Origin: Dehalococcoidia bacterium
GTDB taxonomy: Bacteria > Chloroflexota > Dehalococcoidia > Lucifugimonadales > UBA3495
DNA length: 64,000 bases
Reading direction: 5' to 3'
Assembly (NCBI GenBank): GCA_963663945.1
Contig: OY760687.1
Coordinates: 266,765 to 330,764, forward strand
Under the pieces are notes generated by a model that was not told the origin of the DNA, searched no databases, and worked only from the letters and a program-made list of their open reading frames with translations. Position numbers and translations under genes: made by a program. This document shows, piece by piece, positions 1-64,000 of this stretch (positions within the stretch are counted from its first letter, which is position 1; the number at the start of each line of letters is the position of its first letter).

Positions 1-386
1 TGGCGCTGCGCCCAGGCAAGCCGGCCATCCTGGGTCTGTGCGACGGCAAACCGGTCATCGGACTGCCGGGTAACCCGGTGTCGGCGATGGTCGTGAGCAG
101 CCTGGTGGTGCGGCCAACGGTGTACCGGCTCATGGGCTGTGCCCGCCCGCCGTCACCATCCGAACGCGGGGCGGTACTGGCGCAGGACATCCCATCCGCC
201 GCCGGGCGCGAAGATTATGTGCCAGTGCGATTGGTTAAAGGCGAGAATGGCACGGAGGAAGCCCATCCGGTGTGGGGCAAGAGCGGGTTGATATTCACCC
301 TGGTCAGGGCGGATGGCCTGGTGAGAGTACCGGCGGACGCGGGCGGGATCTACGCCGGCGAAACGGTATGGGTACGGGAGTTGTGA
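1..386 (+). CDS. moeA: Molybdopterin molybdotransferase MoeA, C-terminal part (5' truncated by window)
   Basis: Frame open from nt 3: ALRPGKP...VIGLPGNPVSA and C-terminal SGLIFTLVRADGLVRVP, typical of MoeA domains III-IV. Confidence 0.9.
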   Translation, partial: ALRPGKPAILGLCDGKPVIGLPGNPVSAMVVSSLVVRPTVYRLMGCARPPSPSERGAVLAQDIPSAAGREDYVPVRLVKGENGTEEAHPVWGKSGLIFTLVRADGLVRVPADAGGIYAGETVWVREL

Positions 387-390
387 ACTC

Positions 391-2352
391 ATGGAGGACT
401 CAACACCACACCGGTCACACCGTCGCTACTTCCTGCAGGACATTCCCCTGGAAGAGGCGACGGCCCGCTGGTTCGGCGCCCTGAGCGAGGCCGGCGCCCT
501 GGCAGCGATGCCCGGCGAGGATGCGGCGCTGACCGCTCCCGACATCGTGGGCCGGATCACCGCCTGGCCGGTGTGGGCCGTTGCGTCGTCGCCGCACTAT
601 GACGCCGCCGCCATGGACGGCATCGCGGTGCGGGCGGCTGACACTGTCGGAGCCACCGAGACCCGACCCGTGGCCCTGGAAGTGGGCAGTCAGGCCGTGT
701 GGGTCGACACCGGAGACCCCATGCCGGCGGGCACGGATGCGGTGGTGATGATCGAGCACGTGCAGCGGGATCCCGCTGACCCGGGCACGGTGCGGGTGTC
801 CGACCCGGTGGCGCCGTGGCAGCACGTACGCCCGCTGGGCGAAGACATCGTGGCCACCGAGTTGGTGCTGCCGGAAAACCACCGCATCACCCCCGCGGAC
901 CTGGGAGCCTGCGCCGCGGCCGGGCTCACCACCGTTCCGGTGCGCCGCCGGCCCCGGGTCACGATCATTCCCACCGGGGATGAATTGGCTCCCATCGGCG
1001 CGCCGAGAAGACCGGGCGACATTCCGGAGTTCAACTCCCTGATCCTCGCTGCGCTGATCCGCCAGTGGGGCGGCGAACCGGTGGTGCGCCAACCGGCGCC
1101 GGACGACTTTGACGCCATTCGCGAAGCGGTTGTCGAGGGTCTGGCATCCTCGGACGTGGTGGCGATCAACGCCGGCTCCTCCGCCGGCGACGCCGACTAC
1201 ACCGCTTCGGTCATCGAATCGCTGGGGACGCTGCAGGTGCATGGCATCGCCGTGCGGCCCGGCCATCCGGTGGCGTTGGGTCTGGCGTCGGGCAAGGCGG
1301 TGATGGGAGTCCCGGGATACCCGGTGTCGGCGGCCCTGACCGCTGAGCTTTTGCTGCTGCCATTGCTGGAACGGCTGCTGGGCTCGTCGATGCCAGCACG
1401 AACGCGCATCAGCGCCAACATGACCCGCAAGGCGGTCTCGCCCACGGGTGAGGACGAGTTCCTGCGCGTCGCGGTGGGACGGGTTGGAGACAAGATGATT
1501 GCGACGCCGGTGCAGCGCGGCGCCGGCGTGGTCATGTCCCTGGTGCGCGCCGACGGCATCGTCAGGATTCCCAGGCATACTGAAGGCGTGGACGCCGGCG
1601 CTGAGGTGGAAGTCGAACTGCTCCGCCCGCTGGAGGAGGTGGAGAACACCATCGTCGCCATCGGCAGCCACGACCTGGCGCTGGACCTCATGCGCAGTTT
1701 CCTGAGTCGCGGAAACCCGTCGGTGAACCTGGCATCGGCCCACGTGGGCAGCCTGGGCGGGTTGCTGGCGCTGCGGCGGGGTGAAGCTCACGTCGCGGGC
1801 TGCCACCTGCTGGACACGGAGACCGGCGAGTACAATACGTCCTACGTCCGCCGTTACTTGCCGGATACCCCCGTCGCCATCGTTCGTCTCGTGGGACGCA
1901 CGCAGGGCCTGATGACCGCCCCGGGGAACCCGCTGAACATTGCGAGCCTGGAGGACCTGCTGCGGCCGGAGGTACGGTTCGTAAACCGCCAACGGGGCTC
2001 GGGCACCCGGGTGCTGCTGGATTACCGGCTCCAGCAGATGGGGGCGACGGCCGATGAAATCGTCGGCTACCAGCGCGAGGAGTACAGCCACCTGGCGGTG
2101 GCGGCGGCGGTGTCGGGCGGGTCGGCCGACACCGGGTTGGGGGTGCTGTCAGCGGCCCGCGCCCTGGAGCTGGAGTTCGTGCCCCTGCTGAATGAGGAGT
2201 ATGACCTGATCATCCCCACGGAACACTGCGAAAGCGGTCACCTCCAGCCGCTGCTGGACCTGCTCGGCGCGCCCGATTTCCGGCTGGCGGTGGACGACCT
2301 TGGCGGGTACGATGTTTCGCGAATGGGCGAACTGCGGGCGATGCTGCCGTGA
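391..2352 (+). CDS. moeA: MoeA fused to a C-terminal periplasmic-binding-like (PBP) domain
   Basis: AAMDGIAV, TGDPMP, IIPTGDEL, VRPGHP, GVPGYPVSA; C-terminal GSHDLALD, GSLGGL, FVNRQRGSGTRVLLD. Confidence 0.92.
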   Translation: MEDSTPHRSHRRYFLQDIPLEEATARWFGALSEAGALAAMPGEDAALTAPDIVGRITAWPVWAVASSPHYDAAAMDGIAVRAADTVGATETRPVALEVGSQAVWVDTGDPMPAGTDAVVMIEHVQRDPADPGTVRVSDPVAPWQHVRPLGEDIVATELVLPENHRITPADLGACAAAGLTTVPVRRRPRVTIIPTGDELAPIGAPRRPGDIPEFNSLILAALIRQWGGEPVVRQPAPDDFDAIREAVVEGLASSDVVAINAGSSAGDADYTASVIESLGTLQVHGIAVRPGHPVALGLASGKAVMGVPGYPVSAALTAELLLLPLLERLLGSSMPARTRISANMTRKAVSPTGEDEFLRVAVGRVGDKMIATPVQRGAGVVMSLVRADGIVRIPRHTEGVDAGAEVEVELLRPLEEVENTIVAIGSHDLALDLMRSFLSRGNPSVNLASAHVGSLGGLLALRRGEAHVAGCHLLDTETGEYNTSYVRRYLPDTPVAIVRLVGRTQGLMTAPGNPLNIASLEDLLRPEVRFVNRQRGSGTRVLLDYRLQQMGATADEIVGYQREEYSHLAVAAAVSGGSADTGLGVLSAARALELEFVPLLNEEYDLIIPTEHCESGHLQPLLDLLGAPDFRLAVDDLGGYDVSRMGELRAMLP

Positions 2353-2876
2353 CCAGCAATCCCAACCAGAGCATCGCCCGCCGGTCCGCCGAACTGGACG
2401 CCCAGCTCGCGGCCAACGGCGGCGACCACAGCGATACCCTGCGCGCCCAGCACCGGCTGGCCCACGCCTATCGCGCCGCCCGCTGGTTCGACGAGGCGCT
2501 GCATTGGTTTGACCGCGCCGCAGAGGGCAGCGCGCGGGTGCATGGGCCGGATCACCTCGAAACGCTGCGCTACCGGAGCAGCCTGGCCAATTGCCACTAC
2601 GCCGCCGGGCACACCGACGTGGCCATCGAGATGTTCGGCGACCTGTTCGACGCGCGCCGTGCCGCGTTGGGCGAGGATCATCCCGATACGTTGCGCAGCC
2701 GGGGGAGCCTGGCCAACGCGCTGCACGCGGTAGGTCGCTACGACGAGGCGGCCACGCTGCATCTGCGCAACGCCGGCGACCGGGCAGAGACCCTGGGCCG
2801 CCAGCATCCCTCCACCGAGGCCAGCCTCCGCAACCTGGCGCGAGCCGTCCAGGACGCCGGCGCGGACACGACCTGA
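2349..2876 (+). CDS. Tetratricopeptide repeat protein (kinesin light chain-like ~42-aa repeats)
   Basis: Repeats GGDHSDTL / GPDHLETL / GEDHPDTL / GRQHPSTE each followed by xLA; GTGA overlap with upstream gene. Confidence 0.85.
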   Translation: MTSNPNQSIARRSAELDAQLAANGGDHSDTLRAQHRLAHAYRAARWFDEALHWFDRAAEGSARVHGPDHLETLRYRSSLANCHYAAGHTDVAIEMFGDLFDARRAALGEDHPDTLRSRGSLANALHAVGRYDEAATLHLRNAGDRAETLGRQHPSTEASLRNLARAVQDAGADTT

Positions 2877-2878
2877 CC

Positions 2879-4201
2879 TTGGCCAACGAGGAAGCAGCCA
2901 GCGGGTTATCCGATCCGGAACGGCCGGGTTCCGAAGCCACGACCTCGCTACACGCCTGGTCGGTCCTGCTGCTGAACCGGACCCACCAGAGCACGGTGGT
3001 GCTGTCATCCTACGGGCTCGGGTTGTTTCTTCCCTTTGTGCAGGCGGACCTGGATCTCAGCTACCTGGAGATCGGCGTTCTGCAGGCCGTCTGGTGGGGC
3101 ACGCCGGCGGTTCTGCTGGTGCCCTTCAGCCTGCTGTTCGCCCGGTTCAATCCGAACCGACGGGTGCTGGTCGCGCTGGCGCTCATGGCGCCCTGCCTGT
3201 TCAGCCAGGGCCTGGCCATCGGGTTCTGGACGCTGCTGGCGTCGCGGTTCCTGACGGTGCTGGTCCATGCGTCGATGGCGCCGGCGAGGCCGCTCCTGCT
3301 GCGCTGGTGGGCCGCTCCGCGCCAGTACTCCACGGTGAGCTCCCTGGGATTGTCGATGCACTCCACCTTCATGGCGGCGGCCCTCACCTTCGGGCCCATG
3401 ATCATCGTGGTATTGGACAGCTGGCGGCTGGCCTACTTCGTCCAGGGCGCGCTGATGGCCGGGCATCTGCTGGTGTGGGCGGCGCTGACGTGGGGTGCTA
3501 GAGAACCGGCCCAGGGCCCGGAGGATGCGGTCGCAGCCGCGCCGGCGTCGAATGATCCCGCAGACGGCGCAGTGGAAGAGCAAAGCGCCCGGCCGCCGCT
3601 GGTCCGCTCGCTGGTGGCTTATCCCCACGCCTGGCTGCTGGGCGTGGTCATGCTGTGGCTGTCGGCGTCGTGGACCACGGTGCTGACCTTCCTGCCCACG
3701 ATCCTGGAGGCGCACCGGGGCATCGCCATCACATCGGGCAGCGTGCTGTTCGGGTTCCTGTACTACGTGCTGATCCCGGGAGCGCTGGCGGGAAGCTGGA
3801 TATTCAATCGCATCACCAACCGGCGGCTGATGGTGCTGCTGCCGGCGGCGCTGAACCTGGTGGCCACGGTGGTCGCCGTGCTGGCCGGCAACGTCGTGAT
3901 CGCCGCGCTGGCTCTGACCGGGTTGGGCATTGCCTGGATATTCGTACCGGCCATGGAGATCCTGCCCTTCGAGTTCAGGAACATCCGGACGCGGGAGGTG
4001 TCGGTGCTGTCAGGGTTGGTGCAGACCTTCGGCGCGGTGGGTTTCGGCGCCGGACCGGTGATCGCCGGGGCATTGGCCCAGATGACCGGCTCGCTGGTCA
4101 CGGGGGTCCTGGCCGTGGCGCTGATGACCGCCGTGGCAGTGGTCGCGGCGGCGCTGTTGCCTCGCAGCTTTGGCGGTGAGGCGGCTCTCCGCAGCAACTG
4201 A
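2879..4201 (+). CDS. MFS transporter
   Basis: About 12 hydrophobic segments in two halves with a hydrophilic linker; start placed at TTG just after the TPR stop (uncertain). Confidence 0.8.
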   Translation: MANEEAASGLSDPERPGSEATTSLHAWSVLLLNRTHQSTVVLSSYGLGLFLPFVQADLDLSYLEIGVLQAVWWGTPAVLLVPFSLLFARFNPNRRVLVALALMAPCLFSQGLAIGFWTLLASRFLTVLVHASMAPARPLLLRWWAAPRQYSTVSSLGLSMHSTFMAAALTFGPMIIVVLDSWRLAYFVQGALMAGHLLVWAALTWGAREPAQGPEDAVAAAPASNDPADGAVEEQSARPPLVRSLVAYPHAWLLGVVMLWLSASWTTVLTFLPTILEAHRGIAITSGSVLFGFLYYVLIPGALAGSWIFNRITNRRLMVLLPAALNLVATVVAVLAGNVVIAALALTGLGIAWIFVPAMEILPFEFRNIRTREVSVLSGLVQTFGAVGFGAGPVIAGALAQMTGSLVTGVLAVALMTAVAVVAAALLPRSFGGEAALRSN

Positions 4202-4242
4202 GTTTGACGTGTTTGTGGCAGTATTTGATTGGAGGTGGTGGA

Positions 4243-4881
4243 ATGGCAACACATTTCACGGATGACGAAATCGACGCACTTGGCGAACGGCTGCGGCAGA
4301 GTTGGTCTGCCACAGACCGGGAAACTTTTCGAGACTACCAGAGCAAATTGGATGAGCTCCGTCGCAGCTTGGAGGCGGAGCTGCATTTGCTGGCGCCCAA
4401 TGCAGAAATCGCCTCCCGTACGAAACGGTTTGAAACTGTGGCGGCGAAGCTGCGACGGCGGCCAGACCTGTCTTTATCGCAAGTCACCGACCTCGCCGGT
4501 TGCCGCATCATCGTGTCCGGCAGGCTTGAGCAAGAGGCAATTGTGGGAGATCTACAGCAAGCCTATGATGTTCAGCAGACGGACGACAAAAGCGCCAGTC
4601 CCAAGTTCGGCTACCGAGCCGTTCACTTGGACATTCGCTATCACGGCCAACTAATGGAAATTCAGGTGCAGACCCGCAACCAGTTCCGCTGGCAGCAGGT
4701 TTCCGAACGGGCAGCCGGGTATGACATATCCATCAAGTACGGCGGAGGCCGTCCGGAAGTAATCCAAGCACTGCTGGAGCTGTCGGAATTGGCATACCGG
4801 TGCGATCTGGACAACGTTGAACTGCCCGAAACCGCGGTCGCGCAAGCTATTGACGTGATAGCATTGGCCTATTCCGACTGA
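4243..4881 (+). CDS. Small alarmone synthetase-like RelA/SpoT domain protein (PhRel/CapRel-like toxSAS candidate)
   Basis: RTKRFETVAAKLRR, DLAGCRI, GYRAVH, EIQVQT motifs; GGAGG RBS before ATG 4243. Confidence 0.85.
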   Translation: MATHFTDDEIDALGERLRQSWSATDRETFRDYQSKLDELRRSLEAELHLLAPNAEIASRTKRFETVAAKLRRRPDLSLSQVTDLAGCRIIVSGRLEQEAIVGDLQQAYDVQQTDDKSASPKFGYRAVHLDIRYHGQLMEIQVQTRNQFRWQQVSERAAGYDISIKYGGGRPEVIQALLELSELAYRCDLDNVELPETAVAQAIDVIALAYSD

Positions 4882-4912
4882 TCCGGCCGGGCCTTGCAAA
4901 GGAGACACCCGA

Positions 4913-5269
4913 ATGAGCGCTAACTTTCTGATCGAGCATGACCGGCACGGCAAAATCCCCACCAGAATCACGGTTTACGAAGATATTTGCCAGGCCAACG
5001 AGCGTCTATACCGGCTGGAAGATGAGCAAATGGACGAGCTCAATGCCTGCCTCAAAGCCGGCAAGCCTGTCCGAATGGAATATGTTGTCCTTGGGGGCGA
5101 GTCCGTGGAATCCATCAAGCGTACTCATGGTCGTTATTTCGGCGGTGAGTATGAAGTGGTCGTACCAAAGGAAGTTCATTACATAGCCACCTGGCAGGAG
5201 AAGCTGCACTGGACGCCGCAAGAACGTCGAGCCGCGGAGTCCAAATCGTTCGCCCGCGCCATCAGCTGA
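4913..5269 (+). CDS. Putative antitoxin resembling the CapRel C-terminal/ATphRel domain
   Basis: FLIEHDR...YVVLGGESVESIKRTHGRYF parallels the VLV..S...L+.AYPNYF ending of CapRel proteins; GGAG RBS; directly after the SAS. Confidence 0.6.
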   Translation: MSANFLIEHDRHGKIPTRITVYEDICQANERLYRLEDEQMDELNACLKAGKPVRMEYVVLGGESVESIKRTHGRYFGGEYEVVVPKEVHYIATWQEKLHWTPQERRAAESKSFARAIS

Positions 5270-5288
5270 GTCTGAACTGGATTGTGAT

Positions 5289-6680
5289 ATGACCACCGGC
5301 GTCAGCGTTAACCTGCACACCGCGCCGGCCGATGCCGGCGACGGGGCGATCCTGTCCAACCTGCTGATGTTCGGCGAGGTGCTCCGCCGCCTGGGGCTGG
5401 ACGTGGGCTCCGGGAACATGCTGGACCTGGTGCGCGCCACCGAGTTTGTGCCCATCGGCGGGAACCGCAACGACTTCCGCCTGGCAGCGCGGGCATTGCT
5501 GGTGCATCGTCGCAGCGACCTGGAGCTTTTCGACGAGGCGTTCCAGGTGTTCTGGAGGCGTCCGGCCCACGGACGAAGCATGCGCGACCTGCGCTCCATG
5601 GGTGAAGAACGCCGCTACCGCACCCCTCGGGTCATGCCGCATCGCGAGGACACCTCCGACGGGCCTCCTGGCGGCGACGACCCTGACGATGCCGGCGACC
5701 GTCAGCCGGTGGTGGACCTGCAGCGATCCTTCAGCGCGCGAGAGGTCTTGCGGCAGCGGGATTTCGCCGACTACACGCCAGCCGAGGTGTCGGCGGCGCG
5801 TGTCCTGATGTCCGAGTTGCAGTGGGACCTGGGCAGCCGTCGCACCCGAAGGCTTACGTGGGGTGATGGCCGCGACGTGGACCTGAGACGCACCATGCGC
5901 CGCAGCCTTTCCTACGGCGGCGAAATGCTGGACATCGCCCACCGCCGGCGCAAGAACAAGCCTCGGCCCCTGGTTCTGATCTGCGACGTCAGCGGCTCCA
6001 TGGAGCGTTACACCCGCATGCTGTTGCACTTCGTGCACACCGTCGCCGTTAGCGGGCAGCAATTGGAGGCGTTCCTGTTCGCCACGCGCCTGACCCGCAT
6101 CACCCGTCACCTGGAGCACCGCGGGGTGGACCGCGCGGTATCGGAGGTGGCCCGGGCCGTGCCCGACTGGGCCGGCGGCACCCGAATCGGCGATGCGATC
6201 AAGGCGTTCAACTACCGTTGGGCACGGCGCGTCCTGCGCGGCGGCGCGGTGGTCCTGGTCATTTCCGACGGGTGGGACCGGGGCGAACCGGACCTGCTGT
6301 CCCGCGAGATGGCGCGGCTGCAGCGCAGTTGCCATCGCCTGATCTGGCTGAACCCGCTGCTGGGGTCGCCGGGCTACGAGCCGCTGACCCGAGGGATGCA
6401 GGCGGCGCTGCCGTACATCGACGACTTTCTGCCGGCGCACAACCTGCACAGCCTGCAGGAACTGGCGGCTCACCTGAACCGGCTGACGGCGCGGCGCGCG
6501 CCCCCGACGGCACGACGCAGGTCGCCCACGGATGGCGACGAGGCGAACCAGCCGGAGGGTGGGACGACCCACGACGGCGGGGCGGCTGCCCGGTCACGCC
6601 GTGAGCTCAACCCGGCGTTGGCGCCGACCTTCCGGCATCCGCTGTGGGGTCACCCGAACATACCGGGCGGAGGCGGCTAG
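5289..6680 (+). CDS. CoxE-like VWA domain protein
   Basis: MIDAS motif DVSGSM, WAGGTRIG, VISDGWDRG, WLNPLLG. Confidence 0.88.
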   Translation: MTTGVSVNLHTAPADAGDGAILSNLLMFGEVLRRLGLDVGSGNMLDLVRATEFVPIGGNRNDFRLAARALLVHRRSDLELFDEAFQVFWRRPAHGRSMRDLRSMGEERRYRTPRVMPHREDTSDGPPGGDDPDDAGDRQPVVDLQRSFSAREVLRQRDFADYTPAEVSAARVLMSELQWDLGSRRTRRLTWGDGRDVDLRRTMRRSLSYGGEMLDIAHRRRKNKPRPLVLICDVSGSMERYTRMLLHFVHTVAVSGQQLEAFLFATRLTRITRHLEHRGVDRAVSEVARAVPDWAGGTRIGDAIKAFNYRWARRVLRGGAVVLVISDGWDRGEPDLLSREMARLQRSCHRLIWLNPLLGSPGYEPLTRGMQAALPYIDDFLPAHNLHSLQELAAHLNRLTARRAPPTARRRSPTDGDEANQPEGGTTHDGGAAARSRRELNPALAPTFRHPLWGHPNIPGGGG

Positions 6681-7057
6681 CCGGCCTGGCCGGGCGCGAT
6701 CTCGTTGTAGAGGCTGGCCAGGGTGGTGGCCAGCGCGCGGGGCCGTTCTTCGTACTCCGGTGTGGGGTACCACTCGTAGTCGAAGCTGCGCACGATGTTG
6801 CCCTCGATGCTGGTGCGCAGGCTGGACACGATGACGCGGAAGCCCAGGGCGTGGGTCGCCTGCTCGGCCAACTGCTCCAGCACGATGTTGGGGCAATCGA
6901 AAATCACCATGAACCCACCCTGTCGCTCGCCGTCGGTCACCCGGGCGCGAAACACGTTGCCGAACAGGTCGACGTCCACGATGGTATAACGGCGTTCGTC
7001 AGCGCCGTGATCGGGCCATCCGATGTAGATGTCGCCGCCGACGTTCCAATGGTGCAT
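6677..7057 (-). CDS. Hypothetical protein (126 aa)
   Basis: 3' part of ORF 6677..8008; GGAG RBS before ATG at 7057; protein-like composition; fills the gap between convergent/divergent genes. Confidence 0.7.
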   Translation of the reverse strand: MHHWNVGGDIYIGWPDHGADERRYTIVDVDLFGNVFRARVTDGERQGGFMVIFDCPNIVLEQLAEQATHALGFRVIVSSLRTSIEGNIVRSFDYEWYPTPEYEERPRALATTLASLYNEIAPGQAG

Positions 7058-7186
7058 GGATGGGTCTCCAATTGGCAGATGCGCAAGATCGTAACGGTGG
7101 CATGAAACCGATGCAAGGGAACGAGCGTATACACACGGCAAGAAGGGGTTGTACGCCCTCTGACCGTATGATAAGGTTCGCACGCC

Positions 7187-8185
7187 GTGTTTGCAGCACT
7201 GAATAAATTGCGTCAAACGCTGACCAGTTGGTACGTAGCCGGAGCCGCGGCCGTGATCCTCGGCCTGGTGATCGGAGGGGTGATATTTTTCTTCGTCGCC
7301 CCAGGCAAGCCATCGGTTGGCGTGATTAACATCCCGTTCACCGTTATCGATGAAGGGTCGACATTCGTCATCGGGCGGCATCTCGATTACGCCATGCAGG
7401 ACGACTCGATCAAAGCGGTGGTGATCTCCCTGTCCAGCCCGGGCGGGGGCGCGTCGTCCAGCGAGCGCCTGTACTTCCACACCAGCCGCCTGCGGGAAGA
7501 AAAACCGGTGGTCATCGTGATGAACGGTATGGTCGCCAGTGGCGGCTTCATGATGGCAATGGGCGGCAACTACATCTTCGCCCAGCCGTCCTCCCTGGTC
7601 GGCAACGTCGGTGTCGTCGGGATATCGGGCGGGACGCTGCCGCCGGTCTTTCCCGAAATTATCACGACCACCGGTCCGAACAAGCTGACCGGTGGCTCCA
7701 GGCAGCATTGGGTTGCCCTGATTGACGTGATCAAGGACCGGTTCGCAAAGATGGTGATCCATGAGCGGGGCGACCGTCTCCGCATTACCGAAGCACAATT
7801 GCTCGAAGGCAACCTCTACGCGGGACAGGATGCGGTGTCGCTGGGCCTGGCTGACGCCATCGGCTATACCGGCGACGGGGTCGAAAAGGCAGCCGAACTG
7901 GCCGGCATCGGAAGATACGGCATAGTCGACGTGAACGCGGAGGTCTTCGAGAAATACGGATGGCGCGCCCAGCTCGTGCATGCGCCTCAGAACGAACTCG
8001 CCGCGCATGATGCTGACGCGGCCGCCGAGTCCAGGTCGGGCCGCGACGGCGAAGCGCCCGAAGATCAGAACGGGCCGCCCCTGATGGGAGCCCTGGGTCA
8101 GGAACAGGTGAACCCACTATCGGAGTTGCCGATCGAGATCGGGCAGCCGAATATCTATTACCTGTATACGGGTTATGGCCACTAG
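7187..8185 (+). CDS. S49 family peptidase (SppA-like) with N-terminal membrane anchor
   Basis: SSPGG, KPVV, VASGGFMMA, GNVGV, GPNK motifs. Confidence 0.88.
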   Translation: MFAALNKLRQTLTSWYVAGAAAVILGLVIGGVIFFFVAPGKPSVGVINIPFTVIDEGSTFVIGRHLDYAMQDDSIKAVVISLSSPGGGASSSERLYFHTSRLREEKPVVIVMNGMVASGGFMMAMGGNYIFAQPSSLVGNVGVVGISGGTLPPVFPEIITTTGPNKLTGGSRQHWVALIDVIKDRFAKMVIHERGDRLRITEAQLLEGNLYAGQDAVSLGLADAIGYTGDGVEKAAELAGIGRYGIVDVNAEVFEKYGWRAQLVHAPQNELAAHDADAAAESRSGRDGEAPEDQNGPPLMGALGQEQVNPLSELPIEIGQPNIYYLYTGYGH

Positions 8186-9503
8186 ACTCGCGGGGATACT
8201 GATACTCCTGGTGGTCTTTGTCGGCGTGGCCTTCGCCGCGGCTTTTCTGGTTTTCTATCGCGGTAGCTACGCTGGTCCACCCAATGGGGAAATGGAATAT
8301 GCCCCGCCGGCCGTGGTCAGCGCCGCCGACGGCACGCAATGGACGCCGTCAGTCGGTGAACGAGCCGGCGGCCTCGTGCTGGTCGACACCCTCCACAGCA
8401 ATGGCTTCTCCTCCCGAGAAATCCTGACGCTGCGCACGCGGGTGGTCGCCCAGGGATACGATCTCGAGTTGCTCGGCAACTTCGCCCGCGTGTCGGTTGC
8501 GGAGCGTCGGACGCAGTTAGCCGAACGGTTGCGTGAAGCGGACAGCCTGGTGGTCATAACGCCGTTGCTCGCCTACTCGGCCGGAGAGGTTGACCTGATC
8601 GAAGATTTTGTGCGCAAGGGCGGAAAGCTGGTGATGGTCTCCGACCCCGGCCGGCGCGACCAGATGAACACCCTGGCCCAACGGTTTGGCGTGCAGTTCC
8701 GGCCGGACTACCTGTTCAACCAGGTCGAGAACAGCCAGAACTATCAGAACATATTCGTGCGCGATTTCCGGCCCGACGAGTTGACCGCAGGTCTGGACAC
8801 CGTCGTTCTGTATACCGCCGGGTCGATCACTTCTTCAGGGCCGGGTCTCGCCGTAGCGGACGCCAGCACCGAGTCTGTGGTTGCCGAAAACAACGGCGAT
8901 CTCTACGTGATGGCCCGGGCCGCCAACCGGAACGTCGTGGCCATTTCCGATTTCACCTTCATGATCCCGCCACAGGACTCCACCCTGGACAACGACCGCC
9001 TGCTGTCCAACATCATCGACTATGTCACCACCGGCGACCGTGTTTTTGATCTGGCCGACTTCCCGCACTTCTACCGGACCGGACCCGATGACGGCGTTCA
9101 GGTCCTGCTGGGCCGTCCGGATCTGCTCGGCAGCGGCGCGAAGCTGAAGAACGGTTTGGAGGAATATGGCATCTCCGCCGACATCCAGGGAACCGAAGAC
9201 GTGAGCCGGGATACGGTGTTCCTGGGCCTGCACGACGACGCGCTGCAGGTGCGACAATACCTCCAGGCCGCCGGCGTCCGGGTCGACGACATGGTGGGCA
9301 TGCCATTCGGCCTGGAACTGGACCCGGCGGGCACGGCGGTGACCGTGCTGGATCGTGAAGGGGGCCGGCACGTGTTGATACTGCTGGCGGACACCCCGGC
9401 CGTGCTGGACCGTGCGGTGACGCGTCTGTTGAGCGGCGGGTTCAGGTCTGATCTGGTCAGCGAAGTAACTGGAGTAAGCACTTCAGCGGGAGCGAGTAAG
9501 TAG
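8175..9503 (+). CDS. Membrane-anchored protein with GATase-like (DUF4350/GldG-like) domain
   Basis: N-terminal TM; VLVDTLHSN, FVRKGGKLVMVSDP, MNTLAQRFGV, DNDRLLSNII; overlaps upstream gene. Confidence 0.7.
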   Translation: MATRLAGILILLVVFVGVAFAAAFLVFYRGSYAGPPNGEMEYAPPAVVSAADGTQWTPSVGERAGGLVLVDTLHSNGFSSREILTLRTRVVAQGYDLELLGNFARVSVAERRTQLAERLREADSLVVITPLLAYSAGEVDLIEDFVRKGGKLVMVSDPGRRDQMNTLAQRFGVQFRPDYLFNQVENSQNYQNIFVRDFRPDELTAGLDTVVLYTAGSITSSGPGLAVADASTESVVAENNGDLYVMARAANRNVVAISDFTFMIPPQDSTLDNDRLLSNIIDYVTTGDRVFDLADFPHFYRTGPDDGVQVLLGRPDLLGSGAKLKNGLEEYGISADIQGTEDVSRDTVFLGLHDDALQVRQYLQAAGVRVDDMVGMPFGLELDPAGTAVTVLDREGGRHVLILLADTPAVLDRAVTRLLSGGFRSDLVSEVTGVSTSAGASK

Positions 9504-9506
9504 TAC

Positions 9507-10850
9507 ATGAAAAGCATATCCAAACGGCTGATCCTGCTCGTTCCGGCGCTGGCATTGTTCGCGATGATCGCCTGCACCGCCCCGGCAGCCCAGGAACCGG
9601 AGGCCGCTCCTGCCAGTCCAGCTCCGGAGGCAATGGAGACGCGGGGGTCCGCCATGGAACCACCGCCGCTCGCCGACTTCAACGACCAGCGCCAGAGCGT
9701 CGACGAGGCGTGGGACCTGGTGCACGATGATTTCGACCAGTGGCGCGCCGACCTGACCATGTGTCATCCCACCACGATGACCGAGGCCCTGAGCGAGTTT
9801 GCCATCGAGTTCAACGATGTCACCGAGGATGCGCGAGACCTGACCCGTACCAAGACCACCGGAGAATTCGCCGACAAGCTGATAACGGCGGCGGAAAACG
9901 AGGAGACTGCGTTCCGGCAGCTCCGCGACCGCTGGCAGCCGGGGAACGTCTCACTGTTCGAAAATGTTGAGAATCAGCGGAACCTGGCCGCTCAGGCGCA
10001 GCGTGAAGCGAAGGATATGGCGCTTGAGCTGCGCGCGACCCTGGAAGAGACCGCTGACCCCGAAGAAATCGAAGAATTCGCCGCTGCTTTTGCTGGGATT
10101 GAGGAAGACTGGGAAGAGGCCAACGCAGAGTATGACGATCTCACCGACGGGGCGTCGGACGACGAGGTGTCCGCGGTCGTCAGCGGCCTCGAAGATCTGA
10201 ATGAGAAGATGGAGGCAATCGTCGAAGCCGTTGACGAACTGCCGTCTCTCAAGAGCGCCAGAGAAGCCACCAAGGCCCTGGAAAGCGCGGGCAAAGCCCA
10301 GGCGGACGCGATAGGCGATGCCATCGAAGCGGCCGGCACCGGCGATGACGCCAAGGTGCCCGATTTCAAGGCAGCGGACGCCAGCGTCAAGGCCAGCGAG
10401 GAAGCGCTGGACGGTCTGTCCGATGTGCTGGATGACATATCTGTTGAGGATACCGCCGACGCGCTGGCCGACATCACCATGTTCGAGCTGGAGTATGACC
10501 GCCTGCTCCAGTCGTGGGACAGGTTCCACTCCGGGTACAACTCCTGGCGCGCCGACGATGGCGGGTGTGATCGGCTCGAGGTGCTGGAATCTCTGACCGA
10601 GTTCAGCACCAACGTGGACGCCGTTGGCGACAGCGTGCGCGGCCTCCCCAAGTCCGGCCATCTTGAGCCCGTCCATCGCCTGCTGGTGGAAGCCATCGAA
10701 GGCGAGGAGCAGGCGTACCGGAGCCTGCGCGACACCTGGCAGCCGTTCACTCTCGACGCCCTGCGGGCCGTGGACCGGGCGCGCATCATGAGCGACACGC
10801 GCCGCAGCGACGCGGACATCATCATCGTGGAGCTGGAAAACCGCTTCTAG
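9507..10850 (+). CDS. Acidic helical lipoprotein with internal repeats
   Basis: Signal peptide ending in lipobox MIAC; D/E/A-rich; duplicated W..H....WRAD...C and EE.A.R.LRD.WQP motifs. Confidence 0.75.
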   Translation: MKSISKRLILLVPALALFAMIACTAPAAQEPEAAPASPAPEAMETRGSAMEPPPLADFNDQRQSVDEAWDLVHDDFDQWRADLTMCHPTTMTEALSEFAIEFNDVTEDARDLTRTKTTGEFADKLITAAENEETAFRQLRDRWQPGNVSLFENVENQRNLAAQAQREAKDMALELRATLEETADPEEIEEFAAAFAGIEEDWEEANAEYDDLTDGASDDEVSAVVSGLEDLNEKMEAIVEAVDELPSLKSAREATKALESAGKAQADAIGDAIEAAGTGDDAKVPDFKAADASVKASEEALDGLSDVLDDISVEDTADALADITMFELEYDRLLQSWDRFHSGYNSWRADDGGCDRLEVLESLTEFSTNVDAVGDSVRGLPKSGHLEPVHRLLVEAIEGEEQAYRSLRDTWQPFTLDALRAVDRARIMSDTRRSDADIIIVELENRF

Positions 10851-10879
10851 GCGTCTGACCAACGCGCAAAGGCCAGGAT

Positions 10880-10918
10880 CGGGCGGCGACCTCGGTTGAG
10901 AAGCGCCGCCCGTTTTCT
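10880..10918 (+). terminator. Putative intrinsic terminator
   Basis: CGGGCGGCG...CGCCGCCCG stem followed by TTTTCT. Confidence 0.6.
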
Positions 10919-10962
10919 ATCCGTGGGTTTCGGTCGAGCTGCGGGGCCGGCGAACCACTCGG

Positions 10963-10971
10963 TGCTATAAT
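10963..10971 (+). promoter_or_regulatory. Extended -10 promoter element
   Basis: TGcTATAAT 32 nt before the LLM start codon. Confidence 0.65.
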
Positions 10972-11003
10972 CCGCGAACTCCCACTGCGGTTACGGTGCA
11001 ACC

Positions 11004-12059
11004 ATGCGCTTCGGCCATTTTTTCTACCCCATGAAGTTCGACGACTCGCGCGATGACGTCGCGATCCAGGAATGCCTGGACGAGGCGGTGCTGGTCGAAG
11101 AGTTGGGTTACGACGCCATCTGGTTCGCCGAGCATTACTTCACCGGGGAGTGCGTGTACGGCGACCCGCTGGTGTTCGCCAGCGCGGTTGCGGTGAAAAC
11201 CCGCCGGGTCCTGCTGGGTTTTGGCATCATCGAGCTTCCGCTGCACAACCCGGTGCGGGTGGCGATGCAGACCGCGCTGCTGGACAACCTGAGCGAGGGC
11301 CGGTTGGTGGTGGGCACCGCCAAGGGCTCCAACTACAACGCGTTCGAGTACGTCGGCTTCGGCACTGACCCGGCGCTGGGCTCTGCCCAGATGGAGGAGG
11401 CCGAGCAGCTGATGGTCACGGCGTGGACGCAGGATGACGTTCACTTCGAAGGCGAGCATTACCAGGTGGCGTTCCCGTCGGTGCGGCCGAGGCCCTACCA
11501 GAAACCCCATCCTCCGCTGGCGCGGGCCTGCATCAACCGCGAGTCGATCATGGAGATGGCGCGGATCGGACGGCCGATCCTGCTGCGGGGCCGTTCCACA
11601 AACAGCACCGCCGCCGATATCGTCCTCTACCGCGACACCATGGCCGAGGCGGGGTTCGACGAGGAGGCCATCGAGCGCAACCTGGACCAGATCTGGGTGT
11701 GGCGCGAGATCCACGTGGCGGAAACCGACGACCAGGCCATGGACGAGTTCCTGCCGGCCAACCTGGAGGCCTACACGACCATCCAGGGATACCGCGAGCA
11801 GTGGAACCCGAAGGAATTTCCCATGTCCTACCAGCCGCCGCCCATCCAGAAGGACGCCTACGGCGACCGGCCCAATCCCGATGCGCCGGAAAACCTCGTG
11901 GGCAGCCCGCAGCGGGTGGCCGAGCAGTTGGACGAAATGCGCAGCCTGGGCATCCGCAACCTGATGCTGACCAACCGCGGGCTGATGCCAGCGGAGGCGA
12001 CGCAGCGCTCGCTGCGCCTTATCGCCGAGCAGGTGATGCCGAAGTTCCCCAACGCCTGA
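11004..12059 (+). CDS. LLM-class flavin-dependent oxidoreductase
   Basis: ELGYDAIWFAEHYF, HNPVRVA, LDNLSEGRL, PRPYQKPHPP, LVGSP. Confidence 0.92.
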   Translation: MRFGHFFYPMKFDDSRDDVAIQECLDEAVLVEELGYDAIWFAEHYFTGECVYGDPLVFASAVAVKTRRVLLGFGIIELPLHNPVRVAMQTALLDNLSEGRLVVGTAKGSNYNAFEYVGFGTDPALGSAQMEEAEQLMVTAWTQDDVHFEGEHYQVAFPSVRPRPYQKPHPPLARACINRESIMEMARIGRPILLRGRSTNSTAADIVLYRDTMAEAGFDEEAIERNLDQIWVWREIHVAETDDQAMDEFLPANLEAYTTIQGYREQWNPKEFPMSYQPPPIQKDAYGDRPNPDAPENLVGSPQRVAEQLDEMRSLGIRNLMLTNRGLMPAEATQRSLRLIAEQVMPKFPNA

Positions 12060-12076
12060 ACCGGCGCGCCCCAAAG

Positions 12077-12133
12077 TGTCATTGCGAGCTAAGCGCGGCA
12101 ATCTTGTCGGGTGAGCGCAACCCTTCGGTGACA
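12077..12133 (+). repeat. Degenerate REP-like element (TGTCATTGCGAG...GGCAATCT...GTGACA type)
   Basis: Intergenic TGTCATTGCGAG, GGCAATCT and complementary GTGACA end; only one copy seen. Confidence 0.4.
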
Positions 12134-12168
12134 AACCAACCGAACCCGCCTCGATTGGGAGGACAGCT

Positions 12169-12558
12169 ATGGAAAAGACCAGGAACAACCATCCCGACAT
12201 CGCGCCGTCGGGGCCGACTTTCAGCCGAACGGTGCGCACTGGCAACTGGCTGTTCATCGCCGGCTGCACCGCCCGGGGCACTGATGCCCAGGGCAAGTCC
12301 CTGATGGAACAGACTCGCGTGACTCTGGACCGGATCGCGCAAATCGTGCGCGCCGAGGGCGGGCAGCCGTCGGACATAGTAAAGATCACGACCTTCGTGA
12401 CCAGCATCCCGGCCTGGCGCGAGGAGCGCGAGACCCAGGAGGCGCTGTGGGTCGAGTTCTTCGACGGCGCCTACCCGGCCAACACGCTGATTGAGATCAC
12501 GGGGCTGGCCGAGGCCGGCCTGGACGTGGAGATCGAGGCCGTGGCCGAAATCAGCTGA
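12169..12558 (+). CDS. RidA/YjgF family protein
   Basis: LFIAGCT, DIVKITTFVT, YPANTLIEI..L...VEIEAVA. Confidence 0.88.
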   Translation: MEKTRNNHPDIAPSGPTFSRTVRTGNWLFIAGCTARGTDAQGKSLMEQTRVTLDRIAQIVRAEGGQPSDIVKITTFVTSIPAWREERETQEALWVEFFDGAYPANTLIEITGLAEAGLDVEIEAVAEIS

Positions 12559-12578
12559 TTGGCTCTACAGGGCGGCGC

Positions 12579-13166
12579 TCACGCCGGGCGGTGGAACTCC
12601 TCCACCTGCTGCAGGTAGTTGCGCAGCAGGTCGTGACCCACCAGCGTCATTATTGATTCAGGGTGGAACTGGATGCCCTCCACGGGCAGCTCCTTGTGGC
12701 GCACGCCCATGATGAGGCCGTTGTCTGTCCACGCGGTGACTTCGAGGAAGTCGGGCACGGTCTCGGGGTAGATCACCAGGCTGTGGTAGCGGATGCCCTC
12801 GAAGGGGTTGGGCAGGCCGGCGAACACTCCCCTGCCGTCGTGGTGAATCATCGAGGTCTTGCCGTGGCGGATCTCGCCGGCTCGGTCCACGGTCGCGCCG
12901 TAGGCATCACCGATGCACTGGTGGCCGAGGCAGACGCCCAGCACGGGCAGTTTGGGGCCGAAGTGCCGGATGACGTCGTTGGAGATGCCGGCCTCCCGGG
13001 GGGTGCAGGGGCCCGGGGACACCACGATGCCCTCGGGCTGCATCGCCTCGATGTCCTCGATGGTGGTCTTGTCGTTGCGGATCACCTCAACCTCGGCGCC
13101 CAGCTCGCACAGGTACTGGTAGAGGTTGTAGGTGAAGCTGTCGTAGTTGTCGATGAGCAGCAGCAT
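12579..13166 (-). CDS. trpG: Anthranilate synthase component II (glutamine amidotransferase)
   Basis: IDNYDSFTYNL, SPGPCTP, GVCLGHQ, RYHSL, QFHPES. Confidence 0.93.
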   Translation of the reverse strand: MLLLIDNYDSFTYNLYQYLCELGAEVEVIRNDKTTIEDIEAMQPEGIVVSPGPCTPREAGISNDVIRHFGPKLPVLGVCLGHQCIGDAYGATVDRAGEIRHGKTSMIHHDGRGVFAGLPNPFEGIRYHSLVIYPETVPDFLEVTAWTDNGLIMGVRHKELPVEGIQFHPESIMTLVGHDLLRNYLQQVEEFHRPA

Positions 13167-13606
13167 CAGTAAAGCTCCACCAGTTCCAGCCAGTTGCCGT
13201 CCGGGTCCTGGCAGTAGGAGGCCTTGCGCACCATGTTTCCGGCGTCGTCGTACATGGCAACCGGCGGCGTGGGGTAGCTGAGGCCGCGATTGCGGGTGTT
13301 CTCGTAGAAGGCGTCGATATCCTCGACGAAGAAGGCCAGATGCGCGGCGCGCACGTCATTCTTGTCGAAATCGGCGTACCCGCCCTCGGGGTTCATGTAC
13401 TGGATGAGCTCCAGCTGGTGGCCGTCGCCCATGTCGAAGAACGCGCCCTTGATGTGGGCGTCGGGGAAGCCCAGCAGAGTGGCGGGGAACTCGCCGGTGC
13501 GCTCGGTGCGCATGGTCAGGTTGAGGCCCAGCACGTCGGAGTAAAAGGCCACGGCGGCCTCCAGGTCTTTGACAATGAAACCGGTGTGGAAGAATGATTT
13601 GAGCAT
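13166..13606 (-). CDS. VOC/glyoxalase family protein
   Basis: HTGFIVKDLEAAVAFY, LELIQY, HLAFFVEDID, DPDGNWLELVE; TGATG overlap with trpG. Confidence 0.9.
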   Translation of the reverse strand: MLKSFFHTGFIVKDLEAAVAFYSDVLGLNLTMRTERTGEFPATLLGFPDAHIKGAFFDMGDGHQLELIQYMNPEGGYADFDKNDVRAAHLAFFVEDIDAFYENTRNRGLSYPTPPVAMYDDAGNMVRKASYCQDPDGNWLELVELY

Positions 13607-13658
13607 TGCGACCTCGCGTTATTGCATGGATGGACCGGATTGACGGGATGGCAGGACG

Positions 13659-15119
13659 TTAGACAGCTCCCTCGGCAACGTCGATGGCGCGCATCATGGC
13701 GCCCGATTTGTGGCGGGTCTCCATGTATTCGTCCTCGGCCACGCTGTCGGCGACCACGCCGCCGCCGGCCTGCACGTACATGACGCCGTCCTTGAAGACG
13801 CCGGTGCGCAGGACCAGGGCGGTGTCCATGTTGCCGTTGTAGCTGAAGTACGCCACCGCGCCGCCGTAGGGTCCGCGCCGTTCCTGCTCGATTTCGGCGA
13901 TGATCTCCATGGCGCGGATCTTGGGCGCGCCGGAGACGGTGCCAGCGGGGAAACAGGCGCGCAAGGCGTCGTAGGGAGTCATGTCGGACCGCAATTCGCC
14001 CTCGACGTGGGACACCAGGTGCATGACGTGGGAGAACCGCTCCACATCCATGTACTGGGTGACCTTGACCGTGCCGGGGACGCTGACGCGGCCGATGTCG
14101 TTGCGCCCCAGGTCCAGCAGCATGATGTGTTCGGCCTGCTGCTTTTCGCTGCCCTTGAGTTCCTCTTCCAGGGCGATGTCCTCTGCCGGTGTCTGGCCAC
14201 GCGGACGGGTGCCGGCGATGGGGTGTGTGGCCACGGTGCCATCATGGACAGTGGCCACCGTCTCGATGGCAGCGCCCACGATCTGGAAGCCGTTGAGGTC
14301 CAGGTAGTACATGTAGGGCGACGGGTTGCTGCCGCGCAGGGCGCGGTACACCTGGAAGGGGTGAGCGTCGGTGCGACGGCTGAACCGCTGGGAGTTCACC
14401 ACCTGGATTACGTCGCCGGCGTAGATGTACTCGATGCACTTTTCAATCGCCGCTTCGTACTCGGGCACAGTGAAGTTGGACTCGGTTCCTTCGGAGGAGG
14501 GCAGCGCTGGCTGGGCAAGAAGTTCCGCCGGCAGGACCAGCGGGCGGGAGAGCCGGTCAACCATGCGCTCGATCTTGGCGGTCGCCGCGTCGTAGGCCTC
14601 GGCTATGTCACCACCGTCGAGGCGGGCATGGCTGACCACCTTGATGTCGTGGCGCAGGTGGTCGAACACCAGCAGCGTGTCGGTGAACATGAAGACCGAC
14701 TCGGGCAGGCCCTGGGGGTCGGCCTCCGGCATGGGGATGCGCGGCTCGAAGTAGTGCACCGCGTCGTAGGCAACGTAGCCCACGCCGCCGCCGTGGAATG
14801 GAGGCAGACCTTCCACAGGAATCAGCTGGAAGGTGTCCATTTCCTGCTCCACGAGGGTCAGCGGATCCACCGTGCCCGACGGGTGGTCGGCGCCGGTGCT
14901 GAACACATCGTAAGGTTCGGTGCCGATGAAACTGTAGCGGCCGATGCGCTCGCCGCCGGCCACCGATTCCAGCAGGAACGAGTAGGGCGGGCGTGCCACC
15001 TTCAGGTAGGCGGACACGGGAGTCTCCAGGTCGGCGTTGATGGTGCGGTAAATCGGGCAGAGGTTGCCCTGGCCGACCAGGGCGCGGACCTGATCAAGCG
15101 TGGGGTAGTACATTGTCAT
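13659..15119 (-). CDS. trpE: Anthranilate synthase component I
   Basis: FLLES, NPSPYM, PIAGTRPRG, EHIMLLDLGRND, FPAGTVSGAPKIRAM; Trp T-box upstream. Confidence 0.95.
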   Translation of the reverse strand: MTMYYPTLDQVRALVGQGNLCPIYRTINADLETPVSAYLKVARPPYSFLLESVAGGERIGRYSFIGTEPYDVFSTGADHPSGTVDPLTLVEQEMDTFQLIPVEGLPPFHGGGVGYVAYDAVHYFEPRIPMPEADPQGLPESVFMFTDTLLVFDHLRHDIKVVSHARLDGGDIAEAYDAATAKIERMVDRLSRPLVLPAELLAQPALPSSEGTESNFTVPEYEAAIEKCIEYIYAGDVIQVVNSQRFSRRTDAHPFQVYRALRGSNPSPYMYYLDLNGFQIVGAAIETVATVHDGTVATHPIAGTRPRGQTPAEDIALEEELKGSEKQQAEHIMLLDLGRNDIGRVSVPGTVKVTQYMDVERFSHVMHLVSHVEGELRSDMTPYDALRACFPAGTVSGAPKIRAMEIIAEIEQERRGPYGGAVAYFSYNGNMDTALVLRTGVFKDGVMYVQAGGGVVADSVAEDEYMETRHKSGAMMRAIDVAEGAV

Positions 15120-15153
15120 GTTGTGCTTTCCAGATGTGTTGGGTGGCGGCGGC

Positions 15154-15392
15154 AAAAGAAAAAGCCCGTCCCCTGCGGGACGAGCCTTATGGCCGCGATG
15201 CCACCCTGCATACGGTGTTCTGCGGGCGTGTAACGCGGCCCATACGGCCCGGCCTACTCAGCGCGGCAACGAGTGGTTGCGGCCTTTCGGCGGGCGGCTC
15301 CGGGGTCCATTCCGCGTCTGCGCCTGGCGCCGGTTCGCAGCTAACCCGGCTCTCTGGGCCTCGCTGGACGCGTACTAATCCCCTTCACGGCA
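15154..15392 (-). promoter_or_regulatory. T-box riboswitch, Trp specifier, transcription attenuation type
   Basis: Minus strand: AGTA and CAGAGAG...GCTGCGAA stem I motifs, specifier GAA-TGG-A (15309-15307), T-box GCAGGGTGGCATCGCGG, terminator GCTCGTCCC-GCAG-GGGACGGGC-TTTTTCTTTT. Confidence 0.92.
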
Positions 15393-15418
15393 ATTGGGTA
15401 TTCGAATTTGCGAGATCA

Positions 15419-15447
15419 ATTGTATGGCGGGCGGTTGGGGGCGTCAA
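15419..15447 (-). promoter_or_regulatory. Sigma70 promoter for the T-box/trp operon
   Basis: TTGACG-17 nt-TACAAT. Confidence 0.8.
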
Positions 15448-15615
15448 CGATCTGCAGAGTAAGGAGGAGATTTCGCTACTAGGTGAGGATGTCGTCCAAT
15501 AAATAAACCGCAGAAATTCCTACGAATTGCGTAACGCGCACACGGCTGCGAGATCCAGTGATCCGGTGGTGCCAAGTTAACCCGGCCCGATGTCATACCA
15601 AACAAAGCGAAAGGG

Positions 15616-16692
15616 TTACTCAGGGAGGCGCACTTCTGGATGGCGTATCGTATCACCCCGCAACTCGTCGCCCAGGTTAACGTATTCCTTGAAGGCGCGG
15701 TTCAAGTGCTCAGGATGGGCAGCACGTCCCACACGACGCTCCATTTCAATCTTGTCGTCCTCTGCCCTTACGCGCTTCCAGTATTCAAACCCGAACAACG
15801 ACGAGGACAGCGACATATCCTCCAAGTCAGGATTGGTGTACAAGGTCGGCACTTCATCAGTCGCATGTGTCCAAACCCACACGGCCGGGATGTTCGCGCG
15901 TATTTCCTCTTTCCGTCTGTTGGTTCTCCAAAACCCCAAGCCGTTCATCCCTTTGTCGACGACTTCGCCGCTAGTTTTATCGATCGTCAGATATTCTGTA
16001 CCGTACGATTCAGTCATGCCGCTGAAGGGTTTATGGGTTGAACAGTTTAGGAACGCCAAGACGAGGGATGTGCCATCGAGCAAATCGCCGGTGTATCTCT
16101 CGGATACCTGCCGAACGATCTTGCCCAAGATGTCTTCCATGTCTGGGATGACCGTGCGGCTTTTGCTGTAGCTTATGCCTCGCAACAGCTTTCCCGTGCC
16201 GTCGTCAGGGATTGCCGTCACTTCGTACTTCGCGTCGCCCAGCATGAAGTGTCGACCGGGGAAATCAAAATTGAAAACGAGACTGCGGTCAACCTAGGTC
16301 AGCCAGTCAATTATTCTGCCTATCTCGCTTGTGGAAGGAATCTGTTCCAACTCACCGTCATCGTGGCGTAGTCCAATGCCGACCCCATTGACGGACCTCA
16401 ATTCCATCAACTCCAACTCGAAACACAGGTTGTAGTACGTATGCTCACCTATGCCGTCATGAACCGCTTTTGCCTCAACGTAGCAGGGGGCACCAGTCGT
16501 AGCATCTCGGATTAAGAAGTCCGGATTCTTCTTGCCATCGCGTAACTTGGGATTACGTTCGCAGAACTCTCCAGCTTGTACGAAGATCTGCTTCAGGTGT
16601 TCCTCGAATTGCTTGGACATCCACTGCTGATGTCTCTGAAGCTCTTTGCGCCGGTTGGCGTATCCCAATTCACGGACCACTGAAGCTGACAT
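15616..16692 (-). pseudogene. PD-(D/E)XK nuclease-like gene interrupted by one in-frame TAG (16296-16294)
   Basis: ORFs 16294..16740 and 15616..16245 share a frame with 16 sense codons between them; KNPDFLI...YVEAK motif; GGAGG RBS before ATG 16692; lower GC. Confidence 0.6.
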
Positions 16693-16920
16693 GCTTTGCC
16701 TCCACATCAAATCACAAACCAACCGCACTCCGGTCACCAAGCGTAATTCTCCTACAATATCAGTCGCACGATCTGCGGATAACGTCGTGACATATGATAA
16801 TCGACGAGTAGCGAAATCGCCTCAGAGCAAGATGGACAAGATCGACCAACGGAAGCATAATCTTGATGACCAGTTAAAGCCGTTGACCGCAGCGTGCAAC
16901 GCTAACAGCGCAGGTATTTC

Positions 16921-17298
16921 GTGACCCAATTGCTTTCATACCAAGCCATCTTCGGCGACGCTCGTCATATGCATGCGCAAGCGATCGAACGGTTGTCGCA
17001 TGGAGATGTACGTGACGCGGCTGAGAAGGCTTGGTGCGCGACCAAGCGTGCCACCGACGCCCTGATCCTGGCTCGCACCGGCGAGGAGCCGCCAACCACG
17101 GCGCTGACTTCAAACGGTCTCGATGCGCTGGCCAGGACGGACGAGACGGTCAGGTCTCTCGTCGGCCGCTATTACAGCCGCATCAGCCAACTTCACGGCG
17201 CATGCTTCTACAACGGTATCTGCAACTCTGAAACGGAACGCCGCATCCGCGAAACGGGCGATTATATCGACGACGCGCAACGACTCGCCGGTTCCTAG
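16921..17298 (+). CDS. PaREP1-like (HEPN superfamily) protein
   Basis: GDVRDAAEKAWCA and LHGACFY signatures. Confidence 0.75.
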   Translation: MTQLLSYQAIFGDARHMHAQAIERLSHGDVRDAAEKAWCATKRATDALILARTGEEPPTTALTSNGLDALARTDETVRSLVGRYYSRISQLHGACFYNGICNSETERRIRETGDYIDDAQRLAGS

Positions 17299-17303
17299 AC
17301 AGG

Positions 17304-18272
17304 TCACGGCGTCAGCAGTATCTTCCCGGTCGTCTCCCGGCCTTCCAGGCGGCGGTGGGCCTCGGGGGCTTCTGCCAGGGGTAGGTTGAGGGTGACCTTT
17401 AGCCTGATCTGGCCAGACTGGACCCAGGACAGGCACTCCTCGGCGCGCTGCACCAGTTCGTGGCGCGTGGCGGTGTAGTCGCCCAGGCTGGGGCGGGTCA
17501 GGAACAGCGAGCCGTTGCGCAGCATGCCGGAGTCCACCGGACCCACGGGCCCGCCGGCCTGCCCGTACAGGGCCATGCAGCCACGCCGACCGAGGATCCG
17601 CAGGCCCTTCTCGAAGGTGGTCGCGCCCACGGCGTCGTAGATGATTTTGACGCCCTGGCCGTCGGTCATCCGCCGGATCTCTTCCTCGAAGTCCTGTCGG
17701 GTATACAGGATTACGTCGTCGGCGCCGGCGTTGCTGGCGAGGGCGGCCTTGTCGTCGGTGGAAACGGTGGTGTAGACGTGGAGACCCATGCGCTTCAGCA
17801 TCTGGATGAGCAGCAGGCCCATCCCGCCGGCGCCAGCGTGGACCAGCGCGCTCTGTCCGGCCTGCAGCGGCACGATGTCGTTGACCAGGAAGTGGGCGGT
17901 CATGCACTGGAGCAGGGTGGCCGCGCCCGTCTCGAAGTCCATCGCGTCGGGGATGCGAACCAGCAGCCACGCGGGGACGGCCTGCTGCTCGGCGTAGGAG
18001 CCGGTGTGCATGGCGTAGGCGACACGGTCCCCCACGCTGACCTCGGTGACGCCGTCGCCCACGGCGATGACCTCGCCCGATGCCTCGCGGCCGGGCGTCC
18101 ACGGGAATGTGGCCGGCGGGTTGGTGCCCTTCCGGCTGGACACGTCGGTGTAGTTGACGCCGATGTTGCGGATGGCGACCACCGCTTCGCCGGGACCGGC
18201 GGTGGGTTCGGGCATGTCCTCGTATGTGAGCACGTCGGGTCCGCCGACTTCGTAAGCGCGTATGCCTTTCAT
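17304..18272 (-). CDS. qor: NADPH:quinone oxidoreductase (zeta-crystallin/MDR family)
   Basis: GVNYTD, PGREASG, LVHAGAGGMG, YDAVG, GSLFLTRP, TTGKILL. Confidence 0.9.
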   Translation of the reverse strand: MKGIRAYEVGGPDVLTYEDMPEPTAGPGEAVVAIRNIGVNYTDVSSRKGTNPPATFPWTPGREASGEVIAVGDGVTEVSVGDRVAYAMHTGSYAEQQAVPAWLLVRIPDAMDFETGAATLLQCMTAHFLVNDIVPLQAGQSALVHAGAGGMGLLLIQMLKRMGLHVYTTVSTDDKAALASNAGADDVILYTRQDFEEEIRRMTDGQGVKIIYDAVGATTFEKGLRILGRRGCMALYGQAGGPVGPVDSGMLRNGSLFLTRPSLGDYTATRHELVQRAEECLSWVQSGQIRLKVTLNLPLAEAPEAHRRLEGRETTGKILLTP

Positions 18273-18277
18273 GGTGT

Positions 18278-19582
18278 CTAACCTCCAAGTACGGATGCCA
18301 TTCCGGTCACGTTTTCGATTTCAGAAATGCCGCGAAAACTGCTGACCGCTTCGTCGATGTGGTCGGCCGGCAGAATGTAGCGGGTGCAGTAGAGGAATTT
18401 TGCGTCGAGCTCCTCAGCGTCCAGGGGCATTGCCGGCGAGCCCCGGGGATGGTCGATGCGATGGCGCAGGGTGCGGCCGTCGGTGAGGGTAATCGCAACC
18501 TCGGCTGGATTGAGGGCCAGCGGCGAGGCGGGTAGAGTGGCCTCGACGGATGTGCGCTCCATCATGGCGCGGACACCCTCGTCGTGCACTGCCGGCTCGG
18601 AGAAGAAGTTGATCAGGGGCGCGCCGTGACACAGGGTGGCGGCCGCGATGAACCCGATGGACCGGCGCGCCTGCCACCCGTCGGCGGGCAGAACGTTGGG
18701 CAGTTGTTCGGTGGTGGCGGCAGTCACCCCGATGTGCATGGACGCGACATCGGATGGCTCAAATCGGTGCAGCTGAGCGAGGCCGAGAATAGCGTCGATC
18801 ACGCTGTGGCTCGCCGAATGGCAGGGATACAGCCGGATGGTTACTCCCGGGTCCTCGAGTCGCCAGTGGACGCCCAGGTCGGCGAAATCTGCCGTTCCCA
18901 CGGTGGCGCCGGAGGTCGCGCCGTTAATTCCGGCCTCGGCGCTCAGGGCGGCGATCATGCCCTGCATGGCGGCTCTGCCATCGGCCATGGCGGCCGCGCC
19001 GGCGGAACCGTAGCCGGCGCCCCCGCTGGCCGAATCAACCGCCAGCCCGATGGCGCTGGCCAGACCTTCAGCGTCCAGCCCGAGCAGCATGGACGACGCC
19101 ACCGCCGCACCCACCGCGCCGGCCGAGCCGTTCGTTGACCCGGCGGAGCTGAGTCGCGCAGCAACCTCGCATCCGACGGCAAACGCGGACAACACGTCCG
19201 GCCCGGAGTACCCGTGCATCTCACCCAAAGCCATCACTGGCGAAAACACGGTCGCAGTGACGTGCGCCCCCGTATCGACGGTATTGTCGTCGTAATCAAG
19301 CAGCCGCACCAGGGTGGCGTTCACCAGCGAGGCATACACCGGCGAGGTGCGCATGCCCATGCCGATGATCGTGCTGCGGCCGTTGCCGCCCATTTCGCGA
19401 ACGACGCGGGCCAATGCCACGCCATCCGGATGGGCCGCGCCGGCCAGAGCAGCGCCGGCGGCGTTGAGCATCATCTCCCGGCACAATTGGGCCATGGACG
19501 GCGGCACGGCGATGTTGGACTGGGCGACGCCGGCGGCGAACTCGGCGATCAGCCGGAAGGGGTCAGGATTGTTGCGAATCAT
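18278..19582 (-). CDS. MmgE/PrpD family protein
   Basis: LDYDD, AFAVGCEV, YPCH...H, PRGSP..P. Confidence 0.85.
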   Translation of the reverse strand: MIRNNPDPFRLIAEFAAGVAQSNIAVPPSMAQLCREMMLNAAGAALAGAAHPDGVALARVVREMGGNGRSTIIGMGMRTSPVYASLVNATLVRLLDYDDNTVDTGAHVTATVFSPVMALGEMHGYSGPDVLSAFAVGCEVAARLSSAGSTNGSAGAVGAAVASSMLLGLDAEGLASAIGLAVDSASGGAGYGSAGAAAMADGRAAMQGMIAALSAEAGINGATSGATVGTADFADLGVHWRLEDPGVTIRLYPCHSASHSVIDAILGLAQLHRFEPSDVASMHIGVTAATTEQLPNVLPADGWQARRSIGFIAAATLCHGAPLINFFSEPAVHDEGVRAMMERTSVEATLPASPLALNPAEVAITLTDGRTLRHRIDHPRGSPAMPLDAEELDAKFLYCTRYILPADHIDEAVSSFRGISEIENVTGMASVLGG

Positions 19583-19656
19583 GGCAAGGCAAGGATACCG
19601 ACGGCCGGCCGATGGCGCAACGCAGGGACGGAAAGGTCGCGGTGTATAATGCCGGC

Positions 19657-19848
19657 GTGAACAGCCGGGAGGTCATGCGACGGTTGCGGGAAGATGGGTG
19701 GTATGTTCACCACATTACTGGATCACACCACCAGATGAAACACCCGTTGAAGCCGGGCACTACTTCGGTACCCCACCCGCGAAAAGACCTCAAGATTGGA
19801 ACGCTTCGCAGCATCGAGAGGCAATCCGGTACCAGACTTCGGCCCTGA
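19657..19848 (+). CDS. hicA: HicA toxin (probably leaderless)
   Basis: GW....TGSHHQMKHP...GTTSVPHPRKDL; GTG lies 6 nt after TATAAT (19645-19650). Confidence 0.9.
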   Translation: MNSREVMRRLREDGWYVHHITGSHHQMKHPLKPGTTSVPHPRKDLKIGTLRSIERQSGTRLRP

Positions 19849-19859
19849 GGAAACTCAAT

Positions 19860-20240
19860 ATGGAAAGAACCTACATCGCGTTGGTCGAAAAGGACCCGGA
19901 CAGCGACTATGGCGTCTGGTTCACGGATTTGCCCGGCTGCATAACCGCTGGAAGTACGTTGGAAGAAGCCTGTGAATTGGCGCGGGAAGTGCTCATGCTG
20001 CACCTGGAAGGCATGGCAGCGGACGACGAGGAAATCCCGGTACCCAGTTGCGCCAACGACGTGCTGGCACATCCCGACGCCGCTGATGCCATCGCCCTGA
20101 TTGTTGTAGAGGCATTGCCGCAGCGCACGGAAGCGGAAGCTCAGGCCGAGTTTGATGCGTTCATGGCGTCGGAGTATGGACAAGAATTTATGCGCGAGAC
20201 GGCGCCGTTGCACACTGCGGAAAGCTCTAACACACGATGA
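19860..20240 (+). CDS. hicB: HicB antitoxin
   Basis: YGVWFTDLPGCITAGSTLEEA...L.LHLEGM...EIPVPS. Confidence 0.9.
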   Translation: MERTYIALVEKDPDSDYGVWFTDLPGCITAGSTLEEACELAREVLMLHLEGMAADDEEIPVPSCANDVLAHPDAADAIALIVVEALPQRTEAEAQAEFDAFMASEYGQEFMRETAPLHTAESSNTR

Positions 20241-20372
20241 CAACTCAGAGCACAAATCTGAAACTTCCGGCATCGGGTTTAGAGTTGATTTTCCGGTCCT
20301 TTCCGTTTGTGCTCTGTTCGTGATCGCGATAGTAGAGACGCAGGCGTTTTTCAGGCACAGGAGAACGGGATT

Positions 20373-21623
20373 ATGTCGGTACACGGAAGCAGTTCCAACT
20401 CGGTGGAAGAGCGGCAGTACGACGTGGCCATCGTCGGCGGCGGCATCATCGGGCTGTCCACGGCCATGCAGTTGCTGGAACGTTCGCCGAGCCTGAACGT
20501 GGCGGTGATCGAGAAAGAGGAGCAGTTGGCCCAGCACCAGACGGGTCACAACAGCGGCGTCATCCACTCCGGCATTTACTACCGGCCTGGGTCGTGGAAG
20601 TCGCGGTTCTGCGTGGGCGGAAAGGATCGGCTGATCCGGTTCTGCGACGAGAACGAGATCGAGTACGATCCCTGCGGCAAAGTCATCGTGGCGACCCACG
20701 AGAGCGAGCTAGGACGCCTGGATGACCTGTACGAGCGTGGTGTTGCCAACGGCGTGCCCGACCTGGAAATGGTCGGACCCGAACGGCTCAAAGAGATCGA
20801 GCCCCACACCATAGGCGTGCAGGCGCTGTGGGCTCCGCACACCGGCATCGTTGACTACGTGCGGGTGGCCAACGCCTACGGGGGCAAGTTCCAGTCCGCG
20901 GGAGGCGATATCTTCACCGGAGCCGCGGTGATAAGGTCGCGGCAGACCGGCTCGGGCACCGCCCTGGAGACGGAGCGCGGCGCCGTGCAGGCGCGGCACG
21001 TGATCAACTGTGGCGGCCTGTACGCGGACAAGCTGGCCCGGATGATGGGCGAGGAAACCGATGTGCGTATCATCCCGTTCCGAGGTGAGTACTACAAGCT
21101 GACCCAGGCCAGCGAAGACCTGGTGAAGGGCCTGATCTATCCGGTGCCCGACCCGCGGTTCCCGTTCCTGGGCGTGCATTACACGCGCAATATCCACGGC
21201 TACGTGGAGGCCGGCCCCAACGCGGTGCTGGCATGGGCGCGGGAGGGCTACCGCAAGAGCAACGTCAGCGTTGGAGAGACGGCCGGCTCGCTGACTTTCC
21301 CCGGGTTCTGGAAGATGACCGCGCGGCACTGGAAGACGGGCATGAAGGAAATGCACCGGTCCTACAGCAAGTCCGTGTTCGTCAACGATCTCAAGAAGCT
21401 GATTCCTGAAATCCGCGCCGAGCACCTGGAACCGGGTGGCAGCGGGGTGCGCGCGCAGGCCGTGTCCACGTCGGGCGCCATCCTGGACGACTTCCACATC
21501 CTGCGGGGGCAGCGGGCGCTGCACGTGCTGAACGCGCCGTCGCCGGGAGCGACGTCATCACTGGCCATCGGCGAGTACCTGACGAACATGGCGGTCGAGG
21601 ACTTCGCGCTGCCGGTTCGCTGA
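20373..21623 (+). CDS. lhgO: L-2-hydroxyglutarate oxidase
   Basis: GGGIIG, HQTGHNSGVIHSGIYY, PFRGEYY, YPVPDPRFPFLGVH, NAPSPGATSSL. Confidence 0.92.
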   Translation: MSVHGSSSNSVEERQYDVAIVGGGIIGLSTAMQLLERSPSLNVAVIEKEEQLAQHQTGHNSGVIHSGIYYRPGSWKSRFCVGGKDRLIRFCDENEIEYDPCGKVIVATHESELGRLDDLYERGVANGVPDLEMVGPERLKEIEPHTIGVQALWAPHTGIVDYVRVANAYGGKFQSAGGDIFTGAAVIRSRQTGSGTALETERGAVQARHVINCGGLYADKLARMMGEETDVRIIPFRGEYYKLTQASEDLVKGLIYPVPDPRFPFLGVHYTRNIHGYVEAGPNAVLAWAREGYRKSNVSVGETAGSLTFPGFWKMTARHWKTGMKEMHRSYSKSVFVNDLKKLIPEIRAEHLEPGGSGVRAQAVSTSGAILDDFHILRGQRALHVLNAPSPGATSSLAIGEYLTNMAVEDFALPVR

Positions 21624-21737
21624 ACAACCCGGGGCCTGGTTGCTGCCGTGAGACCCGGGTCTCGGGCCCGAGTCAACTGTTGGGGGTCCCGCGCGCCTGT
21701 CTCCAAAGCGGCCAGCCTGTTGTGCCCAACGGGTTTC

Positions 21738-21746
21738 TGCTATACT
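21738..21746 (+). promoter_or_regulatory. Extended -10 promoter element upstream of purA
   Basis: TGcTATACT. Confidence 0.55.
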
Positions 21747-21859
21747 TGGGCCCTACCCGACGAACGCCGTCGGAAACAAAGAACCGTGCCGCCGCTGGCA
21801 GCAGCCTGCGGGGGCGATTTTTCGGTTTAGCTTCTAAAATTATCCGGGAGTACAGAACA

Positions 21860-23146
21860 ATGCCGGCTTATGCCGTAATCGGGGGACAATGGGGCGACGA
21901 GGGCAAAGGTAAAGTTATTGACTACCTTGCCGGTCAATCCGATTGCGTGGTGCGCTACGCCGGCGGCAACAACGCCGGGCACACGGTGGTGAACGAGCGC
22001 GGAGTATTCCAGCTGCACCTGGTCCCCTCTGGCATCTGCTGGCCCGGCGTTACGGGCATCATCGGCAATGGTGTGGTCGTGAATCCCGAGGTTCTGCTGG
22101 GCGAAATTGCGGGGTTGCAAGCGCAGGGAATCAACACGGACCGACTGTTTGTCAGCGATCGTGCCCACGTGATCATGCCCTACCACATACTGCTCGACGA
22201 GCTGCAGGAGAAGGCCCGTGGCCGCGGGGCCATCGGCACCACCGGACAGGGCATCGGGCCGGCCTACGTTGACAAAGCCTCCCGAGACGGCATTCGCGTG
22301 GGGGACTTGCTCGACACCAAGCACCTGCCGGATCGAGTCAACGCCGCCGTCGCGATGAAAAACCGTGTCATAACCGGTGTTTTCGACGGTGAACCCGTGG
22401 ACGCGGCAGAGGTGCTGTCCAAGTGCCTGGAGTGGGGTGAAAGGCTCCGGTCCCAGGTGTGCGCCACTGAGCAGATGGTGCAGGACCTGCTGGATCGGGG
22501 CAAGCGGGTGCTCCTGGAAGGGGCGCAGGGGACCCTGCTGGACGTTGACCATGGTTCTTACCCCTACGTCACGTCTTCCTCGCCGTCCATTGGCGGCGCG
22601 ATCACCGGACTGGGCATCAACCCGCAGTCGATAGCGGGCGTGGTCGGTGTATTCAAGGCCTACTCGACCCGGGTGGGCGGCGGGCCAATGCCCACCGAGA
22701 TGCACGGCCAGGCTGGCGATGACCTGCGCGAGAAAGCCCACGAGTACGGCACCACCACCGGTCGGCCGCGTCGGGTGGGTTGGTTCGACTCCGTCGCCGC
22801 TCGGTACAGCCGTCAAATCAACGGTTTCACGGGCATAGTGCTCACCCGCCTGGACATACTGGATGGCATGCCGGACGTCAAAATTTGCGTGGGATACCGC
22901 GCCGACGGTGAGGATCTGGACCGCTTCCCGGCGAATACCGCTCTGCTGGAGCGGTGCGAACCCGTTTACGAAAAGATGCCGGGGTGGATGGAACCCACGG
23001 CCAGCGCAACCCGCGCCGAGCAATTGCCAGCCAACGCTCTGGCATATGTGAAGCGTATCGAGTCGCTCGTTGGCTGCGATGCCCAGATCATTTCTACTGG
23101 ACCCAGTCGCGAAGAAACCATAGCGATTGAACAAATTATACGGTAG
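21860..23146 (+). CDS. purA: Adenylosuccinate synthetase
   Basis: GGQWGDEGKGK, GGNNAGHT, EGAQG, EYGTTTGRPRRVGWFD. Confidence 0.97.
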   Translation: MPAYAVIGGQWGDEGKGKVIDYLAGQSDCVVRYAGGNNAGHTVVNERGVFQLHLVPSGICWPGVTGIIGNGVVVNPEVLLGEIAGLQAQGINTDRLFVSDRAHVIMPYHILLDELQEKARGRGAIGTTGQGIGPAYVDKASRDGIRVGDLLDTKHLPDRVNAAVAMKNRVITGVFDGEPVDAAEVLSKCLEWGERLRSQVCATEQMVQDLLDRGKRVLLEGAQGTLLDVDHGSYPYVTSSSPSIGGAITGLGINPQSIAGVVGVFKAYSTRVGGGPMPTEMHGQAGDDLREKAHEYGTTTGRPRRVGWFDSVAARYSRQINGFTGIVLTRLDILDGMPDVKICVGYRADGEDLDRFPANTALLERCEPVYEKMPGWMEPTASATRAEQLPANALAYVKRIESLVGCDAQIISTGPSREETIAIEQIIR

Positions 23147-23232
23147 CACATTTAACGTTTTCGTAATAACATTGTTGCTGCAGCGTCGCCTACCTGATGG
23201 AGGTGAAATAACTAGCTGCAGAGGAGAGTGTT

Positions 23233-23727
23233 ATGGCCACAAATAACGCAACCCCGGCGGATACGTCCATCTTTGGCCGTATTTTCGTGCGGTTTACCGA
23301 CGAGTTTTACTTACTGTTCAGGCTCCTGTTTGCCTTGCTGGTATTTCTGCATGGCATCCAGAAAGCGTTCCTGTTGTGGAACTTTCCCGCTGGCGCCAAC
23401 CCCAATGGGCTGGGTGCGCTGGTTGACCTGGCCGGATGGGTGGAAATTATCTCGGCCATCCTGATAGCAACTGGCGTCCTTACCCGCTTGGGAGCGGGAG
23501 CCTTGGCAGTGACCATGATTGTCGCCTACTTCGGAGTACACGCCGCCCTCAGCCCGGTCTGGCCCTGGCCGCACCTGTACCCGAACCCACCGGATGGCGG
23601 CAACGCCTTTGTCGCCCACGGCGGCGAAGTTACTATCCTCTGGTTCATCTGCGCTGGTATCATCGGCATCTTGGGTAGCCGGAAGTACGGGCTGGAACGC
23701 CTGATCCTCAAGAAAGAAATTCTCTAA
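23233..23727 (+). CDS. DoxX family membrane protein
   Basis: FLHGIQK, AGWVEI, GVLTRLGA, AYFGVH, GGE. Confidence 0.85.
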   Translation: MATNNATPADTSIFGRIFVRFTDEFYLLFRLLFALLVFLHGIQKAFLLWNFPAGANPNGLGALVDLAGWVEIISAILIATGVLTRLGAGALAVTMIVAYFGVHAALSPVWPWPHLYPNPPDGGNAFVAHGGEVTILWFICAGIIGILGSRKYGLERLILKKEIL

Positions 23728-23799
23728 CCAGAACGCAACTCAAAAACAAACTCACACTGACCGCCCGGCGTCCCTCGCGACGCCGGGCAAAGAGTAGCC

Positions 23800-24033
23800 A
23801 TGATGCAACAACAAGCAGCGCGCTTCGGTATCTACTTCAACCCCTCTCAGAACCAGGTGGTGCGGATCAACTCGCCCTACTGGTTCCCGCCGGAACCGGA
23901 TTGGCAGAAAGTGTCCGGCGAGGTGAACGCCACCCTGCTGGACCTGCGGCGAATCATCGGAGAGCAGGGTCTGTCCTCAGATCCGGACGGAGTGACCTGG
24001 ACCACCCTGCCGTTGTTGGACGAAGACAACTAG
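23800..24033 (+). CDS. Small hypothetical protein (77 aa)
   Basis: Fills the gap between co-oriented genes; protein-like sequence. Confidence 0.65.
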   Translation: MMQQQAARFGIYFNPSQNQVVRINSPYWFPPEPDWQKVSGEVNATLLDLRRIIGEQGLSSDPDGVTWTTLPLLDEDN

Positions 24034-24039
24034 CCGGCC

Positions 24040-24564
24040 ATGGCCTCGGAGCAGCCGGGAGCCGAACCGGAACCGGCGCCCGAGACGGAAATCTGGGACC
24101 GCCCGCCCGGATGGCGCGGGCGGATGATGGCTGTCAACCCCGAGCAGGCCCGCCGGTGGATGCGATGGGCCTGGGTGTGCGGCCTGGTGTGGTGGGTGTG
24201 GACGACAGGAGTGCTGTTCGTGTGGATGGCTGCTCCGGTACTGGCGGTGTCCGAAGTCGAGGGCAGCGCGCCGGCGATACCCCCGGCAAAGCTGATGATC
24301 TATTACGGCGCCGAAGCGTTCGTGATTGCGCTGCTGGCGCTGGGAGTGATGCAGCGCTGGAGACCGGCTGCGATCCTGTTGACGATCGGATTCGTCGTGT
24401 CCCGCATCGTGCTCATCATGATGGGACTGATAACCCTGGACGGTTTCCGCGATGCGATCTGGCTGGCGATTTACGGGGGTCTGCTGTTCGCCTTCGTCAG
24501 GGGTGTGCAGGGCGCGTACAGTTATCACTGGTTCACCCGCCCGCCGGAACCTGGTGGACGATAG
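24040..24564 (+). CDS. Hypothetical membrane protein (~4 TM)
   Basis: Hydrophobic segments; 6 nt after previous stop. Confidence 0.7.
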   Translation: MASEQPGAEPEPAPETEIWDRPPGWRGRMMAVNPEQARRWMRWAWVCGLVWWVWTTGVLFVWMAAPVLAVSEVEGSAPAIPPAKLMIYYGAEAFVIALLALGVMQRWRPAAILLTIGFVVSRIVLIMMGLITLDGFRDAIWLAIYGGLLFAFVRGVQGAYSYHWFTRPPEPGGR

Positions 24565-24577
24565 ACGGTAGCGACGA

Positions 24578-24618
24578 CAAACGATGAGGGCGGGTGATCA
24601 ACCCGCCCTCATCGTTTG
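24578..24618. terminator. Perfect 18-bp hairpin between convergent genes
   Basis: CAAACGATGAGGGCGGGT-gatca-ACCCGCCCTCATCGTTTG. Confidence 0.75.
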
Positions 24619-24639
24619 CGACCATTCCCTGCGGGTATG

Positions 24640-25794
24640 TCAGCTGCCGTTGAAGGACGGCATCACGTCCTGGGCAAACCGGGAGAGCTGGTCCTTGAAA
24701 ACCTCGCGGGGCATGCCCATGACCGAACCGAGGTTGACCCGCTCCACGCCGGGATAGCGCTCTTCGTCTTCCTTGAGCGCGTTGGCGATGTCGTCCGCCG
24801 AGCCGCAGAGCCACGCGCCGCTTTCCACCGCCTCTTCCAGCGTGGGGAGTTGCACGCCGCGGCGCAGACGGGGATTCGCCACGGCTTCGATCTGGTCCTG
24901 TTCCAGGCGCATCAGACCCAGCGGGGCGGCGAATTTCATCGCTTCCTCGAAGTAGGGTTTGGCCTCCTTGATGGCCTGTTCCCGGTTGGCGCCGATGAAG
25001 AAGCGGTAGCCCAACGCGATGTCCTCGCCCAAGGCCAGCTCGCGGCCGTATTTGGCGGCGGCCTCCTGGTACATGGTCAGCCGCTCGTGCCGCGCCGGTT
25101 CCGGCGTGTTGGCGACCATCGCCTTGATGCCGATGCGGGCCATGAAATCGACGCCCTTGGGGTTGCCGGACACCAGGGGCTGCCAGATGTCCACCGGCTG
25201 GCGCAGGGGTCGCGGGACGAGGCTCAGCTTCTCCAGGGTGTAGCCGCGATAGGGCACCTTGGCCGGTATCTGGTAGTGCTTGCCCTCGTGGGAGAATGCC
25301 TCTTCGTTGAACGCCTTGACCATGACCTCGATCTGCTCTTCGAACAGTTCGCGGTTGGCGTCGCCGTCGAACATCGGCGAGCCGAAGGTCTCAACCTCGC
25401 GGGAGTGGTAGCCGCGGCCCACGCCGAAGACGATGCGCCCGCCGGACAGGATGTCGGCCATGGCGAAGTCTTCCGCCAGGCGCAGCGGGTGCCACATGGG
25501 CGTGATGTTGAAGCCGCAGCCGTACTTGAGGCGCTTGGTGTTGCAGGCCAGGTACAGTCCCAGCATGATCAGGTTGGGGATGCACTCGTACCCTTCGGGC
25601 TGGAAGTGGTGCTCGGCCATCCAGAACTCGTCATAGCCGTTGTCCTCCAGGTGCCTGGAAATGTCCAGGGCCCAGTCGAACACCTCGGCCAACTGCTCGT
25701 TGGAGTACCAGCGGTCGTTGGCGGGAGTCCCTTCCAGCCCCAGGTCGTTGTCCACCACGTGGCCGGCGTAGGATGCGCTAAAGCTTTTGAACAT
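24640..25794 (-). CDS. LLM-class flavin-dependent oxidoreductase
   Basis: FWMAEHHFQ, WHPLRLAEDFAMADILSGGRIVFGVGRGY. Confidence 0.92.
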   Translation of the reverse strand: MFKSFSASYAGHVVDNDLGLEGTPANDRWYSNEQLAEVFDWALDISRHLEDNGYDEFWMAEHHFQPEGYECIPNLIMLGLYLACNTKRLKYGCGFNITPMWHPLRLAEDFAMADILSGGRIVFGVGRGYHSREVETFGSPMFDGDANRELFEEQIEVMVKAFNEEAFSHEGKHYQIPAKVPYRGYTLEKLSLVPRPLRQPVDIWQPLVSGNPKGVDFMARIGIKAMVANTPEPARHERLTMYQEAAAKYGRELALGEDIALGYRFFIGANREQAIKEAKPYFEEAMKFAAPLGLMRLEQDQIEAVANPRLRRGVQLPTLEEAVESGAWLCGSADDIANALKEDEERYPGVERVNLGSVMGMPREVFKDQLSRFAQDVMPSFNGS

Positions 25795-25957
25795 GATTCG
25801 GTTCCCTCGTTACGGTTTGCTCAACGGGATTCGTCAACTATCAATTGTACTGCATTTCGTTGCACCGCAGAGGCGGCGGCCCATGATGCCAGGGCTGGTG
25901 GAAAGCCCGTCCCGGCGGCAACTGTCAGAATCAGCAACTGTCTGGAAGGTCAAGGGG

Positions 25958-26958
25958 TTAGGGGGCAGCGGCAACAGGATTTTGCCAGGGGGCGTTGGAT
26001 TTGATGATGGCGTTGCAGAGGGTGAGCAGTTTGCGGATACAGGCGGTGAGGGCCACCTTCTGGGCCTTGCCGGCGGCCAGCAGACGCTCATAGCAGGCTC
26101 GGATGGCTGGGTTGCATCGGGTGGCCGCCAGGGTTGCCATGTACAAGTCGGCCCGCAACTTGCGCCGGCCGCCCCACACCGAGCGTTTGCCGCGCCATTG
26201 CCCGCTGTCCCGGTTGTAGGGAGCAACGTTGTAGGGAGCAACGCCAGCCAGGGCGGCGATCGCCTTGGGGCTGGCGTGTCCCAGCTCGGGCAGCTGGGCG
26301 ATCAGTGTGGAGACCAGGACCGGCCCCACGCCGGGGATGGAGCGCAGCAGTTTGGCTCGGGCTTGCCAGGGGGCGTGGTCTTGCAGCAGTGCGGCGATGT
26401 CCTGGTCCAGTTGGGCCACCTGCCTTCCCAGCAGCGCCAGGTCCAACAGCGCCAAGTGGTCGTCGATCTGGGCGACCACCAGTTCCGACGGCACCTGCCG
26501 CCGCCGGTTGCGCTCCTGGGTCTGCATGGCGACCAACTGACGGCGCCGAAACACCAGAGCGCGCAACTCCCGCTGGGTCGCGTCGGGCAGGGGGCGCACC
26601 GGCGGACGCAGCGCGGCCCCGAACTGGGCCAGTGCCTGGGCGTCCAGTCGGTCCGTCTTGGCCAGCCGTCGTAGCCCGGGCGAACTCCCGCACCTGGCGG
26701 GGATTGACCACCACTGCGGGCAGTCCGGCGGCGGCCAACTCCGCCACCAGCCGGGTTTCCAATCCCCCAGTGGCCTCTACGATCGGTGGCCTCCACGATG
26801 ACCCGCTGCGGCTCCAGCGGGATCAGCTCCGCCACCAACTCGCGCAGGCTGGCGTCGGTGTACTCCACACTCCAGGACCGGTCTGCCGGAAACGCTCAAC
26901 AATCCAGGCAGGCTTTGGACACGTCAATGCCGATGATGGTCATTGTTGAGGTGGTCAT
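25958..26958 (-). pseudogene. IS110 DEDD recombinase/transposase, frameshifted as assembled
   Basis: IGIDVSK, IVEATGG, VVNPRQVREFA, KTDRLDA, SIPGVG, DSGQWRG, KVALTACIRKLL spread over different frames. Confidence 0.88.
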
Positions 26959-27019
26959 TGTCCCAGTGGTCGTGATGTTTTACACTCCCCGTACCTTTGG
27001 TTCGGCATGGCCGGCCATT

Positions 27020-27170
27020 CCCGGACTACCTTGCCTTGCAATACGGGGTCTGGTCAGTCAGCCCCTCACAACTGTTCGGGTTAGCCAAGGGTGAACGACG
27101 CGGCGACCTTGCTGATTCACGGCTTCGCACAGCGAGCCCCAGAATTAACGGTCTGCCGCGTCGTTGGCTC
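27020..27170 (-). ncRNA. Putative bridge RNA in the IS left end
   Basis: Target loop closed by AACGACGCGGC/GCCGCGTCGTT with guides GTTAATTCT and GAATCAG; donor loop with guides ACAGTTGTG and TGCAAGG matching the element's own ends; RNA ends approximate. Confidence 0.8.
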
Positions 27171-27184
27171 CTTCAAGATACAAG

Positions 27185-27291
27185 GCTTTACGGGATTTTA
27201 TGATTGGACAGGATTGGAATATCTGCATGCCAGAACGGGTCCAATCCTGATAATCCCTAAATCTTGAAAATCCTGATTCTGACGATTTACG
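27185..27291 (-). repeat. Palindromic CAGGAT/ATCCTG repeat, copy A (interrupted by the IS; remainder at 25924-25932)
   Basis: Minus strand CGTAAATCGTCAGAATCAGGATTTTCAAGATTTAGGGATT...CCAATCCTGTCCAATCATAAAATCC closely matches copy B. Confidence 0.85.
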
Positions 27292-27418
27292 GGAGTGGGT
27301 ACGCATGAGCTATCCGTGCGCGGCGCTTCTGGCGTAACCCCGACCGCGTGGGTATGATGGCGGCACGCGGGACCGGCAGCGTCCGGCAGGCGCAGCAATC
27401 GGCTTTGGCGGGGGGCGG

Positions 27419-37003: not shown

Positions 37004-37642
37004 ATGCTCTCGGCAGAGACCGGCGGCGCTCGTCTCGTCGTGATCGACTACGAATCCGGCAACCTGCGCAGCGTGGCGCGGGCGGTGGAGAAAGCCGGCG
37101 TCGTTCCCACCGTGACCTCCGACCCGGCAGCGCTGGAGAATGCGGACGGCGTAATCCTGCCCGGCGTGGGATCGGGCCCCGCCGCCATGTCCGCGCTGCA
37201 GTCCCGGGGCCTCGTCGAACCGTTGCTGGACTACATCGCCAGCGGGAGGCCTTTCCTGGGCGTCTGCCTGGGCCTGCAATTGCTGTTGGATGCCACCGAT
37301 GAGGGCGACGCCGAATGCCTGGGCCTGGTGCCCGGCCGGGTCCGCCGATTGCCCGACGGCCTCAAGGTGCCCCACATGGGGTGGAATACCGTGGAGTTCC
37401 AGCGGGAGCATCCCCTGTGGAAGGGCATACCCCAAGACAGCCATTTCTACTTCGTCCACAGCTACTACGCTGACCCCGTCGCCCGAGACGACGTCGCCGG
37501 CATGACCGAGTACGGCGTCCCGTTCTGCAGCATATACGCCCGCGACAACGTTGTCGCCACGCAGTTCCACCCCGAAAAGAGTGGCGACAATGGCCTCCGC
37601 GTCTACGCCAATTTCATCGGGCAGGTCACGGCCCAGGCGTAA
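37004..37642 (+). CDS. hisH: Imidazole glycerol phosphate synthase subunit HisH
   Basis: IDYESGNLRSV, LPGVG, GVCLGLQ, VPHMGWN, YFVHSY, QFHPEKS. Confidence 0.95.
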   Translation: MLSAETGGARLVVIDYESGNLRSVARAVEKAGVVPTVTSDPAALENADGVILPGVGSGPAAMSALQSRGLVEPLLDYIASGRPFLGVCLGLQLLLDATDEGDAECLGLVPGRVRRLPDGLKVPHMGWNTVEFQREHPLWKGIPQDSHFYFVHSYYADPVARDDVAGMTEYGVPFCSIYARDNVVATQFHPEKSGDNGLRVYANFIGQVTAQA

Positions 37643-37685
37643 CTCGCCGTCTGGATCATCCCGATAGCCAGGGGTAACCGGCAAC

Positions 37686-38405
37686 ATGGAAATCATACCC
37701 GCAATCGACCTGCGCGGCGGCAACTGTGTCCGCCTGTACCAGGGCGACTACGAGCAGGAAACGGTCTTCTCCGACGACCCGCTGGGCGTAGCCGAACGGT
37801 GGCAGGCCGAGGGTGGTGAACGCCTGCACATCGTCGACCTGGACGGCGCGCACACCGGCAACCCCGCCAACCTGGCCGCGATCACGGCCATCACCGGCCG
37901 GCTGACCATACCGGTGCAGGTGGGCGGAGGCATTCGCAGCGTCGACACCGCGGCGGGCCTGTTCGACGCTGGCGCGGCCCGCGTGGTGGTCGGCACAGCC
38001 GCCGTGTCCAATCCCGAGCTGGTGGAAGACCTGTGCAAGCGCTTCGGCAGCGAGCGGGTGGTGGTCGCCCTGGACGCGCGGAACGGCCTCGTCGCAATTC
38101 GCGGTTGGACCGAACAGTCGGAGATCAGCGCCACCGAGTTGGCCGGCCGGATGCGCGATCTGGGCGTGGAGCGTCTGCTCTACACCGACATCTCGCGCGA
38201 CGGCACGCTGGAGGAACCGAACTACGAGGCCACGGCGGCCCTGGTTCGAGACAGCGGAATGCATGTGCTGTCAGCGGGCGGCGTGGGCGCGGCGGCCCAC
38301 GTGGAGCAGTTGATCGATACCGGCGCGGAGGCGGCCATAATCGGGCGCGCTCTGTACACCGGCGATATCACGGTGGGCGCGGCTCTGGCTGCGGCGCGAA
38401 GATAG
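37686..38405 (+). CDS. hisA: ProFAR isomerase
   Basis: IIPAIDLRGG.CVRL.QGDY, HIVDLDGA, QVGGGIR, YTDISRDG. Confidence 0.95.
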   Translation: MEIIPAIDLRGGNCVRLYQGDYEQETVFSDDPLGVAERWQAEGGERLHIVDLDGAHTGNPANLAAITAITGRLTIPVQVGGGIRSVDTAAGLFDAGAARVVVGTAAVSNPELVEDLCKRFGSERVVVALDARNGLVAIRGWTEQSEISATELAGRMRDLGVERLLYTDISRDGTLEEPNYEATAALVRDSGMHVLSAGGVGAAAHVEQLIDTGAEAAIIGRALYTGDITVGAALAAARR

Positions 38406-38433
38406 GCGGAAGAACGGCTCTCCGGAAGAACGG

Positions 38434-39057
38434 CTAGGCTGCGGCGGCCGCCACGGCGTCGTCGTCGCCCACCGCTGCGCCGCCACGTTGGTCCAGGTAC
38501 TGCTGGCGCAGTTCCAGCCGCTCGAACGAGGTCTCATCCCAGTCGTCCCGGTGGACTTCCATCAGGATGAAATCGTGGGACATCCTGCGGACATTGCGTA
38601 CCGCGTTGAACCCCGAGCGCTCGAAGCACTTCTGTGCCCGGTGGTTCCATTCCAAGGTGTGCAGGTACACCCGCTTGAGCCGCAGGTCTTCGAACATGTG
38701 GTGCAGCAGCGTCACCACCGCGTCGTAGCCGTAGCCGCCGCTCCAGTAGTCCCGGTCTCCGATGACGATGCCGAGTTCGGCTTCCTTGGAAAGGCTGTCG
38801 AGGTCGTAGTACATGCAGTTGCCGATGAACTTGCCCCCGGCAACCTCGATGGCGAAGTGATGCGAGCCAGGCGTGGGCCAGCGGACCTGGTCCTCGAAGA
38901 GCTTGAGGTAGCGCTCGTACTTCATGGTCAGCGGGTAGGCGGCGTCCAGGCGGGCGATCTCAGGATCGCTGCGCCAGATGTAGTCTTTCTCGGCGTCTTC
39001 CATCCGCTTGCTTCGCAGCAGCACGCGGACGCCCCGCAAAACCAGGTCCTTGCTCAT
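38434..39057 (-). CDS. GNAT (RimJ/RimL-like) N-acetyltransferase
   Basis: ELGIVIGDRDYWSGGYG, N.RAQKCFERSGF. Confidence 0.88.
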   Translation of the reverse strand: MSKDLVLRGVRVLLRSKRMEDAEKDYIWRSDPEIARLDAAYPLTMKYERYLKLFEDQVRWPTPGSHHFAIEVAGGKFIGNCMYYDLDSLSKEAELGIVIGDRDYWSGGYGYDAVVTLLHHMFEDLRLKRVYLHTLEWNHRAQKCFERSGFNAVRNVRRMSHDFILMEVHRDDWDETSFERLELRQQYLDQRGGAAVGDDDAVAAAAA

Positions 39058-39635
39058 AGCTCCGCGCCTCGCCGGTAGGAGTCGATCAACGACCGGGCCG
39101 CTTCCAAAACCTCGCGCTCGTTGTCATATTCGAGCAGTTCCACCGCCTCTTCGTAGCTGCACCATTCCACGACGTCGAACTCGGCGTCGTGTTCCGAGGT
39201 GCTGCCGCCCTTGGGCTCCATGAGGTAGAAGTAGACGGTCTTGTCGTAGCGGACGCCGTCGTCGTGGCCAACGAAGAAATACCGAATGCTCGTTATGGGC
39301 GCCAGGACGTTGACGTGCACGCCGGTTTCTTCCTGCACTTCCCGACGGGCCGTCTGCTCAACGGTTTCGCCCCGTTCGGGAGTCCCCTTGGGCAGTCGCC
39401 AGGTCAACGGAGCATCCTCGCCGTGGTGTCCGGGACGCACCCGGGCGCACAGCAGGGTCTCAATCAGGTCGTCCGTTTGCCGGAACACGAGACCACCGGC
39501 AGACACGACCTTCACGTTGGAGCGGGGTCCGGTCACCCATGGATCGGACACCGCCGGCATGGCGTCGTCATCAAAGCCGAAGCCGGCGCTGGCAACGCGC
39601 GGTTCGTCGTCTGGAAGTAGCGTGGGGTTTGTCAT
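39054..39635 (-). CDS. NUDIX hydrolase
   Basis: Nudix box LPKGTPERGETVEQTARREVQEETG. Confidence 0.92.
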   Translation of the reverse strand: MTNPTLLPDDEPRVASAGFGFDDDAMPAVSDPWVTGPRSNVKVVSAGGLVFRQTDDLIETLLCARVRPGHHGEDAPLTWRLPKGTPERGETVEQTARREVQEETGVHVNVLAPITSIRYFFVGHDDGVRYDKTVYFYLMEPKGGSTSEHDAEFDVVEWCSYEEAVELLEYDNEREVLEAARSLIDSYRRGAEL

Positions 39636-39795
39636 GAGATCGAAATCTGAAAAAACATATTCCGATCATTGTAGCCGCAGGGCCGGGACGGGTCAAACGG
39701 CCCTGCGGCTTGTAACCCGTTTGGGCAAGATCGTCGAGGCGGTTAGAACGCCCCCTACGCGTTCGATCCTGGGCTGCCGCACCGCGTTATCTGGC

Positions 39796-39825
39796 CAGGG
39801 CCGGCGTCGCCCCCGCCGGCCCTGG
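39796..39825 (-). terminator. GC-rich hairpin after the 39833 gene
   Basis: CCAGGGCCGGCG-tcgccc-CGCCGGCCCTGG; no clear U tract. Confidence 0.5.
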
Positions 39826-39832
39826 CGTCAGC

Positions 39833-40702
39833 TTACCCCTCCGGTGCGCCGCTGGGCGGATCCGTCGATTCCAGTCCGCAGGAAGCCAGGGCAAAGAATG
39901 ACGCGAACACCGCGATCAGGTCTTCCTCAGTCGGGAAAGGCTTAGACAGTGCTGCAACGGCTGGTTGCAGCGCTTTCTGGACGCAGGCGTATTGCTCGCC
40001 GGGGTTCGCCTGGTGGAGTGCGCCGGCGAAAGCCAAGGCGAAGGTCAGGGTGGGAACAGTGTCGTCCGACAGGCAGCTAAAAATAAGGACATCCTCCAGC
40101 CGCGGTTCATCGCCCTCGTGGAAGACCGAGTTTTCCAGCGCGGTGGCGAGCCCTTCCTCGCCCAGTGCGGCGACGACCCGTTCTTCTCCGAAGGTGGCGA
40201 CGATGCACGATCGCTCCGCGTTTGAAAACACCCCGAACAGGTCCCTCCACTTGGGGTCGGGATTGGCGCCGTAGGGTCCAACCGGAATCAGCCGGTCGTA
40301 TAACTCCCGAAACAGGGTTTTGGAAATCGCAGGGGCGGCTTCCTCCGGTTCCTGTTCGACGCGGAAGGTCACCTGTTGCGCGTCTGGCACATCCTCCGCG
40401 CTGCCGGGGCGGCGGACAAGCAGGTAACAGATCTCGTCGGGCGAACCCGGCGCGTATCCTGCCTGGTAGCCGTCGTCCGCCTGGTATGCCCGCACTGTCT
40501 CGTAGCCGTTGCTGTCCGCGCTGCGTATGACGAACCACTCCGTGCCCTCAGAGTCGGTGAAAAACTGCTCTGCCGGCTCTTCCGGCCAACTGGACGGACA
40601 GTCCGGCTCCCGGGCGTGAGCAGTGCCCGCAAACAGGGCAATGGCGACCAGGGCGCCAATCAAGGAAATCGCTGCAATTATGCTTGCCGTTTTCATATCC
40701 AC
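39833..40702 (-). CDS. Secreted hypothetical protein
   Basis: Signal peptide ending AHA; six Cys; GAGGTG RBS. Confidence 0.7.
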   Translation of the reverse strand: MDMKTASIIAAISLIGALVAIALFAGTAHAREPDCPSSWPEEPAEQFFTDSEGTEWFVIRSADSNGYETVRAYQADDGYQAGYAPGSPDEICYLLVRRPGSAEDVPDAQQVTFRVEQEPEEAAPAISKTLFRELYDRLIPVGPYGANPDPKWRDLFGVFSNAERSCIVATFGEERVVAALGEEGLATALENSVFHEGDEPRLEDVLIFSCLSDDTVPTLTFALAFAGALHQANPGEQYACVQKALQPAVAALSKPFPTEEDLIAVFASFFALASCGLESTDPPSGAPEG

Positions 40703-40968
40703 ACCTCACCTGGTATTGGCCGGACTGTTGCATGAGCATGCTTGTTCAGCCATGAATCTGACTGACCGGTCACATGGCCCGGTTGGCGGCCAACCGATAG
40801 TATGCAGTCGGCAAGCCGGCCCGTGTTCATTACGGGCAAACCAGTTGAAGCGGATTTGTCGACGACCGGATAAGCCTCGGCGAAGCGCCGTTAGACGCCT
40901 CGCCGAGGCTTGCGTGACTCTCCAGGAATGGTTGAGTGGATGCGGTCGGATTTGACTGCGGGCCTGAC

Positions 40969-41232
40969 CTATCCGCCGCCGATGGCCGGCACGAAGTGTA
41001 CCTCGGCGTTCTCGCCGACCCGCTCCATCAGGCCCATGCGGGCGACCTCGCCGTCCACCGCCACCGCCAGGTTGGACCGGATTTCGCCGTCTTCGATCAG
41101 CCGGTTGGCGATGCCGGGGAACTGCTCGTCCAGTTGTTCGATCACCTGCCGCACGTTGCGGGCGGCGACCTCGACTTCCTTGACCCCACCCGTCGTCGCC
41201 TGCAGCATGGTTGGGACAAACACTCTGGCCAT
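40969..41232 (-). CDS. MoaD/ThiS family sulfur carrier
   Basis: VFVPTML...AVAVDGE...VHFVPAIGGG with C-terminal Gly-Gly. Confidence 0.88.
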   Translation of the reverse strand: MARVFVPTMLQATTGGVKEVEVAARNVRQVIEQLDEQFPGIANRLIEDGEIRSNLAVAVDGEVARMGLMERVGENAEVHFVPAIGGG

Positions 41233-41291
41233 GACCCTCACCCCCTTGCGTCGATACTGCATTCCATCATACGTCGCCGACCGCGTCGGGC

Positions 41292-41753
41292 TCAACACGT
41301 GGCGATGGTGGCGTCCGGCGGGATGATGCCGTTGGCGCGCTGCAACTCGCGGATGTAGCAAATGATGTTCGGGATGTCCTCGTCCGCCACCGTGGGCACG
41401 GGCAGCATGTTGCCAAACTGCCAGTGGTGCGCCGGAACCCCGTTCCGCACCGCGCTCTGGATGCTGAAGTCCTGATGGTGCCCCGGCTCGTAGATCTTGT
41501 GCACCAGGGGAGGGCCAAGGCCCGTGCCCGACGCGTTGGGTCCGTGGCACAGCGCGCAGTTGGCGTTGAATACCTGCTCGCCGGTGCGCGCGTTCGCTGA
41601 CAGGTCAGGCACGACCACTGCCGAGGTGCCGGAGGCGGGCTGACCGGCCTGGTAGGCCGGCGCCGCCGGTTCTTCGGCCGAACAACCCACCAGGGCCAGG
41701 GCCAGTAGCGACACCGCCAGCACGCTTAACATCCATGCACGCAGCATATTCAT
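41292..41753 (-). CDS. Monoheme cytochrome c lipoprotein
   Basis: Lipobox LVGC, CALCH, GPPL, HHWQFGNM (Met ligand). Confidence 0.88.
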   Translation of the reverse strand: MNMLRAWMLSVLAVSLLALALVGCSAEEPAAPAYQAGQPASGTSAVVVPDLSANARTGEQVFNANCALCHGPNASGTGLGPPLVHKIYEPGHHQDFSIQSAVRNGVPAHHWQFGNMLPVPTVADEDIPNIICYIRELQRANGIIPPDATIATC

Positions 41754-41819
41754 CGACCTGGAGATGGGTGGCGAAGCGGTGCAGATGGTCGGCACGGGTT
41801 GGTCACGCCCTCGCAGAGC

Positions 41820-42758
41820 CTACGTGCCCAGCGGCCCGTGGAAGCGCGGCAGGATTTCTTCGCCAGCCTGTTCCAGCTGCTCCATGGACTCGGTGCCGGC
41901 GCACAGGGGCCGGATCACGAACTTGAAGCCGCCGGCGTCGACGTACTGGTCGATGAAGTCGCCGATCTGCTCGGAGGTGCCCACGGCGGAGTACTCGGTG
42001 AAGTGCGCGTCCGGCCGCTGCCGGGTGACGAACTGCTCGGACCTGGCTTCGCCCTCCTTAGGGTCGTCGCAGATGTAGTACCCGATCAGGACGCCCACGT
42101 GGTCTTCCTCGATCTCGCGGTCGTACTGCTGGGCCGTCTCGAACATGATCTCCCGGCCGGAGCGGATCTCCTCGGGGGTTGCGCTGGACACCAGCCAGCC
42201 GTCGCCCACGCGGCCGACGCGCCGTGCCGCGGCCGGACTGCGCCCGCCGATCCAGACCGGAGGCGAGGGCTTGAGGAAGGTGCGGGGCGTTACCGATACG
42301 TTGTGGGTGGTGAAGAACTCACCCTCATGGGTGACATCCTGTTCCTCCCAGAGGCGGCGCATCAACTCAATGGCCTCGTCGGTGCGTCGCGCGCGGTCGG
42401 CCTTGGGCACGCCGCAGGCCTCGTACTCATCCGGATCCTCCTGGCCGAGGCCGACGGCGGGGAAGAAGCGACCCTGGGAGAGCCAGTCCAGCGTGGCCAC
42501 CTGCTTGGCCAGCACCACCGGATTGCGCAGCGGCAACGCCAGCACGCTGGTGCCGAACTTGAGGCGGTCGGAATAGCCGGCCACCAGCGACAGGGCGACC
42601 ATGGGCTCCAGGCTGAACCGGTCGCTGCAGATGCGGTCGCTGAGCCAGATGGAGTCGTACTCGTAACGGTCGCCCAGTTCCACCAGGGTGCGGAGGAAGT
42701 TGGGGTCGTCGCCTCCCTGTCCGAATGCTCCGGGGACGTAGCCGATGGCAACGCTCAT
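41820..42758 (-). CDS. LLM-class (possibly F420-dependent) oxidoreductase
   Basis: YDSIWLSD, LRNPVVLAKQVATLD.LS.GR, PPVWIGG. Confidence 0.9.
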   Translation of the reverse strand: MSVAIGYVPGAFGQGGDDPNFLRTLVELGDRYEYDSIWLSDRICSDRFSLEPMVALSLVAGYSDRLKFGTSVLALPLRNPVVLAKQVATLDWLSQGRFFPAVGLGQEDPDEYEACGVPKADRARRTDEAIELMRRLWEEQDVTHEGEFFTTHNVSVTPRTFLKPSPPVWIGGRSPAAARRVGRVGDGWLVSSATPEEIRSGREIMFETAQQYDREIEEDHVGVLIGYYICDDPKEGEARSEQFVTRQRPDAHFTEYSAVGTSEQIGDFIDQYVDAGGFKFVIRPLCAGTESMEQLEQAGEEILPRFHGPLGT

Positions 42759-43135
42759 GATGGTTGGCCTCCTTGGGAGTTGTCGGTAATTGTGTCGAAC
42801 GCCGCAATCAGTGCAGGCAGGCTGTTGACCACCGTGTCGTGTACAACGAGCGTCTCGACATCATAGTACTGGTGAATGAGAATGTTCCGCATACCTACGA
42901 TTTTGCCCCATGGAATCAGCGGCAACGCATGGTATGTCGCATTGGAGAGTTTATTGGCTGCTTCTCCGACGACTGATACCAGGTAGTTGAGAGCTAACTG
43001 ACGTGTCCGGTCACGCTCCAAGTCCTCCAGACTGGCGTCTCCCAATATTGCGATGGCTTCCCGAGCGTGGCTGATGATGTGAGTTATGCGCTCGGCTTCA
43101 GTTGGCGGGTGCCGGTTGGACGGACGCAGCATCAC
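42755..43135 (-). CDS. HepT-like (DUF86) HEPN ribonuclease toxin
   Basis: VGEAANKLS, IPW.KIVGMRNILIHQY (Rx4H). Confidence 0.88.
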   Translation of the reverse strand: MMLRPSNRHPPTEAERITHIISHAREAIAILGDASLEDLERDRTRQLALNYLVSVVGEAANKLSNATYHALPLIPWGKIVGMRNILIHQYYDVETLVVHDTVVNSLPALIAAFDTITDNSQGGQPS

Positions 43136-43694
43136 TGTAAATTACCTCAAGGTCAGCGGGGAGTTCGTGGGCAAAGCGTATGCCGACCTCACAGCCGAGA
43201 ATTTCGTTCAGCTCCTCTTGGCCATCTAACGCTCCCCATGCCAATTTAGCGCCGGGAGCTAGTCCGGCCAGAAACTCAACGTCGGCGTAGTCGATTACGG
43301 ACGCGCGGCTGGGGTAAGGCAACTTGGCCAGCCACTGTATTTTCTTGCGTTTGCAGAACTCGGCAATCTGCTCCCGAAGCATGGGGATGTCCCTGTAGTC
43401 GGCCCGGTCATAGACGATACCTGCCTCGCGTGGCCCGTAGCCCAGGTACATCTCCCGCAAGTACAAGTGCAAGTCGACGCTGCGTCCCAGGATGCGGCTG
43501 ATTTCGTCCTCTATGGCCGCCAGCTTGAGCAGCGATGGCACGTCGGCGGGGTTGAACTCAATCAGCAGCGCCGCCTCGCTGTCAGCGTCCGGGTCGCAGC
43601 GCAAGGGTTTGTCAAGCCAGGTAAGGCGCCGTACCTTGTGCTTCTGACAGAATACTGCGATCTGTTCGTTTTGCTCTGCGCTGATCTCGTTCAT
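43098..43694 (-). CDS. Tandem degenerate minimal nucleotidyltransferase (MntA-like) antitoxin
   Basis: Two units EQIAVFCQKHKV...EDEISRILGRSVDL and EQIAEFCKRKKI...EELNEILGCEVGI; TGcTACAAT promoter at 43721-43713. Confidence 0.75.
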   Translation of the reverse strand: MNEISAEQNEQIAVFCQKHKVRRLTWLDKPLRCDPDADSEAALLIEFNPADVPSLLKLAAIEDEISRILGRSVDLHLYLREMYLGYGPREAGIVYDRADYRDIPMLREQIAEFCKRKKIQWLAKLPYPSRASVIDYADVEFLAGLAPGAKLAWGALDGQEELNEILGCEVGIRFAHELPADLEVIYSDAASVQPAPAN

Positions 43695-43728
43695 GGCTCA
43701 CGCCCCAGGCATATTGTAGCAAGTCTCG

Positions 43729-44670
43729 CTACCCATTGATCGGATCCAGGCCAGCCTCGGCGCGGGCGTCGTTGATGTGGTCCAGGACGCGCATGCGCAG
43801 GGGCGGCAGTTCGTAGCCAACGTCGGCCATCATGCGGCTGTTGTCCACCAGGTAAACGTGGGGCACGGGACGGCTGCCGGTGGTGATGCTGGCATCGGGG
43901 ATGTAGGCACGCACCATGTCGGCCACGTCGGCGATGGTCGCCAATTCCCCGCCGCTGATGTAGATGTGATGGTTCAGGCTGTCGGCCAGGGCGACGCGGA
44001 CGAAGATCTCGGCGGCGTCCTCGGCGTGGATCATGGGCGAGGCTTCCTGGGGATCGAAGTCCATGCTGACGGACTGGCCGATGGCCGGCAGGGACATCAT
44101 CAGGCCGCCGATCATGCCGGTCATGCCGGTAACGCGGCCGTGTCCGAAGACGGTGCAGATGCGCACGCCGCGAATGTCGAGGCCGTGCAGGGTGCGGTAG
44201 CGGGCGGCGGCGAAGTCGTTGACCGCCTTGGTCATGCCGTACACGTTGATGGGAGCCGGCAGGTCGTCCTCGATGAGCGGCCGGTCCCCGAAAGTCTCCT
44301 GCACACCGTACACCGCGATGCTGCTGGCATACACCACGCGGCGGATGTTGCCCCAGCGGGCGGCCTCGAAGATGTTGTTGGTGCCGTCGATGTTGACGGC
44401 CATGCCGGTGGCGGGTCGGTCCTCGGTGTCGGGCGGCAGCAGGGCGGCCATGTGGATGATGCGGTCCACGTTGTGACGGTTGACGGCTTCCAGCAAGTGG
44501 TCCAGGCGGGTCACGTCACCCCGATAGAAGGAGACGCGGTCCATGAGGGGCTGCAAATTGGGCCGCGGCGGAGCGAGGTCAAAGCAGACCACCTCCTCGC
44601 CGCGTTCCAGCAGCTTGCGTATGATGCGGTTGCCGATAAACCCGGTGCCGCCGGTAACCATCACTGACAT
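43729..44670 (-). CDS. NAD-dependent epimerase/dehydratase (extended SDR)
   Basis: VTGGTGFIG, ASSIAVYG, YGMTK. Confidence 0.92.
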   Translation of the reverse strand: MSVMVTGGTGFIGNRIIRKLLERGEEVVCFDLAPPRPNLQPLMDRVSFYRGDVTRLDHLLEAVNRHNVDRIIHMAALLPPDTEDRPATGMAVNIDGTNNIFEAARWGNIRRVVYASSIAVYGVQETFGDRPLIEDDLPAPINVYGMTKAVNDFAAARYRTLHGLDIRGVRICTVFGHGRVTGMTGMIGGLMMSLPAIGQSVSMDFDPQEASPMIHAEDAAEIFVRVALADSLNHHIYISGGELATIADVADMVRAYIPDASITTGSRPVPHVYLVDNSRMMADVGYELPPLRMRVLDHINDARAEAGLDPING

Positions 44671-44796
44671 TAATTGACCTCCAGGGATTGTCTGTTAATC
44701 ATGGTGCGTCCAAATGGCGCTCATGTATCGGCCCGCTAAGGCATCAGCCGGACATGGCCAATATATCGAGCCGGCTGTTGATCGCAGTTGGGCGTT

Positions 44797-45408
44797 TCAG
44801 GCGCCGGGCCCTCGGAGCGGGCTGTCAAAATGCTCGCCCATTTTCAGTGTGCCCAGGACATCGTTCCAGACGGATTTTGCGCGTTGCGTGTCCTCGGGCC
44901 AGTAGCTGAGGGTGAGCAGGGCGTGGATGGACTTCTGAGAGTCCCGGGTGATGGCCTGGATAGAGTGGGCCGGACGCTTTTCGCCAGGGTCGAAGAACTC
45001 CGATTCGATCCACGCCATCTCCAGGTTGCCCAGTTTGATGGTGATCGGCGAACCGCGTTTGGTGTCATCCATACCCTTGCGCCGGCGGCGGCTGGCCCTG
45101 CCGCGGCGGGCGGGGGCATCTTCGGAGGTTACGTCCTTGATCAATTGGTGCAGAGGCAAACTGCTCCAGTCGATGTTCATGCCGTAGCCGGCGTAGAAAA
45201 TAGTGACCTCCAGCCCCATGGTGTCGTCGGGGTGTGGCGCATCACGGAACTTCACCGACTTCCGGGAGGGTTCCACCAGCCAATCCTGGGGGATTTCAAA
45301 GCGCAGCGCGCCCCGGTCGGCGATGAACACCTTGTTCCCGGGCTTGGCCGTCCACCCGTGGTTATCCGGGAGGTTGAAAACTTCTTTCCGCCAATTCTCG
45401 TTGTCCAC
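44797..45408 (-). CDS. Hypothetical protein
   Basis: 203-aa ORF filling the gap; GTG start. Confidence 0.7.
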   Translation of the reverse strand: MDNENWRKEVFNLPDNHGWTAKPGNKVFIADRGALRFEIPQDWLVEPSRKSVKFRDAPHPDDTMGLEVTIFYAGYGMNIDWSSLPLHQLIKDVTSEDAPARRGRASRRRRKGMDDTKRGSPITIKLGNLEMAWIESEFFDPGEKRPAHSIQAITRDSQKSIHALLTLSYWPEDTQRAKSVWNDVLGTLKMGEHFDSPLRGPGA

Positions 45409-45647
45409 CGGTCACCCGCCTTGCGTTCGAGCCGTCCGAAGAGATGCCGGCATTATAGACGATGCCGCCGAGGGCGTTTGCCGAAGCGGTCCGAATGGCC
45501 GGCGGGTTGGAGCGCCGCCGGTGACATCCGCGTGTTGCGGTCTGGCAGTGGGCAGATTATGATTCGTTCCGCTCGCTGGGCAACGGCATGCGCTTGCGAA
45601 GGCGCGTGGCTCGGGCGACATGGCGACAGGAGTAAGGTCCGCTAGCT

Positions 45648-46961
45648 ATGGCGAAAGCATCTGAAAGATCGTTTCAGGATCCGGCGTTCTCGCAAAACAA
45701 GAGCGTGCCGGTCCACCGTTGGGTACCGTGGGTCGCCGGTTATTCGCAGCGCTTTACGGAAGACGCTTTGACCCGGTACACCAACGGGACAGAGCAATTA
45801 GTCCTGGATCCCTTTGCAGGTGTCGGCACGACGCTGGTCGAAGCCGATCGTGCTGGGCACCATGCGGTAGGATTCGAAATCAATCCCTACGCGGCTTTCG
45901 TCTGCCAGACGAAGCTGCGCGCCCATCGCATCCGAACCTCTACGCTCCGGCAAGCAATCGATGAGCTGCTCCGCTACGCGAAGGCCATTGATACGGACGG
46001 GTTTGTACCCAGATCATCACCACCGGATGGGTTTCGAACCCGCTCGCCGTTTTACAGCCCCAAGGTTTTGGATAAAGTGCTGCTGTTGATGGATTTCATC
46101 AGTGACCAGGATGATGAGGTCATCAAGGACGTGATCCGGCTTGCCTTCGCTGCAACCATGGTTGACTACTCCAACTATTCATATGAACCGAGCCTCGGCA
46201 GAAGAAAAGCAGTGGGTCGCGCGGAAATCGACGATTTCCCGGTGATTGCCACCTTGGTCAAAAAACTGACCGAAATCGCAGACGATTCCGATTGGTACAG
46301 ATCACAAAGAGTATGTCTCCAGCGCCCGGATAGCGTCGTTCATGCTCGGTCGTTTTTTGACGAAGACGAACTGGAACCTTCCAGCGTAGACCTGATAATC
46401 ACCTCCCCGCCATACATGAACAACTACCACTACAATCGTAATACCCGCCCCCACATGTACTGGCTCCAGTTTTGCCAGTCCCCCGGGGAACTCAAAACCC
46501 TGGAATGGCAAAACTTCGGCACCTCATGGCAACTGGCCAGAGATCAAGAAGTGGTTAGTTTGGACACCGCTATCACCGATGACGAAATTCATCAGGTCGT
46601 CGATAGAATCAGCCAGCAGAATCCGGGGAAAGGCGTGTACGGCGGCATGGGATGGGCAAATTACGCCGCAACCTATCTGAACGACTGCGTCCGGTTCGTG
46701 CGAGGTATGCGTCGCGTGCTGCGGCCCGGCGCATCCGCTTTGGTCGTAATCGGCAACAGCGTGGTACAGGGTGTACACGTTCCCACAGACCAGTTTCTGG
46801 CCAAGATTGCAATGGACTGTGGTCTCGAAGTTCGGGCCATCCATACCCCTCGTGAGGCCCGGGTCGGCAATAGCATCATCAACTCCAGCGTGCGCGTCGG
46901 CCAGGCCGGCAAACAAAACCGCCTGTACGAATCCGTCGTCGAAATCCGGCAAGGAACATGA
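45648..46961 (+). CDS. DNA amino-methyltransferase (probably N4-cytosine; motif I before motif IV)
   Basis: VHRW, LDPFAGVGTT, ITSPPY, LVVIGNS. Confidence 0.88.
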   Translation: MAKASERSFQDPAFSQNKSVPVHRWVPWVAGYSQRFTEDALTRYTNGTEQLVLDPFAGVGTTLVEADRAGHHAVGFEINPYAAFVCQTKLRAHRIRTSTLRQAIDELLRYAKAIDTDGFVPRSSPPDGFRTRSPFYSPKVLDKVLLLMDFISDQDDEVIKDVIRLAFAATMVDYSNYSYEPSLGRRKAVGRAEIDDFPVIATLVKKLTEIADDSDWYRSQRVCLQRPDSVVHARSFFDEDELEPSSVDLIITSPPYMNNYHYNRNTRPHMYWLQFCQSPGELKTLEWQNFGTSWQLARDQEVVSLDTAITDDEIHQVVDRISQQNPGKGVYGGMGWANYAATYLNDCVRFVRGMRRVLRPGASALVVIGNSVVQGVHVPTDQFLAKIAMDCGLEVRAIHTPREARVGNSIINSSVRVGQAGKQNRLYESVVEIRQGT

Positions 46962-47539
46962 CCGAATTGTACGACCCGCTCACTTACGACAACCTGATGG
47001 CTGGAACGGTCCTCGAATTTGAACGCCAACCCCTCCTGCGGCTGTCCGACGACATATCTGTGCGTGGCCCTGGCATCTATTGCCTGGTTTATACCGGGCC
47101 TTTTGATGTGTACGGCGAGATTGCGGCGTCAGGGAATCCCGTTTACGTCGGCAAAGCGGTCCCGCCGGGATCCCGCCGCGGCGACACGGTAAACGTTGAA
47201 TCCCCCGCACTGCGGAACAGGTTGAGGGAACATGCACGGTCAATCGACCATACAACGAACTTGGACAAAGAGGATTTCCAGTATCGCTACTTGGCGATCG
47301 AACCGGTGTGGATCACTCTGGCCGAGCGCTTCGCGATCGATCATTACAAGCCGGTTTGGAACCGTTGCCTGGATGGGTTTGGCGACCACGACCCCGGATC
47401 AGGCAGGTACAATGGCGAGAAGAGCTGGTGGGATACCATGCACCCGGGGAGGGGTTGGGCGGACAATCTGAGGGAGGTGAAGACCCAGGAAGAAGCGGTC
47501 GAGCGGGTGCAAACGTTTTTCGCTTCCGAACAGTCGTGA
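46958..47539 (+). CDS. Eco29kI family GIY-YIG restriction endonuclease
   Basis: GIYCLVYTG, VYVGKAVP.G.R.G, RLREH, LAE, PVWN..LDGFGDHDPG.GRY, WDT.HPGR.WA; ATGA overlap with MTase. Confidence 0.9.
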   Translation: MTELYDPLTYDNLMAGTVLEFERQPLLRLSDDISVRGPGIYCLVYTGPFDVYGEIAASGNPVYVGKAVPPGSRRGDTVNVESPALRNRLREHARSIDHTTNLDKEDFQYRYLAIEPVWITLAERFAIDHYKPVWNRCLDGFGDHDPGSGRYNGEKSWWDTMHPGRGWADNLREVKTQEEAVERVQTFFASEQS

Positions 47540-47546
47540 AACTCGC

Positions 47547-48362
47547 CTACCCGTTTCCGCTGCTGACGTCCCGGCGCTCTGTCACCAGCACCGCCAGCGC
47601 CGCGAAGACAGCGGCGTAGGCCAGCACGGCCGGGAGGAACACCCACGGGCCGAGGCCGTCGTCGCGACCCATCAGGCCATTGGTGACACCCCACAGCGTC
47701 CAGCGGGTGTAGTCGCCCAGGTTCACCTCCAGGGCGAGTTGGGAAATCAAGCCCGCCGCGGGATACGCGATCGACTCCACGATCAGGATGGCGATGCCAA
47801 CACCCAGTCCGAAGGCGGTGGAACGGCCCAAGGCGCACAGCAGCGCTCCCAGCAGCAGGTAGGTCATGGTGACAGGCCACGCCGACACGAATGTGCCCGC
47901 GCTCTCGACCCAGCTTCCCGAATCGCCTGGAGTGAACTCCAGCCCGTTCGTGGCCGGACTCGCCGCGAGCATGCCGACCCCTGCGGCCAAAAGCCACGAC
48001 ACAATCCACACAACCACTAGGACCAACGCCGCCAGGCCGAGTTTTGCCGTCAGCACGTGCCAGCGACGCTGCCCCCTGGCGAAGAGGGGGCGGAAGGTTC
48101 CCCATCCGTAGTCACTGCCCAGGACCATGCCCGCCAGGACGATCCCCAGGAACGGGCCCAGCCGCGACAGCAACTCGAACACCAGCAGCGGGTACCCGTG
48201 TGATGATATCGAAATAGTGGACTGGATCAGCCGCAGAACTCCGGCGGAGATTGCCAGCGTGCCCACCACCGCCAGCGCCAGCAGGCCCAGGATCACCCAA
48301 AACTCGGTCCTGCGGCGCAGTCGAAACCACTCCCACCGCATCATGTTGCCCAGAACGGTCAT
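47547..48362 (-). CDS. ABC-2 type transporter permease
   Basis: GSDYGWGT, AKL, ~6 TM, ERRDV ending. Confidence 0.85.
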   Translation of the reverse strand: MTVLGNMMRWEWFRLRRRTEFWVILGLLALAVVGTLAISAGVLRLIQSTISISSHGYPLLVFELLSRLGPFLGIVLAGMVLGSDYGWGTFRPLFARGQRRWHVLTAKLGLAALVLVVVWIVSWLLAAGVGMLAASPATNGLEFTPGDSGSWVESAGTFVSAWPVTMTYLLLGALLCALGRSTAFGLGVGIAILIVESIAYPAAGLISQLALEVNLGDYTRWTLWGVTNGLMGRDDGLGPWVFLPAVLAYAAVFAALAVLVTERRDVSSGNG

Positions 48363-49312
48363 CGGGACTCCTGCTCCGCCTCGCCAGTGACTTCCATGAA
48401 ACCGGCCTCCAGGGAACCGGACGCCGGCCGCAGTTGGGAGACGTACACGCCGGCATTGGCGAGGTCGCGGCTGATTTCCCATTCGCATCCGGGGGCGGCC
48501 GCCACTTCCAGCCCGTCCTCGGTCCGGTTTCTGATCTCCCAGCCGGCGTTCGTGAGTACGGTGAAGGCGCGGTCATCGTTGGTGGTGCGCACCAGGGCCG
48601 AGGCCGGGGCGCCCATGCCGGAAACGGGGCCACAGTACAGCAACTTGCCTCGCCGCAGGACGGCAACCTGGTTGCAGACCTGCTCCATCTCGTTGAGCAG
48701 GTGGCTCGACAGGATCACGGTGCGACCGCTGTTGGCGCCGAGGTTCCGGATGAGATCGCGCACTTCGACGATTCCCACCGGGTCCAGCCCGTTGGTCGGC
48801 TCGTCGAGGATCAGCAGCGACGGGTCGCCCAGCAGGGTGGCGGCGATGCCCAGGCGTTGCTTCATGCCGGTGGAGCAGGCGCGGAACTTGCGCCGCGCCC
48901 CATCGCCCGCCAGGTTCACGGTCTCCAGCAGGTCCTCGACCTCCGCGTCACCGCCTTCTGAGCCGTATACCCCCTGCAGGCATTTCAGGTTGTCCCGGCA
49001 GGACAGGTAGGGCCAGAAGATCGGGCGCTCGATCAGCGCTCCGACGTTTGCCAGCGCCTGTGCCTGTCCGGCTGGACCATCGTGCCCGAACAAAGTGATC
49101 GACCCGTCGGTGGGGCTGATGAAACCGGACAGCATGGACAGCAGCGTCGTCTTGCCGGACCCGTTGGGCCCGAGCAGTCCGAACACGCCGCCCGAGGGTA
49201 TGCTCAGGCTGACGTCATCCACCGCCGTGACCCGTCCAAACCGCTTGGTCAGGCCCGAAACCGAGACGGCCGGCATGGCTCCCTCAAAGGACGTGGGAAC
49301 GGAGATGGTCAC
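48359..49312 (-). CDS. ABC transporter ATP-binding protein
   Basis: GPNGSGKTT, STGMKQRL, ILDEPTNGLDP, SSH. Confidence 0.93.
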   Translation of the reverse strand: MTISVPTSFEGAMPAVSVSGLTKRFGRVTAVDDVSLSIPSGGVFGLLGPNGSGKTTLLSMLSGFISPTDGSITLFGHDGPAGQAQALANVGALIERPIFWPYLSCRDNLKCLQGVYGSEGGDAEVEDLLETVNLAGDGARRKFRACSTGMKQRLGIAATLLGDPSLLILDEPTNGLDPVGIVEVRDLIRNLGANSGRTVILSSHLLNEMEQVCNQVAVLRRGKLLYCGPVSGMGAPASALVRTTNDDRAFTVLTNAGWEIRNRTEDGLEVAAAPGCEWEISRDLANAGVYVSQLRPASGSLEAGFMEVTGEAEQESR

Positions 49313-49321
49313 GACAGGGGC

Positions 49322-50557
49322 CTATACCAGGACGTCAAAGCCGTAACCCGCGTTGTTCAGGGCTCCGTCTTCAAATCGGGACAGCTTCAACGGAGAGATA
49401 TCCATGCTCGTGGCCGCGCCGCTGCCGATCAACTCGGCCATCAGCACGCCCACCATGGGAGACAGCTTGAAGCCGTGGCCGCTGAAACCGGTGCACAGGT
49501 AGAGCCCGTCCACGCCGTCGACGCGATCCATGATGGGATGGGAGTCGGGCGTATTGGTGTACAGCCCCGCATATCCGGCAGCCAGTTCAGCGTCGGCGAT
49601 GGCAGGAATCCGGCGGGCCAGGCGCTGCCACACGTCCTCGATAAACGACGGGCTGGCCCGCTGGGCGAAGACCTCTGGGTCGTCGACCACGTCGGAGTGG
49701 TTGCCATTGCCGACCAGGGTCAGGTCCTGTCCCTCGGGGCGGAAGTAGATGCGATTGCCGATGTCGGCGCCGCCCGGGTGGTAGGGCACCAGGTCCAGCG
49801 GCCGGCGGAAGTGCAGCACCTCGTGGCGTGTCGCGACTAGGGGGACCTCGATGCCCTGAGGTGCGAGGAAGCGAGCGGTCCACGGGCCTGTGGCCACCAC
49901 CGCGACGGCGGTCTCGATGCGCTCTCCCGAGGCGGTGCTGACCGCCACGACCCGGCTACCGTCCTCGCTGGTTTCGATGGCGTCTGCAGGCGTTTGCAGT
50001 CGGATGGTGACGCCTTCGCTACGTGCACGGGTGGCGTAGGCGTAGGCGGTGCCCGAGGCGTCGGCGTGGCCGGAGTAGGGCTCGTAGGCGATGCCGGCCG
50101 CGTCGGAGACCTCGAAGCCGGGGGCCAGTTCCGAGGCGTCGGCGGCGCTGATGATATCGGTGATCACGCCCACCGACTGCTGCGTCGCAATGTTGGCCCG
50201 GAAGGACGGCAGGTCATCCTGACCGGCGAACACGAGGTAGCCGGTGCGGGTGTAGCCGCACTCGCCGCCGATCATGTCGGCGAAGTTGCGGAAGATGTGC
50301 AGGCTCCGCCAGGCTAGCTCGGCGTTGATAGCGGTGGAGTAGTGCATGCGTATCCCGCCGCTGCTGCGCCCGGTGGATCCGCTGCCCAGCGTGTCCCGTT
50401 CCAGCAGCACGATGCGCCGGAGGCCGTGGTCGGCGGCGGTGAGGGCCAGGTTGCAGGCGATGCTGCAGCCCATCACGCCTCCCCCGATGATGACGACATC
50501 GGCGGTCCCGGTCGCGCTGGTCACTTGCTCCGATGGACGTTTCGCTGGTCCTGCCAT
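49322..50557 (-). CDS. FAD-dependent oxidoreductase (DAO/sarcosine oxidase beta-like)
   Basis: IIGGGVMG, GSTGRSSG, TPDSHP, GFSGHGFK; start uncertain. Confidence 0.88.
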   Translation of the reverse strand: MAGPAKRPSEQVTSATGTADVVIIGGGVMGCSIACNLALTAADHGLRRIVLLERDTLGSGSTGRSSGGIRMHYSTAINAELAWRSLHIFRNFADMIGGECGYTRTGYLVFAGQDDLPSFRANIATQQSVGVITDIISAADASELAPGFEVSDAAGIAYEPYSGHADASGTAYAYATRARSEGVTIRLQTPADAIETSEDGSRVVAVSTASGERIETAVAVVATGPWTARFLAPQGIEVPLVATRHEVLHFRRPLDLVPYHPGGADIGNRIYFRPEGQDLTLVGNGNHSDVVDDPEVFAQRASPSFIEDVWQRLARRIPAIADAELAAGYAGLYTNTPDSHPIMDRVDGVDGLYLCTGFSGHGFKLSPMVGVLMAELIGSGAATSMDISPLKLSRFEDGALNNAGYGFDVLV

Positions 50558-50612
50558 ATCGTTGGTCCGTATCACTTATAACGAATCTTATCAATGAGCG
50601 GATTTATCAGAG

Positions 50613-51020
50613 TCATCCCCGTTCCCTCGACCGGCGAACGCGGAAGCTGGCGCCCCGCTGTTTCCGCATCCAGCGCAGGAAATCGGCGACGCGCGGGTTC
50701 GATCTGAGCAGTTGCACGCTGTACAACTCCTCGGCCAGCGTCGTGACCGAAAACATGGCGTGGACCTGCCGGTGACAGGTGGGGCAGAGCAGCGCCTTTG
50801 GCCCGTGGTTCCCGCCACGGGCTCGCGGGATCAGATGGTGGACAGTGAAGCGTTCAACCACCCGTTCGCAGAGGTCGCAAGCGCTGGGGTCGTCTCCCGG
50901 CCGTCGGCGTCGTACCGCGCCGTCGGGCTCGCCAGTTGCGTCAGGAGGTACGGATGGGGCGGCTTGCTCTTTGCGCGCGCCGCGAGAACGGGTGCGCGCT
51001 GCCCGCCTAGCCATTGCCAC
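50613..51020 (-). CDS. Small HNH endonuclease-like protein
   Basis: CDLC...HHLIPRARGG...LCPTCHRQVH. Confidence 0.82.
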   Translation of the reverse strand: MAMARRAARTRSRGARKEQAAPSVPPDATGEPDGAVRRRRPGDDPSACDLCERVVERFTVHHLIPRARGGNHGPKALLCPTCHRQVHAMFSVTTLAEELYSVQLLRSNPRVADFLRWMRKQRGASFRVRRSRERG

Positions 51021-51495
51021 CCTGGCCGGATGCGTCGAGGAACCGCCAGCCGGGAAGGTCCACCTGCCACTGCGCGTCTTCGAGCAGCATGGGGATCATC
51101 AGGCCCGACATCAGGCGGCTGTGCTGCACCACGGTCTCATCGGTCACGCCGAAGGGCAGGAACACGAAAGCATGCTGGTCGTCCACATAGCGGGTGGGAG
51201 CGGCCGCCAATTCGGTAAGGTCTTCCAGGGGCCACAGGCGCAGGACGGTGGTCCGGAAGTCGTCCATCATCGACACACGCATTGGGTGATCGGGGTCGTA
51301 GGCAGCGCGGTAGGCCACCTGCATGTCGATGTTGAGCTTGGTGGCCCACACGCCCAAGCGCATGCCCCGGGTCTCCTTGGAAAGCATCGACCAGGCCAGG
51401 TCCATGTCCCCGTCGCGGATGGACTCGGCGAACAGGCCGGCGCGCTGCCCCACCTCGTCGGGTTCCTGGCTGCGGCGTTGCCCGGGCATTCGCAT
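51007..51495 (-). CDS. Hypothetical protein
   Basis: Co-oriented ORF overlapping the HNH gene; AAGGA RBS. Confidence 0.7.
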   Translation of the reverse strand: MRMPGQRRSQEPDEVGQRAGLFAESIRDGDMDLAWSMLSKETRGMRLGVWATKLNIDMQVAYRAAYDPDHPMRVSMMDDFRTTVLRLWPLEDLTELAAAPTRYVDDQHAFVFLPFGVTDETVVQHSRLMSGLMIPMLLEDAQWQVDLPGWRFLDASGQGGNG

Positions 51496-51540
51496 GCTGA
51501 TTGTCCTTGGTGCAGTTGGCGCGGGGTCGACGAAAGACGT

Positions 51541-53298
51541 TCAGTATCCCACGGCGTAACCGTCGTAGCGGGGGTCGGCGGCGCCGTGCAGCGCTGCGGT
51601 GTCGGGGTCGATGTACAGCGCCATCTCGCGGCCAGTCACTCCGTCCCACGCGCCCAGTTCGTGCACCGGGTGGCCCATGGCCCGTAGCTGACGCAGCGCG
51701 TCGGCGTCGAAACGATTTTCGATGAGGAGGCGGTCCTCGGCGGTGTGCGGGATCGTGGACTCGGTGCCGTCGCCGACGTGCTTCCAGCGTGGCGCTTCCA
51801 CGGCTTCCTGCAGCGTCATCCCGTAGTCCACCAGGTTGGTGATGACCTGCATGTTGCTCTGCACCTGGCAGTCCGCCCCGGGCGTGCCCAGCACGTAGGT
51901 CAACTGGCGCCTGGATGATGCGCTGCCGTTGCTCCCGTTCTCCGATGATCCGCCAGGCCGGCGGAACACCATCACCGGGTTCATGGTGTGCCGCACGCGC
52001 TTGCCCGGCTGCAGGCAGTCCACGTGGTCGGGATCCAGGTGCCAGTAGGTCATGCGGTTGTTCAGCAGGATGCCGGTGTCGCCGGCCACCAGCGAGGAAC
52101 CCCAGCCGCTCTGGATGCTCTGCAACTGGCACACCGCGTTACCGGCGCGGTCGGCAACCACGAAGCACGTGGTGTCTTCCTGCTCGGAGCGGGGGCCGCG
52201 ACGCCGGGCGCCCACGCCGGCCGGCGAACGGCGCTGCCCCGCCGGTTGGTGCGGCCAGGGATCCCCTGCGGTCACGTTCTCCGCGGCCCGCGCCGGGTCG
52301 ATGGTGGCGGCGCGTTCCCGCGCGTACTCGGCGGATAGCATCCCGGCGACGGGCACGTCGATGTAGTCGGGGTCGGCCACGTAGGCCTCCCGGTCCGCGA
52401 ACGCCATCTTCTTGGCCTCGACCATCAGGTGGATGGATGCGGGCGAACCGAACCCCAGGCTCGCCATGTCGTGCTGCCGGATGACGTTGAGTTCCTGCAG
52501 CAGGATGTGCCCGCTGGAGTTGGGAGGCGCTTCGTAAACCGTGTAGTCGCCGTAGTCCGTCGATATCGCGTCCTGCCAGCGGGATGAGCAGTCGTTCAGG
52601 TCGGCCATGGTTAGCAGGCCGCCCTGTTCTTCGCTGAAACGGACGATGGCCTCGCCGATCTCTCCGCGGTAGAAGGCGTCTCTGCCCTGCTCGGCAATGG
52701 CCGACAGCGTGCGCGCCAGGTTCGCCTGCCGCAGGATGTCTCCGGCGCGCAGCGGCTCTCCGGAACCGTCCCGCGTGAAAATCGCCCGGCTGGTGGGGAA
52801 CTCGCACAGCAGCGAGTCGCCGGCGATGGCGGATGCCAGGTAGTGCGTTACCGGGAAACCGTCGTCGGCCAGGGCAATGGCGGGGGCGAACACCTCGGTC
52901 AGAGGCAGCGACCCGTACTCGGAATGAACGTCCAGCCACGCGTTGAGCAAGCCGGGCACCGAAACGCTCAGGATGCCTTTCATGGGGATCCCGTCACGAT
53001 ACCGCTCCAGCGTCGCTGCGTAAGGCGCGGCGCCGGTCCCGTTGGACAGCCGCAGGGAATCGTCCTCAGAGCGGTAGGCCATGACGAACCCGTCGCCGCC
53101 GATGCCCGACATCAGCGGCTCGACGACGTTGAGAACCGCCGCCGTGGCGATGGCGGCGTCAAAGGCGTTGCCGCCCTTTTGCAGGACGGATATGCCCGCC
53201 TGGGCCGCCAGGGGATGGCCGGCGCAGACCATGCCGTTGCGCCCCATGACCACCGGACGGTGGGCCGAGTAGCGGATGCCGTGGGGTGAGGCTGACAT
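51541..53298 (-). CDS. ggt: Gamma-glutamyltransferase family protein
   Basis: GGNAFDAAIA, SGIGGDGF, DTT (Thr nucleophile), LLNNR, GTPG, AADPR. Confidence 0.92.
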   Translation of the reverse strand: MSASPHGIRYSAHRPVVMGRNGMVCAGHPLAAQAGISVLQKGGNAFDAAIATAAVLNVVEPLMSGIGGDGFVMAYRSEDDSLRLSNGTGAAPYAATLERYRDGIPMKGILSVSVPGLLNAWLDVHSEYGSLPLTEVFAPAIALADDGFPVTHYLASAIAGDSLLCEFPTSRAIFTRDGSGEPLRAGDILRQANLARTLSAIAEQGRDAFYRGEIGEAIVRFSEEQGGLLTMADLNDCSSRWQDAISTDYGDYTVYEAPPNSSGHILLQELNVIRQHDMASLGFGSPASIHLMVEAKKMAFADREAYVADPDYIDVPVAGMLSAEYARERAATIDPARAAENVTAGDPWPHQPAGQRRSPAGVGARRRGPRSEQEDTTCFVVADRAGNAVCQLQSIQSGWGSSLVAGDTGILLNNRMTYWHLDPDHVDCLQPGKRVRHTMNPVMVFRRPGGSSENGSNGSASSRRQLTYVLGTPGADCQVQSNMQVITNLVDYGMTLQEAVEAPRWKHVGDGTESTIPHTAEDRLLIENRFDADALRQLRAMGHPVHELGAWDGVTGREMALYIDPDTAALHGAADPRYDGYAVGY

Positions 53299-53389
53299 TG
53301 GGACGTCGCTCCTTGTGTGTGGGTGGCAGGTCCGGCAGCGCTGCCGCGTGCGGCCGGATGCATCGGGCCCGTGGTGGGTTGGGACGGGG

Positions 53390-54205
53390 TCAGGACGCCG
53401 GCGCGGTGACCGGGCGGATCGAAGCCAGCATGTCGATGGACACGCCGCCCTTGGAGAAAAAGACCTCCAGCTCGTGGGTATAATTGCCGCCGGAGCTGCG
53501 GAGGGTGTTGAGCAGGGTGTCCGTGCCGATGCTCAGGATGGACGACGGCTCGTGCTGCACGGTGGACAGGTTCTTCGCGCCGCACAGGTCCAGCGCGGCA
53601 AAGATCGTGTCGTGCAGGAACGCTTCTCCAAGGTCCGTGTTGTCCAGCAACGCGAGGTTGAAGTTGGCGTGGGCCAGGTTCGCCTGCTCAAGGGTCGCGT
53701 CGGTGAACACCGTCTTGTAAAAGGTGGAGTTGGACAGGTTGGCGGATTGCATGTCGGCCCAGCTCAGGTTCGCTTCCGAGAAATCGGAAAAGCTGCAATA
53801 GGTGCCACGCAGCACCGCGCAACTCAGGTCGGAGCCGCGCAGGGTGATCTGGCTCAGGTCGGCCCGCGCCAGGTTCGCGCCCTGCAATTGGGCGTAGGAC
53901 AGGTTCGCCTCGCTCAGGGTGGCGCCCTGCAGGCTCGCGCCGCGCAGGTCCGCGCTCTGCATATTGGCCCCGCTCAGGTTGCAAAACTGGAGGTCGGCGC
54001 CGCGCAGGTCGGCGTCGCCAAGATCGGAGCCGCTGAAGTCCAGGTGCGTGAGATTGGCCCACGACAGATTGGTCCCCCGCAGCCGGGCGTCGGCAAAGGA
54101 TGTGCTGGTGAGGTCCGCGTTGGTCCGCAGGTCGTTCCAGATCGATACGTCCTTGCGCAGTCGGCTCAGGCATTGCTCTTTCGAGACGGAGGGCCATATT
54201 TTCAT
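53390..54205 (-). CDS. Pentapeptide repeat protein
   Basis: Long run of A(D/N)L.. repeats. Confidence 0.9.
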   Translation of the reverse strand: MKIWPSVSKEQCLSRLRKDVSIWNDLRTNADLTSTSFADARLRGTNLSWANLTHLDFSGSDLGDADLRGADLQFCNLSGANMQSADLRGASLQGATLSEANLSYAQLQGANLARADLSQITLRGSDLSCAVLRGTYCSFSDFSEANLSWADMQSANLSNSTFYKTVFTDATLEQANLAHANFNLALLDNTDLGEAFLHDTIFAALDLCGAKNLSTVQHEPSSILSIGTDTLLNTLRSSGGNYTHELEVFFSKGGVSIDMLASIRPVTAPAS

Positions 54206-54395
54206 GACGGGACTCCCGGTTGAATGATTGTCCTATGATGGCAATGTTCGTTTCGATTATTCAACAGCCCGCGCTGCCGTTATGGGGCTTTGACGCGTTG
54301 CTATGCGAAAGCCCCGGCAGCCGGTGGCGCCGGGGCAAATGATTCCTGTGTCGGCGATCCCGGGCACGGCCCGAGACTGCCGGAGGTATCGAAGC

Positions 54396-54767
54396 CTAGT
54401 GTCCGCCGCAGCCGCAACCACCGCCGCCGCAGCCACAACCGCCACCGCCGCAGCCGCAACCACCGCTTCCGCATCCGCCGCCGGCGTACATCGGGTTGTT
54501 GATGACGAACCCGACCCGGCCGCCGAACTCCTCGATGTAGTCGATGGTGGCCTCTTCCAGGAACGGCGCGCTGTCGGAGTCCATGAGGAACTCCATGCCG
54601 TCCATGCGGAGCACGGTGTCGTCAGGCTGGTGCTCCTTCTCCATGGTGAGCATGTACTGGAGGCCTTGTCCGGCAGGCATGGCAACCACCCGCAGGGCGG
54701 AACCGGCCTCGTCCTCGGCGGTGACAACTTCCTTGAGTTTCTCGATAGCCAGAGGGGTAACGTTCAT
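54396..54767 (-). CDS. HesB/IscA-like protein with Gly/Cys-rich tail
   Basis: VTPLA, LRV, DSAPFLEEATIDY, GF.INNP then (GGCGC)n; promoter TTGACG-18-TACGCT at 54867-54838. Confidence 0.85.
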   Translation of the reverse strand: MNVTPLAIEKLKEVVTAEDEAGSALRVVAMPAGQGLQYMLTMEKEHQPDDTVLRMDGMEFLMDSDSAPFLEEATIDYIEEFGGRVGFVINNPMYAGGGCGSGGCGCGGGGCGCGGGGCGCGGH

Positions 54768-55126
54768 CGTTGTCGCTCCTGAATAGCGCAAGTGTTGGGA
54801 ACTCCGGGCGGAATCCCCATGTTTCCACAGTGAGCAAAGCGTATCACGGGGCGATGAGGGGCGTCAAACAGGGCGCGCGCGAGAAAACCTCTCAGCTCCG
54901 ACCCGTGGTGGCCCGGCCACAAATCGACCAGCGCATTGACGAACGTGACGATGGATCCAACCGCCCAAATCGTTGCCTCATCCCGTCGTTGCCCGAGAGT
55001 CGCCGCCCGAGAGTCTCCACTTGATAAAATGCAAGCCGGACAGGATGGCAACACTCGACAAGGGAGCCGCCCCCCAGCGTGCCGCTCAACCATTGCAACC
55101 AGTGTGCCCGAAACACAGGAGGCCCC

Positions 55127-55462
55127 ATGACAGCAGCAGAAATACTGAGCCCGGAGGTCGAACAGAGTGTATCCCAGATAGTCCTGCGGGACCTGGAACA
55201 CATAGCCACCGAGGGCATCTCGATCAACGAAGTCAGGATCACACCTGGCGAGGACCAATACGGAGACCCGTACTACCACATCGTGGTCGTCTACTCTGGG
55301 AACGGCGACCTCTTAGACCCGGCGTGGCTGAATGGTTTCAAGAGACGGAACCGAAAGGACCTCGCGAGGTGGGGAGTCAACCTCACGACGGAATCTTACG
55401 TCGAAGTATCCGAATACAGAGAGTGGTTAGAGATGTCGAAGACTGAATACGATGAGGAGTAG
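55127..55462 (+). CDS. Small acidic protein, putative antitoxin of the downstream HEPN protein
   Basis: GGAGG RBS; GEDQYGDP...IVVVY; 6 nt upstream of HEPN gene; TGaTAAAAT at 55022-55030. Confidence 0.6.
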   Translation: MTAAEILSPEVEQSVSQIVLRDLEHIATEGISINEVRITPGEDQYGDPYYHIVVVYSGNGDLLDPAWLNGFKRRNRKDLARWGVNLTTESYVEVSEYREWLEMSKTEYDEE

Positions 55463-55468
55463 CAACGC

Positions 55469-55960
55469 ATGAACTGGGAGCAGTTGCTCGAACTGGCTGA
55501 GATGCTGGCCGGGGCGCCGGTACTCGGTGAGACCAGAGGCAGGCCGCAGCAGACCCATCTCAGGAAAGCGAACAGCGCCGCCTACTACGCCATGTTCCAT
55601 GCACTCGCCAACAGCAACGCGGACGCGCTGATCGGATCAGGAGCGGCCATTCGCAGAAGCGAAGAATGGGCCGCCACGCAAAGGGCACTCAACCACGGGA
55701 TATCCCGGAACCAGATGCTCAACGGGAGACGGATGGCAACCTTTCATGCCGACATACAGGACTTCGCTGAAACCTTCATCGAATTGCAAGTCCAACGTCA
55801 CGAGGCCGATTACAATCCCAACTTGGCCACGCCGCTGACCCGAACGCAGACCGTGCGTAACATACAGCGCGCCCGTGACGCCACCCAAGCGTTCCTGGCA
55901 GCGGCGCCCCAAGAACGCCGACGATTCGCCACGCACCTGTTATTCGCGCGGCGAAGTTGA
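55469..55960 (+). CDS. HEPN domain protein
   Basis: LRKANSAAYYAMFHAL and LQVQRHEADY. Confidence 0.8.
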   Translation: MNWEQLLELAEMLAGAPVLGETRGRPQQTHLRKANSAAYYAMFHALANSNADALIGSGAAIRRSEEWAATQRALNHGISRNQMLNGRRMATFHADIQDFAETFIELQVQRHEADYNPNLATPLTRTQTVRNIQRARDATQAFLAAAPQERRRFATHLLFARRS

Positions 55961-56266
55961 GCAGTAGAGTCGACAAGATGATCAAACCGCGCGAATGCAG
56001 GGAAACCATTCGACCTGCAATCGAAGTGGTTAAGCCTCTTCATAATCGTGAGGCCTGATGGGCGCGTCGATCTCTGTCAGCCTGTAGAGCTGCTTGCAGT
56101 GTCGCGCTTGCGGGTAACGAGCAGCTGAATTTCTATTGTTTGGTCGCAAGGGCCAAACGGATATTCCTGTTTGCAACGCTGCCCACCCCTCCCTATACTG
56201 CGGCCATCTGCCACCAGACGCAGCGTTCCGGACGGATTCCGGCGGCCCACAGCGAGGAGGCTCCTG

Positions 56267-64000: not shown

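Follow-up and report, generated by a model that had tools for sequence, protein, structure and literature searches.

The window, a 64,000-nt stretch of a contig from a Dehalococcoidia bacterium, contains a decayed copy of an IS110-family element on the minus strand at 25933..27184, an interval that counts both CT cores. Read on that strand, the left junction is GTAAAGC-CT-TGTAT (core 27184-27183) and the right junction ACAGTTG-CT-GATTC (core 25934-25933). Between the core and the ancestral start codon, the left non-coding end measures 211 nt; the right end comprises 25 nt after the stop codon. A long left and a short right end distinguish the IS110 subgroup from IS1111, where the arrangement is the opposite (legend to Extended Data Fig. 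10 in PMC11208160), and the window element has this geometry. The core CT is found once in empty sites and on both sides of occupied sites, the pattern of a scarless insertion. Adjacent to the left core, the right donor TGTAT (27182-27178) overlaps a -10-like hexamer, TATCTT (27180-27175), and this region (27175..27182) is unchanged in all 16 aligned left ends. The right end (25935..25953) carries a -35-like TTGACC (25953-25948) and the left donor ACAGTTG (25941-25935), both of which are kept in relatives.

The transposase gene within the element is a pseudogene (25958..26973, minus strand) with a broken reading frame. Its start codon is ACG (26973-26971; ATG in relatives), a TGG codon was changed to a TGA stop (26898-26896), and frameshifts of +16 nt (~26793-26778) and -2 nt (~26670) follow; two insertions of +15 nt each (~26457-26443 and ~26243-26229) are in frame. 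The C-terminal frame of 213 aa (25958-26599) matches PF02371 (Transposase_20) with 63.5 bits (E 2.5e-17, cut-off 21.3), and a Pfam search with the two broken N-terminal frames gave no match. Aligned to an intact relative (P0001, 88% identical), these N-terminal frames cover residues 2-129 and the three broken frames jointly residues 2-322; the motifs IGIDVSK and VIVEAT are still legible. The intact relative contains PF01548 (E 7e-21) as well as PF02371 and matches the recombinases of IS621 (8wt6, E 3.5e-35) and ISCro4 (9t56, E 7.8e-38). No intact IS110 recombinase gene was found in this genome; the second IS110-like match (C1:871597-871869), considered as a candidate, lacks a long frame and amounts to a remnant of 91 aa.

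The target in a host palindromic repeat

The element interrupts a host palindromic repeat. The left portion of the repeat lies at 27183..27310 (minus strand) and ends in GTAAAGC (27191-27185) followed by the core CT (27184-27183); the right core CT and the remaining repeat arm, GATTC and then TGAC, are located at 25924..25934. BLAST searches with the flank showed that more than 50 repeat copies end exactly at the CT, which bears out the original prediction that the target is such a repeat. Of the 56 repeat copies that extend to the junction position, three are occupied, five do not align there and the rest are empty, with the consensus G(T/C/A)AAATC-CT-G(A/C)TTC-TGAC. One unoccupied repeat with the empty site GCAAATC-CT-GATTC is present next to the element at 28842..28969 on the plus strand (genome 295606-295733). 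The sequence AATCCTGATTC has 75 copies in the genome, compared to 0.56 expected. As the terminal arm of a host palindrome of about 110 bp, the target is available at either end of each repeat. The junctions, the first stem and the guides had all been placed correctly, but the consensus originally proposed for the target, GTTAATC-CT-GATTC, has no copy in the genome and has to be replaced by GTAAATC-CT-GATTC.

Structure and guides of the predicted bridge RNA

The bridge RNA predicted by covariance-model search covers 27022..27174 on the minus strand, with a predicted 5' end near 27169-27166. Its target-binding stem-loop (27094..27165) has a basal stem of exactly 11 bp between AACGACGCGGC (27165-27155) and GCCGCGTCGTT (27104-27094) and a second stem between GACC (27153-27150) and GGTC (27108-27105). 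The loop carries the left guide GTTAATTCT (27149-27141), an inner hairpin and the right guide GAATCAG (27118-27112). In the donor-binding stem-loop (27028..27081), the basal stem of ACCCG (27081-27077) with AAGGT (27032-27028) is weakened in the window copy by an A at 27031, where relatives have a G. This loop contains the left guide ACAGTTGTG (27075-27067), an inner hairpin (GGGG/CCCC) and the right guide TGCAAGG (27040-27034).

Folding of the left end, one of the checks suggested with the original prediction, recovered stem-loop 1 and, within stem-loop 2, the inner hairpin from the single sequence (-76.1 kcal/mol, z = -2.72); one of 200 shuffles folded at least as well. In an alignment of 16 left ends, a structure of 27 pairs is 94.5% paired, compared to 27-49% with slid partners; six pairs are changed on both sides, and none of 500 shuffles attained the covariation score. 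For helix 1, 97.3% of the cells are paired and 5 of 15 pairs have changes on both sides, and RNAalifold paired CTTGTA to the right donor guide in all 16 sequences. These compensatory changes in the aligned sequences support a two-loop RNA. The second part of this check used a covariance model (R1) that was built from relatives only, without the window's copies, and has an effective sequence number of only 1.52. It matches the window RNA with 159.7 bits (E 1.2e-34) and also detects the left ends of ten distant IS110 loci and an IS110 remnant on pXCV183 (33.9-52 bits). A 163-nt contig from RNA library X16 covers 27008-27168; its source is an intact-type variant other than the window copy, and since contigs of the public runs reveal neither start, end, strand nor level of an RNA, it is a weak hint of the bridge RNA. 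Gaps in the cover by the RNA runs carry no information. RNA contigs from library X15 lie mostly on the host repeat and may derive from other repeat copies.

The right target guide GAATCAG of the window copy is the exact complement of CTGATTC. When the window left end was shuffled 200,000 times (mononucleotide shuffles), 3,082 shuffles (1.5%) contained an exact 7-mer complementary to CTGATTC. Such a 7-mer together with a 9-mer 10-60 nt upstream was found in 1,056 shuffles (0.5%) when the 9-mer had to match the occupied left flank at at least 6 of 9 positions, and in 110 (0.055%) when it had to match the host-repeat consensus at at least 7 of 9. Given these frequencies the guide match of the window copy alone is suggestive; comparison with the sequences of relatives makes the case for guide function strong.

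Ten right-guide types from Dehalococcoidia, Verrucomicrobiota, Actinomycetota and Proteobacteria were compared with their own flanks, an extension of the guide-to-flank test suggested at the outset: seven are exact, one matches the five visible bases, one fits at six of seven positions and one misses. Exact right-guide predictions were obtained for L041, L043, L033, L031, L037 and L039 (after a 1-nt register shift); L044 agrees at 5/5 visible bases, L022 fits 6/7 and the right flank of L046 is at odds with the predicted guide. In L042, L031, L033, L044, L038 and L039, the 3' part of the left guide agrees with the left flank over 6-7 nt. A matrix of guides against targets gave diagonal scores (own guide, own target) of 15, 15, 13 and 15 out of 16, and scores of 5-14 elsewhere. 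Since the groups behind this covariation are few and related, these counts are not independent events. Two loci, L013 and L030, have the guide GAATCAG yet are located at GCTTC. The truncated right end of L021 leaves no right flank, searches with a 7-nt donor-guide seed found no right end for L038 and L042, and upstream of L037 and L046 no left end of the TTGTAT type was detected. Donor covariation is hardly visible in the clade, the donor ends being too conserved. The left donor guide of group 4 matches at 9/9 positions, the last two bases (TG) of this guide mismatch the CT core in groups 1-3, and group 2 has the left donor guide ACCGTTG for its own end ACAGTTG.

The two mismatches and one wobble between the left target guide and the occupied site had been explained by tolerance or by drift after insertion. 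They are present, but have three separate causes. The wobble results from a C-to-T change at 27143 that is private to the window guide, since all 18 other aligned copies have a C. The mismatch at position 6 arises because the occupied repeat is a variant with a G where empty sites have a T. The mismatch at position 3 is constitutive across the whole family, with T or C in the guide against A in the target in every copy of groups 1 and 2. The guide never matches the target perfectly, and the exact site that it encodes has no copy in the genome. In a sister host, the group-2 guide is GAAGCAG, one base off GAATCAG. This host has 217 GCTTC and 31 GATTC sites, and for hosts with the guide GAATCAG the counts of GATTC versus GCTTC are 90 versus 33, 75 versus 8 and, in this genome, 75 versus 21. 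The guide change in the sister host follows the majority repeat allele there.

Function of the element and alternative readings

Taken together, the window element is very probably a fossil IS110-subgroup insertion sequence that works, or once worked, like IS621. The bridge-RNA architecture originally assigned to it draws support from the recombinase match, the RNA structure, the covariation of guides and flanks and the repeat target. Such an element would leave as a circle, uniting the right-end -35 box TTGACC with the left-end -10 box TATCTT across the CT core. The circle junction would set the two hexamers 17 nt apart, with 9/12 consensus matches by our own count. From this junction promoter, the left end would be transcribed into a bridge RNA roughly 150-160 nt long. 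Loop 1 of the RNA would pair with the target, its 5' side having the same sense as G-N-N-AATC-CT and its 3' side, GAAUCAG, being complementary to CT-GATTC; loop 2 would pair with the element's own joined ends, ACAGTTG-CT-TGTAT, and the DEDD/serine recombinase would swap strands at CT. All relatives have kept the split hexamers, and no sigma-70-like site was found upstream on the minus strand in the integrated state. A promoter role of the hexamers is proposed by analogy with IS621.

The left-end hairpins could instead merely belong to a 5' untranslated region that controls translation of the transposase mRNA, the flank matches being due to chance. The target match of the window copy is indeed unlikely to a moderate degree only, being reached for the occupied site in 0.5% of shuffles, and a partly palindromic target inflates self-complementarity. 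We consider this explanation extremely unlikely, because guides and flanks covary over the ten right-guide types from several phyla, the guide tracks the allele of the host repeat, and the stems stay paired while the loops vary. Domestication of the RNA into a small RNA of the host, the class under which sX15 was once listed, with repeat-bearing host transcripts as its targets, is also very unlikely. The guide complements a sequence with about 96 genomic copies, and the homologous Xanthomonas locus gives small RNAs from both strands according to passages of the literature on it; however, guide and stem are drifting in this genome's copies, no promoter was found in the integrated state, and the RNA-library contig does not come from the window copy.

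A further question is how the broken copies arose. Copies A and B occupy separate repeat copies at a distance of 123 kb and have different right flanks. Lesions common to both are the TGA stop, one of the +15 nt insertions and the +16 nt frameshift; the TGA is also present in fragment D. As A and B are only 95.6% identical, these common lesions are old. Segmental duplication was rejected as the origin of the two copies: their left flanks (identity 0.848) resemble each other no more than random good pairs do and no more than either resembles empty repeats (0.857-0.875). The window copy may be non-autonomous, with ends and a bridge RNA still sound enough for mobilisation in trans, A and B having arisen in this way after the death of the gene. 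The separate locations, the old shared lesions and the left-flank identities all favour this, and parts of a preprint on ISPpu10 provide a precedent. Against it, gene conversion between copies would likewise spread lesions, the genome is now without an intact recombinase, guide and donor-loop stem of the window copy have drifted since, and two or three copies represent very few events. We therefore regard mobilisation in trans as possible but somewhat doubtful. Because every recombinase copy in the genome is broken and the guide and one RNA stem are drifting, the window copy is immobile unless recombinase is supplied in trans.

Returning to the reading as a bridge-RNA element, we tentatively propose a scenario in which bridge RNA and repeat family coevolve. 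A single U-to-G change would have retargeted the right target guide to GCTTC, the majority allele of the sister host, and in this genome copies that were dead but had a guide RNA of their own would have kept spreading, mobilised in trans, before the lineage died out; we put this forward as one possible course of events, with some reserve.

Relation to known bridge recombination systems

The element represents a known system, IS621-like bridge recombination, in a new bacterial lineage and not a new kind of system. The original claim of a new instance in a different lineage stands as to the lineage; the element being a fossil in a genome without an intact recombinase, the instance is a dead one here, and live relatives occur elsewhere. 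Bridge recombination is thereby extended to probably sponge-associated Dehalococcoidia (Chloroflexota). We found no paper mentioning both IS110 and Dehalococcoidia, and the bridge-RNA family has already been predicted in thousands of orthologues, as stated in passages of Durrant et al. (2024; PMC11208160), whose orthologue lists may already include these elements. As a pseudogene, the window copy is of no direct use as a tool. The related live elements offer natural material, with guides one base apart that are matched to the host repeat allele, a constitutive mismatch between guide and target, and a long hairpin as target. They are test cases for rules of mismatch tolerance and for the contribution of target structure to recognition.

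Compared with published passages on IS621 of E. coli, the element shares a recombinase with DEDD domain and Transposase_20 (seen here in the intact relative), a left end that encodes a bridge RNA whose target loop precedes the donor loop, the CT core and a palindromic host repeat as target; the promoter divided between right and left ends in IS621 has a predicted counterpart here. A natural one-base mismatch between guide and target is tolerated in both, at position 4 in IS621 (PMC11208160) and at position 3 here. They differ in the target, a REP element of about 35 bp in IS621 and GTAAATC-CT-GATTC at the end of a hairpin repeat of about 110 bp here, and in the right guide, which spans the core plus 2 in IS621 (11-bp target) and the core plus 5 nt (7 nt) here. 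Furthermore, the window copy is dead and its host is probably a member of the Dehalococcoidia. Among solved structures, the ISCro4 recombinase is the best match of the intact relative (residues 12-322), a comparison of proteins only. ISPpu9 and ISPpu10 of Pseudomonas putida are likewise IS110 elements in repeated palindromic intergenic sequences, according to parts of PMC12288879, and are found in another phylum and at another target sequence. For ISPpu10, passages of the preprint (bioRxiv 10.64898/2026.03.19.712850) report a target stem-loop, a trans-acting recombinase and mobilisation in trans.

An Rfam scan of the window found no bridge-RNA family, its sole notable match being sX15 (RF02234). 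This match covers 27014-27173 end to end but lies on the strand that does not encode the transposase, and its score of 37.8 bits (E 3.7e-4) falls short of the gathering score of 55, so that the RNA does not count as a member of this family. Model R1 in turn matches the sX15 type locus on pXCV183 with 52 bits. There, sX15 is encoded on the plus strand, and the minus strand contains an IS110 left end and, after it, the truncated start of a transposase, MNGIGIDVCKAKL. The hypothetical gene beside sX15 on pXCV183 gave no Pfam match, and the IS110 start lies in intergenic DNA instead. Small RNAs are detectable on both strands of the homologous Xanthomonas locus, as described in parts of the published work. 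Since the matches are on opposite strands and the IS110 left end is on the minus strand of pXCV183, sX15 is the antisense of a bridge-RNA remnant and not a relative in sense orientation, which suggests a new reading of this Rfam family as antisense to an IS110 bridge RNA.

Setting of the element in the host palindrome

The IS110 element occupies positions 27184-25933 of the minus strand, starting with CT-TGTATCTTG and ending with ACAGTTG-CT, and is flanked by a gene for a luciferase-like monooxygenase (24640-25794, minus strand) and a nitroreductase-family gene (27419-28204, plus strand). The sequence preceding the left CT is present in more than 50 copies in the 3.94-Mb genome, the repeat alignments all end exactly at this CT, and GATTCTGAC, located 3' of the right CT, is the remainder of the host repeat. 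The original prediction of a host palindromic repeat as target was borne out: the interrupted repeat is a ~110-bp imperfect palindrome (GTCAGAATCAGGATTT...CAGGATTGG-loop-CCAATCCTG...AAATCCTGATTCTGAC). Uninterrupted copies read G(T/C/A)AAATC-CT-G(A/C)TTC-TGAC with the CT present once; 56 repeat copies extend to the junction position, three of which carry the element and five of which are misaligned or divergent.

Altogether, 28 complete repeat units were found; their consensus has a predicted fold of -82.7 kcal/mol, and each unit offers one insertion site at either end. AATCCTGATTC occurs 75 times in the genome compared to 0.56 occurrences expected from composition, and AATCCTGCTTC occurs 21 times. 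The repeat clusters towards both contig ends, with 75 of 96 end motifs in the first ~0.8 Mb or the last ~0.9 Mb, and is rare in mid-chromosome. Its arms (for example 27183-27287 and 28842-28969) each contain four GGATT(T)/AATCC motifs about 10 nt apart, which might be a protein-binding array. This repeat family also occurs in three related genomes (G001-G003), where another allele predominates. The DNA of the window is also present in public runs labelled sponge metagenome.

Judged from its sequence, the element belongs to the IS110 subgroup and is of the IS621-like bridge-recombination type, as proposed: a recombinase match via an intact relative, a two-loop RNA, guide-flank covariation and a CT core were all found. 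In the window copy the broken N-terminal domain is not recognised by Pfam and the circle-junction promoter is a candidate; the other defining features of the subgroup open to sequence analysis are all present. Going by its relatives, the host lineage is Dehalococcoidia; our literature search found no paper naming both IS110 and Dehalococcoidia.

Bridge RNA and its guides

The stems and loops originally placed in the left end were all found at exactly the predicted coordinates, and a single-sequence fold gives them back. We aligned 16 left ends, taken from the window genome and four groups of Dehalococcoidia elements, to test a 27-pair structure consisting of the basal stem, second stem and inner hairpin of the target-binding loop 1 and the basal stem and inner hairpin of the donor-binding loop 2. 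In this alignment 94.5% of cells were paired, compared to 27-49% with slid partners, and six pairs had changes on both sides. In every one of the 16 left ends, RNAalifold independently paired the first six bases of the element with the right donor guide, and this pairing is the very complementarity between guide and donor. A covariance model (R1) built from 13 relatives, leaving out the window's copies, recognises the window RNA at 27174-27022 with 159.7 bits. It also matches ten distant loci over the full length, directly upstream of a transposase gene (33.9-49.7 bits), in Verrucomicrobiota, Actinomycetota, an Acidiferrales genome, Stenotrophomonas and Paracoccus. Group-4 relatives (L024-L029, about 1961-2000) have an additional hairpin of ~40 nt that separates the -10 box from the target-binding stem-loop.

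The Rfam family sX15 (RF02234) matches 27014-27173 on the plus strand, opposite to the bridge RNA. At the sX15 type locus on the Xanthomonas plasmid pXCV183 (coordinates from Table 1 of PMC3300014), the minus strand (L048:1892-2034) contains a two-loop IS110 left end followed by the truncated transposase start MNGIGIDVCKAKL, and model R1 matches this strand with 52 bits. Because of this, sX15 appears to be the antisense of an IS110 bridge-RNA remnant; asX7, reported in the same study (PMC3300014), lies on the sense strand of the remnant. Among the literature found on sX15 and Xanthomonas, no title was about IS110.

The right target guide GAATCAG is, as claimed, the exact complement of CT-GATTC. 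The left guide of the family is GTTAATCCT (GTCAATCCT in two copies), and eight of its nine positions match GTAAATC-CT. The proposed target consensus GTTAATC-CT-GATTC did not hold, since the guide-encoded site has no copy in the genome and the empty sites read G(T/C/A)AAATC-CT.

Guides and flanks were compared across relatives, and most fit. In group 2 the right guide GAAGCAG faces CT-GCTTC in five of five copies. Group 4 combines the right guide GACAGAG and the left guide ATCCCCCCT with the flank ACCCCCC-CT-CTGTC; these elements aim at another host palindrome (ACCCCCC-CT-CTGTCAC...). In group 3 the left guide CTCATCCT goes with GCTCATC-CT (L021) and the right guide AGCTCAG with CT-GACCT (L022, 6/7). 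For the distant loci, the first base past the right end was placed independently via the left donor guide. The right guide predicts the flank exactly at L041, L043, L033, L031 and L037, exactly at L039 once the register is shifted by 1 nt, and for all five visible bases at L044; the prediction fails entirely at L046. Left ends were found at six of the eight distant loci examined, and in all six the left flank matches the 3' part of the left guide over 6-7 nt.

The guide tracks the repeat allele of the host. G001, which hosts group 2, has the right guide GAAGCAG with 217 GCTTC and 31 GATTC sites, whereas GAATCAG is found in G002 (33 GCTTC, 90 GATTC), G003 (8 and 75) and the window genome (21 and 75).

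Decay of the window copy and its relatives

The window copy is a fossil. PF02371, the IS110-family domain, is present in a 213-aa C-terminal frame, and the remaining transposase sequence is split between two other frames. Compared with intact relatives, the first ATG has become ACG, TGG has become the stop TGA (26898-26896, minus strand), and there are a 16-nt insertion, a 2-nt deletion and two in-frame 15-nt insertions. A 15-nt tandem repeat, whose MTTGT-coding units each include an ATG in frame, opens the frame (26920-26973, minus strand; about 2090-2190 in L009 and L011), and its copy number varies from ~1 to 6 among element copies. Four further pieces of the element are present in the genome: copy B is almost full length, copy C is a 5' fragment, D comprises a middle and a 3' part, and E is a 73-nt stub. 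A search of the genome for IS110 genes found no intact recombinase. A distantly related second IS110-family transposase is a 91-aa remnant (G000:C1:871597-871869, minus strand; 38% identity to P0001) without a long open frame. P0001, the transposase of L010 from another Dehalococcoidia genome, is intact, contains PF01548 and PF02371, is 88% identical to the window copy over the C-terminal part, and matches the solved recombinase structures of IS621 (E 3.5e-35) and ISCro4 (E 7.8e-38). In L012 the transposase frame is open upstream, giving a stop-to-stop frame of 469 aa, and ~1.4 kb past the element's right end lies part of a second copy, a truncated left end (L012:4563-4699).

Copy B and the window copy (A) lie in separate repeat copies, are 95.6% identical and have three lesions in common: the stop, the insertion that shifts the frame, and one of the in-frame insertions. 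The shared lesions may reflect mobilisation in trans of an element that was already dead, or they may have spread by gene conversion. Their left target is AAAGC-CT (A, 27191-27185; B, C1:169449-169455), and AAATC is found at copy C and at empty sites; apart from AAAGC, the flanks of A and B resemble each other no better than randomly paired repeats do.

Two left-guide mismatches and a wobble had been read as tolerance or post-insertion drift, an explanation that applies only in part. At guide position 7 the wobble comes from a C-to-T change private to the window copy (C in 18 of 18 other aligned copies). At target position 6 the mismatch is due to a G in the occupied repeat, likewise present at the site of copy B, and AAAGC-CT-G(A/C)TTC is found in none of the 96 empty end motifs; one possibility is that this variant prevents excision and thereby keeps the copy in place. 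At position 3 the mismatch is common to the whole family and is tolerated, resembling the natural mismatch tolerated at position 4 of IS621 (Durrant et al., 2024; PMC11208160).

Intact variants and expression

Contigs from four public runs were compared with the window. A contig from X14 (26495-27139) lacks the 16-nt insertion, contains the two missing bases and has TGG at the stop; therefore, intact variants (live copies) exist in other samples. The RNA-seq library X16 yielded a 163-nt contig over 27008-27168, nearly the exact extent of the predicted RNA. It comes from an intact-type variant, since it has G and not A at 27031, and is a weak hint of a bridge RNA transcript. The window copy is of less interest than its live relatives and the one-base retargeting seen in nature.

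A promoter scan of the integrated state found no sigma-70-like promoter upstream of the RNA on the minus strand. TTGACC, close to the right end, and TATCTT, in the left end, are conserved in all relatives and would be 17 nt apart if joined in a circle, where we infer that they may act as promoter. These split hexamers agree with IS621, for which a promoter reconstituted at the circle junction is described (PMC11208160).
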